Shown here: piece by piece, positions 1-64,000 of the stretch | How the letters are laid out: each line of letters starts with the position of its first letter | How positions within the stretch are numbered: the stretch's first letter is position 1 | Assembly (NCBI GenBank): GCA_011174795.1 | Contig: DUEY01000004.1 | Location: 101-64,100 of the forward strand | Source: Dehalococcoidia bacterium | GTDB lineage: Bacteria; Chloroflexota; Dehalococcoidia; SZUA-161 | Length of the DNA: 64,000 bases | Reading direction: 5' to 3' | Notes under the pieces: generated by a model | Told to the model about the DNA's origin: nothing | The model's database searches: none | Seen by the model: only the letters and a program-made list of their open reading frames with translations | Translations under genes and position numbers: made by a program

Positions 1-1
1 A

Positions 2-290
2 TTGACGCCAACATCGCCGTGGACCCCACCGCCGACGACTACGCACACGGCGACACCGACGGCAACGGCGGCAGTGACCGAGACATCAACGCCGACTCCG
101 CCGTGGACGCCACCGCCGACAGCTACGCCGACGGCAACACCGACGGCGACAGCGGCAATGACCGAGACGGCCACGCCGACGGCAACACCCACGCCGCCAG
201 GGACGCCTCCGCCTACCGATACGCCTACGGTGACGCCGACACCAACGCCGCCATGGACACCTCTGCCTGATACAACGGCGCCGGCAGCGG
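2..290 (+). repeat. Imperfect tandem coding repeats (Pro/Thr linker, roughly 31-aa period)
   Basis: The PTPPWTPPPT...TATAA(V/M)TET...TPTAT units recur. A similar PT tract occurs again at about 1100-1250. Confidence 0.55.
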
Positions 291-1414
291 TTACCAACCT
301 GTCGGTAATAGGCGCCACCGTGAATTCCATAACACTGACATGGGTCGCGCCGGGTGATGACGGCACTTCGGGGAACGCGGCACAGTATGATATCCGCTAC
401 TTCAATGCGCCGATAACCAGCGAGGCTGTATGGAATACCGCGATGCAGGTGGCAGGTGAGCCCGTGCCACAGCCAGCAGGCTCGACTGAGAACTTCGTGG
501 TTGCCGGGCTGAGCTCCGGTACAACCTACTACTTCGCCATAAAGACGGCTGATGAGGTTCCCAACTGGTCGGGATTGTCCAATAGTCCGTTTGGGGTTAC
601 ACAGAGCGCAGGTGGTGGAGGATGGGGTGGTGGTGCACCTCCGCCTCAGACGTTGCTACTGGTGGTGAATCTGCTGGGCAACATGGACCAGGGGACAATG
701 ACTGCGGATGGAGTGCTCATGGAGTCTATAGATGCCACCGCCGAGGATGGCGTGCTGCTTGCATCCTTATCCCAGGGGACGAAGGTGCTGGGCCCAGACG
801 GCAAGCCGCTTACACGTCTAACCGTCATTAGGGTGGAATCGCTGACATCACTGCCCGAGGGCTATCTACTGGTTGCCGCTTTCGACTTCCAGCCCGATGG
901 CTCTACTTTCGGCAAGCCGATGCATATAACGGTAAATTATGAAGAGGGCGATATCCCTGAGGGGTGCAGCGAGGTATGCCTGGTCGTTGCTCATTTGGAT
1001 AATGAAAGCGGTGAATATTTGTTTATTACTGGCGTAGTGGATACCGATGCCAATACCGTTACCTTTTCTATTGATAGCACCAGCATTGTTGCCATTCTCG
1101 CTCCGGTGCCCGCGCCCGCGACGCCCACCCTTACGCTAACGCCGACGCCTGCGCCGACATCGACCCCGACACCTGGATATACCGAAACGCCGACGCCGCA
1201 ACCCACAGCGACGCCGACTCCGGGGCCGACGGAAGCCCCTCCGCCGGGGTTGGGCCCCGGTGCCTGGACCGGCATCGGTTTAGGCGCTCTCGCGCTTCTG
1301 GGGTTGCTTCTCGGGTTATTTGTGTGGCAGCGACGCAAGAGGAAGTGGGAACGGGTTTTACAGGAAATCGGCTGGACGCCCTGGTCTTGGGAAGGAAGAG
1401 TGAAGACTACGTAG
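2..1414 (+). CDS. Cell-surface protein (5' partial): Pro/Thr-rich linkers, fibronectin-III-like domain, C-terminal transmembrane anchor
   Basis: The ORF is open at the window edge. It has long TPTATPTPPWTPPPT-type repeats at both ends and an FN3-like core (TLTWVAPGDDGTSGNAAQYDIRYF). The C-terminus is a hydrophobic helix (GIGLGALALLGLLLGLFVW) followed by RRKRK. Confidence 0.7.
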   Translation: MTPTSPWTPPPTTTHTATPTATAAVTETSTPTPPWTPPPTATPTATPTATAAMTETATPTATPTPPGTPPPTDTPTVTPTPTPPWTPLPDTTAPAAVTNLSVIGATVNSITLTWVAPGDDGTSGNAAQYDIRYFNAPITSEAVWNTAMQVAGEPVPQPAGSTENFVVAGLSSGTTYYFAIKTADEVPNWSGLSNSPFGVTQSAGGGGWGGGAPPPQTLLLVVNLLGNMDQGTMTADGVLMESIDATAEDGVLLASLSQGTKVLGPDGKPLTRLTVIRVESLTSLPEGYLLVAAFDFQPDGSTFGKPMHITVNYEEGDIPEGCSEVCLVVAHLDNESGEYLFITGVVDTDANTVTFSIDSTSIVAILAPVPAPATPTLTLTPTPAPTSTPTPGYTETPTPQPTATPTPGPTEAPPPGLGPGAWTGIGLGALALLGLLLGLFVWQRRKRKWERVLQEIGWTPWSWEGRVKTT

Positions 1415-1451
1415 AGCTTTGGGTAGTTTCAATATAGGTTGCGAAACGAAA

Positions 1452-1476
1452 AACGGGCGACTATCAGTCGCCCGTT
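1452..1476. terminator. Bidirectional stem-loop between convergent genes
   Basis: aacgggcgact-atc-agtcgcccgtt gives an 11-bp perfect stem. It is followed by a T-rich run and lies between the stops at 1414 (+) and 1532 (-). Confidence 0.6.
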
Positions 1477-1531
1477 ACTATTTGCTGTATTTTCAGGGCA
1501 AAAGCCCTTTTTCCTGCTTTTGAAACAAGAG

Positions 1532-3973
1532 CTAGGATGCTTTGTTCTTATTCCCCGTCTTTTTCTGGGACTTCTTTTCTGCCTTCTCTTCTTCCTTCAT
1601 GAACTCCTTCATCCCCTTGGCAAGCTGCTCCAGTCGGTCCTGAACACGCCTGTTGATAGATTTCGCCTCGAACCTGCCGTCCTTCAATCGCTTTCCTGCC
1701 TTCATACCTGTCAGCAACTCTATACCCTCATCCACATTATGCACACTGTACATATTAAATTTACCTTCTCGTATTGATTCCACCACCTCCTCCTTCAGCA
1801 TCAGGTTCTGGACGTTACTCTCGGGGACTATCACCCCCTGCTCGCCGGTCAGCCCTCTGGACTTGCACAGCTCATAGAACCCCTCTATCTTCTGGTTCAC
1901 GCCACCGATCGCCTGCACTTCGCCCTTCTGGTTGATCGATCCAGTCACAGCGATGCCCTGCTTGATGGGAATGCCGGAGATAGCGGAGAGAAGCGCATAG
2001 AGCTCGGTGCTGGAGGCACTATCGCCTTCCACCTCCTCGTAGCTCTGCTCAAAGACAATGCGTGCGGCGAGGGAGAGGGGGATACTGCTGGCATAGCGTT
2101 CAGCTAAGAAACCGCTGAGGATGAGGACCCCCTTGGTATGGATAGGACCACCCAGCTTGGCTTCGCGCTCGATGTCTATCAGCCCCTCGCGGCCGGCGGC
2201 GACGCTGGCTGTTATACGGTTCGGTCTGCCGAAACTGAGGTCGCCCAGATTGACTATCGACAAGCTGTTTACCTGTCCTATGGCATCACCCCCGGTGTCT
2301 ATCTTGAGGAGCCCCCGCTCCATCATCTCCCTGAGGCGCTCCTGAACCAGATTTGAGCGATAATCCTTCTCCTCAATAGCCTTTGAGATGTGCTCACTCA
2401 GTATCAGTTTCTTATTATCTGTTCCCGCCCAGTAGTTAGCCTCCCTGATGATATCCGCTATTTCTGCGAATCTTGTAGAGAGCTTCTGCTGATCTTCAGC
2501 CAGCCTGGAGCTGTGATCGATGATTTTAGCCACGGCCATCTTGTCCAGATGACGGAGATTCTCCTTGCCGCAAACAGCACAGAGCGTGGCATTATACAGT
2601 CTCAAGGTGTCGTCATTAAGGTCCATCTGGCTGTCGAAATGCGCCTTGACCTTGAACAACTCGGGGAACTCGCGGTCGTACCTGTAGAGCAGGTAGTAGT
2701 ACAGGTTCTCGCCGATGAGGATGACCTTGATATTCAGGGGTATTGGCTCCGGCTGGATAGTCTTGAGAGTGAAGAAGCCGAACCGCTCCGCCAGCTCTTC
2801 GATAATAATTTTCTGCTCTCTGAGGGAGCGTTTCAGGCTCTCCCATGACATAATATTCTGCAGGATATCCTCCACCCTGATAACCAGATAGCCGCCGTTG
2901 GCCTTATGTAGAGAGCCGGAGCGAATCATGGTGAAGTCGCTGCTGATGGCGCCGAAGTGCGTTTCCTTCTCAAGCCGGCCTATGAGGTTATTGAACGTGG
3001 GGTTCATCTCTATGATTACGGGGGCGCCTTTGAGATGCGAGTTGTCAACGAGGACGTTCACCTCATATTTTTTAAAGGTCTGCGCTGCGGCCAGCTGGGC
3101 GAAGGGATTCCCCGACTCGGGCTCCGGTGGGGAGCGGAAAAAGTCCTTATCTTCGACAACGTTTTCCTGTACCGCTTTGAGGTATTCAATGGTGTCGGGG
3201 TTATCCCCGTATTTTTTAATCAGGTCTCCAATTGGCGCTTCCAGAACAAACTGGACAACCTCCTCGTCCGTCTTCTCGATTCGCTCTGAGGTTTCCCTGT
3301 CCCAGGCTTTTATCTGGGTCATAGCCTCTTTAAGCTCATCTTGAATATCCTCACGGCGCTTGTTGAGTTCCTCCTTTTTTTCCGGACTGAGGGCCAGCAT
3401 ATCCTGCTCGGAGAGGGGTTTTCCATCAACGATGGGGATAATCATTATGCCCATGGGCGACATCTGAATGGCGAAACCCTTTTCATGGGCCATCTGGTTC
3501 AGCTGGTTGAACAGCTTTTCCTTCCTTTCGTTGAAGGTGTGGACTATGGCGTCTCGCCGTTTGACGTAGTCGTCGCTTTCGAATGCCTTGCGGATATCTG
3601 TCTGGACCGTATCCACGAGTTTTTTCATGTCTTTTTGAAACCGGGCTCCCGTACCGGCCTTCAGCTTTAGAGATTTGGGCCGGTAGGAGTCCTGAAAGTT
3701 GTGAACATAGCACCAGTCCGGCGGCACATCCTTGTCCCGGGCTATGCGCTCCAGGAAGGCGACGATGGCTGTCATTTTCCCGGTGCCGGGCAGACCTGCG
3801 GCATAGATATTAAAACCGGAATGCTGTACGCCCAGGCCAAACTGAAGGGCATGGAGTGCCCGGTCCTGCCCGATTATGGTCGATACCGGCTCCAGGCTCT
3901 CCGTGCTCTCGAGTCCCAGATTATCCGGGTTGCAAACGCGTCTCACCTCTGCGGCCGTTAGCTTCCTGGGCAT
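1532..3973 (-). CDS. Lon-like ATP-dependent protease (AAA+ module with large helical insertion plus Lon S16 proteolytic domain; COG1067/LonC-like)
   Basis: Walker A is GLPGTGKMT. The C-terminal Lon protease domain reads GDSASSTELYALLSAISGIPIKQGIAVTGSINQKGEVQAIGGVNQKIEGF. A GGAGG RBS precedes the ATG. Confidence 0.85.
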   Translation of the reverse strand: MPRKLTAAEVRRVCNPDNLGLESTESLEPVSTIIGQDRALHALQFGLGVQHSGFNIYAAGLPGTGKMTAIVAFLERIARDKDVPPDWCYVHNFQDSYRPKSLKLKAGTGARFQKDMKKLVDTVQTDIRKAFESDDYVKRRDAIVHTFNERKEKLFNQLNQMAHEKGFAIQMSPMGIMIIPIVDGKPLSEQDMLALSPEKKEELNKRREDIQDELKEAMTQIKAWDRETSERIEKTDEEVVQFVLEAPIGDLIKKYGDNPDTIEYLKAVQENVVEDKDFFRSPPEPESGNPFAQLAAAQTFKKYEVNVLVDNSHLKGAPVIIEMNPTFNNLIGRLEKETHFGAISSDFTMIRSGSLHKANGGYLVIRVEDILQNIMSWESLKRSLREQKIIIEELAERFGFFTLKTIQPEPIPLNIKVILIGENLYYYLLYRYDREFPELFKVKAHFDSQMDLNDDTLRLYNATLCAVCGKENLRHLDKMAVAKIIDHSSRLAEDQQKLSTRFAEIADIIREANYWAGTDNKKLILSEHISKAIEEKDYRSNLVQERLREMMERGLLKIDTGGDAIGQVNSLSIVNLGDLSFGRPNRITASVAAGREGLIDIEREAKLGGPIHTKGVLILSGFLAERYASSIPLSLAARIVFEQSYEEVEGDSASSTELYALLSAISGIPIKQGIAVTGSINQKGEVQAIGGVNQKIEGFYELCKSRGLTGEQGVIVPESNVQNLMLKEEVVESIREGKFNMYSVHNVDEGIELLTGMKAGKRLKDGRFEAKSINRRVQDRLEQLAKGMKEFMKEEEKAEKKSQKKTGNKNKAS

Positions 3974-4196
3974 GGTTACCTCCGAATCACGTTATAGCAT
4001 CGTGGTCTTTGAAGCGTTCATTGCGCCCAGCTAGTAAGTATAGCATAACGCTGCTGGCCAAATCACCAGATTATGCGCGTATTTGTCGGGAAGAATATGA
4101 GGTTTAGACCTGAGTTGCTTATGGAGGTTGCGCTTCAGGGAGTGGGGTGGAGTATCCGCTTCAACTATGAGGGGTGTGTTGAGCGGGGATGCCCGT

Positions 4197-5096
4197 TTAC
4201 TTGTTGTGGTTGTCTATTCCAGCAGCCGCCAGGATATCGGGAACAACCTCTTCCCTGCCGATGGCCATAATGTGCACACCGTCGCAGATGGAATATTTCT
4301 TGAGCTCGGCGATCATGCGGCCGGCGATCTCAATACCTTTATTGAGCGCCTCTCCTTTGGGCGCCTCAGCCATTTCATCGATCAGGTGCTGGGGTACGAA
4401 GATGCCGGGCACGTTCTCGTTCATATATTTTGCCATCCTGGCCGACACCAGCAGGACTATCCCCGCCAAGATCTTCACGGGGTATTGACGGGCGTAATCC
4501 ATGAATTTGGCGAAGTTGTCCAGGTCGTAGATGGCCTGCGTTTGTATGAACTCGGCCCCGGCCTCGATTTTCTTCTCGAACTTGATCAGCTGGGGTTCGA
4601 TCGGGTTTGCCTCGGGGGTGACTATAGCCCCAGCGCAGAACTCGACAGAGCCATCGAGGTCGTTACCCCCCATGTCTTTGCCCGATTCCATTTGCCTTAT
4701 CGCTCTGAGCAGTTGAACCGAGTCGAGCTCGAAGACGCCTTTTGCCTCCTTGTGGTCTCCAACCGGGACGGCGTCTCCGGTAAGGCAGAGGACGTTCCGT
4801 ATGCCCCTTGTATATGCCAGGAGGAGTTCGGCTTGCAGTGCGAGCTGATTGCGGTCGCGGCAGGTCATCTGAAGTATGGGTTCGCCACCATGCTCCTTTA
4901 TCTCAAGACAGCCGCCGATTGAGGGAAAGCGCATCACCGAGCTCTGGTGATCGGTGACGTTTATCGCGTCCACCTTATCCTTGAGTATGTCGATATGGTG
5001 GCGCATATTCTCGATGTTCGTCCCTTTCGGCGGGCCGATCTCGCTGGTCACGACGAACTTGCCGGAGTTGAGGGCTTCCTTGAAACTCTGTGCCAT
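4197..5096 (-). CDS. metF: Methylenetetrahydrofolate reductase, small MetF type
   Basis: The start is placed at internal MAQSFKEALNSGKFVVTSEIGPPKG (aa 47 of the ORF) with a GGAGG RBS. This choice avoids overlap with the upstream gene. The sequence is MTHFR-like throughout (AINVTDHQSS, LQMTCRDRN, NVLCLTGD). Confidence 0.85.
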   Translation of the reverse strand: MAQSFKEALNSGKFVVTSEIGPPKGTNIENMRHHIDILKDKVDAINVTDHQSSVMRFPSIGGCLEIKEHGGEPILQMTCRDRNQLALQAELLLAYTRGIRNVLCLTGDAVPVGDHKEAKGVFELDSVQLLRAIRQMESGKDMGGNDLDGSVEFCAGAIVTPEANPIEPQLIKFEKKIEAGAEFIQTQAIYDLDNFAKFMDYARQYPVKILAGIVLLVSARMAKYMNENVPGIFVPQHLIDEMAEAPKGEALNKGIEIAGRMIAELKKYSICDGVHIMAIGREEVVPDILAAAGIDNHNK

Positions 5097-5110
5097 TCTA
5101 TCCCTCCTCC

Positions 5111-5755
5111 TCACGAAATAATGGTCACGCGCGGCCTGAGCACAATCTGAGAATTCTTGACAGGCTGGTACTTTCTCATCAAGTCGAGCCTGCCCTGCTC
5201 GTTGAGGCGCTGGTAGATGAGCGTCCAGGCGCAATCCTTCTCTTTATCGACTTCGCATTTGCCGTTATTGGTGCCGCCACAGGGCCCGTTGAGCAATCCC
5301 TTGTGGCATGCGGTGATAGGGCAGATGCCCGCGGTATAACCCAGGACGCAGTGCCCGCACTGGTCACATACCTCGTGGAAATAGCCCGGCCCGTCCTCTA
5401 CACCGATAAAGAGGGTGTCCAGAGCGGGGATGACCGGCTTGCTGATATAAGAACCGACCTTCTGTACACCCAGGGCGCAGGACATCACCAGAATGCAGTC
5501 CGCACTCTGAATGAAGCCGGTGTTTTCATTCAGGGATGCTTCTGTCATATCATCGCAGGCGGTGGGGATGACCGTCCAGCCGGTAACCATCTTCCCCATT
5601 TCCTGCAGGCGCTCCTTCATATCTAGGACCTCTTCTCTGCCGCCGGTCCTGGTCATGGTGGCGCATGTACCGCAGCCGATGATATATACCCTTTCCAGAC
5701 CCTCAAGTTGATGCTCGACCTCCTCGAGTGACTTCTGTCTGGTTATAGATTTCAT
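5111..5755 (-). CDS. metV: MetV-like Cys-rich subunit (MTHFR C-terminal-type domain)
   Basis: Cys-rich segment CDQCGHCVLGYTAGICPITACHKGLLNGPCGGTNNGKCEVDKEKDCAW carries the GPCGG hallmark. The gene lies immediately upstream of metF with a 14-nt gap. Confidence 0.75.
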   Translation of the reverse strand: MKSITRQKSLEEVEHQLEGLERVYIIGCGTCATMTRTGGREEVLDMKERLQEMGKMVTGWTVIPTACDDMTEASLNENTGFIQSADCILVMSCALGVQKVGSYISKPVIPALDTLFIGVEDGPGYFHEVCDQCGHCVLGYTAGICPITACHKGLLNGPCGGTNNGKCEVDKEKDCAWTLIYQRLNEQGRLDLMRKYQPVKNSQIVLRPRVTIIS

Positions 5756-5801
5756 GCTTCACCCCCACTGAAGGCTGACGGCTGACAACCGTACTCCTGC
5801 A

Positions 5802-8800
5802 TTAGGTCTCCAGGTCGCATCTCAGGCAGCGCTTGGCTTCCTGTCTCGCTACCTCCTCGGAGAAGCCCTGCTCGATCTCTTCGAAGGTGCGCTTCCTTTC
5901 CTGGACAGGAAGCTTAGGCATCTCCAGTCTTGGCTGGGCTTCCCATGTTTCCTCGACTTCCAGGCTCTGGATCTCTCCGTTGCCCCTTTTCTTGAGGTCG
6001 TACATTTCTACACGTGAAGTGTCCTCCTTGAGGTACTTGTCTATTGCGATAGCCGCTCTCCTCCCGGCAGCGATAGCTTCTACGACCATCCCCGGGCCGG
6101 TGACGAAGTCTCCCCCGGCGAAGATACCGGGGATATTTGTGCATAGCCTGTTGCTGTCGACGACCAACGTCTCCCACCTGGTACGCTCCAGGGCGCTATC
6201 GCTGGGCAGGAATGAAAGGTCTGGTGCCTGCCCCACGGCGGCGATAACAGTATCGGCCTCGACGAAGAACTCGGAGCCGGGGATAGGAACGGGGCGCCGC
6301 CTCCCGCTGGCATCTGGCTCGCCCAACGTCATGCGGATACACTGCAGGCCGGTCGCTCTCCAGTTACTGCTCTCTACCCTCGTGGGACTGACAAGGAAGT
6401 TGAACTGGATGTTCTCAGCAACTGCCTCGTCGTACTCTACCTCGGTTACCGGCATCTCGCCTCGCGACCGCCTGTAGTAGATATTTACCTCGTCGGCACC
6501 GAGACGGAGAGCGGTGCGGGCAGCGTCGAGCGCTACGTTTCCGCCCCCGATGACGGCCACCCTATTCCCGACTGCTACCTGTTTGCCCACCTTGACATCA
6601 CGCAGGAAGCGCAGCCCGTAGTGGAAGTTCTCTACGTCCTCCAGCTCGCCAGGGATGCCTATCCGCTGGCTTCGCTGAGCGCCGGCAGCGATGAAGACCG
6701 CGTCATAGCCATCTTTCTTGAGGTCTTCTACAGTGAAATTCACATTGATCGGCGTGTTGTATCGTATCTCGACGCCGCGCTTGGCGATATGGTCTATCTC
6801 ATTCTGAATAACCTCATTGGGCAGACGGAACTGGGGTATGGCTACCGAGAGCATGCCTCCTCCCACGGGGAGGGCTTCGAAAACCGTCACCGGATAGCCC
6901 GACTGAGCAAGGAAATAGGCACAGCTCAGGCCGGTGGGCCCTGCTCCGACGACAGCCACTCTCTGGTCATTGGTCTGGGGGAAGGGTTCCGGTGCCGGCA
7001 ATTCGTCAACGTGGTCAAAGTACCAATCGGCGGCGAAGCGTTTCAACTCCCTGATGGCCACCGGTTCATCGAGCTCGCCTCGGCGACAGCGCCCTTCGCA
7101 GGGATGATGGCAGATGCGGCCGCAGATGGCGGGGAAGGGATTTCGCTCCCTAATAGTCTCGACAGCCTCCAGGTATTCACCGGCGGCGATGTGTGCCACG
7201 TACTTGGGTACGTTGATCCCCACGGGACACGTATGCTGGCAGGGGGATATCATTAAGGCATCGCAGACTGCAGCGGGGCATTTCTTCTCCTTAATGTGAG
7301 CCTCGAACTCATCGCGAAAGTACTTGATAGTGGTGAGCACCGGATTGGGGCAGGTCTGGCCCAGGCCGCAGAGCGAGCATTCCTTGACGGTGTAGGCTAT
7401 GTTCTCCAGTATATTGATGTCCTCATCACGCCCCTTGCCCTGGGTTATCCTGGTCAGTATCTCCAGCATCTGCTTGGTTCCCAGACGGCAGGGGACACAT
7501 TTCCCACATGACTCGGTCTGAGTAAAACTAAGGAAATACCTGGCTATCTCTACCATGCAGGTGCTCTCGTCCATTACCACCATGCCGCCTGAGCCCATAA
7601 TCGATCCGAGTTGAGCGAGGGAATCGTACTCCACAGGGAAATCGAGAAACTGAACCGGGATGCATCCACCAGAGGGACCGCCAGTCTGTACCGCTTTAAA
7701 CTGCTTGCCCCGGGGAATGCCGCCTCCGATATCGAAAATAATGGAGTCTAGGGAGGTGCCCATAGGGACTTCGACTAATCCACTATTGGCGATCTTGCCA
7801 GTGAGGGCGAATACTGCCGTTCCCTTGCTTTTCTCGGTACCGATGCTGGCGAACCATTCGGCTCCGCGGTCGATGATAACCGGTACTGTGACAAGCGTCT
7901 TCACATTGTTAATAATGGTAGGCTTTCCATTCAAACCCGATTGAGCGGGGAAGGGAGGGCGGGGACGGGGCATTCCCCGCCGGCTTTCTATGGAAGCTAT
8001 TAAGGCTGTCTCTTCGCCGCAGACAAAGGCTCCAGAACCCTCTTTGACATGTACTGAAAAGTCGAAGCCCGAACCAAATATGTTCTTTCCCAGGAATCCC
8101 CTTCCCTGTGCTTGTTCCAGAGCGATGCGAAATCTTTTCACTGCTAATGGATATTCGGCACGAACATAGATATAGCCCTCGGTAGCACCTATAGCGTATC
8201 CGGCGATGGACAGCCCTTCAATGACAGCATGGGGGTCAGCCTCAAGGATGGAGCGATCCATGAAAGCTCCGGGGTCGCCCTCGTCGGCATTGCAGATTAC
8301 GTATTTCTGCTCGCCAATGGCATTGCGGCAGAGTTGCCACTTGCGCGCTGCGGGAAATCCGGCGCCGCCCCTGCCTCGAAGGCCGGACTTGGCGATCTCT
8401 TCGATGACTTCTTCAGGTGTCATCTTAAGGAGAGCTCTCTCTACTGCCTGGTAACCGCCGCGGGCGATATAGTCATCGATTTTCTCGGGATTAATGTGTC
8501 CGCAATTTCGAAGGACGATACGCTGCTGTCCACTGTAGAATTTTATATCTGAATAGAGGGGTATGGCTTGTCCGGTTACAGGGTCGCGGTAGAAGAGACG
8601 CTCGACCGGCTTACCATCGCAAAGATGGGAACTGACAATCTCGGAGGCATCCTCAGCCTCGACGTGGGTATAAAAGATACCATCGGGCTCAATTACCACA
8701 TTAGGGCCCTGCTCGCAAAAGCCGTGACAGCCGGTGAAGTCCACTGTAACATCTGCCATACCCTGCCGCGCCACCTCAGCCTGGAGCGCATCGTAAACTT

Positions 8801-8864
8801 CACCGGATCTCGCTGAAAAGCAGCCTGTTCCCTGACAAACAAAGACAGTATGATGGCTTTGCAT
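5802..8864 (-). CDS. Fusion flavoprotein: N-terminal thioredoxin-like [2Fe-2S] domain, NuoF/HydB-like NADH-FMN-[4Fe-4S] module, and GltD/NfnB-like FAD/NAD(P)H module
   Basis: NuoF motifs are GRGGAGFPAARKW, GEETALIASIE and ESCGKCVPCRLG. The GltD-like part has Cys clusters (CQHTCPVG, CGRICHHPCEGRCRRG) and two Rossmann motifs (VAVVGAGPTGLSCA, VAVIGGGNVALDAA). Confidence 0.85.
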   Translation of the reverse strand: MQSHHTVFVCQGTGCFSARSGEVYDALQAEVARQGMADVTVDFTGCHGFCEQGPNVVIEPDGIFYTHVEAEDASEIVSSHLCDGKPVERLFYRDPVTGQAIPLYSDIKFYSGQQRIVLRNCGHINPEKIDDYIARGGYQAVERALLKMTPEEVIEEIAKSGLRGRGGAGFPAARKWQLCRNAIGEQKYVICNADEGDPGAFMDRSILEADPHAVIEGLSIAGYAIGATEGYIYVRAEYPLAVKRFRIALEQAQGRGFLGKNIFGSGFDFSVHVKEGSGAFVCGEETALIASIESRRGMPRPRPPFPAQSGLNGKPTIINNVKTLVTVPVIIDRGAEWFASIGTEKSKGTAVFALTGKIANSGLVEVPMGTSLDSIIFDIGGGIPRGKQFKAVQTGGPSGGCIPVQFLDFPVEYDSLAQLGSIMGSGGMVVMDESTCMVEIARYFLSFTQTESCGKCVPCRLGTKQMLEILTRITQGKGRDEDINILENIAYTVKECSLCGLGQTCPNPVLTTIKYFRDEFEAHIKEKKCPAAVCDALMISPCQHTCPVGINVPKYVAHIAAGEYLEAVETIRERNPFPAICGRICHHPCEGRCRRGELDEPVAIRELKRFAADWYFDHVDELPAPEPFPQTNDQRVAVVGAGPTGLSCAYFLAQSGYPVTVFEALPVGGGMLSVAIPQFRLPNEVIQNEIDHIAKRGVEIRYNTPINVNFTVEDLKKDGYDAVFIAAGAQRSQRIGIPGELEDVENFHYGLRFLRDVKVGKQVAVGNRVAVIGGGNVALDAARTALRLGADEVNIYYRRSRGEMPVTEVEYDEAVAENIQFNFLVSPTRVESSNWRATGLQCIRMTLGEPDASGRRRPVPIPGSEFFVEADTVIAAVGQAPDLSFLPSDSALERTRWETLVVDSNRLCTNIPGIFAGGDFVTGPGMVVEAIAAGRRAAIAIDKYLKEDTSRVEMYDLKKRGNGEIQSLEVEETWEAQPRLEMPKLPVQERKRTFEEIEQGFSEEVARQEAKRCLRCDLET

Positions 8865-8865
8865 G

Positions 8866-9354
8866 CTATCCGCTGCCCTTTTTGTCCTCGAAGAGTTGAG
8901 CTACCTTCTTAGGATTCATGTTGCCATGGGTATCCTTTCCGATAACGATATTGGGTGCCAGGGCACAAACGCCTATACAGGCGACGGTCTCCAGTGTGTA
9001 CTCTAAGTCGGGGCTGGTCTGGCCTTCTTCGAGGCCAAGATGCTGCTTCACTAATTTTAATATAGTCTTCCCACCACGTACGTGGCACGCTGTGCCCCGA
9101 CACACCCTGACAACCCTTTTCCCTCGGGGCGTGGTATAGAGCTGTTCATAGAAAGTGATTACCCCCTGTACCTCTGACGGGAATAGCGCGAACGCTCGGG
9201 CTATGGGATTGATAGCCTCGGGAGGAATGTATCCGATCTCATCCTGAATCTCCTGAAGGAGAGGGATGAGGGGCCAACTCTGCTCACGGTAGCTATCTAT
9301 GATCTCAGCTACCCGCGTCATGTCGGGTTTGACTGTTTCTGGAGTCTTATCCAT
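8866..9354 (-). CDS. NuoE/HydC-like thioredoxin-fold [2Fe-2S] ferredoxin
   Basis: Motifs VRVCRGTACHVRGG ... ETVACIGVCALAPN. The gene overlaps the upstream stop by 8 nt and ends 1 nt before the next start. Confidence 0.85.
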   Translation of the reverse strand: MDKTPETVKPDMTRVAEIIDSYREQSWPLIPLLQEIQDEIGYIPPEAINPIARAFALFPSEVQGVITFYEQLYTTPRGKRVVRVCRGTACHVRGGKTILKLVKQHLGLEEGQTSPDLEYTLETVACIGVCALAPNIVIGKDTHGNMNPKKVAQLFEDKKGSG

Positions 9355-12037
9355 GGGGCTCAGCCCTTTCTAGCTTCACCGCACATGCTTTTAGCGCCGG
9401 GGTTTTAGTCCGGGGGTCGAGGGTGATGCCGAATAGCTGGTTGACAGGGGTTGAGGGGAACGAAAGGGGCATGAATAGCATTCCCTCAGGCATCGTATCG
9501 GTGATTTTGGCTACAGCGTTTACCTCACCTATGGGTGAGATGACCTTAACCGATTCACCGTCACTGATTCCGACCTGCCCGGCATCCGATTCTCCGATTT
9601 CCACATAGGCCTCCGGCGAAAATGCTCTCAGCCTAGGGGACCTGGAGCTTCTAGAGCCGGTACCTGAATGGTAGAGTATGCTCCCCACGAGCAGGGTGAG
9701 AGGATACCCATCTTTGGGCATCTCCGCCGGCGGCTCATAGTGTACCGGGGAGAAGCGACCGAATCCGCTTGGAAATTGACCTTTGTACAGGCGCCTCTTT
9801 TTCAAAGGGTCTCTGTCCAGTTCCGCTCGATGTATATCCTTTGTCTGAGAATCTCTGTAGTCTGTAATCTGATAAAGGGAAACCATCTCCTGAATCTCGT
9901 CCATAACTTCCTGGAGGGAGGAATACGGCATCGGGTTACCCATACTGCTGGCCATCCGGTTAATTATCTCCCAGTCTGGCAGGCTGTCGCCGAGCGGTTC
10001 GATAACCTTATGTAGCTGCTGAACCCTCCCTTCGAAATTGGTAAAAGTGCCTTCCTTTTCGGCGAAGCTGGCAGCAGGGAGAACCACGTTTGCCAGTTTC
10101 GCCGTTTCGGTGAGGAACATATCGCTTACTACAAGGAAATCGAGGGATTCCAGCGCCTGCTTAACGAGAGAAGGGCTGGGGAAGCTCAATACCGGATTCT
10201 CTCCCACAATGCATATGCCCTTGACATTTCCATCTTTGGCCTGTTCCATCACCTCGAGGGCTGTCAGTCCGGGATTAACGGGCAAGTCGGTGCCCCAGCG
10301 GTCTGCGAACCTCTTTCTTTCCGCGTCATTATCCACGCTCTGGTAACCGGGTAGCAAATCGGGCGTGGTACCCATATCACATGCACCCTGTCCATTGCAG
10401 TACCTCTGCATCGCAAAGATGCCGCCCGTGATACCGATATTGCCGGTCAGCATCGCCAGATTGGCAAGTGCCATGACGCTGTCCGTCCCTGTTACATGCT
10501 GGGTGATTCCGTTGCCATAGACGATTGAAGCGAGGGTTGCTTCAGCAAAAAGCCGGGCAGCGCGACAAACATCTTCGCCGGGTACGCCGGTAACCTTTTC
10601 TACGTACTTAGGAGTATATTTCTTTAAATCTTTGGTCAGCGCCTCGAAGTTATCCGTTTTCCTGGTTACGAACTCATCATCCAGCAGGCCCTCATTGATA
10701 ATGAATCGCGCCATGCCATTTATCAGCGCCACATCTGTTCCTATCCTGGGTCGCAGCCAGAGGTGGGCAAATGATGCGAGCCTTGTTTGTTGAGGGTCGA
10801 CCAGCAGTAGCTTGGCACCTTTATATCTGGCTGCTCGCTTGACGGCATATCCCACGATAGGGGCTGAGGCGGGTAGGTTAGCGCCGATAACCAGTATCAC
10901 CTCTGACTGCTCGAGGGCATCGAGGCAGTTGGTGCTGCCGGCGAAGCCTACAGCTGCCCCCAGGCCTGCGATGCTTGCTGCACTGTACAGACGGCTGCTG
11001 TTGTCGATATTGTTGGTGCCCAGTACACAACGGGCCAGCCTCTGCAACAGGTAGTTCTCCTCGTTCGTGCACCGGGAGGAGCCGAGGACAGCCAGGCTGT
11101 TGGAGCCGTGAGCTTTCTTTATACGATTTAGTTCGGAGGACATGTGGTCTAGAGCCTGTTCCCAGGACACTGCCTCGAAATCGCCGTTCACCCTCATCAG
11201 GGGGCTTGTCAGTCTCTCCGGGCTGTGCACGAAATCGTAGCCATAGCTTCCCCTGACGCAGAGTGTGCCATGATTAACGGTACTCTCTTTGCCCGGTCTG
11301 GCACGCACTATCCGGTTATCCCTGACACCGAGATTGATACTGCATCCACAGCCGCAGAACGGACAGATGGTTGACACATTGGTCGGGGTTGTGCCCCGGT
11401 ATACCGGCTGCTTCTCCATGAGTGCGCCCGTGGGGCAAATTGCCACACAGGTGCCACAGAAGGTACACTCCGAATTCTCCAGCGGCATGTCATTGAGAGT
11501 TGCTGGCTTTGAGGCAAATCCCCGGTTGATATAGTCGATAGCGCCCTCGACGACCATCTCCTGGTCTGCCCGTATGCACTTGGCGCATAGAATGCACTTG
11601 CTTAAATCCCTTTCAATGAACGGGTTGACCTCTTCGATAGTGGCTGGCTGGGGAATCCGCTGCATGTCTATCACCCCGATCCCGATATCCGAGGCGATCT
11701 TGCGCAGTTCGCAGGTATTTCCCTTGTCGCACACCAGGCAGCTATCGGGATGGCTCGACAGCATGAGCTTGATTATAGTAGTGCGGCGTTCCTGTACCTT
11801 GGGTGATTCCGTGTTGATCACCATTCCCGCTTCTATAGGAGTGACGCAGGACGCCGAAAGCCTGCCTGAGCGTTCGTCTTCAACAAGACAGATACGACAG
11901 GCGCCAATCGGTGCCAGACAGGGGTCATGGCAGAGCGTGGGTATGTCGACGCCTGATTCCCGTGCCAGTTCCAGCACGGTCATGCCGGTATGGCCGCTGA
12001 CCTCTCTGCCGTTAAGCGTAATAGTGATTGCTTCCAA
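9347..12037 (-). CDS. FdhA/FdsA/NuoG-like molybdopterin-oxidoreductase-fold subunit with N-terminal [2Fe-2S] and [4Fe-4S] domains; the canonical formate dehydrogenase active-site residues appear substituted
   Basis: TTG start. N-terminal motifs are CHDPCLAPIGACRIC, HPDSCLVCDKGNTC, CILCAKCIRA and CTFCGTCVAICP. The MopB cluster is CPFCGCGCSI...GTLCVRG, and QGACDMG is conserved. See the findings for the Tyr at the Sec/Cys position. Confidence 0.8.
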   Translation of the reverse strand: MEAITITLNGREVSGHTGMTVLELARESGVDIPTLCHDPCLAPIGACRICLVEDERSGRLSASCVTPIEAGMVINTESPKVQERRTTIIKLMLSSHPDSCLVCDKGNTCELRKIASDIGIGVIDMQRIPQPATIEEVNPFIERDLSKCILCAKCIRADQEMVVEGAIDYINRGFASKPATLNDMPLENSECTFCGTCVAICPTGALMEKQPVYRGTTPTNVSTICPFCGCGCSINLGVRDNRIVRARPGKESTVNHGTLCVRGSYGYDFVHSPERLTSPLMRVNGDFEAVSWEQALDHMSSELNRIKKAHGSNSLAVLGSSRCTNEENYLLQRLARCVLGTNNIDNSSRLYSAASIAGLGAAVGFAGSTNCLDALEQSEVILVIGANLPASAPIVGYAVKRAARYKGAKLLLVDPQQTRLASFAHLWLRPRIGTDVALINGMARFIINEGLLDDEFVTRKTDNFEALTKDLKKYTPKYVEKVTGVPGEDVCRAARLFAEATLASIVYGNGITQHVTGTDSVMALANLAMLTGNIGITGGIFAMQRYCNGQGACDMGTTPDLLPGYQSVDNDAERKRFADRWGTDLPVNPGLTALEVMEQAKDGNVKGICIVGENPVLSFPSPSLVKQALESLDFLVVSDMFLTETAKLANVVLPAASFAEKEGTFTNFEGRVQQLHKVIEPLGDSLPDWEIINRMASSMGNPMPYSSLQEVMDEIQEMVSLYQITDYRDSQTKDIHRAELDRDPLKKRRLYKGQFPSGFGRFSPVHYEPPAEMPKDGYPLTLLVGSILYHSGTGSRSSRSPRLRAFSPEAYVEIGESDAGQVGISDGESVKVISPIGEVNAVAKITDTMPEGMLFMPLSFPSTPVNQLFGITLDPRTKTPALKACAVKLERAEPHG

Positions 12038-12107
12038 TGGCAGCCTCTATTAAACCCAGGGAATAGGGCTAGCTGTATGGCCCGAAACGCAACATAGGGA
12101 ATTAAGC

Positions 12108-12917
12108 TCAGCCAGAAGCTGGAGTAGGTCTTTCCAGACGCTTTCCTACGTAATGTACAGCCCTTATAGCATTCACCAGCTGTGAGCTGGCAGCCCGCTT
12201 GGGGATGAATCCATAAGCTCCCAGCTTCTCGGCGGCAAGTATGTTCTCCTCATCGTCATACTGAGATAACATCACAACTCTGGTTTTCGGATATTTTTTA
12301 TATATCTGCTTGGTCGCCTCCAGCCCGTTCATTTCCGGCATAACTATGTCCATTATCACAATATCCGGTGATAGCTCGCCCACCTTGTCCACTGACTCTT
12401 TCCCGTTCTCAGCTTGACCGACAACCTCGATGTCACTCTGCAATTCCAGCACTGACCTGATACCATCCCTGACTACCGAGTGGTCATCCACTATAAGCAC
12501 TCTTATGCGCTTAGTAGCCTTATCCAGAATGCTCTGGGCCCTCGAGGCCAGCGCACCTGGCTCTATTGGCTTGGCCACATAGTCCTCGGCCTCCATCAGC
12601 GCCGCTTCATCTCGCCTCCACCCTTTGACAAGTTGCTTTTCCGGTGGTGCATCCATGACGATGATGGGTAAATCCTTGGTCTTGGGATCCTCTCTCAGCC
12701 ACTGGTGCATTGCGAAGGCTTCCCCACGGGGACTCAGTGTACCCAGGATTACCAGGTCCGGGTTAATCGTCTTCATCATTTCCTGGGCTTCTTGCTTGGT
12801 GGAGGCTGTTACGACCTCACACACGTCGCTCTCCAGAGCGCCTTTCAAAGTCGAAGCAAACTCAGGTTCGTCATCGATAATCAGGATCTCTTTCTTCTCT
12901 TCTTGCTTTTCTCCCAT
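12108..12917 (-). CDS. Tandem-receiver protein (REC-REC, no output domain)
   Basis: REC1 is ILIIDDEP...PDLVILGTLSP...YVAKP, with Gly where the phospho-acceptor Asp is expected. REC2 is VLIVDDHSVVRDG...DIVIMDIVMPEMNG...VVMLSQ...GFIPK and looks canonical. A GGAGGTGG RBS is present. Confidence 0.85.
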   Translation of the reverse strand: MGEKQEEKKEILIIDDEPEFASTLKGALESDVCEVVTASTKQEAQEMMKTINPDLVILGTLSPRGEAFAMHQWLREDPKTKDLPIIVMDAPPEKQLVKGWRRDEAALMEAEDYVAKPIEPGALASRAQSILDKATKRIRVLIVDDHSVVRDGIRSVLELQSDIEVVGQAENGKESVDKVGELSPDIVIMDIVMPEMNGLEATKQIYKKYPKTRVVMLSQYDDEENILAAEKLGAYGFIPKRAASSQLVNAIRAVHYVGKRLERPTPASG

Positions 12918-13059
12918 GATCCACCTCCCACTAGCTGCTTTTTTCTATTGTAGTATTTATGATATGGCGCCTTTTTCATCGCGGGAATAGGGGCTTTCCC
13001 CTGAATATGGGAGGATTTTACCTTGAATCACAGGGGATAAAGCCCGACCGTCGAACGAT

Positions 13060-13095
13060 AAACGGAGGGCGAACCTCGGGGTTCGCCCTCCGTTT
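13060..13095 (-). terminator. Stem-loop downstream of the response-regulator gene
   Basis: aaacggagggcgaacc-tcgg-ggttcgccctccgttt gives a 16-bp perfect stem, 20 nt past the stop at 13116. The U-tract is weak. Confidence 0.5.
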
Positions 13096-13115
13096 GCGTT
13101 GCTGCGAGAGTGGGT

Positions 13116-13769
13116 TCACATGCCTATGATTCCCCGCCGTATGGCATACTTAACCAGTTCTATTGTACTGTGAACACCCAGCTTTTTCATGAGACTGGTT
13201 CTGTGCCCCTCGACCGTTTTTGAGGTTATGGATAATGTCTCCGCTATCTCTCGCGTCTTGTATCCTTCGGCAATTAATTTCAGCACGTCTCGCTCTCTAT
13301 CGGTCAACTGTTCATAAGGATCGGTCTTATCCTGCGTGAGCGCCAGTTGCTGGTAGTCTTCCACAAAAAGCTTTGCTATGGAAGGTGACAGATAGGATTC
13401 CCCTGCAAACACCGCCCGGATGCCGGACATAAGCTCGGAAGAGGCTGCCGTTTTGCTGACGAATCCATTGGCTCCGGCCTGGATAGCGGGGAAAACGTGT
13501 TCTTTATCGTCATACTGGGTAAGAACCAGGATCTTTATCTCAGGGAACTCCTTATGTATACGGCGTATAGCTTCCAAACCATTCATAACAGGCATGGCCA
13601 TATCCGTAAGTACGACATCTGGCAGTAGTTTGCCCGTCTTTTCCAGTGCTTCCCTTCCGTCAGCTGCCTCGCCCGCTACCTCTATATCTCCAGCGAGGGC
13701 AAGCAGTGTACAGATGCCGTCTCTAACGACGGTGTGGTCATCTACTATCAGTACCCTTATCTTCAGCAC
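13116..13769 (-). CDS. NarL/FixJ-family response regulator (REC plus LuxR-type HTH)
   Basis: VLIVDDHTVVRDG, DVVLTDMAMPVMNG and a C-terminal LTDRERDVLKLIAEGYKTREIAETLSITSKTVEGHRTSLMKKL. Confidence 0.9.
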   Translation of the reverse strand: MLKIRVLIVDDHTVVRDGICTLLALAGDIEVAGEAADGREALEKTGKLLPDVVLTDMAMPVMNGLEAIRRIHKEFPEIKILVLTQYDDKEHVFPAIQAGANGFVSKTAASSELMSGIRAVFAGESYLSPSIAKLFVEDYQQLALTQDKTDPYEQLTDRERDVLKLIAEGYKTREIAETLSITSKTVEGHRTSLMKKLGVHSTIELVKYAIRRGIIGM

Positions 13770-15060
13770 GCTCTTTACCCCAAAACACCGGCACTTTCAC
13801 TGTGATCTTGGTGCCCTTCCCGGGTTGTGACTGGATATCGCACGTGCCGCCGAGAAGGTTCGCCCTTTCTTTCATACTGAACAGTCCCCGCCCGCGGCCG
13901 CTTTCATCCACCTCAATCGGTCTTGATGCATCAAACCCTATACCGTCGTCCTCGATTTGCATTATGAACTCGTCCGAATCGCACTTCACATTTATTGTTG
14001 CGTTTTTAGCCTTTGAGTGCCAGGCTATATTTGCGATTGACCCCTGGGCGATGCGGTAGAGTGCGAATTCGACTTCTGAAGGTAAGCGTTCCTCCAGACC
14101 TTCGTAGTTCAAGGATAGATTGATGCCTGCTGGCTGAAGACGACTCTCGGCGTATTGGCGGATTGCGGGACCCAGCCCGAGGCTATCCAGAGCAGTCGGC
14201 CGGAGCGACTTCATTATTTTACTTATCTCAGAGCCGAGCTGAAGGGTGATATCATGGGCTTTACCGAGCTTTTCTTTGAACGCGGCATCGCCGAAGTTAG
14301 AGGCGTTAGCGACGTTCAGAAGTGCCTGCATGGTGAGTGAAAGACCGGTCAGCGACTGGCTGGTTTCATCGTGAAGTTCGCGGGCAACCCTGCCCCGCTC
14401 CATTTCCTGAGCAATCAACATGTAACGGGCAAGAAATCGGTAGTTCTCCCGTTCCTTTCTCAGTTGGTCATAGAGCTCCGCCTGCTCAATAGCAACACCT
14501 ACTTGGTCGCCGATTGCGTGCAGCAGATGCATATCGTCTTTGGTAAAATGGCGGGGCGAATGGCTGGCAACGTTTAGTACGCCCAGCACCGTGTCTTTGG
14601 CACGGAGTGGGACACTGATGAACGCCTTGAGGCCTTCTGTGCTTATCAGGTCGCGCCAGGCAGCGCGGGGGTCTGCGGAGATGTCTTCGAGAAGCACGGA
14701 CTTGCCGGTTTGAGCTACCCTTCCCGCAATCCCTTCACCTATGCCAAGGTGCATCTCCTCGGCATATTTATCGGACAGACCACGATAGACCCGGTAGGAG
14801 AGCGTCTGGGTTTGTTCGTCTATAAGCAGGATTCCTCCCACAGCTCCGTTCATAATCTCAAGAACGGTATCGAGAGCGACATTAAGGACGGCGTCGAGGT
14901 CCCACAGACCGCTGACTGCGGCCGAGACTCTGCTTAAGGCTAGAAGCTCGCCGTACGGCTTTTGTAGACTGCTTTCAGAGGCTTCTTCGTTTAACTGTAG
15001 GCTATCCTTCTCAGGGGTGGACTCGATATCCCCATCGCTTTCTGGTTCCATCCTCATCAT
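13738..15060 (-). CDS. GAF-domain sensor histidine kinase (HisKA_3 plus HATPase_c)
   Basis: H-box ARELHDETSQSL. The ATPase region reads DDGIGFD...GRGRGLFSMKERANLLGGTCDIQSQPGKGT, and a GAF-like region lies upstream. The start is ambiguous (ATG at 15105, 15060, 15057 or 15051). The ORF-track extension to 15501 overlaps the thiolase gene and is rejected. The gene overlaps the regulator start by 32 nt. Confidence 0.75.
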   Translation of the reverse strand: MMRMEPESDGDIESTPEKDSLQLNEEASESSLQKPYGELLALSRVSAAVSGLWDLDAVLNVALDTVLEIMNGAVGGILLIDEQTQTLSYRVYRGLSDKYAEEMHLGIGEGIAGRVAQTGKSVLLEDISADPRAAWRDLISTEGLKAFISVPLRAKDTVLGVLNVASHSPRHFTKDDMHLLHAIGDQVGVAIEQAELYDQLRKERENYRFLARYMLIAQEMERGRVARELHDETSQSLTGLSLTMQALLNVANASNFGDAAFKEKLGKAHDITLQLGSEISKIMKSLRPTALDSLGLGPAIRQYAESRLQPAGINLSLNYEGLEERLPSEVEFALYRIAQGSIANIAWHSKAKNATINVKCDSDEFIMQIEDDGIGFDASRPIEVDESGRGRGLFSMKERANLLGGTCDIQSQPGKGTKITVKVPVFWGKERAEDKGTDSR

Positions 15061-15218
15061 CTTTATCTCAGTGAATGCGATAAGCGTAAACGAAGCGCTC
15101 GTCATTGTCAACTTGTGCCCGCAAAATCTGCGCTGCGTTACTTTGGAGCAGGTAAAAAGAATCTGCCCAAGGAAACCCTTGGGCAGATTCTTTATTATAT
15201 GCCTTAGCCGCTCTGATT

Positions 15219-16397
15219 CTAGAGGCCGATGATGAGCACGCTGACGGTATTGCTTACGGGAATGCCACCCAGGTTGTGGGTCAGGCCCAGTTTCGGGTTT
15301 TTTATCTGCCGCTCGGCAGCTCTCCCCTGACACTGAAGGTACACCTCGTACAGCATCCGCAGACCGCTGGCGCCGATGGGGTGGCCGAATGATTTCAGGC
15401 CGCCATCGGGCTGCACCGGCAGGCCTCCATCCAGGTTGAAGAAACCCGACTCTATATCCGCCTTCACCTTGCCCCTCGGGCTGAACTCGAGGTCCTCGCA
15501 CGTAACGGCCTCGGTGATGCTGAAGCAGTCGTGAAGCTCGGCCATACTTATCTCTTCGCGGGGCTTGGTAATCCCGGCTTCGGTATAGGCAGCCTTCCCT
15601 GCTTCAACGGTTGCCCTCACCTGGGTGAAGTCGTAATCGGCTCTCAGTTCGCCCTCGCTGGGGCACACGGAAATCTGCAGCGCCTTGACATAAACAGGGT
15701 CGGGCCTGAACTCCTTTGCCCGGTCGGCGGGGACGACGATAGCCGCTGCTGCTCCATCGCTCACGCCGCAGCAATCGAAGAGGCCCAGGGGCCAGGCGAC
15801 TATTGGAGCGTTCATCACTTGCTCTATGGTTACCTCCCTGCGCAGGTGAGCCTTGGGGTTCAAAGTGCCGTTGTGATGGCTCTTCACCGAGACCGTCCCT
15901 ATCATCCTTTTACCTTCCTCGGGGCTCAAGCCATATACGGAGAAGTATGTGGTAGCCATCAAAGCAAACATCCCGGGCGCTGTTCGGTCAGGGTACCTGT
16001 TGCTGGGCAGGCTCTGCTGGTCGGGAAGCCCGCTGTATCCCGAATCCTTCAGCTTCTCGAAGCCGACGGCAAGGCATATATCGTAGGCTCCGGCTGCTAC
16101 AGCGTAGCAGGCGTTTCTGAAAGCATCCGAACCCGAGGCGCAGGCGTTCTCCACCCTGGTCACCGGTATATACTGAAGCTTCAGAGGGTCGGCGAGGCAG
16201 CGTCCGTCAAAGCCCGATACCCAGGTGCCGCCCCAGGCCGCCTCGATATCTTTGGGCTCTATCTTTGCGTCTTCGACAGCCTCTTTAGTCGCTTCGAATA
16301 TCAGGTCGTTCTTGCTCGCATCCCAGCGCTCGCCGAACTTCGTGCATCCCATGCCTATGATGGCAACTTTATCTCTAATGCCTTTGACGCTTCCCAT
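15219..16397 (-). CDS. SCP-x / archaeal / PhlC-type thiolase-like protein (copy 1)
   Basis: DKVAIIGMGCTKFGE, nucleophile motif VENACASGS, ELHDCFSITE, GHPIGASGLRM. An AAGGAGG RBS is present. Confidence 0.85.
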   Translation of the reverse strand: MGSVKGIRDKVAIIGMGCTKFGERWDASKNDLIFEATKEAVEDAKIEPKDIEAAWGGTWVSGFDGRCLADPLKLQYIPVTRVENACASGSDAFRNACYAVAAGAYDICLAVGFEKLKDSGYSGLPDQQSLPSNRYPDRTAPGMFALMATTYFSVYGLSPEEGKRMIGTVSVKSHHNGTLNPKAHLRREVTIEQVMNAPIVAWPLGLFDCCGVSDGAAAAIVVPADRAKEFRPDPVYVKALQISVCPSEGELRADYDFTQVRATVEAGKAAYTEAGITKPREEISMAELHDCFSITEAVTCEDLEFSPRGKVKADIESGFFNLDGGLPVQPDGGLKSFGHPIGASGLRMLYEVYLQCQGRAAERQIKNPKLGLTHNLGGIPVSNTVSVLIIGL

Positions 16398-16435
16398 GTA
16401 GCCTCCTTAACTTGTTTCTTCCGGATAAATTTGCA

Positions 16436-16508
16436 CCGTTCGCCCTGAGCCTGTCGAAGGGAGCCTTATGAAGGGCCGTTCATGGTTCGACAAGCTCACC
16501 ACGAACGG
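16436..16508 (+). repeat. Solo, degenerate copy of the palindromic core of the MITE-like element (copy A)
   Basis: ccgttcgccctgagcctgtcgaaggg[agccttatgaagggc]cgttcatggttcgacaagctcaccacgaacgg. It matches the cores at 18104-18159, 24114-24170 and 40694-40751 but carries a 15-nt internal insertion. Confidence 0.7.
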
Positions 16509-16511
16509 CAT

Positions 16512-17936
16512 CTAACACCGTATCGGCGTACACTTCCACCAGTAGTTGTGGATGCCCTCGAAGAAGTGGACCTTTCTGAAGGACACCTCCACCTCCATGC
16601 CGGTCTTTACATCGTCGGGGTCACGGTCCACCATATTGAATATAATCCTTCCGCCTTCTTCGAAATCGACCGCTGCGATGGTAGTCGGCGGGTCGATGCT
16701 GGCCGCCAGGTTGTCATGGGAGAAGGTATTAATCTTGGCTTTCTTTCTGGTGAAGTCGTAGGGCTCGAAATTATCCTGAGCCTGGCAGATGACACACACA
16801 CGCTGCGGCGGGTACTGGGGCGTTCCACAGCTCTTGCATCTGACCCCGTGCAGAGAAAGCCCCCAGTCCATATCCCTCCACAGCGCCGGCACGGATATGT
16901 GATTGATCGGGGGTCGTGGGGGCGGCTCGGTTTCCATCAGGCCGCGCCACTGCACGTACTTCAGGTAGTTCGGTATCATCTTCTTCGATTCCAGGTGACG
17001 CTTTATGCCTCTCCTGTCTTTGATTTTCTCGATGCCCTCGGTCACCTTGAGAATAAACACGTCGCAGCCATCGCCGTAGCCGACACACATGAGGTTGTCC
17101 CCGGCCTTGGCGTCCTCCAGCGATGCTACCAGCATCATCAGGGGAAGGGCGGACCCCGTATTGCCCACCGTCATGTACAGCGGATCCTGGAATTGGGCCA
17201 TGGGGTCAAACCCCATCTTTCCACCTGCCATGCCGAGCAGCCTGGGGTCGGGCGCGTAGATCGCGGCCTTCGTGATATCGCCTGGAGCCATGTTGTATTT
17301 CTGCAAGCCGGCGGCAACCGATGCGGGAACGATACGAAGGTAGCCGGCCTCCCGGACGAACCGCTCCTCCCAGAAGCGGACGAAAGTATCCTTGTCGGAG
17401 CGCCACATATCGTGGAACTCCTGGAATGCGTGATAGCTGCCGACAGCCTCAACCGCGACGTCGGATTTCGACACCAATAGGGCGGCTGCCCCATCGCCGA
17501 ATGACATCTCCTTGTCCCCGTTGGGGGCACCCATCCTGGTTTCCCCACAGGCAACCAGCACACAGCTTGCCGACCCCGCCTCAACGGCGTCGAGGGCTGC
17601 CCTCAGGGCATTGGTCCCTGACCTCAGGGAGCCGGCGAAGTCCATGGTCATCGTCTCCCTGCTCAGACCCAGCGCGCCCGCTACTATTGATGCCGCCTGC
17701 TTCTCCTTGTAAGGCGAGGTGGTCGAAGCGAAGTACAGACGGTCGACTTTCTGGGGGTCGATACCGGTCAGGCAGTCTCTGCCGGCTGCGACGGCCATTG
17801 TTATGCTGTCTTCGTCGTAGCTGGCAACGGCCTTCTCACCGGGAATGGGCAGCATACTGTCCCATGCATTCTTGATATCGGGGCGGCTTAGCCTGTAAAG
17901 GGGTATATAAGCGCCATACGATGCAATCCCTGCCAT
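16512..17936 (-). CDS. HMG-CoA-synthase-like (thiolase-fold) domain fused to a C-terminal DUF35 zinc-ribbon/OB-fold domain (copy 1)
   Basis: The start is placed at MAGIASYGAYIPLYRL (aa 54 of the ORF) with an AAGGAGG RBS. The C-terminal Zn ribbon is CKSCGTPQYPPQRVCVICQ. The N-terminal ORF-track extension runs into a repeat element. Confidence 0.8.
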   Translation of the reverse strand: MAGIASYGAYIPLYRLSRPDIKNAWDSMLPIPGEKAVASYDEDSITMAVAAGRDCLTGIDPQKVDRLYFASTTSPYKEKQAASIVAGALGLSRETMTMDFAGSLRSGTNALRAALDAVEAGSASCVLVACGETRMGAPNGDKEMSFGDGAAALLVSKSDVAVEAVGSYHAFQEFHDMWRSDKDTFVRFWEERFVREAGYLRIVPASVAAGLQKYNMAPGDITKAAIYAPDPRLLGMAGGKMGFDPMAQFQDPLYMTVGNTGSALPLMMLVASLEDAKAGDNLMCVGYGDGCDVFILKVTEGIEKIKDRRGIKRHLESKKMIPNYLKYVQWRGLMETEPPPRPPINHISVPALWRDMDWGLSLHGVRCKSCGTPQYPPQRVCVICQAQDNFEPYDFTRKKAKINTFSHDNLAASIDPPTTIAAVDFEEGGRIIFNMVDRDPDDVKTGMEVEVSFRKVHFFEGIHNYWWKCTPIRC

Positions 17937-18050
17937 TGAGCCTCCTTTTCGCGACTTTCGGTCATTATTATAACAGCGCGGCCACTCGCTCACAATCCCC
18001 CTCAGCTTCCCGCCGGATACGGATGTGCACGCCATGGGAGGGCCAGAGGA

Positions 18051-18213
18051 GGTACCGTTTGGTTTTAGTTGGTGTATATAGTTGAATTTAGGCAATTATT
18101 TTCCGTTCGCCCTGAGCCTGTCGAAGGGCGTTCATGGTTCGACAAGCTCACCACGAACGTTTTTAGAACACGGTACTTTGAGAATCATACTAACAATGAC
18201 CGAACGGTATACC
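18051..18213 (+). mobile_element. MITE-like element, copy B (~160 bp, terminal inverted repeats, palindromic core)
   Basis: The ends are ggtaccgtttgg...ccgaacggtatacc. The internal core is ccgttcgccctgagcctgtcgaagggcgttcatggttcgacaagctcaccacgaacg. It is near-identical to the copies at 24060 and 40645. Confidence 0.7.
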
Positions 18214-18310
18214 ACAGGATACATACTTGAGTCGGTCTACGGCGAAAGGTATACTACTGTGTACACGCAGAGCGAGCTCTATTCACAGTGCTGTTTCGGA
18301 GGTTGGTACT

Positions 18311-18715
18311 ATGCCAGTACAGTTTCCGTTAAAACCGAAAGGATTCAGCCCCTTCCTTGAAATGGTGGGTGTGACCTTTACAAAAGTCGGGGATGGACAA
18401 AGCAGGGCTGTCCTGAAAGTCACCGAGAAGCTGTTGAATTCCACCAGGATTGTGCACGGCGGAGCCACCTTCACGCTGGCTGATTGCGGTATGGGCGGGG
18501 CGCTCTTCTCGTGCCTGGAAGAGGGCGAGAGGGTGCGAACCGTGGAGACCAAGATCGCTTATTTCAAGGGGGTTAAATCAGGAACCCTTACCTGCGATTC
18601 CAGGGTGATTCACAGGAGCAGGAGCATTGCCGTGCTGGAATCGGAGATAAAGCAGAGGGGTCAGCTGGTCGCCAAGGCCCTGGGGACCTTTTCCATCTTC
18701 AAAGGAAAGGAATAA
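18311..18715 (+). CDS. PaaI-family hotdog-fold thioesterase
   Basis: ATG at 18311 preceded by GGAGG. Motifs NSTRIVHGGATFTLADCGMG and KALGTFSI. Confidence 0.8.
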   Translation: MPVQFPLKPKGFSPFLEMVGVTFTKVGDGQSRAVLKVTEKLLNSTRIVHGGATFTLADCGMGGALFSCLEEGERVRTVETKIAYFKGVKSGTLTCDSRVIHRSRSIAVLESEIKQRGQLVAKALGTFSIFKGKE

Positions 18716-18789
18716 TAACTACCCGGCACCGGACTCAGGGATAGCTTCCGACTCAAGTATCTATTGCAGGAAAATGCAATTCGCGCCTC

Positions 18790-19497
18790 TCAGCGCCGGG
18801 CATTTTCTCCGAGGCAATCGCTGGACGGAGTGAATGGGGTTTCTCTCCAGTACTTCCACCGCAAAATTCTTATATATTTTGCTCTGGCATAGAGCAGGGG
18901 ATTGAACACGGAGAGCCCTTTTTGCGCCACAGTATTCGAGCTATCTACGTTATAGCGCAATACGGATACACCCTTGTCCCTGACAAGCTGCAGCCTTTTA
19001 AACGAGCCGTATACCAGGAGCCCTTTTCCCCGGTACTTTGTCATCGTCATACCTCTGCCTGTGTATGCTTCGCCCCTCGAGAAGTTCACCCTTTGCCGGA
19101 GAGGGCTGATGGCTTCCTTGGCCTCTTCGTTCAGTGCTACCCACGCGATATGGGCGATTTCGCCGTTAACGAAAATGCAGGTGGCTATTGCTCCCCTGTC
19201 CAGCCTCTCCCTGGCTTTGCCAAAACGCTGGCGGAAATAGTAACCGGTAGCCGCTGCCAATTCATCGGCTTCGGCATTGCTGCAGATTGTCCTGAACGTG
19301 AAATTCTGTATACGGGGCAGGAAGTCGGCCTCGTTTAATTCACTGGTTTGGATTTCATAGAGATAGTAGCTGCCGTATCGGAAGAAAGGAACCTGCAGCA
19401 GGGCGTACTGAAAGCCACGCTGGAGCAGCGTTACGAAACCCTCCGCTCGCAGGATATCCCTGGCGCTCGCTGCCAGTTGGCTCAACCTGCCTGTCAT
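18790..19497 (-). CDS. GNAT-like acetyltransferase (divergent)
   Basis: An acetyl-CoA P-loop-like motif YRGKGL follows a beta-strand region (IAHIAWVAL). There is no stronger match by eye. Confidence 0.5.
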   Translation of the reverse strand: MTGRLSQLAASARDILRAEGFVTLLQRGFQYALLQVPFFRYGSYYLYEIQTSELNEADFLPRIQNFTFRTICSNAEADELAAATGYYFRQRFGKARERLDRGAIATCIFVNGEIAHIAWVALNEEAKEAISPLRQRVNFSRGEAYTGRGMTMTKYRGKGLLVYGSFKRLQLVRDKGVSVLRYNVDSSNTVAQKGLSVFNPLLYARAKYIRILRWKYWRETPFTPSSDCLGENARR

Positions 19498-19735
19498 ATT
19501 GTAGCGGCCTCGTGGATATTGAGAGGTTACCGTGCGATTGGTGATATGATATCACACAACGATAACAACATTACATGATAGGATGGTGTTTGGTGATGCA
19601 GAGTTAAACTCGGGATACAGGTTTCAGGGACGTCCGTGCAGAGCGTAACTACTAAATGAGGGTTCAGCTTGAAGTTGGGGGGAGGATGCCTGCGGTACTT
19701 CGGTACTCAGGGCGAAGCGGGTCTCCGGTCGAGCC

Positions 19736-20233
19736 TCACGCTTCCTCTTCGAGCAGTATCTCAGCAACGATACGGGATGCAGTCTCGACAGGGGCGCGGC
19801 ATTTGGCTATGCCCCCGATTTCGACGAATTCCATCTGTTGTGCCGGGTCCGAGAGGTCGTAGGTCCTGCCGAATATTTTCTTATGGATATGCCTGCATAC
19901 CAGGCTGCCGAACTCCTTCTCGAAGGCATCGCAGAATTTCGTGGCTCGCTCCATCGAGCCGGGGAGGTTGTCCAGAAACGCCGCCCCCTCGCTTCCCGTC
20001 AATATGCCCAGTGCCAGTAAGGCACCTGTTACGGCACCGCAGGTTTCGCCCCTCAGGGCAATGCCGGACATGGCGGTGAGTGCGTGCTGCGGTATGGCGC
20101 GAACTGCCGGGAAATCTTCCTGAAGCGCATAGATAGGGCTCTGGGCGCAGTTGCCGCTGACGGACTCCAGATACTCCCCACCCCTTTTCTGCACCCGCTT
20201 CAGGATTTCCTCCCTCGACGTGTGACCTGTCAA
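19736..20233 (-). CDS. C_GCAxxG_C_C family protein
   Basis: NCAQSPIYAL ... ETCGAVTGALLALG ... LVCRHI ... AKCRAP. TTG start with a GAAGGAG RBS, 20 nt downstream of the thiolase copy 2 stop. Confidence 0.75.
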   Translation of the reverse strand: MTGHTSREEILKRVQKRGGEYLESVSGNCAQSPIYALQEDFPAVRAIPQHALTAMSGIALRGETCGAVTGALLALGILTGSEGAAFLDNLPGSMERATKFCDAFEKEFGSLVCRHIHKKIFGRTYDLSDPAQQMEFVEIGGIAKCRAPVETASRIVAEILLEEEA

Positions 20234-20252
20234 AGGTCCGCTCCTTCGCCTG

Positions 20253-21458
20253 TCAAAGCCCGACGATGATGACGCTGACTATAGCCCGGTAAGGGATGCC
20301 GCCCAGGTTGTGGGTGAGGCCGTATTTGGGGTCCTTTATCTGCCGCTTATCGGCCCTGCCCTGGAGCTGAAGGTACATCTCGTAGACCATCCGTATCCCG
20401 GAGGCGCCGACAGGATGCCCGAAGCACTTCAATCCCCCGTCCGGTTGAATCGGCTGCGCTCCGTCCAGGTTGAATCGGCCGCCCATGATATCGTCCTTCA
20501 CCTTGCCCCTCGGGCTGAACTGCAGGTCCTCCATGGTCACCGCCTCGGTGATGGAGAAGCAGTCGTGAACCTCGGCCATGCTTATCTCATCGCGCGGGTT
20601 CTTTATACCTGCCTCTTCGTATGCCCTTGCACCGGCGCGGGTGGTGCACTCAACGTGCGTGTAGTCAAAGTCGTTGAACATCTCCTCCTCGCCCGAGGTC
20701 GCGGCGATTTGCAAAGCTTTGACGTATACGGGGTCGGGCCTGAAGTCCTTCGCCATGTCGGCGCGGCAGAGGATAGCCGCTGCCGCCCCGTCGCTTACAC
20801 CGCAGCAGTCGAACAGTCCTAGGGGCCAGGCGACGATGGGGGCGTTCATTATCTGTTCGACCGTAACCTCGCGGCGGAGGTGGGCCTTGGGGTTGAGGGC
20901 GCCGTTGTGGTGGCTCTTGGCGGAGACCGTGGCCAGCATCCTCTTGCCCTCCTCGGGGCCGATGCCGTAGCGGTTGAAGTACCTCGTAGCGAGCATGGCG
21001 TACATCCCCGGCGCGGTCTGATTGGCGGCGATAATCCTGTGCTTGGTGCCGATAACCGCCCAGTGGGAGAACTCGGGAAGACCGCCGTAGCCGGTGTCCT
21101 TGAGCTTCTCAATGCCGAGCGCCATGGCGATATCGCATGCTCCCGATGCTATGGCGTAGCATGCGCCCCTTATCGCCTCCGAGCCGCTGGCGCACATGTT
21201 CTCGACCTTTGTCACGGGTATGAACGGCAGCTTCAGTGCTTGAGATAAAGGCAGGGCGCTGTCCCCGATGTTGACCGAGGTAAACTCGGGGCCTCCCTGC
21301 CAGGCTGCCTGTATATCCTTCTTCTCTATCCCCGCATCCTCAATGGCTTCCTTGAAAGCATCTATCATCAGGTCCTCGGGGCTCTGGTTCCAGAGCTCCC
21401 CGAACCGGGTGCATCCCATTCCGATGATGGCTACCTTGTCCTTTATTCCCTCTGGCAC
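20253..21458 (-). CDS. SCP-x / archaeal / PhlC-type thiolase-like protein (copy 2)
   Basis: DKVAIIGMGCTRFGE, VENMCASGS, EVHDCFSITE, GHPVGASGIRM. GTG start with an AAGGAGG RBS. It is a clear paralogue of 15219..16397. Confidence 0.85.
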   Translation of the reverse strand: MPEGIKDKVAIIGMGCTRFGELWNQSPEDLMIDAFKEAIEDAGIEKKDIQAAWQGGPEFTSVNIGDSALPLSQALKLPFIPVTKVENMCASGSEAIRGACYAIASGACDIAMALGIEKLKDTGYGGLPEFSHWAVIGTKHRIIAANQTAPGMYAMLATRYFNRYGIGPEEGKRMLATVSAKSHHNGALNPKAHLRREVTVEQIMNAPIVAWPLGLFDCCGVSDGAAAAILCRADMAKDFRPDPVYVKALQIAATSGEEEMFNDFDYTHVECTTRAGARAYEEAGIKNPRDEISMAEVHDCFSITEAVTMEDLQFSPRGKVKDDIMGGRFNLDGAQPIQPDGGLKCFGHPVGASGIRMVYEMYLQLQGRADKRQIKDPKYGLTHNLGGIPYRAIVSVIIVGL

Positions 21459-21510
21459 TTTCGCCTCCTTCTATGCCTGAATCTGAGTCTCTCCCTAATC
21501 TGAGGCTGAA

Positions 21511-22953
21511 TCACGCCCTCGGCGGCATCGCTTTCCAGAAGTAACCGTGAATGCCGCGCACCTGGTCGGCGTACTTTTTCCTGAAGCTCATCTCCACCGG
21601 CATATCGACGCTGAGCGATTCCATGTCACAATCGGTGAGGTTGAAGGCGAACCTCCCGCCTTCTTCGAAGCTTATGATACCGTACATCTCCGGCGGACTG
21701 GCGCTGAATGCGAGGCTGTCGCTCGTGTAGCTGAACAGCCTTCCCTTCTTGTCGGAGAAGCGGTACTCTTCCATCTCGTCGATGGCGCCACAGGCGGGAT
21801 TCACGCATACCCGCTGGTAGGGGTACTGCGGTGTGCCGCAGCGTTTGCACTTCGTCCCGACAAGGCCGAGGATGGTCTTTCGCTCCCGCCACATCACCGA
21901 TACCATGGACGGGCCGACCTCTCCACGGAACCCCATCTCCAGGGGGATTACATCGCGGAATGAAGAGTATCTCTCGTAGCTGGTCAGCTCTTTCCTGGAT
22001 TCCAGATGCTTTTTAATCCCCCTTCTGCCCTTAATCTTCTTTATTTTATCGGTTACCTCGAAGAACATGGCATCGCTGCCATTGCCGTAGCTGGCGACGA
22101 GTATCCTGTCCCCCGGCTTGGCTTCTTCGAGTGCAGCGACCAGCATCATCAGGGAGTGAGCGGTGCCGGTATCGCCTATGGTGGTGAGAATCTCCTGCTG
22201 AACCTGCTCGGGTTCGAGTTGCAGCCGCTTCGCGATCGCACCGTGCTCCCTGAGGTAAACGCAGGGAAAGATGATTTTAGCGAAGTCCTTGGTCTCCAGT
22301 GAGTATTTCTTTAACAGTCCGGCGATAGCCTCGGGGATGAACTTGGTATAAGCTTCGTCGCGAATCCACCTGTCCTCCCAGATGCGGTTGTACTTGTCGC
22401 CGTCGGCTCGCCACTGGTCCATAAAATCATAGGAAAGGGAGTATGAGCCCTTGAGGTCGGCGATAACGTCCTTATTCCCTATCATGAGGGCGGCAGCGCC
22501 CTCCCCGAACATCACCTCCTGAAAGCTGCCGGCTTTCCCCGGGCGGCAGTCGGAGGCGCAGACCATGATGTTCTCGCCTGTTCCCGCTTCTATGGCGTCG
22601 CAGGCGGAGAGCAGTGCGCCTGTGCCTGCTTTTATGGAATCGCTGAAGTCACAGGTTCGAATAGCGGGCTGCAGGTCGAGCGCGGTGGCGATTATCCCTG
22701 CATTCTGCCGCTCACGGTAGGGTGGGGTTGTGGTGGCGAGGTAGATGCCGTCCACCTTGTCCCGTTCGAGCCCGTTCAGGCAATCTGTAGCGGCAGCTAC
22801 TGCCATGGTGAGGCTGTCCTCGTCGTAGTTGGCTACAGCCTTCTCTCCGGGTGCGGAAGCTGCCGAAGTGGACCATCCCGTAGCGGCGGAGATGGTCTTG
22901 CGGCTTATCCTCTGTAGCGGGATGTAAGCACCGTAGGATGTAATCCCTGCCAT
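21511..22953 (-). CDS. HMG-CoA-synthase-like domain fused to DUF35 zinc-ribbon/OB-fold (copy 2)
   Basis: MAGITSYGAYIPLQRI. The Zn ribbon is CKRCGTPQYPYQRVCVNPAC. An AAGGAGG RBS is present. It is a paralogue of 16512..17936. Confidence 0.8.
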   Translation of the reverse strand: MAGITSYGAYIPLQRISRKTISAATGWSTSAASAPGEKAVANYDEDSLTMAVAAATDCLNGLERDKVDGIYLATTTPPYRERQNAGIIATALDLQPAIRTCDFSDSIKAGTGALLSACDAIEAGTGENIMVCASDCRPGKAGSFQEVMFGEGAAALMIGNKDVIADLKGSYSLSYDFMDQWRADGDKYNRIWEDRWIRDEAYTKFIPEAIAGLLKKYSLETKDFAKIIFPCVYLREHGAIAKRLQLEPEQVQQEILTTIGDTGTAHSLMMLVAALEEAKPGDRILVASYGNGSDAMFFEVTDKIKKIKGRRGIKKHLESRKELTSYERYSSFRDVIPLEMGFRGEVGPSMVSVMWRERKTILGLVGTKCKRCGTPQYPYQRVCVNPACGAIDEMEEYRFSDKKGRLFSYTSDSLAFSASPPEMYGIISFEEGGRFAFNLTDCDMESLSVDMPVEMSFRKKYADQVRGIHGYFWKAMPPRA

Positions 22954-23070
22954 TTGGCCTCCTTTCGTCGCCCGAAAATTATAACACCCAGCCTAGTTAC
23001 CCGCAATCATCGCCCGCGTGATTGGCGGGAGGCTCGGCAATCTCAAGGGGTGGTGGATATTGACGGGGGG

Positions 23071-23180
23071 ATTGCCTCGCAATGATGGAAATTGGGTTCT
23101 CCCTCCCCTGGTGGGAGGGAGTTAGAGGGAGGGGGAATGACTTCACCCTCACCCCAACCCTCTCCCCTCAAGGGAGAGGG
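23071..23180. repeat. GC-rich composite of short hairpins (intergenic repeat type)
   Basis: Three hairpins: attgc-ctc-gcaat (23071-23083); tccctccc-ctggt-gggaggga (23100-23120); ccctctccc-ctcaa-gggagaggg (23158-23180). Only a related attgc...gcaat fragment is seen elsewhere, at 62222-62243. Confidence 0.45.
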
Positions 23181-23215
23181 AGCTTGGCAAAGGTATATCG
23201 ATGCGTAAAGAAGCT

Positions 23216-23995
23216 TCAGCCGGAGATGAACTCTTCGATGGCGGAGAAGTACTGCTTCAAGCCTACCATAAGAATGGTGTTGTGGCCGGCACCGGGGATG
23301 GTGAGCAGCTTCTTGTCTTTCGAGCCGATGTTCTCGTGAAGCACCAGAGCTTGCTCATAGGGGATTACTTCATCGTACTCCCCGTGTATTATCAGGGCGG
23401 GTAGGGTGATGGAGCGAATGTTATCCATAGTCAGCTTCTCGAACTCCTCCACCAGGGGCGACTGGAAGACGGGTATCAGGAAGCCCAGTAGACGCCCCGC
23501 GCTGGCGAAGCCGCTCTCTATAATCAGTCCCTTCAATTCCTGTTGATAGGTCGATGCCAGCTCCAGAGCGGACAGGCTGCCCAGAGACCGGCCCATGATG
23601 AACAGGGGACCATTGTAGCCGCTGTCGCGAAGGGTATCGCGAAAGTACTTGAAAATAACATGAGCATCGGCAACCGTACTGGCGAAGGACGGCGTGCCCG
23701 TGCTCTGACCGTAGCCGCGGTAGTCAGCCACGAAGAGATTAGCGCCTATCCCGTTATAAAGGGTGGCGATATCGTCGTAGTCGTAGACCACCTCGCCGTT
23801 GCCGTGGAAGTAGAGGATGGAGGGTGCGCTTTCGCTTGCGTGGTAGAAACGGCAGGATATGGATACGCCTTCTTCGATGGGTACCGAGTGGTCGGTGGCG
23901 CCGGGCGGTGGGGGCGTCCAGTCCTGCCTGGGGTAGAAGACGAACATGAGAATATGCGGCTGGTCTAGCTTAGAGTAATCGATCCTGTTTGACAT
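23216..23995 (-). CDS. Alpha/beta-fold hydrolase
   Basis: Nucleophile elbow GRSLGS, oxyanion-region HGNGE, and a C-terminal GAGHN. Confidence 0.75.
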   Translation of the reverse strand: MSNRIDYSKLDQPHILMFVFYPRQDWTPPPPGATDHSVPIEEGVSISCRFYHASESAPSILYFHGNGEVVYDYDDIATLYNGIGANLFVADYRGYGQSTGTPSFASTVADAHVIFKYFRDTLRDSGYNGPLFIMGRSLGSLSALELASTYQQELKGLIIESGFASAGRLLGFLIPVFQSPLVEEFEKLTMDNIRSITLPALIIHGEYDEVIPYEQALVLHENIGSKDKKLLTIPGAGHNTILMVGLKQYFSAIEEFISG

Positions 23996-24059
23996 GACAG
24001 CGAGCCTATTGTAGCACCTGGTTCAATCTTGTTCAATTTACCGAAGCTATGCTGGCATC

Positions 24060-24218
24060 GGTACCGTTCGGTTTTAGTTGATATATATGTAGTTGAGTTT
24101 AGGCAATTATTTTCCGTTCGCCCTGAGCCTGTCGAAGGGCGTTCATGGTTCGACAAGCTCACCACGAACGGTTTTAGAACACGATACTTTAAGAATCATA
24201 CCAACCATGACCAAATGG
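24060..24218 (+). mobile_element. MITE-like element, copy C, flanked by a 12-bp direct repeat
   Basis: It runs ggtaccgttcgg...gaccaaatgg with the same core as copies B and D. TATGCTGGCATC is present at 24048-24059 and 24219-24230. Confidence 0.75.
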
Positions 24219-24290
24219 TATGCTGGCATCAGGGGTATTGACAGAAGGTGAGCAGCGGTTCTAGCATGGTCAGTACCAGGAGGAGCGGTG

Positions 24291-25085
24291 ATGGTTGAGG
24301 GTGAGGTTCTACATGTTGCTCTATATCCACCGGATACGGTTGATACAGAACAGGTGAAGAAGGTGGCGGAGGTTGTCCACAAGGAACCCTACGACACGCG
24401 CCTGCTCATGGTCGGGGAGATGCCGAGGCTCATTGCCCACTGCCACGACATGCCGATGGCTGAATCCCTGGCCCGGAGCCTGGGAGAGCTGGGCCTAGTC
24501 GCATTCATCTGCCGTGATTCAGAGCTTCGCAGGCATTCACAGCGGTTTATGGCAAGGACCATGGAGTTCGCGGAGGGAGAGGTTGTATTCCGGGACAGGG
24601 GTGGACAGGTGGAACGAGTGGGGTCGGGGGATGCCTTCCTGATTGTGAAGGGGAAGACGGAGACGCAAACGGAGGCAGAGTCGACGGATATGAAGATGAA
24701 GGTGAATTGGCGTGCAACCCTGCTGACAGGCGGTATCCCCATCATGCGCTCGGTCAGGGAGAAAACCGGTGAGGAGTCAATTGAAACCGAGCTCTTCGCC
24801 AGGGTCTACAACCGGAAATCGTCTGAGCGCTGCATTGAGGTCATACAGCATCAGGTCGACTACTCGTTTCTCGGCGCGGATATGGCTCTCTCCACGCTGG
24901 CGAACTTCAACACCTTCGTGTCAAAGCTCCAGGAGACGTTCCCGCAGGCAGCTTTCAATGACAGGCTGATGAAGCCTTTCAAGGCGGATATCCCCTCCTC
25001 CGGTGGCCAGGAGAGCATTGAGATAAACTGCAATATGCTCTACCTGTACCACATGGCTGTGAGCGGCGCTGGCCCGCCGGGGTAG
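24291..25085 (+). CDS. Hypothetical protein
   Basis: An ORF with a GGAGGAG RBS 5-6 nt upstream of the ATG at 24291. No family is recognised. Confidence 0.5.
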   Translation: MVEGEVLHVALYPPDTVDTEQVKKVAEVVHKEPYDTRLLMVGEMPRLIAHCHDMPMAESLARSLGELGLVAFICRDSELRRHSQRFMARTMEFAEGEVVFRDRGGQVERVGSGDAFLIVKGKTETQTEAESTDMKMKVNWRATLLTGGIPIMRSVREKTGEESIETELFARVYNRKSSERCIEVIQHQVDYSFLGADMALSTLANFNTFVSKLQETFPQAAFNDRLMKPFKADIPSSGGQESIEINCNMLYLYHMAVSGAGPPG

Positions 25086-25290
25086 GCTGATATCATCATT
25101 GAGAGCCAAGCGAAGCAATCGACTTGTTCCCCCCGGGACGACCCAGAGGGTCACTCATACCCCCGTCTCAACCCCGACCTGGATTTGACGCCATTAGCCC
25201 CGCCTGCTTATAATTGGTGTTTAGTGTGGGTTCGAACCCCACTGCATAGACTGTAGAAAATATAAATCAGACTGAGGAGGAAGAAAGCGT

Positions 25291-26064
25291 ATGACAACCG
25301 AGGAACAGGAACTGATTGTCGAGAAGAAGGAAGACGGAAAGATATGGATTGTTACCCTCAACCGACCTGACAAGAGGAACGCTCTTACGCTGGATATGAT
25401 GTATGACCTTGAGGATACCTGGAAGGAATACCAGAATGATGAGAATTCCCGCGTGGCCATCGTAACCGGCGCCGGGGACAAGGCGTTCTGCGCCGGAGCC
25501 GACCTGCTGACGCCGCCGAAAAAGGAGCGGCCGGGCCCCTTCCGGATTCCCGCCTTCGGGCCGGAGGACGTCTGGAAGCCGGTTATTGCCGCCATCAACG
25601 GGCATTGCATCGCCGGCGGCGCCTTGATTGCGCATGACTGCGATATCCGCATCGCTGCCGAGCACGCCGAGTTCGGTGTAGCCGAGGCCATGAGGAATAT
25701 GCCGGCGAGCTGGGTGCGCGACCTCACCCTGCATATGCACATAGGTCACTGTATGGAGCTCGTTCTCTGGGGCGACCAGCGGGTCAGCGCCCAGCGTGCC
25801 TATGAGATAGGGTTCTACAACAGGGTCGTGCCTGCGGAGAAGCTTATGGATGAGGCTATGGAGTGGGCAGACCGTATGTTGTACCTGGCGCCACGCGCGG
25901 TGTGGAACTTCAAGGAGATAATCAAGCGCGGTGCCTTCATGGAGCCCAAGCTGGCCCGGATATTCGGCCAGGCGCTGGAGCAGAACCTCAGGGGCATGGA
26001 GGACAGCGCTGAGGCGGGGGCAGCCTTCCGGGAGAAGAGGAAACCCGTTTTCAAGAACAAGTAG
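25291..26064 (+). CDS. Enoyl-CoA hydratase/isomerase (crotonase) family
   Basis: LNRPDKRNAL, FCAGADL, AAINGHCIAGG, and a C-terminal FREKRKPVF. Confidence 0.85.
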   Translation: MTTEEQELIVEKKEDGKIWIVTLNRPDKRNALTLDMMYDLEDTWKEYQNDENSRVAIVTGAGDKAFCAGADLLTPPKKERPGPFRIPAFGPEDVWKPVIAAINGHCIAGGALIAHDCDIRIAAEHAEFGVAEAMRNMPASWVRDLTLHMHIGHCMELVLWGDQRVSAQRAYEIGFYNRVVPAEKLMDEAMEWADRMLYLAPRAVWNFKEIIKRGAFMEPKLARIFGQALEQNLRGMEDSAEAGAAFREKRKPVFKNK

Positions 26065-26887
26065 CTGAGTTCTGACAACGGGGGCAGAAATAGGTGCCCC
26101 GGTTGCGGACAGGAATGCGTTCGATAGGGGCGGAGCAGACCTTGCAGGCCTGCCCGCCCCTGTGTGCTACAGAGAAGGCGTCCTGCTGGCTTCCTTCTTC
26201 GCCGCCGGGACGGCGGTAATCGCTGAATGTAGCCCCGGCGTTGCCAATGGCCTGAACGAGCACTTTGCGCATGGCTTCATGCAGCTTTTTTATCTCCGCG
26301 AGGGTGAGGCTGTTAGCCGGCCTGAGGGGATGGATACCGGCAGCGAACAGCGCTTCGTCGGCGTACATGTTGCCGATGCCGGCGATGAGCTTCTGCTCGC
26401 AGAGCGCTGCTTTGATGGGGGCTTTTCGCCTGCTTAGCCTCTCTTTGAAGACCTCGGATGTGAAGCGGGGGTCGAGTGGCTCGGGGCCGAGCTTGCACTC
26501 CAGTTCGCATTCATCCTTCACCAGCGACGCGGTGCCCAGCTTGCGCCGGTCGCTGAAAACGAGCTCGGTGCCGTTGTCCAGCTCGAAAATCGCCGTTGCG
26601 TAGCGGTCTGTCTCCGGGGATGCGGCGTTCCTGTCCCTGAGCAGCAGCGAGCCGGTCATCCTCATGTGCAGCACCAGCGACTCGCCGCCCTTGAGGCGGA
26701 AGATGAGGTGCTTGCCCCTTCTTGCTATCTCATCGATGCGTTTGGCGGGAAGCTGCCGGCAAAGCTCCTCGGCAGAGGGCTGGAGCACCATCCTTGGCCA
26801 GAAGAAGGTAACGCCGGTAAAACGACGACCTTCCACCATGGGGCGAAGGTCGTTCTTGATGGTCTCGACTTCAGGCAACTCGGGCAT
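26051..26887 (-). CDS. mutM: Formamidopyrimidine-DNA glycosylase
   Basis: N-terminus MPELPEVETI. The C-terminal zinc finger is CKVCSAPIERIPVRNRGTYFCPRCQ. Confidence 0.9.
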   Translation of the reverse strand: MPELPEVETIKNDLRPMVEGRRFTGVTFFWPRMVLQPSAEELCRQLPAKRIDEIARRGKHLIFRLKGGESLVLHMRMTGSLLLRDRNAASPETDRYATAIFELDNGTELVFSDRRKLGTASLVKDECELECKLGPEPLDPRFTSEVFKERLSRRKAPIKAALCEQKLIAGIGNMYADEALFAAGIHPLRPANSLTLAEIKKLHEAMRKVLVQAIGNAGATFSDYRRPGGEEGSQQDAFSVAHRGGQACKVCSAPIERIPVRNRGTYFCPRCQNSATCS

Positions 26888-26905
26888 TTCGTTAAATTTT
26901 CCTGA

Positions 26906-29638
26906 CTACTTAAGCTCGTCCCAGTTCTTGCCTGTCCTGACGTCTATCTTCAGTGGGACGCTGAGCTTCATCGCATTGGGCATTATCTCCTGCACCAGCC
27001 CCTTCAGCTCCTTCTCTTCCTCACGGGGCAGCTCGAAGAGGAGCTCGTCATGCACCTGGAGCACCATCTTCGACTCCAGCCCCTTTTTATCCATCTCGCG
27101 TTGAATCTCAATCATCGCGACCTTGATGATATCGGCCGAGGTGCCCTGTACGGGCATATTTATCGCCATACGCTCCGCCGCCATCCTCACCTGGGCGTTG
27201 GAGGAGTTAATCTCGGGGATGTAGCGGCGCCTGCCCAGGACCGTCTGCACGTACCCTTTTCCCGCCGCTTCCCTCTTGGTGGCGTCGAGGTACTCCCTGA
27301 CCTTGCTGTATTTCTCGAAGTATGCCTTGATGAACTGCCCCGCCTCCTGCCGCGACAGCTCCGTGGCCTGCTCCAGCCCGTACTCGCTCATCCCGTAGAT
27401 GACGCCGAAATTAACCGTCTTCGCCAGCCGCCTCATGTCGGGGGTGACGTCGTCGAGCGGGACCCCGAATACCTGCGCCGCGGTGGTGGCGTGGATGTCC
27501 TCATCGTGAGCGAAGGCGTCGAGGAGTATAGGGTCCTGGGAGAGATGCGCCAGTGCGCGCAGGTCGATCTGTGAGTAGTCGGCAGAGAGGAGCAGCGCTG
27601 ATTCCTTCCCGGCGACGAAAGCCTTCCTCACCCGCCGTCCCTCCTCGGTGCGCACCGGGATGTTCTGCAGGTTGGGGTCGCTCGAGGAGAGCCTGCCGGT
27701 GGTGGTGCCTGTCTGGTTGAAAGTTGTATGTATCCTGCCCGTCTGCGGGTCGATCAGATTGGGAAGGGCATCCAGATAGGTCGATTTCAATTTCGATAAC
27801 TGGCGGTACTCAAGCAAGAGCCCTATAACAGGGTGCGCACCCTCCATCCTGTTCAACTCCTCCAGCACTTGGGCGCTTGTGGAGTAGCCGCCTTTCGTCT
27901 TCTTCATGCCGGGAAGCTGAAGTTGCTCGAAAAGTACGGCACCCAGCTGCTGGGTCGAGTTTATATTGAACCTCTTACCAACACTCTTGTATATGTCCTC
28001 CTCGACCTTTGCCAGCTTCTCGCCCATTTTCCACGACATGTCGCGGAGCATTGACGTGTCGAGGGCTACGCCGTTAATCTCCATCCGCAGTATAACCGGC
28101 AGCAGGGGCATCTCGACATCGGTGAACAACTGCCACAGCTCCTGCTCTTTAAGCTCCGCCTCCAGCAGCCTGCTCAGCCTGTTGGACATATCGGCATCGG
28201 CACAGGCATACTCGGCTACCCGGGGGATGTTCACCCAGGCCATTGAGACCTGTTTGGCTCCGGTTCCGATGAGTTCGCTGATGGGCGTCATCTCGATACC
28301 CAGCTTGGAGAACGACAGGGACTTCAGACCGAGCGATTTCTCTCCAAGCAGGTAGGCTGCGATCATGGTATCGAAGCCGAGGTTTTGCACGTTCACCCCG
28401 TACTTGAGGAGAACGGTCATATCGTATTTGCCGTTGTGAGCTATCTTGAACACCTTGCGGTTTTCCAGAAGCGGCTTCAGCCTGGATACGACCTGCTCCA
28501 AGGGAAGCTGGTCTCCTGACGAATGCCCGACGGGCAGGTACCACGCCTTTCCCGGCGCTGTGGACAGGGAGAAGCCGACCAGAGAAGCCTGCCTGGGGTC
28601 GAGTCCCGTGGTCTCGGTGTCGAAGGCGAATGAATCGGTCTGTGACAGCGTGTTGATGACCTCGTCAAGACCGTCAGTTGTGTCGACCACCCGGTAATCG
28701 GTGGCTTCCTTAGCCGCATGTGTCTCGATCTGGCCGGATTTTGCATCCTCGGCTATAGACTCGGGCAGCTTGGGAAGAAGGCTGGAGAACTCAAGCTCGC
28801 GGAAAAGACCGGTTACCTTGTCACGCTCGTAGTCGCTGACGCGGCAGGCATCGAGGTCCAAAGTTACAGGCACATCCATGACGATGGTGGCGAGTTCCTT
28901 GCTCTGCCTGGCCTCGTTTTCGTTCTCCTTCAGCACCTTCTGTGTCTTCTCGGGAGCAACCTCTTCGATGTGCTCGTAGATTTCATCGATGCTTTCGAAC
29001 TGCTGGAGCAGCTTTGTCGCGGTCTTCTCTCCGACGCCGGGGACGCCGGGGATGTTGTCCGAGGGGTCGCCCTTAAGACCCCTGAGGTCGGCAAGCTGCT
29101 GAGGCACCAGACCGTAGCGCTGCTCAATCGTTTCCTCGTCGTACATTATGGTGTCGCTGAATGTTTTCCCCGGGCGCGGTGTGAGTACGCGTACTTGCGG
29201 TGAGACAAGCTGGAAGGTATCGGTATCTCCGGTGACGATGATGGTGTCGACACCTTGCTCGCTTGCCTGCCGGGCTATGGTACCGATGATGTCATCCGCC
29301 TCGAAGCCATCCACCTCGAAGGCGGGGAGGTTGAACGCATCCACCAGCTCACGCACGCGTGTGAACTGGCGCTTGAGGTCTTCGGGAGCCGGGGGTCGGT
29401 GCGCCTTGTATGCCTCGAACTGCTTGTGCCTGAAGGTAGGGGCTGGGCTGTCGAAGGCGACCGCCCAGTGGGTTGGCTTGAGCTCCGAGACCACCTTGAG
29501 CAGCATGGAGGCGAAGCCGTAGACCGCACCGGTGGGCTCTCCCGTCCTGGTCACCGCAAGAGCGGGCAGGGCGTGGAAGGCGCGGTGAACCAGGGCGTGA
29601 CCGTCGAAGAGGAGAAGTAGCTGTTTCTGGGTCGGCAT
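26906..29638 (-). CDS. polA: DNA polymerase I
   Basis: 5'-nuclease N-terminus (LLLFDGHALVHRAFHA). Pol motifs are DYSQIDLRALAH, RRLAKTVNFGVIYG and QVHDELLFE. Confidence 0.95.
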   Translation of the reverse strand: MPTQKQLLLLFDGHALVHRAFHALPALAVTRTGEPTGAVYGFASMLLKVVSELKPTHWAVAFDSPAPTFRHKQFEAYKAHRPPAPEDLKRQFTRVRELVDAFNLPAFEVDGFEADDIIGTIARQASEQGVDTIIVTGDTDTFQLVSPQVRVLTPRPGKTFSDTIMYDEETIEQRYGLVPQQLADLRGLKGDPSDNIPGVPGVGEKTATKLLQQFESIDEIYEHIEEVAPEKTQKVLKENENEARQSKELATIVMDVPVTLDLDACRVSDYERDKVTGLFRELEFSSLLPKLPESIAEDAKSGQIETHAAKEATDYRVVDTTDGLDEVINTLSQTDSFAFDTETTGLDPRQASLVGFSLSTAPGKAWYLPVGHSSGDQLPLEQVVSRLKPLLENRKVFKIAHNGKYDMTVLLKYGVNVQNLGFDTMIAAYLLGEKSLGLKSLSFSKLGIEMTPISELIGTGAKQVSMAWVNIPRVAEYACADADMSNRLSRLLEAELKEQELWQLFTDVEMPLLPVILRMEINGVALDTSMLRDMSWKMGEKLAKVEEDIYKSVGKRFNINSTQQLGAVLFEQLQLPGMKKTKGGYSTSAQVLEELNRMEGAHPVIGLLLEYRQLSKLKSTYLDALPNLIDPQTGRIHTTFNQTGTTTGRLSSSDPNLQNIPVRTEEGRRVRKAFVAGKESALLLSADYSQIDLRALAHLSQDPILLDAFAHDEDIHATTAAQVFGVPLDDVTPDMRRLAKTVNFGVIYGMSEYGLEQATELSRQEAGQFIKAYFEKYSKVREYLDATKREAAGKGYVQTVLGRRRYIPEINSSNAQVRMAAERMAINMPVQGTSADIIKVAMIEIQREMDKKGLESKMVLQVHDELLFELPREEEKELKGLVQEIMPNAMKLSVPLKIDVRTGKNWDELK

Positions 29639-29746
29639 CTCACCACCGCCGTAAAGGGCTTTTGACTTGGGACGGAAGATAAACTATTATTTGAGCCTGG
29701 CTTTACTACACGGGTATTATATCAGAAAGACGGGGGAGGTGATATT

Positions 29747-30106
29747 TTGGTCAAGGTGGATAACCTCAGCTTTGGCGCGATAACAATTGGGGGAAGGAAA
29801 TACCGGCGCGACCTCCTCTTATTCCCCGATGGAACGCTGAAACGGAGAAAGGGAGGCTTCTGGATCTTCGGCAGCCATAACATCAAGAGGGAAGAGGTCG
29901 AGGAATTAACCAGTGCCGGTGCCGAGGAGATAGTCGTCGGGACGGGTACCAACGGGAGAGCCAGGCTGTCCGATGAAGCGAAGAGCTATGTCGAACAGGC
30001 TAAGCTGCAAATAAATACCTTACCCTCCCACGATGCTATCCCAGAGTTTAACCGTCTCGTCGACGCGGGAAAGAAGGTGGCGGCTTTAATCCATATAACC
30101 TGTTGA
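29747..30106 (+). CDS. Mth938-like (DUF498) domain protein
   Basis: TTG start after GGAGGTGA. FGAITIGGRKYRRDLLLFPDG ... IVVGTGTNG resembles Mth938/NDUFAF3-type proteins; this is recalled from memory only. Confidence 0.55.
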   Translation: MVKVDNLSFGAITIGGRKYRRDLLLFPDGTLKRRKGGFWIFGSHNIKREEVEELTSAGAEEIVVGTGTNGRARLSDEAKSYVEQAKLQINTLPSHDAIPEFNRLVDAGKKVAALIHITC

Positions 30107-30138
30107 GGCTTGCTATTCTTGTCTTGCAGGTATGGAAG

Positions 30139-30411
30139 TTAGTAAGTACCTTCGGCGGGTTCCTCACCGGGGTGTAAACCGCGCCACTTCGCCAGTAGTT
30201 GCTCTTTGGTTTCCTCGTGGTCGGGGTCGGGTACGCAGCAATCGACGGGGCAGACCTCGACGCACTTCGATTCCTCATGAGCGCCCACACACTCAGTGCA
30301 TCTGGCGGGGTCTACCACATAGATGGTATCGGCCTCGGTTATTGCCTGGTTCGGGCACTCGGGCTCGCATGCCCCGCAGCTTATGCACTCATCGGTAATC
30401 TTATAGGCCAT
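30139..30411 (-). CDS. 2x[4Fe-4S] ferredoxin
   Basis: [12 protein letters not shown] and [18 protein letters not shown]. Confidence 0.85.
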
Positions 30412-30493
30412 CCTTTTTTCCCTCCTCGCAGCTTCGTTGGCCGTGCTGCTTCGCTTTCTTATCTCAAGTACAGGGTGCTTGCTATCATCATCA

Positions 30494-30991
30494 TTATTTC
30501 GGGGACTCTTGTGCTACGCCGAATTTCTTCGCCAGCGCAGTGTAAACATGCTGGGGGACGAGGTTTTTAATATCCCCTCCCAGTTCGCAGGCCTCCTTGA
30601 GCAGGCTGGAGCTGATAAACTGATATTCGAGGCTGGTCATGAGGCAGACCAGCTCAACATCGGGGCCAAGCTTCTTGTTCATCAGAGCCATCTCGAACTC
30701 GCGCTCGAAGTCGGAGCTCATCCTCAGACCGCGCACGATAACCTTGGCGTTCATCCGCTGGGCGAAATTGACGGTGAGTCCGGAGTAGGCTACCACCCTC
30801 ACGTTCGGCAGATGTTCGACCGCCTTCTTCATCAGGTCTACCCTCTCCTCGGTGCTGAACATGAGCGTTTTCTGGGGGACGTCATAGACGCAGATTATCA
30901 ATTCGTCAAATAGAGCAGCTGCTCGGTTGGCGATGTCGAGGTGCCCGTTGGTTACGGGGTCGAAACTTCCCGGGTAGATGGCTTTGGTCAA
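30494..30991 (-). CDS. coaD: Phosphopantetheine adenylyltransferase
   Basis: [17 protein letters not shown]. It overlaps the rsmD stop by 4 nt. Confidence 0.9.
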
Positions 30992-31560
30992 GACTCACCC
31001 TCAGTGTATTGATATACGGAGACAAGGGTATCGCCGTGATGGAGCTCTCTTACCTGGTGGAAACTGCCGAATCTTTCCTTCAGCGGTGTACGTCTTGAGT
31101 GTTCGATTACTATGGTCGACTCCTTCCCCACCAGTTTGGACGAGGCAAGCGCCTCCGCTACCCTGGCAATGGATGGGTCGTTATAGGGGGGGTCCATGAG
31201 AATTATACCGTACGCTCCTTCGAGGAAGGAAAGAGCCTTTTGCGCGCTCACACGATATACTTTGGCCTGGTTTTTGAAACCGGTACGGTCGAGGTTTTCC
31301 ATGATGAGGTTATACATCCGCGGGTTCTTCTCAACGAAATCCACCCACTCGGCTCCACGGCTGAGGGCTTCGATGCCGAGAGCACCTGTGCCGGCATAGA
31401 GGTCGAGCACTCTTGACCAATCGATAGCCACGGATTCCAGCATGGAGAAAATAGCTTCACGAACAAGGTCAGAAGTGGGACGGATGCCTGCCCCTTGTGG
31501 AGATTTCAAGCTGTGTCCTTTAGCCCTGCCCGCAACTACTCTCATCTTTTTAGCGAACAA
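30988..31560 (-). CDS. rsmD: 16S rRNA (guanine966-N2)-methyltransferase
   Basis: RPTSDLVREAIFSML, LDLYAGTGALGIEALSRGA, DPPY. Confidence 0.85.
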   Translation of the reverse strand: MFAKKMRVVAGRAKGHSLKSPQGAGIRPTSDLVREAIFSMLESVAIDWSRVLDLYAGTGALGIEALSRGAEWVDFVEKNPRMYNLIMENLDRTGFKNQAKVYRVSAQKALSFLEGAYGIILMDPPYNDPSIARVAEALASSKLVGKESTIVIEHSRRTPLKERFGSFHQVRELHHGDTLVSVYQYTEGES

Positions 31561-31646
31561 ACAAGATTATAACAGCGCTGAGCATTCAGTCAAGAGCACA
31601 ACGGCTCTGCTTCCTCACTGTTATACGTGATAAACGGAAATCACCT

Positions 31647-33362
31647 TCACTTCTCTCCCCGCTTCTCCCCTGCCCTTTTAGCCTCTTCCTCCTCCATCAG
31701 TACGCGGCGCAGCACCTTGCCGATGGGGGTCTTGGGCAGGCGCTCCCGGAATTCCACCAACTTCGGCACCTTGAAGCGCGCCAGGCGCTCCCGGCAGAAC
31801 GCTATGATCTCCTCTTCGGTAGCAGTTTCCCCCTCCTTGAGCACTATGGCTACCTTCACCGTCTGCCCGCGGTAGGGGTCGGGGACGCCGTAGCAGACCG
31901 CTTCCTTTATCTTAGGATGTTCATAGAGAACCTCCTCGATATCGCGGGGGTAGACGTTAAAGCCGCCCGCCAGTATCATCTCCTTCTTGCGGTCGACGAT
32001 TCTGAAGAAGCCGTCCTCGTCCATCGTAGCTAGGTCGCCGGTATAGAGCCAGCCGTTGCGCAGAACCATCTCCGTCTCTTCAGGACGGTTCCAGTAGCCC
32101 TTCATTACCTGGGGAGCCCTGACAGCAAGCTCACCGACCTCGCCCGTGGGCATCTCCTTCTCTCCCGTCTCCATGTCCATTATCTTTGCCTCCACGTCGG
32201 GGAACGGCACCCCGATGCTCCCTATCTTGCGCTTTCCGGTCAGCGGATTGCAGTGCGTGACAACGGTCGTCTCGCTGAGCCCGTAACCTTCCACCAGCCT
32301 GCCGCCGGTGATCTCTTCGAACCTCTGCTGTACCTCCACTGGAAGCGGCGCGGCGCCGCTGACACAGGCCTTGATGGAACGCAGGTCATATTTACTAACT
32401 TTGGGGTGGTTGTTGATAGCGACATACATGGTAGGCACGCCGGGGAAGAAGATCGGCTTGTACTGGTTGATGGCCTTGAGCACCTGCTCGGTTTCGAAGC
32501 GGGGCAGCAGCACCATTGCCGAGCCGATTGCTATGGAGGTGTGCATTACCGTTATCATGCCGTACACATGGAAGAGGGGCATTACCCCGAGCACCACCTC
32601 CTCACCCTCCTTGAAGTTTATGGGGCCACCCCAGGCTTTCAACTGGAGCATATTGGCGATTACGGCACGGTGCGTGGCTACTGCCGCTTTGCTGAGACCG
32701 GTGGTTCCACCGGTGTACTGAAACAGGGCGTTATCGCTGGGGGTAACGGTTACAGGGGGTGGTGTGGGCTCAAAGCGTTTTAGAAGCTGCTGGAATGGAT
32801 AGGTATTGGTCGTCATCGAGATATCCGCACGGTGACCTTCCTTCTTCTCGCGGAGGAGGGTGAAGAGCAGCCTGCTGGGCTGGGGAAGGTACTCCTTGAT
32901 ATTGGTTACCACAAGGTTCCTCAGGCTGGTTCGCCCTTTGATTCCCGCCACGGTATTGTAGAAGAGGCTGAGGAGGATGATGGTCTCAGCGCCGCAATCG
33001 TTGAGCTGGAACTCCATCTCGCGCGGCGAGTACAGGGGGTTGGTGGCCACCACGATGCCCCCGGCCTTGAGGACTGCGTAGTAGCTGATAACGAACTGGG
33101 GGCAGTTAGGCAGAAGCAGTGCTACCCTGTCGCCCTTCCTGACCCCCAGCTGGATAAGGGCGTTCGCCAGACGGTTCACCTGCCGGTCGAGCTCAGCGAA
33201 GCTCATTCGGTGGGCATCCCCGAACCGGCCGGGGAAGATTATGGCGGTTTGCCCGGGGAAACGGTGTGCCGAATCCTCCAGCAGTTGATGCAATGCAAGC
33301 TCGGGGTACTCGATGGTATGGGGGACGCCGGGGTCGTAATGCTTCAGCCATATCCTCTCCAT
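31647..33362 (-). CDS. Long-chain acyl-CoA ligase (AMP-forming)
   Basis: AMP-binding motifs YTGGTTGLSKAA, GYGLSET, YTGDLA and the terminal PKTPIGKVLRR. Confidence 0.85.
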   Translation of the reverse strand: MERIWLKHYDPGVPHTIEYPELALHQLLEDSAHRFPGQTAIIFPGRFGDAHRMSFAELDRQVNRLANALIQLGVRKGDRVALLLPNCPQFVISYYAVLKAGGIVVATNPLYSPREMEFQLNDCGAETIILLSLFYNTVAGIKGRTSLRNLVVTNIKEYLPQPSRLLFTLLREKKEGHRADISMTTNTYPFQQLLKRFEPTPPPVTVTPSDNALFQYTGGTTGLSKAAVATHRAVIANMLQLKAWGGPINFKEGEEVVLGVMPLFHVYGMITVMHTSIAIGSAMVLLPRFETEQVLKAINQYKPIFFPGVPTMYVAINNHPKVSKYDLRSIKACVSGAAPLPVEVQQRFEEITGGRLVEGYGLSETTVVTHCNPLTGKRKIGSIGVPFPDVEAKIMDMETGEKEMPTGEVGELAVRAPQVMKGYWNRPEETEMVLRNGWLYTGDLATMDEDGFFRIVDRKKEMILAGGFNVYPRDIEEVLYEHPKIKEAVCYGVPDPYRGQTVKVAIVLKEGETATEEEIIAFCRERLARFKVPKLVEFRERLPKTPIGKVLRRVLMEEEEAKRAGEKRGEK

Positions 33363-33391
33363 GGTTCCATCCCTTCATCCCCGCAAACGGT

Positions 33392-34189
33392 CTACTCCAT
33401 CTTACGCGTCTCGGATATAAGCAGGTCGAGCGTGCCCTTGATAATGATCGATGGACGGTACTCCTTCACCACCAGTGTTCGCAGCCCCTTGATGATATGG
33501 GCGGAGGTGGGAGCTTGTTCCCAGGACGTTTCGAAGAAGCGGTGAGAGCCTTCACCGAGCCAAGCCTCCTCTATGCCCAGCTTATACGGAATGAGGGTGG
33601 GGTAGCTTACCTCCGGGCCGCTCCAGTCCGGCTTGGGGATAAACTTCCAGCCCATCCAGTAACTCTGTTCCGACATCTGCTCGATAAGCTGCATCGATGA
33701 CTCATCGAGCTTAGTCGTATTTGTTATCCCCCCTTCCGCGAGGCGTGTGCCGTACAGAGAGCAGTGAAAACGCCAGTCGTTGCCCTCCTGCTGCGGGTCG
33801 GGGATATCGGCGAAAATCTTTGGTGTACCCAGTAGCTCTCGCCCCTGGAGTATGGGCTGGGTATCGTTTTCCCACAGTAAGACGGCGTAGTTGCCTGCCA
33901 GATGGTCCTTCTTTCCATTGAACACAACTGACAGGTTGACCCCTACGATGTTGTAGTCGCGTCCCGCCATGAAATCGACATCCCTGCTCATCTGGAAGTA
34001 GACCTGGACCGAAGGCTCGTCGGCTGGCTCGAAAGGTTCCGGCAGCAGGGCGGCCATGGCGTCCTTGTCGGTGACATACAGGACAATAAGCTGGGTTATG
34101 CTGCCGTAGTGCGAAACTGGCTTGTACCACGCCGGGCCGAAGTCCGCCGGCATGAGACAGCCCGGCCCGGGTTTGAACATCTGCGTCAT
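33392..34189 (-). CDS. Acetoacetate-decarboxylase-family (ADC-fold) protein
   Basis: TDKDAMAALLPEPFEPADEP and QGRELLGTPK resemble the clostridial Adc segments TDMDALRKVVPEPLEIDEP and VGRELSAYPKK, recalled from memory. Confidence 0.65.
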   Translation of the reverse strand: MTQMFKPGPGCLMPADFGPAWYKPVSHYGSITQLIVLYVTDKDAMAALLPEPFEPADEPSVQVYFQMSRDVDFMAGRDYNIVGVNLSVVFNGKKDHLAGNYAVLLWENDTQPILQGRELLGTPKIFADIPDPQQEGNDWRFHCSLYGTRLAEGGITNTTKLDESSMQLIEQMSEQSYWMGWKFIPKPDWSGPEVSYPTLIPYKLGIEEAWLGEGSHRFFETSWEQAPTSAHIIKGLRTLVVKEYRPSIIIKGTLDLLISETRKME

Positions 34190-34231
34190 CGGCGTCTCCT
34201 TTTTCCCGATATACTTGCCTAAAACGTGTTC

Positions 34232-35023
34232 TTAAGCCGGGCCCATCGACTGCAAGATGAAGCGGTTCATGGGATGAGCGAGGGTTGCTCCTCCATCGAT
34301 TACAATCGTCTGTCCCGTTATATAGCCCGCTCCCGGGGAAGCCAGAAAAGCCGCGAGTTCAGCTACATCCTCGGGCTCACCGTATCTGAGCACCGGTATC
34401 TCCTTATAGAAATCCGGTGAAATCTCTATCAGCATATTCCCTATTGCCGTCCTTATGAGACCCGGTGCGATGGCATTAACAGTGATTCCACGGTGCGCCA
34501 CCTCCAGCGCTGTCGTTGAGGTGAAAGCGTTTATCGCCGCCTTCGCGGCAGCGTAGTGAGTGCCGAGAACCCGGCCTGTAATCCCATCTACCGATGAGAT
34601 GTTGATTATCCTGTCCCCTTCCTTCATTGATTTTATAACGGCCCTGGAGAAGAAGAACGTACCGTTGAGGTGAATATTCAGTAGACGCAGCCATTCCTCA
34701 GTAGCCATATTGGCAAGGAAATTGGCCCCGGCGATACCGGCGCAGTTGACTAGGATACTCACGTTCCCCAGCTTTTCCTCCGTTTCCTTGACCGACCGGT
34801 TGACCTGTTCCTCGTTGCTGACGTCGCATTCAATCGCCACAGCCCTGCCCTTAGCATCTTCCACCTCTTTCGCTACTGCCTTTGCACCTTCCAGGTTAAC
34901 ATCGACCACGGATACCATCGCTCCCTGCCGCGCAAGCTGCAAAGCAATGGCTCTGCCGATGCCCGAAGCGGCCCCGGTTACCAGGGCGACCCTTCCAGTG
35001 AGCGCTCCCTGCATTCTTTGCAC
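34232..35023 (-). CDS. Short-chain dehydrogenase/reductase (FabG-like)
   Basis: TGAASGIGRA, NCAGI, and the YAAAK catalytic motif. Confidence 0.85.
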   Translation of the reverse strand: MQRMQGALTGRVALVTGAASGIGRAIALQLARQGAMVSVVDVNLEGAKAVAKEVEDAKGRAVAIECDVSNEEQVNRSVKETEEKLGNVSILVNCAGIAGANFLANMATEEWLRLLNIHLNGTFFFSRAVIKSMKEGDRIINISSVDGITGRVLGTHYAAAKAAINAFTSTTALEVAHRGITVNAIAPGLIRTAIGNMLIEISPDFYKEIPVLRYGEPEDVAELAAFLASPGAGYITGQTIVIDGGATLAHPMNRFILQSMGPA

Positions 35024-35056
35024 ATCCTTTCTTGTTTAAAATCGGCTATCGCCGTA

Positions 35057-36844
35057 TCAGCAGGTGTACTTTCCTACCTCTATAATCTCGTCGGCAATAC
35101 CACGCCTCAGTTGCACGCTGTTAAGCGGGGTGGACTGCATGGCCTTCTCCAGCATCGCAAGTTGATTATCGAGTGCTTCGCCTGTCTCCATTGCTGCCGA
35201 TACCTGGCGCGCGTAACCGTTAATTCTGATCATGGCATCGTTTACATAAAGCTGCACCATGTCTATCTTCATCTTCGATTGCTGCTCGCCCACAGAATCT
35301 ATGGACTTGAGCGCTCTTAAAAGGCCGCTATCCATGGCGTAAATCTCCTGGGCGGTGTCGGCGAGCAGGCCAAGAACCTCCTGTTCTTCTTCTATGCCCA
35401 TTCCGTACTTCTGCGCCGCAGCATTGCACAGGTACAGGAATATCCTCTTCGCTCTCTCCACGAGCCTGCGATGGTATCCCAGGGGCCCGTTATCAGGACT
35501 GGGGGAGAGGGGTTCCATCGCCGGCAATGCTTCACCGGCTTTCGCTCCCTCAGAGAACAGGGGTATCTCATTCTTCAACGCCTTCCTCATCAGAAATCCC
35601 GTTATGATGACCCTGTTAATCTCATTTGTTCCTTCAAATATCCTGAATATACGGCAATCACGATATACCCTCTCCGCGGGGTAGTCCTCACAATATCCAT
35701 AGCCCCCGTACATCTGGACTGCCTCATCGGCTACGTAGTCCAGCATCTCTGAGCAGTAGACCTTGTTGATGGAGCACTCGATAGCGTACTCCCCAATGCT
35801 CTTGGCATTCTGTTGGCCGGCGTCCTCGGCTGCCCTGTCCACAGTGGCCAGTATCCTATCGATGAGCCCGCCTGTGCGGTAGACCATACTCTCGGATATG
35901 TACGTCCTTGTCGCCATCTCGGCAATCTTGTGTTTCATCAGCCCGAACTGGCATATCGGCTTGCCGAACTGTACCCTTTCCTTGGCATATCCCACACTGT
36001 TTTCCATGGATAGCTTGGCTAGCCCCACACACCCCGCCGCCAGCTTGAACCTGCCGAGGTTGAGGATGTTGAAGGCAACCTGGTGCCCCTTTCCAATTTC
36101 GAAGAGGACGTTCTCCACAGGGACTTTGGCGCCGTCGAGGAAGATGCTGCAGGTGGAACTGCCGCGAATACCCAGCTTCTTCTCCTCCGCCCCGGTGGAC
36201 ACTCCCTCGAAGTCACTCTCCACAATAAAGGCGGTCATCTTGTCTCCATCGACTTTGGCGTAGGTAAAGATTATGTCGGCAAAGCCGCCATTGGTGACGT
36301 ACTGCTTGGTGCCATCGAGCGTGTAGTATGTACCGTCCGGCGACAGGAATGCAGTGGTTTGTATCGAGAGTGCATCGGTACCTGCTCCCGGCTCCGTCAG
36401 AGCGTAGGCTCCGATCTTCTCGCCCCGCGCCAGGGAAGGCAGATACTTCTCTTTCTGCGCACTGTTGCCGAAGAAGACCAGTGGCATCGAGCCTATCCCT
36501 GTATGGTCATTTACAGTTACGCCGAAGGAGCCCGATAATGACGAATTCTCAACGATTAACAGGGAGGCTATGCTGTCCATATGTGAGCCGCCGTATTTAT
36601 CCTCGATGTCCACCCCCAGCAGCCCCAGTTCCCCCGCTTTTAGCATCAACTGGCGAGTAATTTCGAAGTCCTTATTCTCTATTTCTTCCTTATGGGGTAC
36701 CACCTCGTTCTTAATGAAGCGTACTGCGGTTCTGACAATCATCTGGTGCTCGTCACTGAAGTCCTCGGGGGTGAACACATCTGCGGCGGGCACCTCTTCG
36801 AGTAAAAACGAGCCGCCTTTTCGTATCACCTTCTCTGCCATCAT
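35057..36844 (-). CDS. Acyl-CoA dehydrogenase (long form with C-terminal extension)
   Basis: ALTEPGAGTDA, GGYGYCEDYPAERVYRDCRIFRIFEGTNEI. Confidence 0.85.
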   Translation of the reverse strand: MMAEKVIRKGGSFLLEEVPAADVFTPEDFSDEHQMIVRTAVRFIKNEVVPHKEEIENKDFEITRQLMLKAGELGLLGVDIEDKYGGSHMDSIASLLIVENSSLSGSFGVTVNDHTGIGSMPLVFFGNSAQKEKYLPSLARGEKIGAYALTEPGAGTDALSIQTTAFLSPDGTYYTLDGTKQYVTNGGFADIIFTYAKVDGDKMTAFIVESDFEGVSTGAEEKKLGIRGSSTCSIFLDGAKVPVENVLFEIGKGHQVAFNILNLGRFKLAAGCVGLAKLSMENSVGYAKERVQFGKPICQFGLMKHKIAEMATRTYISESMVYRTGGLIDRILATVDRAAEDAGQQNAKSIGEYAIECSINKVYCSEMLDYVADEAVQMYGGYGYCEDYPAERVYRDCRIFRIFEGTNEINRVIITGFLMRKALKNEIPLFSEGAKAGEALPAMEPLSPSPDNGPLGYHRRLVERAKRIFLYLCNAAAQKYGMGIEEEQEVLGLLADTAQEIYAMDSGLLRALKSIDSVGEQQSKMKIDMVQLYVNDAMIRINGYARQVSAAMETGEALDNQLAMLEKAMQSTPLNSVQLRRGIADEIIEVGKYTC

Positions 36845-36857
36845 TGCCTCCTGCTAC

Positions 36858-38039
36858 CTAGTTTTCTCTTTCTAAAACGCCCGCTGCCCCCATGCCCCCT
36901 CCTGTGCACATGGTGACAACTCCGTACCTGGCATTCCGCCGCTCCATCTCATAGAGCAGCTTGGTGGTAAGATATACCCCGGTGCAGCCCAGGGGATGAC
37001 CCAGAGCGATGGAGCCTCCGTTGACATTCAGCCTGGCGGCATCGATGCCAAGGTTATTGACCACATAGAGCGATTGGGAGGCGAACGCTTCGTTGAGCTC
37101 TATGAGGTCAATCCGGTCGAGGGAAAGCCCGGCGGATTTCAATGCCCTGGGAACAGCTACCACCGGTCCTATCCCCATAATCTCCGGATCCACCCCCCCT
37201 ACGCCGTATGACCTGAAGACGGCCATAGGCTTCAGCCCCAGTTCCTGCGCCCGCTCGCGGGACATGATAACGGTGGCTGCCGCTCCGTCGTTCAGCGGGC
37301 AGGAGTTGCCCGCCGTTACCGAGCCCCCGGCGCGGAACATCGGCCGCAATTTGGAGAGCTTCTCCAGGGAGGTGTCGAATCTCACGCATTCGTCTGTGTC
37401 GAAGACCCTCTCCCGGCTTACTGCTTTTCCATCCTCGAAAGCCCGGTCTATTACATTGATGGGGAGGATTTGCTCATTGAATACACCCTCATCGAGGGCT
37501 TTTATCGCCTTGCGGTGGCTCTCGAAGGCGAAGGCATCCTGGTCCTCCCTGCTTATATTGAACCGCTGGGCTACGTTCTCCGCGGTGAGCCCCATGGTAA
37601 TATATGCTGCGGGCAGCGCCTGTATCAGCTCTGGGTCGGGCAGTGGCCTGTTGCCCCCCATTGGCACCAGGGTCATGTGCTCTACCCCCGCCGCTACTAT
37701 CACCTCGGCGAAGCCGCACATAATTCGCTGGCAGGCGATGGCGATGGCCTCGAGACCGGAGGAACAGTACCGGTTCACCGTCATCCCTGGCACCTCGGAG
37801 GAGAGCCCCGCCTTGAGGGCGATGATCCGGCCCAGGTTCATCCCCATCTCCGCCTCGGGAAAGGAGCAGCCCATGATCAGGTCGTCTATGCTCCCGGGGT
37901 CCAACCCCTTCGCCCTTCCGACCGCTTCCTTGACCACCTCCGCGGCTGTGTGCTCCGGCCTTGTGTTTATCAGGGCTCCCGTCAGTGCCCTCCCTATGGC
38001 AGTCCTCACCGCCGATACTATGACTGCTTCCCTCATCAT
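36858..38039 (-). CDS. Acetyl-CoA C-acyltransferase (classical thiolase)
   Basis: VNRYCSSGLEAI, NEAFASQ, GHPLGCTG, and the CTGGGMG C-terminus. Confidence 0.9.
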   Translation of the reverse strand: MMREAVIVSAVRTAIGRALTGALINTRPEHTAAEVVKEAVGRAKGLDPGSIDDLIMGCSFPEAEMGMNLGRIIALKAGLSSEVPGMTVNRYCSSGLEAIAIACQRIMCGFAEVIVAAGVEHMTLVPMGGNRPLPDPELIQALPAAYITMGLTAENVAQRFNISREDQDAFAFESHRKAIKALDEGVFNEQILPINVIDRAFEDGKAVSRERVFDTDECVRFDTSLEKLSKLRPMFRAGGSVTAGNSCPLNDGAAATVIMSRERAQELGLKPMAVFRSYGVGGVDPEIMGIGPVVAVPRALKSAGLSLDRIDLIELNEAFASQSLYVVNNLGIDAARLNVNGGSIALGHPLGCTGVYLTTKLLYEMERRNARYGVVTMCTGGGMGAAGVLEREN

Positions 38040-38057
38040 ATCTCCTCGCCGTCGGGA

Positions 38058-40493
38058 CTAGTTCCTCAACGGCCTGTTAGTCTCCAGCATGTGCTTCATC
38101 CGTGCCTGGGTTTTCTCCTCGCCGCACAAGGAGAGGAAGGCTTCCCTCTCCAGGTCCAGCAGGTACTCCTCCGTCACCAGGGTGTCCTGGTCGACATCGC
38201 CACCCGTCAGCACATACGCCAGCTTCTTTGCGATGTGGGCGTCGTGGTCGGTTATATATTCCCCTCCCCTCATCAGATAGACTATGAGTTCGAGAATCGC
38301 CCTGCCCGTCCTTCCGGTTACCCTGATCTCATTCCTTGGCCTCGGTGGGCGGTAGCCCTCCCTGGCGAGGGCGAGCGCCGATTGCTTGGCGTCGTACAGC
38401 AGATGGTCCTGGTTCATCGTTATCATGTCGTGAGGGCGCAGGTAATCCAGTTCCAGTGCTTCGCGCGCGCAGGTAGATACCTTGGCCATGGCGATGGTCT
38501 CGAATATCCTCGCCACGTAGGGGATGATGTCGGGCTTCCCTCCGCCGGGTACCGCGCTGGGGACGCTGGGGGGCACCCAGTCGACAGCCCTCAGCATCAA
38601 TTCTTTATTCCCGCCACCGCTGGGAATGAGCCCCACCCCGAACTCCACCAGCCCCATATAAGCCTCGGCATGTGCCCTTATCATACTTGCCGCCATACAA
38701 ACCTCGCATCCCCCGCCCAGGGTCATGCGAAAGGGCGCGGCAAGGACCGGCTTCTCGGAATACTTGATGCGCATGCACGCCTGCTGGAAATTCCTTGTCG
38801 CAAGCTCAAGGCTGTCCCAGTCTTTGTTCTGCGTTGCGGGGAAAATTTGCTTCAAGTCCGCCCCCACGCAGAAGTTAGTGCCTTGGTTGCCGATGACGAG
38901 CCCCTCGAAGTTCTCCTCCACCTCGGCAACGCTCTCGCTTATCATCTGGATAACATCGGGGTCGATGGCATTGTTGGGGGAGTTGAACTCCAGGCAGACG
39001 ACGCCGTCACCCATGTCAACCAGGCTGGCGCCGGCATTGGACCTGACCAGCTTCGCCCTCTCCTTAATCGAAGGGAGTATGATAATCTGCGGCTTTGTTT
39101 CGATCTCCTCGTAGTCCGCTTTGCCGAAGTCGTAATAATAGCGCTGCCCGTCCCGTTTCTCGTAGAAACGCTCTCTTCCTGAGGCGAGCATCCGCTCTAT
39201 GTTGTCCGGTATCCTTTCCCCCTCCTTCTCCATCCGCTCCACGGATGCCCTGAGCCCTATGGCATCCCAGGTCTCGAAGGGGCCGAGGTCCCAGTTGAAT
39301 CCCCACCTCATAGCCCGGTCGATGCTCACTATATCGTCCGCTATCTCGGGAACCCGGGCGGCGCAGTAGGGCAGCATCCTCTTGAGCACCTTCCAGGCAA
39401 AGCTTCCCGCCTTTTCCTCCGAATTAACCAGCGTATGCAGCCTCGCCGCGGGGTCAGCAACCTTTCTCAGTTCATCCAGGACGGGGAGGGCGACCTTCCT
39501 CTGGGGAACGTAGTCCATGGTGTTGTAGTCCAGCGCATGTATCTCGGAACCTGCTGTGCCCAGCACCTTCTTGTAGAATCCCATCTGTGTCTTGTCGCCC
39601 AGGAGCCCCCTCTCCACCATCTGTTTGACGAACTCGGGGACAGCTAGCTGCCGCTTCTCCTCTTCGCCCTCTATGTTGTCGCAGACATTCTGTGCCACCT
39701 TGATGAAGGTGTCCAGCCCAACCATATCCGATGTCCTGAAGGAGGCACTCTTCGGCCTGCCCATAGGCGGACCGGTGATAGCATCCGCCTCCTCGATGGT
39801 GTATCTATCCTCGACCATGGTGTTCATAACCCCGATAACAGCGTGGGCGCCGATTCTATTGGCGATGAAGTTGGGCGTGTCCTTGGCGAACACAATGCTC
39901 TTGCCCAGCCGTACCTCGCAGAATTCCGCCACGAAAGCCAGCACCTCTTTTTCGGTGAGCCTCCCCGGTATGATTTCGAGCAGCTTCATGTGCCTCGGCG
40001 GGTTGAAGAAGTGCGTCCCCAGGAAGCGTGCTTTTATTCCCTCCGGTAGCTCCTCCGATATTCTCTCGATAGAGAGACCGGAGGTGTTCGTGCTGAGGAT
40101 GGCGCCGGGCTTTAGATGCGGCTCGACCTTGCGCAGCAGTTCCTTCTTTATCTCGAGGTCCTCTGCTACCGCCTCGATAATCCAGTCGGCGTCGGAGAGC
40201 CAGTGCAGGTGATCCTCAAAATTGCCCGGGGTGATAAGTCCGGCGTCCTCGGGAACATACATCGCGGGCGGCCTTGCGCCGATGGTGCCCTGTATACCTG
40301 TTCTGGCGAGCTTGCTCCTGAACTCGGGGGACTCTACGGTCAGCCCTTTTTTCTTGTCCTGCTCGTCAGGCTCACCGGGGACGATATCCAGGAGGTACGT
40401 GGGGATGTCCACGCCCGCAAGCAGGGCGGCTATCCTGCTCCCCATGATGCCGGCGCCGAGGACCGCCGCCTTCTTGACTTTAGTACCCTTCAT
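38058..40493 (-). CDS. Bifunctional 3-hydroxyacyl-CoA dehydrogenase / enoyl-CoA hydratase (FadN/FadB-type, dehydrogenase domain N-terminal)
   Basis: N-terminal Rossmann motif VLGAGIMGSRIA. The C-terminal half is crotonase-like (FCVGADL, PVLAAPFRMTLGGGCE). Confidence 0.85.
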   Translation of the reverse strand: MKGTKVKKAAVLGAGIMGSRIAALLAGVDIPTYLLDIVPGEPDEQDKKKGLTVESPEFRSKLARTGIQGTIGARPPAMYVPEDAGLITPGNFEDHLHWLSDADWIIEAVAEDLEIKKELLRKVEPHLKPGAILSTNTSGLSIERISEELPEGIKARFLGTHFFNPPRHMKLLEIIPGRLTEKEVLAFVAEFCEVRLGKSIVFAKDTPNFIANRIGAHAVIGVMNTMVEDRYTIEEADAITGPPMGRPKSASFRTSDMVGLDTFIKVAQNVCDNIEGEEEKRQLAVPEFVKQMVERGLLGDKTQMGFYKKVLGTAGSEIHALDYNTMDYVPQRKVALPVLDELRKVADPAARLHTLVNSEEKAGSFAWKVLKRMLPYCAARVPEIADDIVSIDRAMRWGFNWDLGPFETWDAIGLRASVERMEKEGERIPDNIERMLASGRERFYEKRDGQRYYYDFGKADYEEIETKPQIIILPSIKERAKLVRSNAGASLVDMGDGVVCLEFNSPNNAIDPDVIQMISESVAEVEENFEGLVIGNQGTNFCVGADLKQIFPATQNKDWDSLELATRNFQQACMRIKYSEKPVLAAPFRMTLGGGCEVCMAASMIRAHAEAYMGLVEFGVGLIPSGGGNKELMLRAVDWVPPSVPSAVPGGGKPDIIPYVARIFETIAMAKVSTCAREALELDYLRPHDMITMNQDHLLYDAKQSALALAREGYRPPRPRNEIRVTGRTGRAILELIVYLMRGGEYITDHDAHIAKKLAYVLTGGDVDQDTLVTEEYLLDLEREAFLSLCGEEKTQARMKHMLETNRPLRN

Positions 40494-40644
40494 GCTACTC
40501 CTTGGTCCTTACCTTAAGAAATATTCTAGGTATCTGCGGGGTTACGTATGACCATTCTTGAGAGGCTTAGTCCAGCAATTTTTTGTATGGGGATGTTAGG
40601 ATAGCCCCTTGCCCGCGACTTGTCAAGATTACCCTTTGTCTGCA

Positions 40645-40798
40645 TACCGTTCGGTCATGGTTGGTATGATTCTTAAAGTACCGTGTTTTAAAACCGTTCG
40701 TGGTGAGCTTGTCGAACCATGAACGCCCTTCGACAGGCTCAGGGCGAACGGAAAACAATTGCCTAAACTCAACTATATATATCAACTAAAACCGAACG
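40645..40798 (-). mobile_element. MITE-like element, copy D (inverted orientation), flanked by a 16-bp direct repeat
   Basis: It is the reverse complement of copies B and C (taccgttcgg...ccgaacg). TTACCCTTTGTCTGCA is present at 40629-40644 and 40799-40814. Confidence 0.75.
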
Positions 40799-40828
40799 TT
40801 ACCCTTTGTCTGCAACCCCTTAAAAGGG

Positions 40829-40857
40829 TTGACAACGGCGCTTTCTAGTGGTATATG
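40829..40857 (+). promoter_or_regulatory. Sigma-70-like promoter for the liv-type operon
   Basis: TTGACA (40829-34), a 17-nt spacer, then TATATG (40852-57), about 95 nt upstream of the ATG at 40951. Confidence 0.45.
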
Positions 40858-40950
40858 TCAGCCAACTCAATAAATAATAAGGAAGGGGGGTGGTAATATC
40901 GGCTTTACCTGAGCACGTAATGGAAGCAAATTATATCAAGGAGGTTACAG

Positions 40951-42240
40951 ATGAAGTGGTTGACGAAGGGTGCCATTATTTTATTGATAGCCTGCCTGGT
41001 ACTGGCGGCGGTAAGTTGCGGCGAGGAGGAGGAAGTTAAGGAGCTCAGAATAGGCGTGATAGGCCCAATGCAGTTCCAGCATGGCCAGCATCACTGGGCG
41101 GGAGCTACCTTAGCGGCGGATGAGATCAACGCCGCCGGCGGTATACAGGTGGGAGAAGACTCGTACACGGTAACGCTCGTTCAGGTCGACTCGAACGAGC
41201 TTGTCAGTGTTACCGATGCCTCCAGCGCGGCGGAGGAAGCGATTACCCTGGATAACGTCGACGTCTTGATGGGAACAATTAGAAGCGAGGCGGCGTTAGC
41301 GGTCCAGGAAGTGGCTATGGACTACGAGACGATATTTATGGTCTGCGGCTCCAGTACAGTAGAAATGTCTAATAAAGTGGCAGATGACTATGACCGCTAC
41401 AAGTACTGGTTCAGGATAACACCGGTCAACGATCTTTACCTTGGGCAGTTGAACTTCCTACTCGTGGGAATGGTCGCGCAGAAGATAGGGGCGGAGCTCA
41501 TGATGCCGCCGAAGTTAGCCGTAATGGCGGAGAAAGCGGCGTGGACGGAAAGTATAGTAGCCGCTGCACAAGCCTATCTTCCTCCACAGGGGATAGAGGT
41601 CATAGGTGTCTGGCAGCCATCCGATAAGGCCACCGATGTTACCGCTGAGCTGACAGCTATAGAAGACGCAGGGGCCAACATGATCATGACCGCCCTGTCC
41701 GGGACGGTAGGCATCCCCTACGCCAGAGCATGGGAGGAACTGGAGATACCGGCGGCTTCGGTCGGCATCAACGTGATGGCACAGGCCGATGACTTCTTCG
41801 AGAACACGGGCGGATTCGGTAACTACGAGACGACTCTCAACACCCTGGCTCGTGATGTAGAATTGACGGAGATGACGCTTCCGTTTATAGATGCCTTCAT
41901 TGAAGAGACGGGAGAGATGCCCACCTATAATGCCGGAACCTATGACGCCATCTACATCCTGAAAGAAGCGATTGAGCGTGCCGACAGCGTAGATGCGGAT
42001 GACATCGTTGTGGAACTGGAGAACACCGATTACGACGGTGTCGCCGGCCACTTCGTTTTCGACGACAATCACGATGTAACATGGGGCCCGGGCTACATAA
42101 CGGCGCTGGGTGTCCAGTGGCAGGACGGTGAGCTTGTAGGAATCTGGCCGCCCGCTGACGGTTCCTGGAATGGCGTTGTCTATGAGGGCATCGTAGACTA
42201 TGAGCTGCCTTCCTGGGTTGTCGAGTACTGGACGCAGTAG
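40951..42240 (+). CDS. ABC transporter substrate-binding lipoprotein (LivJ/branched-chain amino-acid family fold)
   Basis: Lipobox LAAVSCG after a hydrophobic signal peptide, followed by a type-I periplasmic binding fold. An AAGGAGG RBS is present. Confidence 0.85.
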   Translation: MKWLTKGAIILLIACLVLAAVSCGEEEEVKELRIGVIGPMQFQHGQHHWAGATLAADEINAAGGIQVGEDSYTVTLVQVDSNELVSVTDASSAAEEAITLDNVDVLMGTIRSEAALAVQEVAMDYETIFMVCGSSTVEMSNKVADDYDRYKYWFRITPVNDLYLGQLNFLLVGMVAQKIGAELMMPPKLAVMAEKAAWTESIVAAAQAYLPPQGIEVIGVWQPSDKATDVTAELTAIEDAGANMIMTALSGTVGIPYARAWEELEIPAASVGINVMAQADDFFENTGGFGNYETTLNTLARDVELTEMTLPFIDAFIEETGEMPTYNAGTYDAIYILKEAIERADSVDADDIVVELENTDYDGVAGHFVFDDNHDVTWGPGYITALGVQWQDGELVGIWPPADGSWNGVVYEGIVDYELPSWVVEYWTQ

Positions 42241-42323
42241 CGCCTGTTGTCAGAACGCTGCCAATGCAGGTTGAGAATTAACCTGATACTGATATAGGTA
42301 TAGCAGGGTTGAACTAGGGGTAT

Positions 42324-42355
42324 CCCCTCGGCAAGGGATTTCCCTTGCCGAGGGG
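42324..42355 (+). promoter_or_regulatory. Intra-operon stem-loop after the binding-protein gene
   Basis: cccctcggcaaggga-tt-tcccttgccgagggg gives 15-bp perfect arms. It lies between the stop at 42240 and the start at 42393. Confidence 0.5.
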
Positions 42356-42392
42356 GTATGTACTATAGACGTATCTATAAGCTGGATAGCAT

Positions 42393-43265
42393 ATGGCAGA
42401 GAACATAATAATCAACGGTCTTGTCTTGAGCGGGGTTTATGCCCTGCTCGCTATCGGTTTCTCCCTCATATTCGGCGTCGCGCGTATAGTCAACCTCGCC
42501 CACACGGCCTTCTATATGCTTGCCGCTTATCTCATCTATAGCCTGGCCGTTACTGCAGGGCTGAACCTATACCTTTCTATTTTTCTCGCCATCGTCATCG
42601 TCGTTATCACCGGTATGCTCAGCTACAGGCTGGTCATCGCCCGCATCCGCCAGCACGAGGCTACAACCCTTATCGTTACTATTGCCTTGGCTGTCATACT
42701 GCAGGAAGCCCTCCTTAAGGGGTTCGGCGGTACCCCCAGAAGCGTCCCTAAAATCATTTCAGGTTCAACTGAGATATTCGGAGTTGCGGTGCTTAATCAG
42801 CAGATCCTTACATTTGGCATCGTACTCCTCCTGTTGGTAGCCACCTGGCTGTTTCTGATGAAGACGAGGACCGGCGTAGCCATCAGGTCTACCGCTCAGG
42901 ACAGGGAAGTGGCCAATCTGATGGGGATTAACGTCCCCCGGATGGAGATGACCACCATGGCTATCTCGGCAGCGCTTGCGGCGGTCGCAGGTGCGCTCGT
43001 AGCCCCTTTGCTCGTGCTGACCCCCGGAATGTGGACGCACCCCCTGGTGATGGTCCTCGCCATAGTCGTGCTGGGTGGTCTCGGAAGCCTCAAAGGCAGC
43101 CTGATAGGTGCATTCATCCTGGGATTCGCCGAGAACCTTGTCATTTTCTTGGCGCCGTCAGGCTCCTACCTCAAAACGTCGGTCGCCCTGACCATTATGA
43201 TTATTGTGATATTAATCAGGCCTGAAGGCCTTTTCGGCGTGGTATTCGAGGAAGAGCGAGGATGA
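42393..43265 (+). CDS. livH: ABC transporter permease (LivH-type)
   Basis: A polytopic membrane protein with the LivH-like N-terminus NGLVLSGVYALLAIGFSLIFG. Confidence 0.8.
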   Translation: MAENIIINGLVLSGVYALLAIGFSLIFGVARIVNLAHTAFYMLAAYLIYSLAVTAGLNLYLSIFLAIVIVVITGMLSYRLVIARIRQHEATTLIVTIALAVILQEALLKGFGGTPRSVPKIISGSTEIFGVAVLNQQILTFGIVLLLLVATWLFLMKTRTGVAIRSTAQDREVANLMGINVPRMEMTTMAISAALAAVAGALVAPLLVLTPGMWTHPLVMVLAIVVLGGLGSLKGSLIGAFILGFAENLVIFLAPSGSYLKTSVALTIMIIVILIRPEGLFGVVFEEERG

Positions 43266-44317
43266 ACATACTCTCCTTTTACGTATCAAGGTCATATCAA
43301 TTCTTGAGAGGGGAAATACTCGTTATCCCCAGCAGGACTATAGCGCTGCTCCTCTGCCTTTTTCTCCTGTTCTTCCCCCTCATATCGGCAAATGATTTCA
43401 TACTCCGCGTCCTGATATTAGCCAGCATCTACGCTATCTTCGCGGCGAGCTGGGACCTCCTGTCCGGCTACACCGGCCAGATCAACTTCGGGCACGCCCT
43501 CTTCTTCGGTGTAGCCGCCTATACGGCGGGTCTGCTGAATTACAACCTCGACTTGGCGCCCTGGGCTACGATACCTATCGGCGCTTTAGCCGCTGTCGTC
43601 GCGGGACTAGTTATTGGGATTCCGTGCCTTCGATTGCGGGGAACCTATCTTGCTTTTGCTACCCTTGCATTTCCCCTGATCCTGTTAGGCGTTGTCTCTG
43701 CCATTTCCAGTATCACCGGGGGCGAGCGAGGGTTTTCGGGGGTTGACCCTCTCGCTGGGTCGCGGGTTGCCTCGTATTACATTGTCTTTCCCTCGATGAT
43801 GGTCCTGGGGTTCATCATGTGGAAGATCGCGGACTCTAATACGGGCCTCATCTTCCACGCTATACGGGAGGACGAGGTCACCGCAAGGGCATCGGGGATA
43901 AATACGACGCGGTACAAGCTGCTTGCCTTCTGTCTGAGCGGGCTTTTCGCTGGAATAGCGGGAGGCATGTATGTACACTTCATGAAGGTCGCGGGGCCTT
44001 CGACGCTGGAGCTTCTGCTTTCGTTTCAGGTTATCATATGGGCTGTATTCGGGGGAATCGCCACAATCTACGGGCCGATAGCCGGCGTCTTTATCCTCTA
44101 CCCGCTGCGGGAGTTTCTGCTATCTAGGTATCTCCATGTACCGGGGGAGCTAACGATGCTCATATTTGCCTGTATAGTATTGATAGTACTCTTATTCATG
44201 CCGCAGGGCCTCATAACATGGCTGCGGGATAAGACGGAGAAGATATGCCCCAGGTGTAAGCTCCAGAATGTGGCCACGCGAAGTAAATGCCGCGTTTGTA
44301 CGGCGGATTTAGACTAG
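43262..44317 (+). CDS. livM: ABC transporter permease (LivM-type) with C-terminal CxxC...CxxC zinc-ribbon tail
   Basis: SWDLLSGYTGQINFGHALFFG. The C-terminus is CPRCKLQNVATRSKCRVCTADLD. The gene overlaps the livH stop by 4 nt. Confidence 0.8.
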   Translation: MNILSFYVSRSYQFLRGEILVIPSRTIALLLCLFLLFFPLISANDFILRVLILASIYAIFAASWDLLSGYTGQINFGHALFFGVAAYTAGLLNYNLDLAPWATIPIGALAAVVAGLVIGIPCLRLRGTYLAFATLAFPLILLGVVSAISSITGGERGFSGVDPLAGSRVASYYIVFPSMMVLGFIMWKIADSNTGLIFHAIREDEVTARASGINTTRYKLLAFCLSGLFAGIAGGMYVHFMKVAGPSTLELLLSFQVIIWAVFGGIATIYGPIAGVFILYPLREFLLSRYLHVPGELTMLIFACIVLIVLLFMPQGLITWLRDKTEKICPRCKLQNVATRSKCRVCTADLD

Positions 44318-44328
44318 CAGTTATGCAG

Positions 44329-45078
44329 CTAGAGACCGAGGTATGTCTTCCTCACGGTCTCGTCTTTCAGCAACTCCTCGCCGCTTCCCTCAGCGATCAC
44401 CTTTCCGTGCGAGAGAACGTAGTTTCTCCGGGCCAATTGGAAAGCTGCGCTGATATCCTGCTCGACCAGGAGAACGGAGATTCCCGAATCCCGTATCTCT
44501 TGTATGCGCTTAAACAGCTCATCCTTCAACTTCGAGGAGAGCCCGGTTGAAGGCTCATCGATACACAGGAGCCTCGGCTGGCCCATCAATGCCCGCCCGA
44601 TGGCGAGCATCTGGCGCTCGCCCCCGGACAGCGTCCCCGATATCTGCTTGCCACGCTCTCTGAGCACGGGAAATAACTGATAGACTTTGTCAAGATGTGT
44701 TTTTACCTCCTCCCTGTCCTTATAGAGGTAGGCGCCCGCCTTCAGATTGTCCGAGACCGTCATCTCTGTGAACACCCGGGCTCGCTCGGGGCAGTGTAAC
44801 AACCCCCTCTCTGCGATCTGGTGCGGCTCTAGGGTGTCGATCCGCTCTCCGGCGAAGTGAACGGTGCCTTCAATGGTTATGTCCCCAGCCCGCGTACCCC
44901 TCATCGCATCCTTTTCCCATCTCACCAGCCCGGTTATGGCTCGAAGCAGCGTTGACTTTCCGGCACCGTTCGGCCCCACCAGACTTACCAGCTCCCCTTC
45001 CTCGACTTTTAAACTCAGGTCATTGAGAAGCATGGCCGTGGCGTAGCAGACGGTGAGACCCTTCACTTCGAGAAGCAA
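44329..45078 (-). CDS. livF: ABC transporter ATP-binding protein (LivF-type)
   Basis: Walker A GPNGAGKST, signature LSGGERQM, Walker B LLCIDEPS. Confidence 0.85.
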   Translation of the reverse strand: MLLEVKGLTVCYATAMLLNDLSLKVEEGELVSLVGPNGAGKSTLLRAITGLVRWEKDAMRGTRAGDITIEGTVHFAGERIDTLEPHQIAERGLLHCPERARVFTEMTVSDNLKAGAYLYKDREEVKTHLDKVYQLFPVLRERGKQISGTLSGGERQMLAIGRALMGQPRLLCIDEPSTGLSSKLKDELFKRIQEIRDSGISVLLVEQDISAAFQLARRNYVLSHGKVIAEGSGEELLKDETVRKTYLGL

Positions 45079-45079
45079 C

Positions 45080-45847
45080 TCAACAAACCCCCTTGCCCAT
45101 GCAGGCCTCGATCACCCTTTCGTCCTTGACTACATCCTCTGGTGTGCCATCGGCGATAACCTCGCCGAAATCGAGCACTATCACCCGGTTCACGATTCTC
45201 ATCAATTCCGCCAGCTTGTGTTCGATAATAACCATAGCCGGCCCCTCGCTATGCAGCCTGCCGAACCTGCCCCCTTTGTGTAACCTTCTCACCGATTTCG
45301 CCAGCAGGTCAGTCTCGGCAGGATTCAATCCGCTGAACGGCTCATCGAGCAGCAGCAGCTCAGGCTCGGTGGCGATCGCCCGCGCTATCTCCAGACGCTT
45401 CAGATCCCCGTGAGATAGACAGGAGGCCGGCTCGAGGGCGAGGTCGGATATACCCACAAATTCCAGCGCATCTATAGCCTTGGCCTCGATGTTCTTGACC
45501 CACTCCCCCTTTTTCATAGCCCGGGGGCAGAGGCATGCCACCATGACGTTGGCGATGATGGGCAGGCGAAGAAACGGCCTGGTGACCTGAAAGGTTCCCG
45601 CAATTCCATGGTTGACTATGTCCCAGGGTTTAGCCTTGGTGATATCACTGCCCCGCAATCTCACCCTGCCCGAATCGGGCTTCAGTATGCCTGTTATCAG
45701 GCGCAGCAGCGTCGTCTTTCCCGCCCCGTTCGGACCTATCAAGCCCACGACCTCATCCCTGCCGATCTGGAAGCTGACCCCGTTAACAGCGGTGAGGCCG
45801 CCGAAGCGCCTGGTCAGGTTCTCTACCTCAAAAAAGGGAGGGGTCAC
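45080..45847 (-). CDS. livG: ABC transporter ATP-binding protein (LivG-type)
   Basis: GPNGAGKTT, LSHGDLKRLEIARA, LLLLDEPFSG. Confidence 0.85.
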   Translation of the reverse strand: MTPPFFEVENLTRRFGGLTAVNGVSFQIGRDEVVGLIGPNGAGKTTLLRLITGILKPDSGRVRLRGSDITKAKPWDIVNHGIAGTFQVTRPFLRLPIIANVMVACLCPRAMKKGEWVKNIEAKAIDALEFVGISDLALEPASCLSHGDLKRLEIARAIATEPELLLLDEPFSGLNPAETDLLAKSVRRLHKGGRFGRLHSEGPAMVIIEHKLAELMRIVNRVIVLDFGEVIADGTPEDVVKDERVIEACMGKGVC

Positions 45848-45848
45848 C

Positions 45849-47555
45849 TTATTCCTCCTCGAGTTCTTCCCTGAGTTCCCGGTGGGATACCTTGCCCACG
45901 TCTGTCTTCGGTAGCTCCCCCCGGAACTCCACGATCTTCGGGACCTTATAGTGGGCTAACCGCTCCTCACAATACTTCATTATCTCCTCTTCGGATATCC
46001 TGCCCCTCGCCTCGGCTTGGAGAACCACGACTGCCTTGATTAGCTGTCCCACGACGGGGTCGGGGACTCCGAAAACCCCCGCTGCCTTGACCTGCGGGTG
46101 GTCATGTAGTACCTCCTCTATCTCACGGGCGAAAACCGAATAGCCCTTATACTTTATCATGTCCTTCTTCCGGTCGTAGAAGAAGAAGTAGCCCTCCTCG
46201 TCCATCCTGACCAGGTCGCCCGTCCTCAGCCAGGTTTTACCATCCAGCTCGATCAAGGTTGCTTTCGTATCCTCAGGCCGCTTCCAGTAGCCCTGCATCA
46301 CATTTTCTCCCCGGAGTAGCATCTCGCCTATCTCCCCGGGCGGAATGAACTCGCTGGTGTCAGGATTAACGACCGCCGCGGTAACACCGGGGAGGGGAAC
46401 ACCGAATGAACCGACCTTCGGCCTTCCCAGCGGGTTGAGGTGAGATACTCCACTGCTCTCGGTTAGACCGTAACCTTCCTGAATCTTGGCCCCCGTCCTT
46501 CTCTCCCAATCGTTGATAGTCGATTCATGGAGGGTATCAGCGCCGGAGACGAGGATCTTGAGACCCTTCCAATTGAACCTGTCGGTCTTATCGTAATCCT
46601 TGAGGAACTGGTATGCGGTGGGCACGCTGTAGAACGCTGTCGCTCTGTACCGTTGCATAGCGGACAGGACTTCATCGATGTCGGGCGTGGTGATAAGGAT
46701 GAGGGTTGATCCCATGAATAACCCGCCCAGCATGACCACGACCTGGCCATATATGTGATAGAACGGCAGCAGTGCCGGAATAACCTCTTTACCCTCCTCA
46801 AATGTGGGCCAGCAGGCCTGAATCTGCTTCTGGCAAGCGAGCAGATTGTGGTGGGTCAACACGGCACCTTTAGGCAAGCCTGTGGTTCCCCCGGTATAGG
46901 GGAGCACAGCTATATCTTCCTTGGCGTTTACCTCGATTGTGGGCGGATTTGGCGGGTAATCCTTCATCAGCTTCTGGAACTGATGTAAGCCGTGGCTCTC
47001 AATAATCTGCTGGCTGGGGCCTTCCATGCCGGCATATCTCCCCAGCTTGCTTTTCCCCGCCAGCTTCTTGGAGAGAGGCAGATACTCTCCCACGTTCGTG
47101 AGAATCACGTTCTTGAGAGCTACCCCCGCCCTTTCAACATTGTCATAAAGGAAATCCTGACACACTATGGACTTGGCTTCGCTGTCTTCAAGCTGATGCT
47201 TTACCTCGATGCTGGTATAGACCGGGCTGATCGGCGTTAGCGTAGCCCCCGCTCTCAGTGCGCCGAAATAGGCGATAATGTATTGAGGGCTGTTCAGCAG
47301 GTAGAGGGCGACCCTGTCCCCCTTCTCAATCCCTAGTTCATGCAATACCGTGGCGAATCTGTCGATATACTCCCTCAGATTTTTAAAGCTTATCTGCTTA
47401 CCATAGAATATGAGCGCAGTCCTGTCGGCATACTTACTGGCTACCTCATCGAAGACTTCCGACAAAGAGCGGTCGGGAACCTCAACGTCTGCCGGGACGC
47501 CTTCGGGATAGAATTTCAGCCACGGCCTTTCCTCGTACCGAGCTTTAGCCTCCAT
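45849..47555 (-). CDS. Acyl-CoA ligase (AMP-forming)
   Basis: The start is placed at MEAKARYEERPW (aa 14 of the ORF) after a GGAGGTGGAGG RBS. Motifs are YTGGTTGLPKGA, GYGLTES, RTGDLV and PKTDVGKV. Confidence 0.85.
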   Translation of the reverse strand: MEAKARYEERPWLKFYPEGVPADVEVPDRSLSEVFDEVASKYADRTALIFYGKQISFKNLREYIDRFATVLHELGIEKGDRVALYLLNSPQYIIAYFGALRAGATLTPISPVYTSIEVKHQLEDSEAKSIVCQDFLYDNVERAGVALKNVILTNVGEYLPLSKKLAGKSKLGRYAGMEGPSQQIIESHGLHQFQKLMKDYPPNPPTIEVNAKEDIAVLPYTGGTTGLPKGAVLTHHNLLACQKQIQACWPTFEEGKEVIPALLPFYHIYGQVVVMLGGLFMGSTLILITTPDIDEVLSAMQRYRATAFYSVPTAYQFLKDYDKTDRFNWKGLKILVSGADTLHESTINDWERRTGAKIQEGYGLTESSGVSHLNPLGRPKVGSFGVPLPGVTAAVVNPDTSEFIPPGEIGEMLLRGENVMQGYWKRPEDTKATLIELDGKTWLRTGDLVRMDEEGYFFFYDRKKDMIKYKGYSVFAREIEEVLHDHPQVKAAGVFGVPDPVVGQLIKAVVVLQAEARGRISEEEIMKYCEERLAHYKVPKIVEFRGELPKTDVGKVSHRELREELEEE

Positions 47556-47683
47556 AATCCTCCACCTCCGATATATTTTCAGTAGACCAAACAATACCGC
47601 GCAGAGGGACTCATGTCAAGGATAGCCTGTCGGCAGTACGGAGGGCGATGAGAAAGATGATGAGAACCTGGCTGAAATACTCC

Positions 47684-47712
47684 TTGACAGGGTTGACAGC
47701 ATGTGTTATGAT
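47684..47712 (+). promoter_or_regulatory. Sigma-70-like promoter of the PadR-family gene
   Basis: TTGACA (47684-89), 17 nt, then TATGAT (47707-12). A second TTGACA lies at 47693-98. Confidence 0.5.
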
Positions 47713-47757
47713 ATATCACGATATATCGTGATATATCTCGATATATTGCGATATATT
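47710..47757. promoter_or_regulatory. Operator-like array: five phased 10-bp ATATAT-N2-CG units including a 28-bp perfect palindrome
   Basis: The units are atatatcacg, atatatcgtg, atatatctcg, atatattgcg and atatatt. The segment gatatatcacgatatatcgtgatatatc (47710-47737) is self-complementary. Confidence 0.65.
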
Positions 47758-47783
47758 AAAAGTAACAAACTGAGGAGGCACAC

Positions 47784-48284
47784 ATGTTTAGAATGCATGC
47801 CAAAATGTTCCGCGAGCCGTGGGGCGAGAGCCCGTTTCAGAAGGGTGACCTCAAGTACGTCATCCTGGACCTGATAAAGGACAAGCCGAGGTACGGCTAC
47901 GAGATTATCCGTATACTGGAGGAACGCTCCCACGGCTTCTACGCGCCGAGCCCGGGCGCGGTCTATCCCACGCTTCAGTTCCTTGAGGAGGCGGGCTATA
48001 TCACCGCAGAACAGCAGAACGGGAAGAAGGTCTACACCATAACCGATGAGGGCCGCCAGTTCCTCGAGGACCAGGGTCATTTCACGGAGGGTCTCAAGAA
48101 GCATATGAAAAACTGGTGGGGTTCTAAAGATACCGCTGAGATGCGCGAGACGATGGCAGAGCTGGGAAGCTTGGGGAGGCTGATCGGGCGGCGTTTCCGC
48201 CACATCGATATAGAGAAGATGGCCCGAATACGGGAGGTCATCTCCCGGGCCTCCGGCGAGATAGAGTCGATACTGGAGGAATAG
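47784..48284 (+). CDS. PadR-family transcriptional regulator
   Basis: LKYVILDLIKDKPRYGYEIIRILEERSHGFYAPSPGAVYPTLQFLEEAGYI. Confidence 0.85.
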   Translation: MFRMHAKMFREPWGESPFQKGDLKYVILDLIKDKPRYGYEIIRILEERSHGFYAPSPGAVYPTLQFLEEAGYITAEQQNGKKVYTITDEGRQFLEDQGHFTEGLKKHMKNWWGSKDTAEMRETMAELGSLGRLIGRRFRHIDIEKMARIREVISRASGEIESILEE

Positions 48285-48515
48285 GCTGTTGGCTGAAGGT
48301 TCCCATGAATCGGAGCGAGCGGCATGGACAGGGATTGGCTGATGATGCTTGACGAAGAGCGTATCCGGTTCGTTATACTGGACCTGTACGGCGACGGAGA
48401 CCTGGTTCAGGCATTCCGCGCACGACCCGGCTGGACTGTTGATTTCGAAGATGGAGAAGCGGTAATATTCACCCGAGCTACAGCAAATGAACAATTTAAC
48501 TAAAGGAGGTGTACC

Positions 48516-48716
48516 ATGATGGGCTTCTTCGCGATTATGTCCGCAATTCCCGGCTTCTTCTTCTGCTCCTTCCTCACCATGATCTTCTGGGGCATTATCG
48601 CCCCGGATTTCGGTGTGGAGACTGTGGGCTACCCTATGGCTATGCTGATGACCATAGCGCTCTGGCTTGTCGTTGCACCCCTGGCCAAAGCCGCCTCCTC
48701 TGTGAAGAAGAGGTAG
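48516..48716 (+). CDS. Small membrane protein (two predicted TM helices)
   Basis: AAAGGAGG RBS. Hydrophobic segments are FAIMSAIPGFFFCSFLTMIFWGII and MAMLMTIALWLVVAPL. Confidence 0.5.
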   Translation: MMGFFAIMSAIPGFFFCSFLTMIFWGIIAPDFGVETVGYPMAMLMTIALWLVVAPLAKAASSVKKR

Positions 48717-48799
48717 TTGTTGCAGCATAGGGGAGGGATAGCCCTGGACCCCCTCTGCGGGGGTGGGCAGTGGGTCTCACCGGACTTGGAAAGGGATAC

Positions 48800-48828
48800 T
48801 TGACAAACAATAGTTTAGTTACTATACT
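48800..48828 (+). promoter_or_regulatory. Sigma-70-like promoter directly abutting the MarR-family start codon
   Basis: TTGACA (48800-05), 17 nt, then TATACT (48823-28). The ATG lies only 9 nt downstream, with no SD sequence. Confidence 0.5.
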
Positions 48829-48837
48829 ATTCCTACC

Positions 48838-49311
48838 ATGAGCGAGAGGGCTCTGTTTGAGGACCTGCTGGATGTCCTCGACCAGGTGTTGACCAAGGCG
48901 GGGTCGATTCACTCAGCCGCTTATGATTTCGGTACCGGTGTCCCGCTGTATAAAACCGAGATACATACCATTCGAGCCATCGGTGAGAACCAGGGAATCA
49001 ATGTAACCCAGCTCGCAGAGCTTATGGGAGTGACTAAGGGCGCTGAGTCACAGACGATTAAAAAGCTGGTGAGGAAGAAGCTGGTTGAGAAAACGCCGGC
49101 GCACGATAATGCCCGGGAGATACTTCTGGGGCTGACTGATCTTGGATGGACGGGCTTCTATAACCACGAGCAGTTTCATATGGAGATGTACGATACGCTG
49201 AGCGATTACTTCGGTAATGAGCTCAAGTCGAAGCTGGAAACGTTCATTGCGGTTATGAGCGAGCTCAATAAGATACTGGATGCCTACCAGCGGCGAAGCA
49301 ACTACGTTTAG
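48838..49311 (+). CDS. MarR-family transcriptional regulator
   Basis: A wHTH region INVTQLAELMGVTKGAESQTIKKLVRKKLVEK in a protein of about 157 aa. Confidence 0.8.
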   Translation: MSERALFEDLLDVLDQVLTKAGSIHSAAYDFGTGVPLYKTEIHTIRAIGENQGINVTQLAELMGVTKGAESQTIKKLVRKKLVEKTPAHDNAREILLGLTDLGWTGFYNHEQFHMEMYDTLSDYFGNELKSKLETFIAVMSELNKILDAYQRRSNYV

Positions 49312-49364
49312 TCTTTTTTTAATAGTATAGTTTAGTACCTAAACTTATAAATGGAGGAAATACC

Positions 49365-49976
49365 ATGGAAGCGGAACAGGTTCACGATTCACAACGAGAA
49401 AAAACAACGCTGGTTTGTCCGTGGCAGATCGTCCGCCTCTTCGACAATGTCCTGCGTCCACTCGTTCATAACCCGCGAAAGCTGTTCGGGCCGTATGTGC
49501 GGGAAGGGATGACGGTGTTGGATATCGGTTGCGGAAGGGGGTTTGCATCGCTGGGGCTGGCTAAGCTGGTCGGCGAGGACGGCCTAGTAATCTCTGCGGA
49601 CCTTCAGCCCGAGATGCTGGAGATGGTCAGGGCGAGGGCCGCCAGGGCAGGACTCTCCACCCGAATCCGTATTCACCACTGCGAGACTGACCGCATCGGT
49701 GTGAAGGAAGAGCTGGATTTCGTTGTAGCCTTCTTCATGGTCCACGAGGTGCCCGATACCCGCCGCTTCTTCGAAGAAATCTTCCAGATGCTCAGGCCGG
49801 GCTGCAGGCTGTTCTTTGCTGAACCGATAGTCCACGTTAGCAAGCGTGATTTCGAACGAACGGTGCAGGAAGCGCAGTCCATCGGTTTCGAGGTATCCGA
49901 GAGGACGGGCATCCGGATCGGCAGGGCTGTGGTGCTGGAGAAGAATGCTGGTGAAAAGCGAAGAGCGTCCGGATGA
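49365..49976 (+). CDS. Class I SAM-dependent methyltransferase
   Basis: Motif I VLDIGCGRG, with post-I and motif II regions (ISADLQ, FVVAFFMVHEV). Confidence 0.8.
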   Translation: MEAEQVHDSQREKTTLVCPWQIVRLFDNVLRPLVHNPRKLFGPYVREGMTVLDIGCGRGFASLGLAKLVGEDGLVISADLQPEMLEMVRARAARAGLSTRIRIHHCETDRIGVKEELDFVVAFFMVHEVPDTRRFFEEIFQMLRPGCRLFFAEPIVHVSKRDFERTVQEAQSIGFEVSERTGIRIGRAVVLEKNAGEKRRASG

Positions 49977-50004
49977 TGAATTAACGGCGATTCGTGAATC
50001 GCCC

Positions 50005-50331
50005 CTAGGTTGGGTCGCCGGTGAACGAACTTTTAGGACTCGTGGCTCGTGACCGCCCTTTCCACCCCAGTGCCTTGAGAAAGTCGCCGACGGCTGTTTC
50101 CCTGTGCGCCGGATGGCGCAGCGAAATATCCGGGTTTATTCTGTAGCGATTGCGCCTTCCTTCCTTCTTGATATATATATATCCGGCTTCCGTTAAATCC
50201 GCAATGATCTTCCGTGTCGACCTTTCGGTAATACCGATAGCGTCTGCTATCTCCAGGGCAGTCATGCGGGGATGACGGGCGACAAAGCTCAACACCAAGC
50301 CATGATTCGTCAGGAAAGTCCATTCAGACAT
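50005..50331 (-). CDS. Winged-helix transcriptional regulator
   Basis: The start is placed at MSEWTFLTNHG (aa 38 of the ORF) after a GGAGGG RBS. The wHTH is MTALEIADAIGITERSTRKIIADLTEAGYI. Confidence 0.65.
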   Translation of the reverse strand: MSEWTFLTNHGLVLSFVARHPRMTALEIADAIGITERSTRKIIADLTEAGYIYIKKEGRRNRYRINPDISLRHPAHRETAVGDFLKALGWKGRSRATSPKSSFTGDPT

Positions 50332-50380
50332 GTAGCTAAGCCCTCCTGTGTGGCTCGATGAAAAATCCTTCGTAAAACTA

Positions 50381-50408
50381 TTGACAATTGTACAAATCGT
50401 GTTATAAT
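50381..50408 (+). promoter_or_regulatory. Near-consensus sigma-70 promoter in an AT-rich divergent region
   Basis: TTGACA (50381-86), 16 nt, then TATAAT (50403-08). It points toward the gene at 50562. Confidence 0.5.
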
Positions 50409-50561
50409 CTTCACGAAATATCCAACAGTATTTATAAAGCATGTTAATGTTTTCATTATTAATACTATTGAAACCTATTACAAAATATTTTGTAACACAA
50501 ATTGGGGAGGATTACAAATCCTGCGTCTAAACTGGTGAAATGACGGTTGAGGATATAGAGT

Positions 50562-50903
50562 ATGGCAACATCAAGTTTATTTAATCAAGAATTGCTGCAA
50601 TTCTGTGGCGAGCACGCGAGAGACCGATTCAGTATGGAACTCCTTGCCTTCTGGGGCAGACATCCCCATGGAAGGTTTACCGTCGGCGCTATTACCTGCG
50701 CTATGGATGCCAAGAGACTGAGTGTTGAGAGGGCGCTGAGGGGGCTGGTAGCACAGGGGCTTGTTACTGCGTCAGTTCAGAATGATAAAACACTGTACTA
50801 TCTGGTAGACAACGAAAAAATACGGCAGCAGATCGTTGAGTTGGCGGAGCTGAACTGGTGCGGTCGGAGGGCTATGGTGGAGAATCTCGGGTGTGAGCAC
50901 TGA
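50562..50903 (+). CDS. Hypothetical protein (possible wHTH)
   Basis: ORF of 113 aa. The segment LSVERALRGLVAQGLV is reminiscent of a recognition helix. No family is recognised. Confidence 0.4.
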   Translation: MATSSLFNQELLQFCGEHARDRFSMELLAFWGRHPHGRFTVGAITCAMDAKRLSVERALRGLVAQGLVTASVQNDKTLYYLVDNEKIRQQIVELAELNWCGRRAMVENLGCEH

Positions 50904-50941
50904 TGAGCTGAAGCCTGGCATTGGGCTGGAGGTTTCAAAAC

Positions 50942-51589
50942 ATGGTCTTCAACTTCTGGGAGAGAACGGAAGCAAAGAGATTGCCCGAACCAGTGCGCAC
51001 TTATATGAGGAAGCGGTTCATGCTCACGAGTGATTATATCGATGGTTTGAGGTGCTTCGAATTCGACGACGAATTTCACGGTGAACCGGTAAAGCGCTTG
51101 CACCTGTTCAGGCCGGAGGCAGTAAGAAACGCTGGTTTAATGGTAAGAACAGCCTCAGAACTAGAGCAGCATCCAGAGATTATCCTGTTTGAAGGGTATA
51201 CTGATGAACTGGGCAGGGTATATGTTGCTGACCGCCGCATGCCGACGAAAGCGGCGGTAAAGGGAACGAGCAGAACACTGTTACACATTCTCGCAAGATT
51301 ACATTTTTGTACCATCGCCCGTTCGCGCGGTAGTGAATCGGAAGGTTCCAAGCCATGTAGCGCTGGTCTCGCTGACAATAGAGAGAGCGATGCTAAAACC
51401 AGCGAAGTGCAGAATGGTTCGGGCAGGGGAATGCTGTATAAAAAGGCGGAGGAGCATGCAACTCCACGGACAGTACCGATAAAGAAGCTCGGTTCGTACG
51501 GGCCGGGAGCGGGCTGGCCTCATTCATATGAAAATAGCGAATTGCGCGAATGGCTTAACTCCTGGGAGCGGAAAAGAGATAGTGAATGA
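50942..51589 (+). CDS. Hypothetical protein
   Basis: ATG at 50942, 9 nt after GGAGG (the ORF track starts at 50921). No family is recognised. Confidence 0.4.
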   Translation: MVFNFWERTEAKRLPEPVRTYMRKRFMLTSDYIDGLRCFEFDDEFHGEPVKRLHLFRPEAVRNAGLMVRTASELEQHPEIILFEGYTDELGRVYVADRRMPTKAAVKGTSRTLLHILARLHFCTIARSRGSESEGSKPCSAGLADNRESDAKTSEVQNGSGRGMLYKKAEEHATPRTVPIKKLGSYGPGAGWPHSYENSELREWLNSWERKRDSE

Positions 51590-51772
51590 ATCCCCGGTAC
51601 GCGATTCAAAGCAGCGTTCCCCATGCGGCATCAGGGTCGAAGGCAGGATTCAACATAGCAGCAAACCTCATACAAAGGTTGAGAGGAGGCTGGCATGTGC
51701 AGGATTGACTTTGTTCTTATGAAAGGCACATTTCTCAGAGGAACCAAATTTGAAGGAAGGGGGAAACATTAG

Positions 51773-53089
51773 GTGCAAACTACAACCACGACTCTGCAAA
51801 GGGATTTACGTGAATTAGAGGAGGAAGAACCTCCAGGTACGAACGATACCCTAGACAGGGTAGAAGAACCCCCGAGCAAGACGGCAGCAACGAGGAGAAA
51901 CAAGCTCTTTGATTACGTCCCCGAGACAAACTGGAATGACTGGAAGTGGCAATTCAGAAACCGCGTAACCTCTGTAGATGAACTGGCAAGGTTGATACCC
52001 CTATCGACCAAGGAGCAGGCGCAGCTCAAACTGGTAACAACAAAATACCCTCTTTCGGTTCCCCCGTATTATCTGTCCCTCTTCGACATCGATAACCCGG
52101 ATGACCCCCTGAGAAAGCAGGCGCTCCCATCTTTTCATGAGCTTGGCCTTGCTGGCATGGGTGTCGAGGATCCTCTTGAGGAACAGAAGGACACTGCTGT
52201 ACCGGGGCTGGTTCACCGCTACCCCGACAGGGTGCTTATGGTGCTGACGGACTTGTGCCCTATGCTCTGCCGTCACTGTACGCGGAAGAGGGAATGGCAG
52301 TACGGAGGCTGGGTACGCACGACTGACGAGATAGAGGCCATGCTCGATTACATACGCATGAATAGGAGTATCAGGGATGTTATCATCTCGGGCGGTGACC
52401 CGCTCACACTGTCGACGCAGCGCTTGGAGCAGGTCATCTCAGAATTGCGGCGTATTGAGCATGTGGAGATAATCCGCATCGGCACCAGGTTTCCGGTGGT
52501 ACTGCCCCAGCGCATCGACGACGAGCTCTGTGCTATGTTGTCGAAGTATGGGCCACTATGGGTCAACACGCATTTCAACAACTCAAAAGAGATAACGCCG
52601 GAATCGGCACGGGCATGTGACCGTCTGCTGCGGGCTGGAGTACCGGTGAATAACCAGGCTGTCCTTCTCCGAGGGGTCAATGACACGGTGGAAGAGCATA
52701 CCAGGCTGTGCCAGGGGCTTCTCAAGATAAAGGTGCGCCCCTATTACCTGTACCAGTGTGACGAAGTCCGGGGAACGGAGCACCTTCGCACGCCGGTGGA
52801 GGCCGGCATCAGGATAATAGAGGGAATGAGGGGGCATACATCGGGCCTCGCCATCCCTACCTTTGTCATAGACCTGCCGCATGGCGGAGGCAAAGTTCCC
52901 CTCCAGCCTGACTACATGCTTATGCGAAAGGATGGGGAACTGATACTCAGAAACTACAAATACCAACTGTTTCGATACCGAAATCCAAATGGCCCTCGTC
53001 GCAAGAAAAACGGGCATAAAAACAATACAGCCGCGCGTAATTCGACTATCGGTCAAGCGAACAAGAGGGTGGCAGTTAACCCGGTGTGA
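51773..53089 (+). CDS. KamA-family radical-SAM aminomutase, lysine-2,3-aminomutase-like
   Basis: GTG start. Radical-SAM motif CPMLCRHCTRK. The sequence tracks clostridial KamA closely (NWNDWKWQFRNR, VPGLVHRYPDRVLM, RPYYLYQCD, TFVIDLPHGGGK). Confidence 0.85.
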   Translation: MQTTTTTLQRDLRELEEEEPPGTNDTLDRVEEPPSKTAATRRNKLFDYVPETNWNDWKWQFRNRVTSVDELARLIPLSTKEQAQLKLVTTKYPLSVPPYYLSLFDIDNPDDPLRKQALPSFHELGLAGMGVEDPLEEQKDTAVPGLVHRYPDRVLMVLTDLCPMLCRHCTRKREWQYGGWVRTTDEIEAMLDYIRMNRSIRDVIISGGDPLTLSTQRLEQVISELRRIEHVEIIRIGTRFPVVLPQRIDDELCAMLSKYGPLWVNTHFNNSKEITPESARACDRLLRAGVPVNNQAVLLRGVNDTVEEHTRLCQGLLKIKVRPYYLYQCDEVRGTEHLRTPVEAGIRIIEGMRGHTSGLAIPTFVIDLPHGGGKVPLQPDYMLMRKDGELILRNYKYQLFRYRNPNGPRRKKNGHKNNTAARNSTIGQANKRVAVNPV

Positions 53090-53099
53090 GGAGAGGTAA

Positions 53100-54107
53100 A
53101 TGATAGTAGGACTTTCTTATGACCTTAAGGAGGATGTGAGCCTCGGGACAGGATGGCCTGATGATGCCCTCGAAGAATACGACTCAAAAGAGACCGTGGA
53201 GGCCATAGCACACGCGCTTGAGGTACAGGGACACTCAGTGGTCTTTCTAGGTGGGGGAAGGGAGTTCCTGACCAGTATCCAGCGCCAGCGTGTTGACTTC
53301 GTGTTCAATATCGCGGAAGGGCTGGGAAACCGGAGGAGCAGGGAGGCCCAGGTTCCATCGGTACTTGAGATGCTGGACATACCATATTCAGGTTCGGACC
53401 CTCAGTGCCTGGCGATATGCCTTGACAAACCGCTGACCAAAAAACTTGTGGCGACAGCAGGTGTGGCCACACCGCGCTGGCGGGTATTCACCGACGTCGC
53501 TCAACTCAAAGAAGAGAACTGGGATGGGTTTCCTTTCCCTGTGTTTGTGAAACCAAGCCACGAGGGCTCCAGCAAGGGCATACGCTACCGTTGCCAGGCG
53601 CAGAACGTCAGGCAGACAATCGAACTGGCGGCGGAGTTACTCTCAAGCTACCAGCAGCCTGTAATGGTGGAGGAGTATATCAATGGCGACGAAATAACAG
53701 TTGGAATACTAGGCAACTCCCCACCCAGAATACTGGGCGTGATGCGTATTCTACCGCGTGACAGGGGGACTGACTTCATATATTCACTTGAGGTGAAGCG
53801 GGGTTGGGAAAATCTGGTCGAGTACGAGTGCCCCGCCAGGCTCAATCCCGGCGTCCTCAAGAAAATCGTCAAATCCAGCATGAGCGCCTTCAAGGTTCTG
53901 GGCTGTCGTGACATCGTCAGGATTGACTTCAGAGTGTCTTCCAGCGGGGTTCCCTATTTCTTGGAGATAAACCCGCTTCCCGGACTCAGTCCATACAATA
54001 GTGACGTGCCAATCATAGCCAGCAAGTCGGGCTGGACATACGATGACTTGATAGCAGCCATAATGGATACCGCTTTGCAGAGGTACACCAGTTGCATCTT
54101 ACAATAG
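53100..54107 (+). CDS. ATP-grasp ligase, D-alanine--D-alanine-ligase-like (1)
   Basis: CLDKPLTKKL, FPVFVKPSHEGSSKGI, MVEEYINGDEITVGILG, RIDFRV...YFLEINPLPGL. Confidence 0.8.
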   Translation: MIVGLSYDLKEDVSLGTGWPDDALEEYDSKETVEAIAHALEVQGHSVVFLGGGREFLTSIQRQRVDFVFNIAEGLGNRRSREAQVPSVLEMLDIPYSGSDPQCLAICLDKPLTKKLVATAGVATPRWRVFTDVAQLKEENWDGFPFPVFVKPSHEGSSKGIRYRCQAQNVRQTIELAAELLSSYQQPVMVEEYINGDEITVGILGNSPPRILGVMRILPRDRGTDFIYSLEVKRGWENLVEYECPARLNPGVLKKIVKSSMSAFKVLGCRDIVRIDFRVSSSGVPYFLEINPLPGLSPYNSDVPIIASKSGWTYDDLIAAIMDTALQRYTSCILQ

Positions 54108-55096
54108 CCATTATTTACAACGAGCCGGTCCCGGGGCACTACGAAGCTTTAGGTGAGAGGACGGCGGTTCTCGGCGTCCTTGAAGCCGTGGAAGCGGTGC
54201 ACCAGGCCCTGGTCGATTCTGGTTACTCGGTTATTCGAATGCCATTGCTGCCTCCAATCGAGTCCGTTAGACCCAGGCTTGAACCACTCGAAGCCGACCT
54301 GGTGTTCAATCTTTTCGAAGGCTTCGATGGCTGGCCCGGCTCGGAGGCTGCCGTTGCCGATATCCTCTCCGAACTAGGGCTGGCTTTTACCGGGTGCCCG
54401 AGCGCGTCCCTTTCCTTGGCTTTGGACAAGGGCAAGGCGAAAGCTGTATTCGAAGCTGCAGGGATACGCACGCCCCGATACCAACTGCTGAAACCGGAGA
54501 CCCTGGGCATGTTTGACCTCAGGTATCCGTGTATCGTCAAACCGTGTGCTGAAGATGCGAGCCATGGCATATCTGAGCTTAGTATCGTCAATGACCAGGC
54601 TTCTCTCGAAAGGCGTGTTGCCTGGGTATGCGATGCTTTCGGCGGTCTGGCGCTTGTCGAGGAGTATCTGGATGGACGTGAATTCAATGCCACGGTGTTA
54701 GGAACCGACGAACCCCTCGTTCTGCCGATTTCTGAGATAGTATATAACTTGCCCGTTTCCCTCCCCAGAATTCTCTGCTTCCCGGCAAAGTGGGAGCCGG
54801 AGAGCGTCTACCACCGCTGCACGGCACCGTTCTGCCCGGCGCAAATTGAGCCCGATTTACGGGAAAAAATCGCTGACTATGCCATCCGGGTTTTCAGACT
54901 GCTCGGCTGCTCCGGTTACGGCAGGGTGGATTTCCGCCTGGATGCCGCGGGGAACCCCGCCGTTCTGGAGGCAAATCCGAACTGTGACATATCGCCAACA
55001 GCGGGCGCGGCGCTTCAGGCCAGAACTGCCGGAATGGACTACCGGCAGTTTATCGATACCATCGTCCATCTTGCCCTGGAACAGCAACCGGCATGA
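54092..55096 (+). CDS. ATP-grasp ligase, D-alanine--D-alanine-ligase-like (2)
   Basis: TTG start overlapping the upstream gene by 16 nt. Motifs are ALDKGKAKAVF, YPCIVKPCAEDASHGI, LVEEYLDGREFNATVLG and RVDFRLD...VLEANPNCDIS. Confidence 0.75.
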   Translation: MHLTIAIIYNEPVPGHYEALGERTAVLGVLEAVEAVHQALVDSGYSVIRMPLLPPIESVRPRLEPLEADLVFNLFEGFDGWPGSEAAVADILSELGLAFTGCPSASLSLALDKGKAKAVFEAAGIRTPRYQLLKPETLGMFDLRYPCIVKPCAEDASHGISELSIVNDQASLERRVAWVCDAFGGLALVEEYLDGREFNATVLGTDEPLVLPISEIVYNLPVSLPRILCFPAKWEPESVYHRCTAPFCPAQIEPDLREKIADYAIRVFRLLGCSGYGRVDFRLDAAGNPAVLEANPNCDISPTAGAALQARTAGMDYRQFIDTIVHLALEQQPA

Positions 55097-55575
55097 CGCT
55101 TCACATTAGGTTCATGACCAAGAAAGACAAGCCTACCGTTGTACGGATACTCCGTGATACCACGGAGTTTAAGCCGATGGAGATAGCCGTTGCGGTGGAG
55201 GTTATCGACAGTTATCTGCGCGACCCGGTGGGCTCCGGCTATCATATCATCGTGGCAGAAATGGGCTCTCGTCTGGTCGGGTACTTGGCTTACGGCGCTG
55301 CGCCCCTGACAGAGGGTACCTGGGACATATACTGGGCCGCCGTTTCCCGCGAGGATAGGGGACAGGGCATAGGCAGCGCCCTGATGTCCCATGCGGAGGA
55401 TGAGATTAAAAAGGCGAGGGGGCGTCTGGCAGTAATCGAGACATCATCGAAGCCGGAGTATGAGAGGACGAGGCGTTTTCATCGCAAAACCGGGTACGAG
55501 TTGGCTTGTACGGTCAAAGACTTCTATGCGCCGGGCGATGACAAGCTTATATTCCTGAAGAAGCTCGAGCTCTGA
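55093..55575 (+). CDS. GNAT-family N-acetyltransferase
   Basis: An ATGA start/stop overlap with the upstream gene. The acetyl-CoA motif is RGQGIGSALM. Confidence 0.8.
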   Translation: MTLHIRFMTKKDKPTVVRILRDTTEFKPMEIAVAVEVIDSYLRDPVGSGYHIIVAEMGSRLVGYLAYGAAPLTEGTWDIYWAAVSREDRGQGIGSALMSHAEDEIKKARGRLAVIETSSKPEYERTRRFHRKTGYELACTVKDFYAPGDDKLIFLKKLEL

Positions 55576-55662
55576 ACGACATAGGGGCGCTTCCCGAATC
55601 GCCCCTGCGTTGGCTGCCCACAAGGAGTCATTAAGTATTCTGCCATAAAAGCAGCTGCAAAG

Positions 55663-56013
55663 TCATTTGCCGATGAGTTTCGCCCATCGGGACATGATGT
55701 CCGTTATACCTTCCCCAATGGAGCCTTCGATAACACCGATGCCATCTAAACAAAATCCTGCTTCGATGACAAACTCGACAAAAGTATCTTCCCGCTTAAA
55801 TTCAGAAAGCTTTGCTACATCACCCTTGATCAGAAAGAAACCGTTTAAGTCTCCGCCGTGGGCTCCTAATAACACTGGCTCGAAGCTTTCGATTTTGCCG
55901 TCCGACTTTGCCTTGGTGTAATACTCCATTGTTTTTTGGAACAAGCCCATCGATTGTTGCTCTCGACCGCGAACGGGCCGATTCCATCCTATAAACAGTG
56001 CTCCGTTTGCCAT
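55663..56013 (-). CDS. Hypothetical protein
   Basis: ORF of 116 aa. No family is recognised. Confidence 0.45.
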   Translation of the reverse strand: MANGALFIGWNRPVRGREQQSMGLFQKTMEYYTKAKSDGKIESFEPVLLGAHGGDLNGFFLIKGDVAKLSEFKREDTFVEFVIEAGFCLDGIGVIEGSIGEGITDIMSRWAKLIGK

Positions 56014-56155
56014 TTTTTACCTCCTCTAATTATTTGTGTGTCCTCTTTGGCACATCTGCAGAATCACCCGTTATTCTATATGTATAGGATGTTCTGCAGC
56101 AGGATATTACTAGCACTTTTAAATTCCGATGTCAATGGTTTTTAAGAAATCGGTG

Positions 56156-56184
56156 TTGACATACTACTACCATAAATGATAATT
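56156..56184 (+). promoter_or_regulatory. Sigma-70-like promoter for the secreted phosphoesterase gene
   Basis: TTGACA (56156-61), 16-17 nt, then GATAAT/ATAATT (56178-84), in an AT-rich intergenic region. Confidence 0.45.
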
Positions 56185-56263
56185 TAAACGCATTCGCATC
56201 ATTTCTACGTGACAGCATGTCTCGCAGTATTCTATAAAGATCGATATCATACGGAGGTCGACA

Positions 56264-59110
56264 ATGAAAGCCATAATCTTCTGCGCTGCACTGACTCTGG
56301 TCATCATCGGTTCCCTCATCTTTCCCGCTATCGCGGTGGGGGAAGCCGGGGTTGTCGAGCTTGAGGGCTCGGAAAGCTGTGAGGTCACTGCCTTCTCCGA
56401 TGACTTCGAAGGCTCTGTAGCGCCCTGCTCCAGGTGGGACGAAGCCTGCATGGACCAGTGGCACGGAGGAAACTGGTGGTGCGCCCGTGACCAATCACAC
56501 AGTCCCAGCCGGAGCGCAAAGGCGGACCATAATCACGATGACATCCTCCATACTGATTCTATCGATTTATCAGATGCAATATCAGCTACTCTTGAGTTCA
56601 ATTACATGCACTTTGGCACGGACTCTGATGATTTCACCCTGTACTTCTATGACGGAACCGAGGGTGAATTCCCCGCAGGGTGGAACATTATAGCTGAACT
56701 CGGCAGACAGGGAGCCGACCTCCAGTGGCACCACTACAGCACCACTATCGATATTACTACATATGGCATCTCCGACTTCAAGGTAGGCTTTGACGCCGAT
56801 CTGGGCTGGGTCTTCCCATTTATCTCAGAACTGGCGTGGATAGACGATGTCGTTGTGACCAAGCAGGTCTCTGAATATGCCTCCTCCTTCTCCGATGACT
56901 TTGAAGTCTCTGAAGCGCCCTGCTCCAGGTGGGACGCAGATTGCATGAACCAGTGGAACGGGGGAGACTGGTGGTGCGCTAAGGACCAATCGCACAGTCC
57001 CGGCCAGAGCGCGAAGGCGGATTTTAACCATGATGACATCCTCTATACCGATCCCATTGACTTATCCGGTGTTACCGGGGCAACCGTTGAGTTCTGGTAC
57101 AGGCACTTTGGCACGGATTCTGATGATTTCACCCTGTACTTCTATGACGGAACCGAGGGTGAATTCCCCACAGGATGGAACGTTATAGACGAACTCGGCA
57201 GACTGGGAGCAGATAACCGGTGGCACTTCTACCACACCACTATCAAAGATACTGATACGTATTGCGTCCCCGACTTCAGAGTAGGCTTTGACGCAGATAT
57301 GGGTTGGGTCTTCCCATTCATCTCAGAGCTGGCATGGATAGACGACGTAGTTATAACCCCTCCCCTGGAGGGAACGGTGTTCGAAGATAGTGACGGTGAC
57401 GGGATGAGGGATGAGGGTGAACCCGGTATATCCGATATAGTAGTCTCCAACGGTGTGGACGTCACCGTTACTGACTCAACCGGGGCTTACACTCTGCTTA
57501 AGGATGGCTATTTCATCTTTATTACTGTCCCCAGTGATTACACACCGACCACTCCTTGGTACCGGAGCGTGGAGGGAGATGAATTTGACTTCGGTCTGGA
57601 ATATACCCCGGAAAAAGCTACAGAGGAATTTACCTTTGTCCAGATCACAGATATCCACATAGATTCTATACCCGAACGTATATCGCTCTTTCAGCAGGAT
57701 GTAGCGGAGATCAATGATATTGACCCTCCGTTCGTGATAGATACCGGCGACCTGGTGAGCAGGGGGGATGAGGTAAGCATTGCCCAGGCCAATGAATGGT
57801 TCGAGGTCTATGCGGATGTGACGAGCGATTTTAACATGCCTTTATATACTGCGGTCGGAAACCATGAGCTTGTCGGCACTAACAATCCCGATGTTGATCC
57901 GAGTGAGCCCGGGTACAATAAGGAAATGTATCGTGATTACTTCGGGCCAACATACTATTCGTTCGATTGGGGTGGATATCACTGCATCGTTTTAGACGCA
58001 AATCAATTTGAGGATGGGCGCCGGTTCTACGGTGTTGAAGATCAACAGCTAGAGTGGCTCGAGCAGGATCTGGCTCAAAGACAGGGTAAGCCAATACTGG
58101 TCTTCTACCATGAGCAAACTCCCTTGTGGGAAGAGAACCGGTATGAGGTCTGGGACATGCTCACCGCACATGGCGAGATGACTGCTTTCTTGGGGCATCT
58201 GCATCATGATATTCTGATGATGGATAGTTACAACCAGGGTGTCCCCGAGCAGGTCACCGGTGCCCTGTGCGGGCAGTGGTTTTGCGGGCCAAATATCGAT
58301 GGCGTACCTCGGGGTTATCGAATCATCTCCGTCGATGCCGACGGTGTCTCCAGTTTCTACAAACATTCCGGCACGGAAACGCAGATAAATATTACCTCTC
58401 CCGATGAGATTGTGAGTGGAGCGGTAACATTGACAGCTCAGGTCTATACCGAGTATGGGCCTGTCACAGGAGTGAGCTATCGTGTAGACGATAGCGGGCT
58501 CATACCGATGTCGCTCGAAGCAGGAGGGCTATGGGATACCGCCACCGCAACGTGGGATACGACCCTATTGGAGCCGGGCTACCATACTGTCACCGTAGAG
58601 GCAACGGACGCTGTTGCGGGCAACTTCTCCACAGAGAAGTCATTCAAGATTGCAGTTGAAGATGCAATACCTCTCGGTGAGCTTTTCGACCATTACGGGA
58701 CATTTTTAGGGAAGTATACCAATGTGACAGGGAATTTAACCCTCGTCATTCCTTATGGTGGTGGTGGTGGTGGTACGGTGACAAACACCGCGTACATTGT
58801 GGATGACGGAGATGGAATCGCTGTGATAATTGCACAAGCCTGCGTAAGCCCGCCTCTCCCGGAACTGTTCGCAGGCGACACAATAAGTGCCAGAGTTGTA
58901 CCCGTCATGTACACGTGGGAGCTTATATCAGAAGGTGGCAGGATACTGCCGGGAGGATGGTTGGGCGACCTTCTCATAGGCATCATGGAGGGAGCCCCGT
59001 GGCTTGTGGAGCTTTTCCTACCGGACTTTCTGGTAACCGATGAGGACGGTAATCCAATAGAAATAAGGCTGTTAACACTGCTGAGTGCGGCAGATATCGA
59101 GGCGCTTTAA
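56264..59110 (+). CDS. Secreted calcineurin-like metallophosphoesterase with two N-terminal copies of a Cys-containing ~165-aa domain
   Basis: Signal peptide MKAIIFCAALTLVIIGSLIFPAIAVG. Metallophosphoesterase motifs are ITDIHID, DTGDLVSRGD, GNHE and GHLHHD. A MetallophosN-like segment (VFEDSDGDGMRDEGEPGISD) precedes them. Confidence 0.75.
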   Translation: MKAIIFCAALTLVIIGSLIFPAIAVGEAGVVELEGSESCEVTAFSDDFEGSVAPCSRWDEACMDQWHGGNWWCARDQSHSPSRSAKADHNHDDILHTDSIDLSDAISATLEFNYMHFGTDSDDFTLYFYDGTEGEFPAGWNIIAELGRQGADLQWHHYSTTIDITTYGISDFKVGFDADLGWVFPFISELAWIDDVVVTKQVSEYASSFSDDFEVSEAPCSRWDADCMNQWNGGDWWCAKDQSHSPGQSAKADFNHDDILYTDPIDLSGVTGATVEFWYRHFGTDSDDFTLYFYDGTEGEFPTGWNVIDELGRLGADNRWHFYHTTIKDTDTYCVPDFRVGFDADMGWVFPFISELAWIDDVVITPPLEGTVFEDSDGDGMRDEGEPGISDIVVSNGVDVTVTDSTGAYTLLKDGYFIFITVPSDYTPTTPWYRSVEGDEFDFGLEYTPEKATEEFTFVQITDIHIDSIPERISLFQQDVAEINDIDPPFVIDTGDLVSRGDEVSIAQANEWFEVYADVTSDFNMPLYTAVGNHELVGTNNPDVDPSEPGYNKEMYRDYFGPTYYSFDWGGYHCIVLDANQFEDGRRFYGVEDQQLEWLEQDLAQRQGKPILVFYHEQTPLWEENRYEVWDMLTAHGEMTAFLGHLHHDILMMDSYNQGVPEQVTGALCGQWFCGPNIDGVPRGYRIISVDADGVSSFYKHSGTETQINITSPDEIVSGAVTLTAQVYTEYGPVTGVSYRVDDSGLIPMSLEAGGLWDTATATWDTTLLEPGYHTVTVEATDAVAGNFSTEKSFKIAVEDAIPLGELFDHYGTFLGKYTNVTGNLTLVIPYGGGGGGTVTNTAYIVDDGDGIAVIIAQACVSPPLPELFAGDTISARVVPVMYTWELISEGGRILPGGWLGDLLIGIMEGAPWLVELFLPDFLVTDEDGNPIEIRLLTLLSAADIEAL
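56393..57361 (+). repeat. In-frame tandem duplication (2 x ~495 nt) inside the phosphoesterase gene
   Basis: The FSDDFE.S.APCSRWD..CM.QW.GG.WWCA.DQSHSP...HFGTDSDDFTLYFYDGTEGEFP.GWN...VGFDAD.GWVFPFISELAWIDDVV unit occurs twice. Long stretches are nucleotide-identical, e.g. cactttggcacgga.tctgatgatttcaccctgtacttctatgacggaaccgagggtgaattcccc. Confidence 0.8.
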
Positions 59111-59295
59111 CCGCTTCTCCGCTTTTATGGCAGCCGGGATATCCGTCGTCGATGCTAAAAGCGCCTCCGAGAGGCGGCGCTTAACGCTTGCTCTATAGCC
59201 TGCTCTGGCTCACCATTGAACAAACATCCGGATGTTTGCCCTTTCATGCGTACGTGCTGGTGGCATGAGTTAAGAATCAAAGATGGGTATAGTCA

Positions 59296-60060
59296 CTAGT
59301 CGATATCGATTACCTTTCGGAATAAGTATAGCGACCACCCAACCGTATCACGCCCCCACCGCAAATAACTCGTCCTTTCATGTGAAACACGGCTCAAGAC
59401 CTCTCTTGCATCATTAACGTCTGGGTTTTCCCTCGCATACTTTTCGGCAGCATACCACTTAAGTGTCTCGTAGCGGTCCCAATCGTCTTGATTGCTGACC
59501 AACGTGTATAGCGGAAACAAGCCTTCGTCTTCGCCAGCAATTACGTTCTCATAGTGCGTTCCAAACATATCACGGGTGTAGTTCTCGGCAGCCAGGTACG
59601 CTTCATCAGGCTCTCTAATCCAGAAAGGTTCACCGACCAGAATCAGGCCACCCTGTTTTGTCATAGACTTTAAAGCACTCAGGGTTCCTCGATGCCCTTG
59701 ATACACCCAGGAAGCACCGACACACATGGAAAGGTCGAAGAGTTGGTCAGGTCTGTAATCCGCTCCGTCCATGTTGAGAATTTCTATCTTGGCACCAGGC
59801 ACCCGTTCCTTTAACTTTCGTTCTGTGTCCGCCACGAAATATGGGGAGATGTCGACCCCGACTCCAGCTATTTCGTATCGCTCGGCCAGCCTCGTAAGTA
59901 TCTCCCCCTTACCGCAGGCAATGTCTAGTACGGTAGCCCTCGGATCCAGTTCTAATAGCCCGATTAGCTCATCGAGCTTAGCTGTACTCATCGGATTGCA
60001 CACTCTGTGGTACTTGTGCAGCACACTGAAGAATTTCCAGATATCCATCTTCAATTCCAT
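59296..60060 (-). CDS. Class I SAM-dependent methyltransferase
   Basis: Motif I VLDIACGKGE. The start is ambiguous between the ATGs at 60060 and 60048; the ORF track extends to 60123. Confidence 0.7.
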   Translation of the reverse strand: MELKMDIWKFFSVLHKYHRVCNPMSTAKLDELIGLLELDPRATVLDIACGKGEILTRLAERYEIAGVGVDISPYFVADTERKLKERVPGAKIEILNMDGADYRPDQLFDLSMCVGASWVYQGHRGTLSALKSMTKQGGLILVGEPFWIREPDEAYLAAENYTRDMFGTHYENVIAGEDEGLFPLYTLVSNQDDWDRYETLKWYAAEKYARENPDVNDAREVLSRVSHERTSYLRWGRDTVGWSLYLFRKVIDID

Positions 60061-60319
60061 GAATTGTCTGTTTCCTTCTGGCAGATTTGGCAATGTTGTT
60101 GTGAGTATTATCGACCATTTCATTCTGGGAAGTCAAAGGATAAGGGATTGGGGATAATACGACTTTGGCCTACCAAACGAACATGGGAATGTCAGATTTG
60201 CTTGTACTATGACAATAATAAGAAAAAAGAATCATTAGAGTATTTACTAGATTTTAACAAGGAACTTCCAGAGGATACACCATTCGCAGAAAGCGGAAAT
60301 CAGGTTAAGCGTAATTTAG

Positions 60320-61447
60320 TCACCATTGAACGAACATCGGCATCACAACGTGGAGGTATTTATCGTTCCCTACGGGGCGGATGAGGCCGGGGCTCGAACT
60401 GCTCGTGGTCTCCAGGGCCACCTCTTTCTCGGTGATGACCTGCAGGACATCGAGCAGGTACTTGCTGTTGAAGGCGATCTTGGCCTCCTCCCCTTCCACC
60501 GTAGCATCGATCTCGCCGAGGTTGTCGCCAATCTCCTCGGCTCGGGCTGAGATATCGATTTTGCCGCTGCCGTCCTTGGGCATTATCTGGAGACGCACAA
60601 TGCCGCTGCCGTCACGGGCGAAGATGGAGGCGCTTCTCGTCGCCACGAGGAAATCGGAGAGCTTGATTACAGCTCTGGTACTGTAGCTCTGGGGAATCAG
60701 CTGGTCGTAGTTGGGGAAGGTGCCTTGGATCAACTGGGAGACCATCTCCACGCCGCTCATCTTAAACAGCACCTGGCTCCTCTGGGAATTAACGGTGACC
60801 TCCAGGGGCTCCTCCTGGTCGCCGAGGAGGCGTCCCAGCTCGTTAAGCGAGCGTGCCGGGATAATAACGGCCATCTTCTCCTTGATGGCTGCATCTAGGG
60901 ACATTGTATGAACCGCCAGGCGGAAGCCGTCGGCGGCGGCGAAGGTGAGCTGGTCCCCATCGAAATCGGTGTAGACGCCGGTGAGAACGGGGCGCGACTC
61001 CTCGGACGCTGCGGCGAACACCACCTGGTTTATCGCCAGCCTGAGCGCGTCGGGCTTGACCGTAACCTTAATCCCGTCCTCGATGGTAGGGATTGCGGGG
61101 AAGTCTGCCGCGTCCAGTCCGCTGATGCGTGCATCGTAGCGGGCGCACTTCAACTCGAGGCTCTTGGAACGGGCCGGGAGCGTCATCTCGATCTGGCCGC
61201 TGGGCAGCGAGTTGACGAAATCGGTGAGCAACCGTGCCGGCACGGTGAGCGTGCCTTCCTTCTCCACGTTGGCAGCGATCCAGCAACTGGTGGCTATTTC
61301 GAGATTGGTTGCGGCCAGCTTGAGCTGGGAGCCCTCGGTGGCTAATAAAACGTTGTTGGTGATGGGCAGGACCGCCCTCGTGGCTACCGCCCTCCCCACC
61401 ACTGCCAACCCCTTACTCAGGTCTTCCTGAGAACACGAAACCTTCAT
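60320..61447 (-). CDS. dnaN: DNA polymerase III beta sliding clamp
   Basis: LSKGLAVVGRAVATRAVLPITNNVLL...LKLAATNLE in a protein of about 375 aa with a three-domain layout. Confidence 0.9.
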   Translation of the reverse strand: MKVSCSQEDLSKGLAVVGRAVATRAVLPITNNVLLATEGSQLKLAATNLEIATSCWIAANVEKEGTLTVPARLLTDFVNSLPSGQIEMTLPARSKSLELKCARYDARISGLDAADFPAIPTIEDGIKVTVKPDALRLAINQVVFAAASEESRPVLTGVYTDFDGDQLTFAAADGFRLAVHTMSLDAAIKEKMAVIIPARSLNELGRLLGDQEEPLEVTVNSQRSQVLFKMSGVEMVSQLIQGTFPNYDQLIPQSYSTRAVIKLSDFLVATRSASIFARDGSGIVRLQIMPKDGSGKIDISARAEEIGDNLGEIDATVEGEEAKIAFNSKYLLDVLQVITEKEVALETTSSSSPGLIRPVGNDKYLHVVMPMFVQW

Positions 61448-61532
61448 ATTTCACCCCCGCCGGACAGTGGGAGTAGTATAACCCTCCGTTACCTGATGCG
61501 TCAAGAGGCAGCGTGGAAAAGGGCAGGCATCC

Positions 61533-62120
61533 TCACTCCAGCCCCGCTTCGGCTTCCTCCGGCTTGAGCCAGCTTCGGTGCAACTCCATAACCAGGAAGT
61601 CGTTCCCCCTCCTCGTGGTGTGTCCGCAGGGAATGAAGCCGCACTTCTCGAAGCACCGCTGCGCCCTGACATTCCATTCCAGGGTATCCAGATAGATCCT
61701 GTCCAGCTTTGTTTTTTCGAATATATGGCTGACGAGCGTGTTGACAGCGTCTGTCCCGTAGCCCCTGCCCCAGTACTCCCGTTCGCCGATGATTATGCCA
61801 AGCTTCGCCTGTCTCCGGTCGTCGTCCACCTCGTAGTACATGCAGTTCCCGATGTGCCTGCCGTCGATGTCGTCTATGGCGAACCAGCGCTTCGTTTTGC
61901 TGCCGTCACGAAGCTCCTCGCCGTAGTACAGCATGAACTCCCGGTAGGACAGCCGCAGAGGCGGCACACCGTCGTAGCGTGCCAGTTCGTTGTCGGCCCT
62001 CCAGGTATAGTCGTTGTCAGCGTCGTCGATTCGCTTCTCGCGCAGGACGACCTTTTCCCCTGTCAGCAAGCGAGGTACCCCCTCTAAAATTCTATAAGCT
62101 GGGGGTTCGCACGTCAACAT
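61533..62120 (-). CDS. GNAT-family N-acetyltransferase (RimJ/RimL-like)
   Basis: WGRGYGTDAV, IYLDTLEWNVRAQRCFEKCGF. The start is uncertain; the ORF track extends to 62192. Confidence 0.65.
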   Translation of the reverse strand: MLTCEPPAYRILEGVPRLLTGEKVVLREKRIDDADNDYTWRADNELARYDGVPPLRLSYREFMLYYGEELRDGSKTKRWFAIDDIDGRHIGNCMYYEVDDDRRQAKLGIIIGEREYWGRGYGTDAVNTLVSHIFEKTKLDRIYLDTLEWNVRAQRCFEKCGFIPCGHTTRRGNDFLVMELHRSWLKPEEAEAGLE

Positions 62121-62338
62121 GGGGTTGAGATTCAGATTCAGAGTGTGCCATTGCGAGGAGCCCGCCAGAGGCGGGAGACGTGGCAATCTCATGGGGCGGT
62201 GGCAAGAATAGGGACAGGGAGATTGCTTCGCTTCGCTCGCAATGACAAATTGAAATCAAATGGTTCGTTAGACAGCGTGTACCCGTGATGATATACTATC
62301 GGCTATCGGAAATGTAAGCATGAGACTGGAGTAGAGCT

Positions 62339-63301
62339 TTGAGCCAGCGTAGTAACCTTATCCTCGCCCTTGACCTCGGCGGTACGCACTTTCGCCTCGC
62401 CCTGGCGGACGAAAACGGCAAAGTGCTGAAACACCACGTCGGCCTGACAAACGCCGAAGACGGGCCAGAGCAGGGTATCAGTCGGATAAAGGACGCCATA
62501 CGTGGGATGCTCTCCGGCAACAGCCCGGATGCGGTGAGGGGCATGGGGGTGGCTGCGGCGGGGCTCATCGACCGGGATGCGGGGATGCTGCTCACCTCGC
62601 CAAATATGCTCAGCTGGTATAAGACCCCCCTGAAGGAGCTATTCGAGCAGGAGCTTGAGCTTCCCGTCTGGGTTGGCAACGACGCCAACCTCGCCGCGCT
62701 GGGCGAGCACATGTTCGGCGCCGGCAGGGACAGCGACGACCTCACCTATATCACGGTAAGCACCGGCATCGGCGGCGGGGTGGTCAGCGGCGGCAGGCTG
62801 CTAACGGGCTACAAAGGCTTCGCCATCGAGCCAGGGCATATGACTATAGACATCAACGGGCCGAGGTGTAACTGCGGCAACGTGGGCTGCCTTGAGGTCA
62901 TGGCCTCGGGGACTGCTATCGCACGTATGGCTGTGGACAAGCTGTCAGGCGGGGAGAAGAGCGCAATCACCGGCCTTGTCGACGGAGACCTGGACCGGGT
63001 AACGGCCGAGGTGGTGGCGGGGGCGGCGAAGACCGGCGACGTGCTGGCAAAAGAGGTTATGCACACGGCGGCGACCAATCTGGGCGTCGGGGTGGTCAAC
63101 CTAGTTCACCTGTTCAATCCCGAGCTCGTCATCATAGGGGGTGGGGTTTCCAAAGCCGGAGACCTCATCTTCGAGCCCGTCCGCCGGGTCGTCGCCGAGC
63201 GGATCATGCCCGACATTGAGGTGCGCATCCTACCGGCCTATCTGGGCGATGATTCCGGCCTCCTCGGAGCCGTTGCGCTCGTCCTGCAGAGCGCCCCGTA
63301 G
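62339..63301 (+). CDS. ROK-family sugar kinase (glucokinase-like)
   Basis: TTG start. Motifs are LALDLGGTHFRLAL and GIGGGVV. The ROK zinc motif is GHMTIDINGPRCNCGNVGCLE. Confidence 0.85.
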   Translation: MSQRSNLILALDLGGTHFRLALADENGKVLKHHVGLTNAEDGPEQGISRIKDAIRGMLSGNSPDAVRGMGVAAAGLIDRDAGMLLTSPNMLSWYKTPLKELFEQELELPVWVGNDANLAALGEHMFGAGRDSDDLTYITVSTGIGGGVVSGGRLLTGYKGFAIEPGHMTIDINGPRCNCGNVGCLEVMASGTAIARMAVDKLSGGEKSAITGLVDGDLDRVTAEVVAGAAKTGDVLAKEVMHTAATNLGVGVVNLVHLFNPELVIIGGGVSKAGDLIFEPVRRVVAERIMPDIEVRILPAYLGDDSGLLGAVALVLQSAP

Positions 63302-64000
63302 TCAGAGCCCGGTGGGGTCCTCCCAGAACCGTAGCTCCTCCAGCGATTCCTGTGCCGCCTCGCGAATCGTCTCCTCCGGGCTTCCCAGGCACTCCTTCAG
63401 CCTCTCTTTGGCATCGCTGCCCCCGATTCGCCCCAGCGCCTCGATGGCGGAGAGCTGGACCTCGGCATCGCTGTCCTCCGTGAGTTCGATGAGGTGGGGA
63501 ACAGCCTCCTCAGCCTCAAGCTCCGCGCAGGCCATCGCCGCCTCGAACCTCAGTTGTGGGTTGGGACTGCGCAGTTCCTTGAGCAGTATGGGCAGCCAGC
63601 CGGGGTTGCAGTTCCGCCCCATGGCATACACTGCGCTTGCCTGGAATTCGAGGCTGTCGCTGCGGTATGCCTGGCGGATCATCTCCTCTACGTGGGGCTT
63701 GCTCAGGGCGCTGATCGCCTCCAGCACCCGGCAGCACACAGCGGGATGCTCGTCGATTCTGTTGAATGCGGTGAGCAGGGCCTCCTCGACCCTGCCGGCA
63801 TAGTCTTCCGGCAGCTGCCCCAGTTGGGCGAGCAGTGCATACCTGCCGAGGGCATCGGCGGCAGCGGCGCGTACCGAGTGCTCCAGGTCATTCAGGAGCA
63901 GGGCGACAAGCGGTTCGATCAGGGAGTGCCCTTCGTACCCCCACAGCCCCTCCACCGCCTTTACCCTGACCTCGCTGTCCTCATCGTCGAGGCAGGAGCG
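63302..64000 (-). CDS. HEAT-repeat protein (5' end beyond the window)
   Basis: Repeated VR..AA.ALG / EA..ALG HEAT-like units. The reading frame stays open upstream of the ORF-track start (a GTG at 63955) to the window edge. Confidence 0.65.
   Translation of the reverse strand, partial: RSCLDDEDSEVRVKAVEGLWGYEGHSLIEPLVALLLNDLEHSVRAAAADALGRYALLAQLGQLPEDYAGRVEEALLTAFNRIDEHPAVCCRVLEAISALSKPHVEEMIRQAYRSDSLEFQASAVYAMGRNCNPGWLPILLKELRSPNPQLRFEAAMACAELEAEEAVPHLIELTEDSDAEVQLSAIEALGRIGGSDAKERLKECLGSPEETIREAAQESLEELRFWEDPTGL

Follow-up and report, generated by a model that had tools for sequence, protein, structure and literature searches.

What product would call for a lysine aminomutase, two ligases related to Ddl (D-alanine–D-alanine ligase) and an acetyltransferase to be made together? 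This question is raised by adjoining genes in the window, a 64,000-nt stretch of contig DUEY01000004.1 from a Dehalococcoidia bacterium. The genes considered here are as follows.

50005..50331, minus strand, winged-helix regulator, MarR/HTH_24-like (Pfam HTH_24 1.6e-7, MarR_2)
51773..53089, plus strand, KamA-family radical-SAM/PLP aminomutase, 438 aa, GTG start
53100..54107, plus strand, ATP-grasp ligase 1 (Ddl fold, grasp1), 335 aa, ATG start
54092..55096, plus strand, ATP-grasp ligase 2 (grasp2), a paralogue of ligase 1, 334 aa, TTG start
55093..55575, plus strand, GNAT N-acyltransferase, not AblB-type, 160 aa, ATG start

The TGA of kamA is followed by a 10-nt gap containing GGAGAGG and then by the ATG of ligase 1. 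The grasp1 and grasp2 genes overlap by 16 nt, a length that results from taking TTG as the grasp2 start; GAGG lies 8 nt upstream of this codon. The grasp2 and GNAT genes are joined by an ATGA overlap. The first-pass annotation had described this gap and both overlaps on the plus strand, and all three were seen in the sequence. Public gene callers gave the same four gene lengths on identical contigs, and a scan of the four-gene unit for internal terminator or promoter signals found none above shuffle expectation. Positions 51773–55575 constitute a genuine four-gene operon. We place somewhat better than even confidence in the view that it directs the synthesis of a beta-lysine-derived, ATP-grasp-ligated, N-acetylated small peptide or amide metabolite. 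A literature search found no publications on a kamA/ATP-grasp/ATP-grasp/GNAT cassette.

The four-gene order was identical in 74 of the 80 Dehalococcoidia species-representative genomes, and the loci in the other six were broken by contig ends; no counter-example to the order was found among these 80 species loci. Across the class, the order extends to hundreds of species. As the arrangement recurs in 74 loci and the rest are cut by contig ends, it is far beyond chance. The same order, at 36–50% identity, was present in Desulfovibrio mangrovi, a G20-like Oleidesulfovibrio contig and Desulfocarbo indianensis, as well as in MAGs of Planctomycetota and Bacteroidota. Thus, the cassette is found in at least three phyla besides Chloroflexota, i.e. 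Desulfobacterota, Planctomycetota and Bacteroidota. Several of its genes are also fused in other genomes: KamA–grasp1 proteins (P0187, P0235 and P0239), a grasp1–KamA protein of reversed order (P0248) and grasp1–grasp2 proteins (16 representatives) were identified. The synteny survey proposed in the first-pass annotation revealed a ligase–kamA linkage that is invariant across several phyla and sometimes takes the form of a fusion.

Pfam assigned Radical_SAM and LAM_C to the first protein of the operon, and clostridial KamA (PDB 2A5H) matched it at 2e-130. When the two were aligned, C162, C166 and C169 of CPMLCRHC fell on the radical-SAM CxxxCxxC motif, R171 on KamA R134, D330 of YQCD on D293, D367 of VIDLP on D330 and K374 of GGGK on K337, which verified the CPMLCRHC and GGGK motifs and both lysine-binding Asp residues that had been picked out earlier. 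In C. subterminale KamA, K337 binds PLP, R134 the alpha-carboxylate, and D293 and D330 the epsilon-ammonium group. The cluster Cys residues and the equivalents of R134, D293, D330 and K337 were conserved at 97% or above in 69 orthologues, and the active-site residues were retained in distant cassettes from Desulfovibrio and Planctomycetota and in the fusion homologues. The N-terminal ~15–40 aa and the C-terminal tail of the aminomutase were poorly conserved.

AblA (TIGR03820) was the top-scoring NCBIfam model for every cassette KamA examined. The aminomutase of the window scored 473.7 bits on this model, i.e. below the cut-off of 525.4, and other cassette KamAs scored 428–491 bits, with alignments that stop at about positions 360–377 of the 417 in the model. 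The KamA-family model TIGR00238 was passed (347 versus 199). On the models of three other families the scores were under the cut-offs: EpmB (245.2 bits versus the TIGR03821 cut-off of 369.3, with no epmA or efp among the neighbours), glutamate 2,3-aminomutase (441.3 bits versus the TIGR04368 cut-off of 650, with both Asp residues retained) and arginine 2,3-aminomutase (396.8 bits versus the TIGR04468 cut-off of 600). Ruzicka and Frey are said to have found in 2007 that glutamate 2,3-aminomutase (Eam) has Lys/Asn in place of the Asp pair. With AblA as the best model, the Asp pair kept and the EpmB and glutamate cut-offs failed, the earlier assignment of a lysine-type rather than a glutamate-type enzyme held up. 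Judged from its sequence, the first enzyme is most likely a lysine 2,3-aminomutase; a basic amino acid other than lysine is a less likely substrate.

The comparison with EpmB also bears on the possibility that a ligase attaches beta-lysine to a macromolecule (a protein, perhaps a carrier protein, or a precursor of the cell envelope), the models being EpmA/EpmB on EF-P, RimK on S6, LysX/LysW, and D-aspartate ligase on peptidoglycan. KamA-family EpmB feeds protein modification, and the EpmB/EpmA system resembles the cassette in that a KamA-family aminomutase provides beta-lysine for a dedicated ligase. In a variant locus (L084), a KamA–ligase fusion is flanked by a gene for a LysW-like zinc ribbon and by an ATP-grasp gene with weak likeness to LysX/RimK, and strong sequence conservation would suit a housekeeping role. 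However, EpmB was the lowest-scoring KamA model for the cassette KamAs (238–262 bits versus 369), EpmA is a LysRS paralogue whereas the cassette ligases are ATP-grasp enzymes, and no efp, epmA, LysW or mur gene was found in the window or the neighbour census. To our knowledge, every member of the Ddl clade that has been characterised uses small-molecule substrates. We therefore regard modification of a macromolecule as quite improbable.

Both ligases matched Pfam Dala_Dala_lig_C (6e-39 for ligase 1 and 3e-25 for ligase 2), and ligase 2 is 29% identical to ligase 1 (BLASTP, 4e-35). The AF2 model of ligase 1 (pLDDT 85) had DdlB 2DLN as its top Foldseek match (TM 0.76/0.83, 26% identity), in keeping with a common three-domain fold; the DdlB reference sequence was checked and is identical to 2DLN. 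The ATP, Mg and acyl-phosphate residues of DdlB (K97, K144, E180, K215, R255, D257, E270 and N272) have equivalents in alignments of both ligase families. The ATP-grasp catalytic residues of ligase 1 were invariant in 81 orthologues, and K113, K150, E190, K233, R278, D280, E/D293 and N295 of ligase 2 were conserved in 76. Both ligases look catalytically intact. Despite this likeness, they are ~25% identical to DdlB and lie under all curated Ddl cut-offs: on the best Ddl model (NF002378, cut-off 243) ligase 1 scored 193.7 bits and ligase 2 137.8, and both were further under the cut-offs of all other Ddl/Van models. The D-Ala subsite of DdlB (Y216, H63 and S281/L282) is altered as well. Y216, H63 and L282 are replaced by R234, E73 and D302 in ligase 1 (each in 81/81 orthologues), and Y216 and H63 by W234 and E76 in ligase 2 (each in 76/76). 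Moreover, D22, E25, E26, D28, E73 and D302 of ligase 1 form an invariant acidic cluster around the Ddl substrate site, a placement that passes through an uncertain N-terminal part of the alignment where the model pLDDT is ~71–73. By curated cut-offs and by substrate residues, these ligases are not Ddl, and the earlier view that they are something other than ordinary cell-wall Ddl paralogues is borne out at both levels. As ligase 1 is fused to KamA elsewhere and has the invariant acidic cluster, it appears to be the likelier beta-lysine-binding enzyme of the pair. Ligase 2 is proposed to carry out a second amide-forming step or to be a partner subunit.

Pfam Acetyltransf_7/1/10 matched the fourth protein, in which the acetyl-CoA motif R-x-x-G92-x-G94 and Y135 were conserved across 73 orthologues. 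In the NCBIfam scan it matched RimI (36.3 bits versus a cut-off of 86.4) and PRK03624 and nothing else; no beta-lysine acetyltransferase model, such as TIGR03827, matched at E<=0.001. The best PDB match was 2R7H (5e-30), entered as a 'putative D-alanine N-acetyltransferase'; 2R7H is an uncharacterised Desulfovibrio-type GNAT. The aminomutase and the GNAT had been read at first by the logic of ablA/ablB, a reading that fails at the GNAT, which has no AblB-family match. AblA/AblB, for which the source is a 2003 paper as it appears in the reference list of PMC9337991, resembles the cassette in having a lysine 2,3-aminomutase and an acetyl-CoA-dependent GNAT in a single operon, with beta-lysine as the presumed intermediate. 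In contrast to AblA/AblB, two ATP-grasp ligases separate the aminomutase from the GNAT in the window, as they do in each of the 74 complete related loci, the aminomutase is under the AblA trusted cut-off and is without the last ~40–55 model positions, and the 160-aa GNAT is outside the beta-lysine acetyltransferase family model. As the GNAT is not AblB-type by family match, 'ablA/ablB plus insertions' describes an analogy, not homology.

These results bear on the ordinary case, in which a standard AblA/AblB pathway for N-epsilon-acetyl-beta-lysine would stand beside two cell-wall D-Ala-D-Ala ligase paralogues. Such an arrangement would agree with the public annotation, which labels both ligases 'D-alanine--D-alanine ligase', and with the rank of AblA among the aminomutase models, but it is contradicted by the failed Ddl cut-offs, by R or W at DdlB Y216 and E at H63, by the family of the GNAT and by a linkage to kamA, rather than to mur/fts, that is invariant and extends to gene fusions. 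There is no other Ddl-like gene within the window, and no Mur/Fts family ranks among the 25 most frequent Pfam families in the immediate neighbours (64 upstream and 69 downstream genes). We reject this explanation as having a very slight probability.

Ddl-fold enzymes could act iteratively and yield an oligomer. The product would then be a beta-lysine-containing polyamide, i.e. a polycation or a cyanophycin- or poly-lysine-like N/C reserve, in which the GNAT would cap amines or neutralise them. The two paralogous ligases could be an initiation/elongation pair or a heteromer, for which the ligase–ligase fusions offer some support; peptidases of the S58 DmpA/BapA family (L085) and of S66 (L084) adjoin related ligase genes, and sigma-54 (NtrC-type) activators upstream of the Desulfobacterota cassettes are compatible with nitrogen control. 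Cyanophycin synthetase and the L-amino-acid ligases (BL00235, BacD) are likewise ATP-grasp enzymes that form amide bonds on free amino acids. However, these are remote relatives by profile comparison (5e-4 for cyanophycin synthetase and 4e-7 for BL00235 versus 1e-36 for Ddl), the cyanophycin synthetase match is marginal and covers ~100 residues of the ATP-grasp part only, and Pfam found no Mur_ligase domain in the cassette ligases. No linked peptidase or depolymerase was found, either in the window or at the majority of the 78 loci from Dehalococcoidia, and a recurrent accessory enzyme resembles a deacetylase of small molecules. This enzyme, a GNAT-like + HDAC protein, has acetylpolyamine amidohydrolase as its best solved relative (8e-71), and genes for acetylpolyamine-amidohydrolase-like deacetylases lie within or adjoin the cassette (L086, L088, L089; ~14 Dehalococcoidia loci). 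On this evidence a polymeric product is unlikely.

The pairing of a GNAT with a deacetylase could also indicate a secreted bioactive peptide or antimetabolite, in which N-acetylation and deacetylation would serve as a self-protection or pro-drug cycle. Such cycles are known for some ATP-grasp dipeptide antibiotics, L-amino-acid-ligase-type antibiotic pathways employ ATP-grasp enzymes, and genes for ArsB/CitMHS, MFS and MarC membrane proteins are frequent immediate neighbours of the cassette. Patchy, fast-evolving antibiotic clusters would not be expected to keep one gene order in at least 74 Dehalococcoidia species with ligases that are 58–72% identical, the range recorded for ligase 1. Tailoring enzymes and a resistance-target paralogue are absent, and the relation to BL00235 is weak beside that to Ddl. 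We consider an antimetabolite a rather poor prospect.

For the favoured product, a small N-acetylated peptide or amide, the following pathway is envisaged. The KamA-type enzyme would convert L-lysine to beta-lysine using radical SAM chemistry, a [4Fe-4S] cluster and PLP, as its active-site residues suggest. The two Ddl-fold ligases probably act next, as a pair or a heteromer, each forming an amide bond through an acyl-phosphate, with beta-lysine taking part in at least one bond; the basis for these steps is the fold, the catalytic residues, the linkage and the fusions. The GNAT would then use acetyl-CoA to acetylate a leftover free amine, most likely at the epsilon-aminoalkyl end, because the recurrent acetylpolyamine-amidohydrolase-like deacetylase would be able to undo an acetylation of this kind. 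A small N-acetylated di- or tripeptide that contains beta-lysine would result, and it would stay in the cytoplasm or be moved by the permeases often nearby. Sagot et al. reportedly described in 2010 how Ngg/AsnO make N-acetylglutaminylglutamine amide (NAGGN). We presume that NAGGN resembles the cassette product in that ATP-grasp ligation and N-acetylation by a GNAT give a small capped dipeptide solute, and that it differs in its amino acids, in the absence of an aminomutase and in Ngg, which would belong to a different ATP-grasp branch and be fused to its GNAT.

A role as a compatible solute or stress protectant is the leading guess for the physiology of this product, and only a guess. Kdp genes (L003), MscS (L084) and an AA_permease–Usp fusion (L088) hint at an osmotic context; no known osmo-responsive riboswitch, dedicated aspartokinase or lysine-supply gene was linked to the cassette. 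By their genome names, the carriers include many freshwater, groundwater and peat MAGs. Together with the 58–72% identity of ligase 1 across the class, this habitat range suits a housekeeping role no less well than it suits an osmolyte specific to salt. We put it at slightly less than an even chance that the compound represents a new metabolite class, an N-acetylated beta-lysine peptide made by the first beta-amino-acid-specific Ddl-fold ligases and widespread as a solute or effector in anaerobes. If so, it would possibly be a near-housekeeping cytoplasmic solute in Dehalococcoidia, Desulfobacterota, Planctomycetota and Bacteroidota; as an effector it could instead protect against stress or serve as a cofactor resembling thiols or polyamines. 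Cultured Desulfovibrio carry testable orthologues of the cassette.

Homologues of the winged-helix protein encoded at 50005..50331 were present upstream of kamA in 25 loci, mostly divergent and often ~500 bp away. The gene is not universal among cassette loci, and we tentatively regard its product as the cognate regulator of the cassette.

The first-pass annotation had described a lysine-2,3-aminomutase-like gene followed by two Ddl-like ATP-grasp ligase genes and a GNAT gene. This gene set, with its 10-nt gap, 16-nt overlap and ATGA overlap, was confirmed by the ORF list, by reading of the junctions and by Pfam. The genes are as follows.

Genes of the cassette (ORF list)
51773-53089, plus strand: kamA-type gene, 438 aa, GTG start
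53100-54107, plus strand: ligase 1 gene, 335 aa, ATG start
54092-55096, plus strand: ligase 2 gene, 334 aa, TTG start
55093-55575, plus strand: GNAT gene, 160 aa, ATG start

The 10-nt spacer between the kamA stop and the ligase 1 ATG contains GGAGAGG. The 16-nt overlap of the two ligase genes is contingent on the TTG start, which has GAGG 8 nt upstream, and the ligase 2 and GNAT genes share ATGA. In public records of identical contigs, independently made gene calls give the same four protein lengths. Pfam assigned Radical_SAM and LAM_C to the first protein, Dala_Dala_lig_C to both the second and the third, and GNAT families to the fourth. A consensus scan within the operon detected no internal terminator or promoter signal above shuffle expectation. 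A single operon is the best reading of the four genes. No Rfam riboswitch or leader RNA was matched in the whole window at the gathering threshold or in 50400-52000 at E<=1, and all-against-all blastn of the 450 nt upstream of 68 kamA genes revealed no conserved non-coding block upstream of the window copy. PADLOC returned no matches, and an anti-phage defence reading was rejected.

Ligase 1 has thousands of close homologues, and those with names are Chloroflexi or Dehalococcoidia 'D-alanine--D-alanine ligase'. When one genome per GTDB species was scanned, at least 588 genomes contained a ligase 1 relative; nearly all of the best 80 of these were named Dehalococcoidia or other Chloroflexota MAGs, and one locus (L053) was labelled uncultured delta proteobacterium. 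Searches by tblastn with the four window proteins identified the kamA-ligase 1-ligase 2-GNAT order and spacing in 74 of the 80 best loci. As each of the other six (L013, L060, L064, L068, L082 and L083) ends at a contig end, there is no counter-example to the gene order among these 80. The flanks vary from locus to locus, and clustering of flank ORFs from 78 loci yielded no additional universal gene. The same gene order was found beyond Dehalococcoidia in Desulfovibrio mangrovi, a G20-like Oleidesulfovibrio contig, Desulfocarbo indianensis, one Planctomycetota MAG, one Bacteroidota MAG and one 1.18-Mb metagenomic contig, with identities to the window of 45-50% (KamA), 36-38% (ligase 1), about 30% (ligase 2) and 38-40% (GNAT). 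The synteny for which the first-pass annotation suggested a survey is kept in Dehalococcoidia and in other phyla.

When 1.84 billion cluster representatives were searched exhaustively by HMMER with ligase 1, 968 of them matched at E<=1e-30. Fusions were parsed in the top 150 of these using HMMs of the four families, and examples were confirmed by Pfam. The 150 included three KamA-ligase 1 fusions (P0187, 739 aa; P0235; P0239), one ligase 1-KamA fusion (P0248) and 16 ligase 1-ligase 2 fusions, plus many other double-ligase proteins. On comparative grounds these fusions speak strongly for one pathway shared by aminomutase and ligases, with the two ligases acting together. As the KamA-fused ligase scores as ligase 1, handling of beta-lysine is provisionally assigned to this enzyme. 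The linkage and the fusions count against a plain AblAB pair lying next to an unrelated Ddl, which we consider highly improbable. At the sequence level the four genes are always linked and in some cases fused.

The sole solved-structure match of the aminomutase was Clostridium subterminale lysine 2,3-aminomutase (2A5H; 2e-130, residues 40-405). All of the motifs previously quoted for this protein were recovered in the alignment.

Active-site residues of the window aminomutase (alignment to 2A5H)
C162/C166/C169: CxxxCxxC motif
R171: alpha-carboxylate arginine, KamA R134
D330: KamA D293 (YQCD)
D367: KamA D330 (VVDAP; VIDLP in the window)
K374: PLP lysine, KamA K337

Each of these residues was at least 97% conserved in 69 orthologues, and the distant cassette homologues and one KamA-ligase fusion protein have the same active-site residues. 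The two KamA Asp residues reportedly bind the lysine epsilon-ammonium and are said to be replaced in glutamate 2,3-aminomutase (Lepore et al. 2005; Ruzicka and Frey 2007); this Asp293/Asp330 rule was not found in our literature search. Among the NCBIfam models only the general KamA family was passed (347 bits, cut-off 199), while AblA (473.7 bits, cut-off 525.4), glutamate 2,3-aminomutase (441.3, cut-off 650), arginine 2,3-aminomutase (396.8, cut-off 600) and EpmB (245.2, cut-off 369.3) all scored below their cut-offs. Model ranking did not change for five aminomutases of other cassettes or for one fusion protein; their AblA alignments scored 428-491 bits and stopped near model position 360-377 of 417. 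The aminomutase lies just outside the curated AblA clade because its C-terminus is divergent. From these data we conclude that it is a KamA-family enzyme with a lysine-type active site, and that it is neither EpmB-like nor glutamate-type; the first-pass annotation had argued from the Asp pair for a lysine rather than a glutamate substrate. A basic substrate other than lysine is conceivable. Lysine fermentation of the kamA-kamDE-kdd type was rejected because no such partners are linked.

The two ligases are paralogues (29% identity, 4e-35), and their mutual similarity is roughly equal to their similarity to any Ddl. In sequence and profile searches their only strong PDB matches were Ddl/VanA proteins (1e-36 to 1e-22); L-amino-acid ligase BL00235 (4e-7) and cyanophycin synthetase (5e-4) matched more weakly. 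Comparison of the ligase 1 AlphaFold2 model (mean pLDDT 85.3) with E. coli DdlB (2DLN) gave TM values of 0.76/0.83 at 26% identity. Every curated Ddl/Van cut-off was failed by both ligases, the best scores being 193.7 (ligase 1) and 137.8 (ligase 2) versus 243 bits. DdlB, whose sequence was checked as identical to 2DLN, was then aligned to each ligase orthologue family. Both families retain the residues for nucleotide, Mg and acyl-phosphate (K97, K144, E180, K215, R255, D257, E270 and N272), with E or D at the E270 position of ligase 2. The following positions are changed.

Ligase residues at DdlB positions (alignment; orthologues with the residue in parentheses)
DdlB Y216: ligase 1 R234 (81/81); ligase 2 W234 (76/76)
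DdlB H63: ligase 1 E73 (81/81); ligase 2 E76 (76/76)
DdlB L282: ligase 1 D302 (81/81); ligase 2 not assigned
DdlB E68: ligase 1 R81 (81/81); ligase 2 not conserved

In place of the DdlB E15 loop, ligase 1 contains an invariant acidic N-terminal motif (D22, E25, E26, Y27 and D28) and ligase 2 a single invariant E22. As catalytic residues are kept and substrate-site positions are changed, both proteins look like active, amide-forming Ddl-clade ATP-grasp enzymes with an altered substrate pocket. The acidic cluster of ligase 1 may bind a di-cationic substrate such as beta-lysine, the N-terminal alignment being weak and the model pLDDT about 71-73 in this region. The possibility that the ligases are ordinary cell-wall Ddl paralogues, raised in the first-pass annotation, is countered by the failed cut-offs, the changed substrate-site residues and the conserved linkage to kamA; annotation as cell-wall D-Ala-D-Ala ligase is very probably wrong. 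No housekeeping Ddl was found elsewhere in the window. Ligase 1 N300 (53997-53999), which aligns to DdlB S281, is Ser in 77 of 81 orthologues.

The acetyl-CoA motif R-x-x-G92-x-G94 and Y135 of the GNAT are conserved in 73 orthologues. NCBIfam returned only RimI and PRK03624, both sub-threshold, and no beta-lysine acetyltransferase model, so the GNAT is not an AblB homologue at the family level. The proposed ablA/ablB logic holds as an analogy: a lysine-type aminomutase and a GNAT do share an operon, and the GNAT is not of the AblB family. Its closest solved relative is 2R7H (5e-30), a structural-genomics entry named 'putative D-alanine N-acetyltransferase' that is 99% identical to P0275, a protein on Oleidesulfovibrio G20-like contigs. 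JGI applies the name 'D-alanine-D-alanine ligase' to several of the stand-alone 160-190-aa GNAT orthologues (P0293, P0313, P0324, P0343, P0369 and P0376), and Ddl is the name given to both ligases in records of NCBI and JGI; mis-annotation looks systematic and appears to spread with the cassette.

A protein of about 580 aa adjoins or sits inside the cassette in about 14 Dehalococcoidia loci, D. mangrovi, Desulfocarbo and the Planctomycetota MAG. It combines a weak GNAT-like N-terminus with a histone-deacetylase-family C-terminus, and among solved structures it is closest to acetylpolyamine amidohydrolases (8e-71), which are small-molecule N-acetyl-alkylamine deacetylases. Modification of a macromolecule is improbable. 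Judged from sequence, the operon encodes a predicted lysine-type 2,3-aminomutase, an acetyl-CoA-type GNAT and two Ddl-fold ligases that are intact and have a non-Ddl pocket. The aminomutase would turn lysine into beta-lysine, one or two amide bonds involving beta-lysine would then form at the expense of ATP, and a leftover amine would be N-acetylated, probably at the epsilon-aminoalkyl end since the partner is acetylpolyamine-amidohydrolase-like. A small capped peptide would result, and we lean modestly towards this small-molecule beta-lysine peptide model. A Pfam census of immediate neighbours identified ArsB/CitMHS permease (8/64) and MFS (7/64) genes upstream and Hist_deacetyl (8/69) and MarC (8/69) genes downstream; no homologues of HDAC, S58, S66, ArsB, MarC or MFS occur in the window. 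A secreted bioactive peptide is also quite unlikely.

Their fold places the ligases in the Ddl clade; the cassette fails at least one tested defining feature of each of AblAB, Ddl, EpmB, glutamate/arginine aminomutase and cyanophycin synthetase. The weak cyanophycin synthetase match counts against an oligomer or polymer product, which is unlikely. NAGGN synthesis is, after AblA/AblB, the next closest known system by logic. The closest is AblA/AblB itself (Pflueger et al. 2003, as cited in PMC9337991). Likeness to these two systems suggests a compatible-solute role for the capped peptide, and an osmolyte role specifically is possible but doubtful. Genomic context lends the solute role scattered support (Kdp genes in locus L003, MscS in L084, a permease-Usp fusion in L088). 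The names of carrier MAGs point to lakes, groundwater, aquifers and peat, and also to the Black Sea; this habitat spread and the housekeeping-like conservation of the ligases count against a purely salt-related role.

Variant loci were also observed. L085 (3181-6368) encodes a double ATP-grasp fusion (682 aa) directly followed by a Peptidase_S58 protein of the DmpA/BapA family, which includes beta-peptidyl aminopeptidases, with no KamA called; the two may be a synthesis/degradation pair for a beta-amino-acid peptide. In L084 (6164-11253) the first genes encode, in order, an ArsR-type HTH protein, a LysW-like zinc ribbon of 66 aa whose tail is acidic, and a putatively secreted protein of 110 aa whose N-terminus is hydrophobic. 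Next come a fusion of KamA and ATP-grasp (739 aa), an S66 peptidase and, last, an ATP-grasp protein with weak likeness to LysX/RimK. This locus may point to a relative of the pathway that uses a carrier protein, an idea that is a minor rival only because it was seen in this one variant and is absent from the window. In L095 (3852-8088) a 695-aa fusion in reversed order, with ATP-grasp ahead of KamA, follows a 305-aa protein and a class-I/V aminotransferase; with no second ligase or GNAT nearby, it is a different pathway variant.

No publication treating the cassette was found in the open-access literature, subscription journals being outside this scope and absence not being proof. Open-access searches gave nothing joining aminomutase, ATP-grasp and beta-lysine, only unrelated work for beta-lysine with ATP-grasp, and nothing relevant to the cassette for Dehalococcoidia, osmolytes or Desulfovibrio. 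The enzyme families are familiar; what is new is their combination in a conserved, unstudied pathway. Dehalococcoidia are an abundant, mostly uncultured subsurface and marine lineage. Hundreds of their species and several sulfate reducers carry this operon with ligases labelled as cell-wall D-Ala-D-Ala ligases. Identification of the product would give bacterial small-molecule biochemistry a new beta-amino-acid peptide, define a new Ddl-fold substrate class and correct thousands of annotations, and could account for osmotic, nitrogen or other stress handling in these anaerobes. Because the cassette occurs in Desulfovibrio relatives that are cultured and genetically tractable, and a crystal structure of its GNAT exists (2R7H), the question can be tested directly.

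A divergent winged-helix regulator gene lies upstream in 25 loci (window copy at 50005-50331, minus strand), and a sigma-54 activator gene lies upstream of Desulfobacterota cassettes. Immediately 5' of the window kamA is a 222-aa ORF (50921-51589, plus strand) with no Pfam or NCBIfam match. It represents a real small-protein family, with a core of about 100 aa and a C-terminal 'SYGPGAGW' motif, common to L004 and L021; homologues lie on the same strand 5' of kamA in 7 other Dehalococcoidia loci, and directly before kamA in L062, L067 and L071. Downstream, a 948-aa protein (56264-59110, plus strand) contains calcineurin-like metallophosphoesterase N- and C-terminal domains, SdrD_B and Big_7 (Pfam). 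Inspection of its translation revealed, near the N-terminus, a clear tandem duplication of a Cys/Trp-rich module of about 165 aa, 'FSDDFE..APCSRWD...TLYFYDGTEGEFP...AWIDDVV', which matches no Pfam family. Finally, a 375-aa ORF (60320-61447, minus strand) resembles by eye the DNA polymerase III beta clamp (DnaN), and the replication origin region may therefore be no more than about 5-10 kb from the operon.
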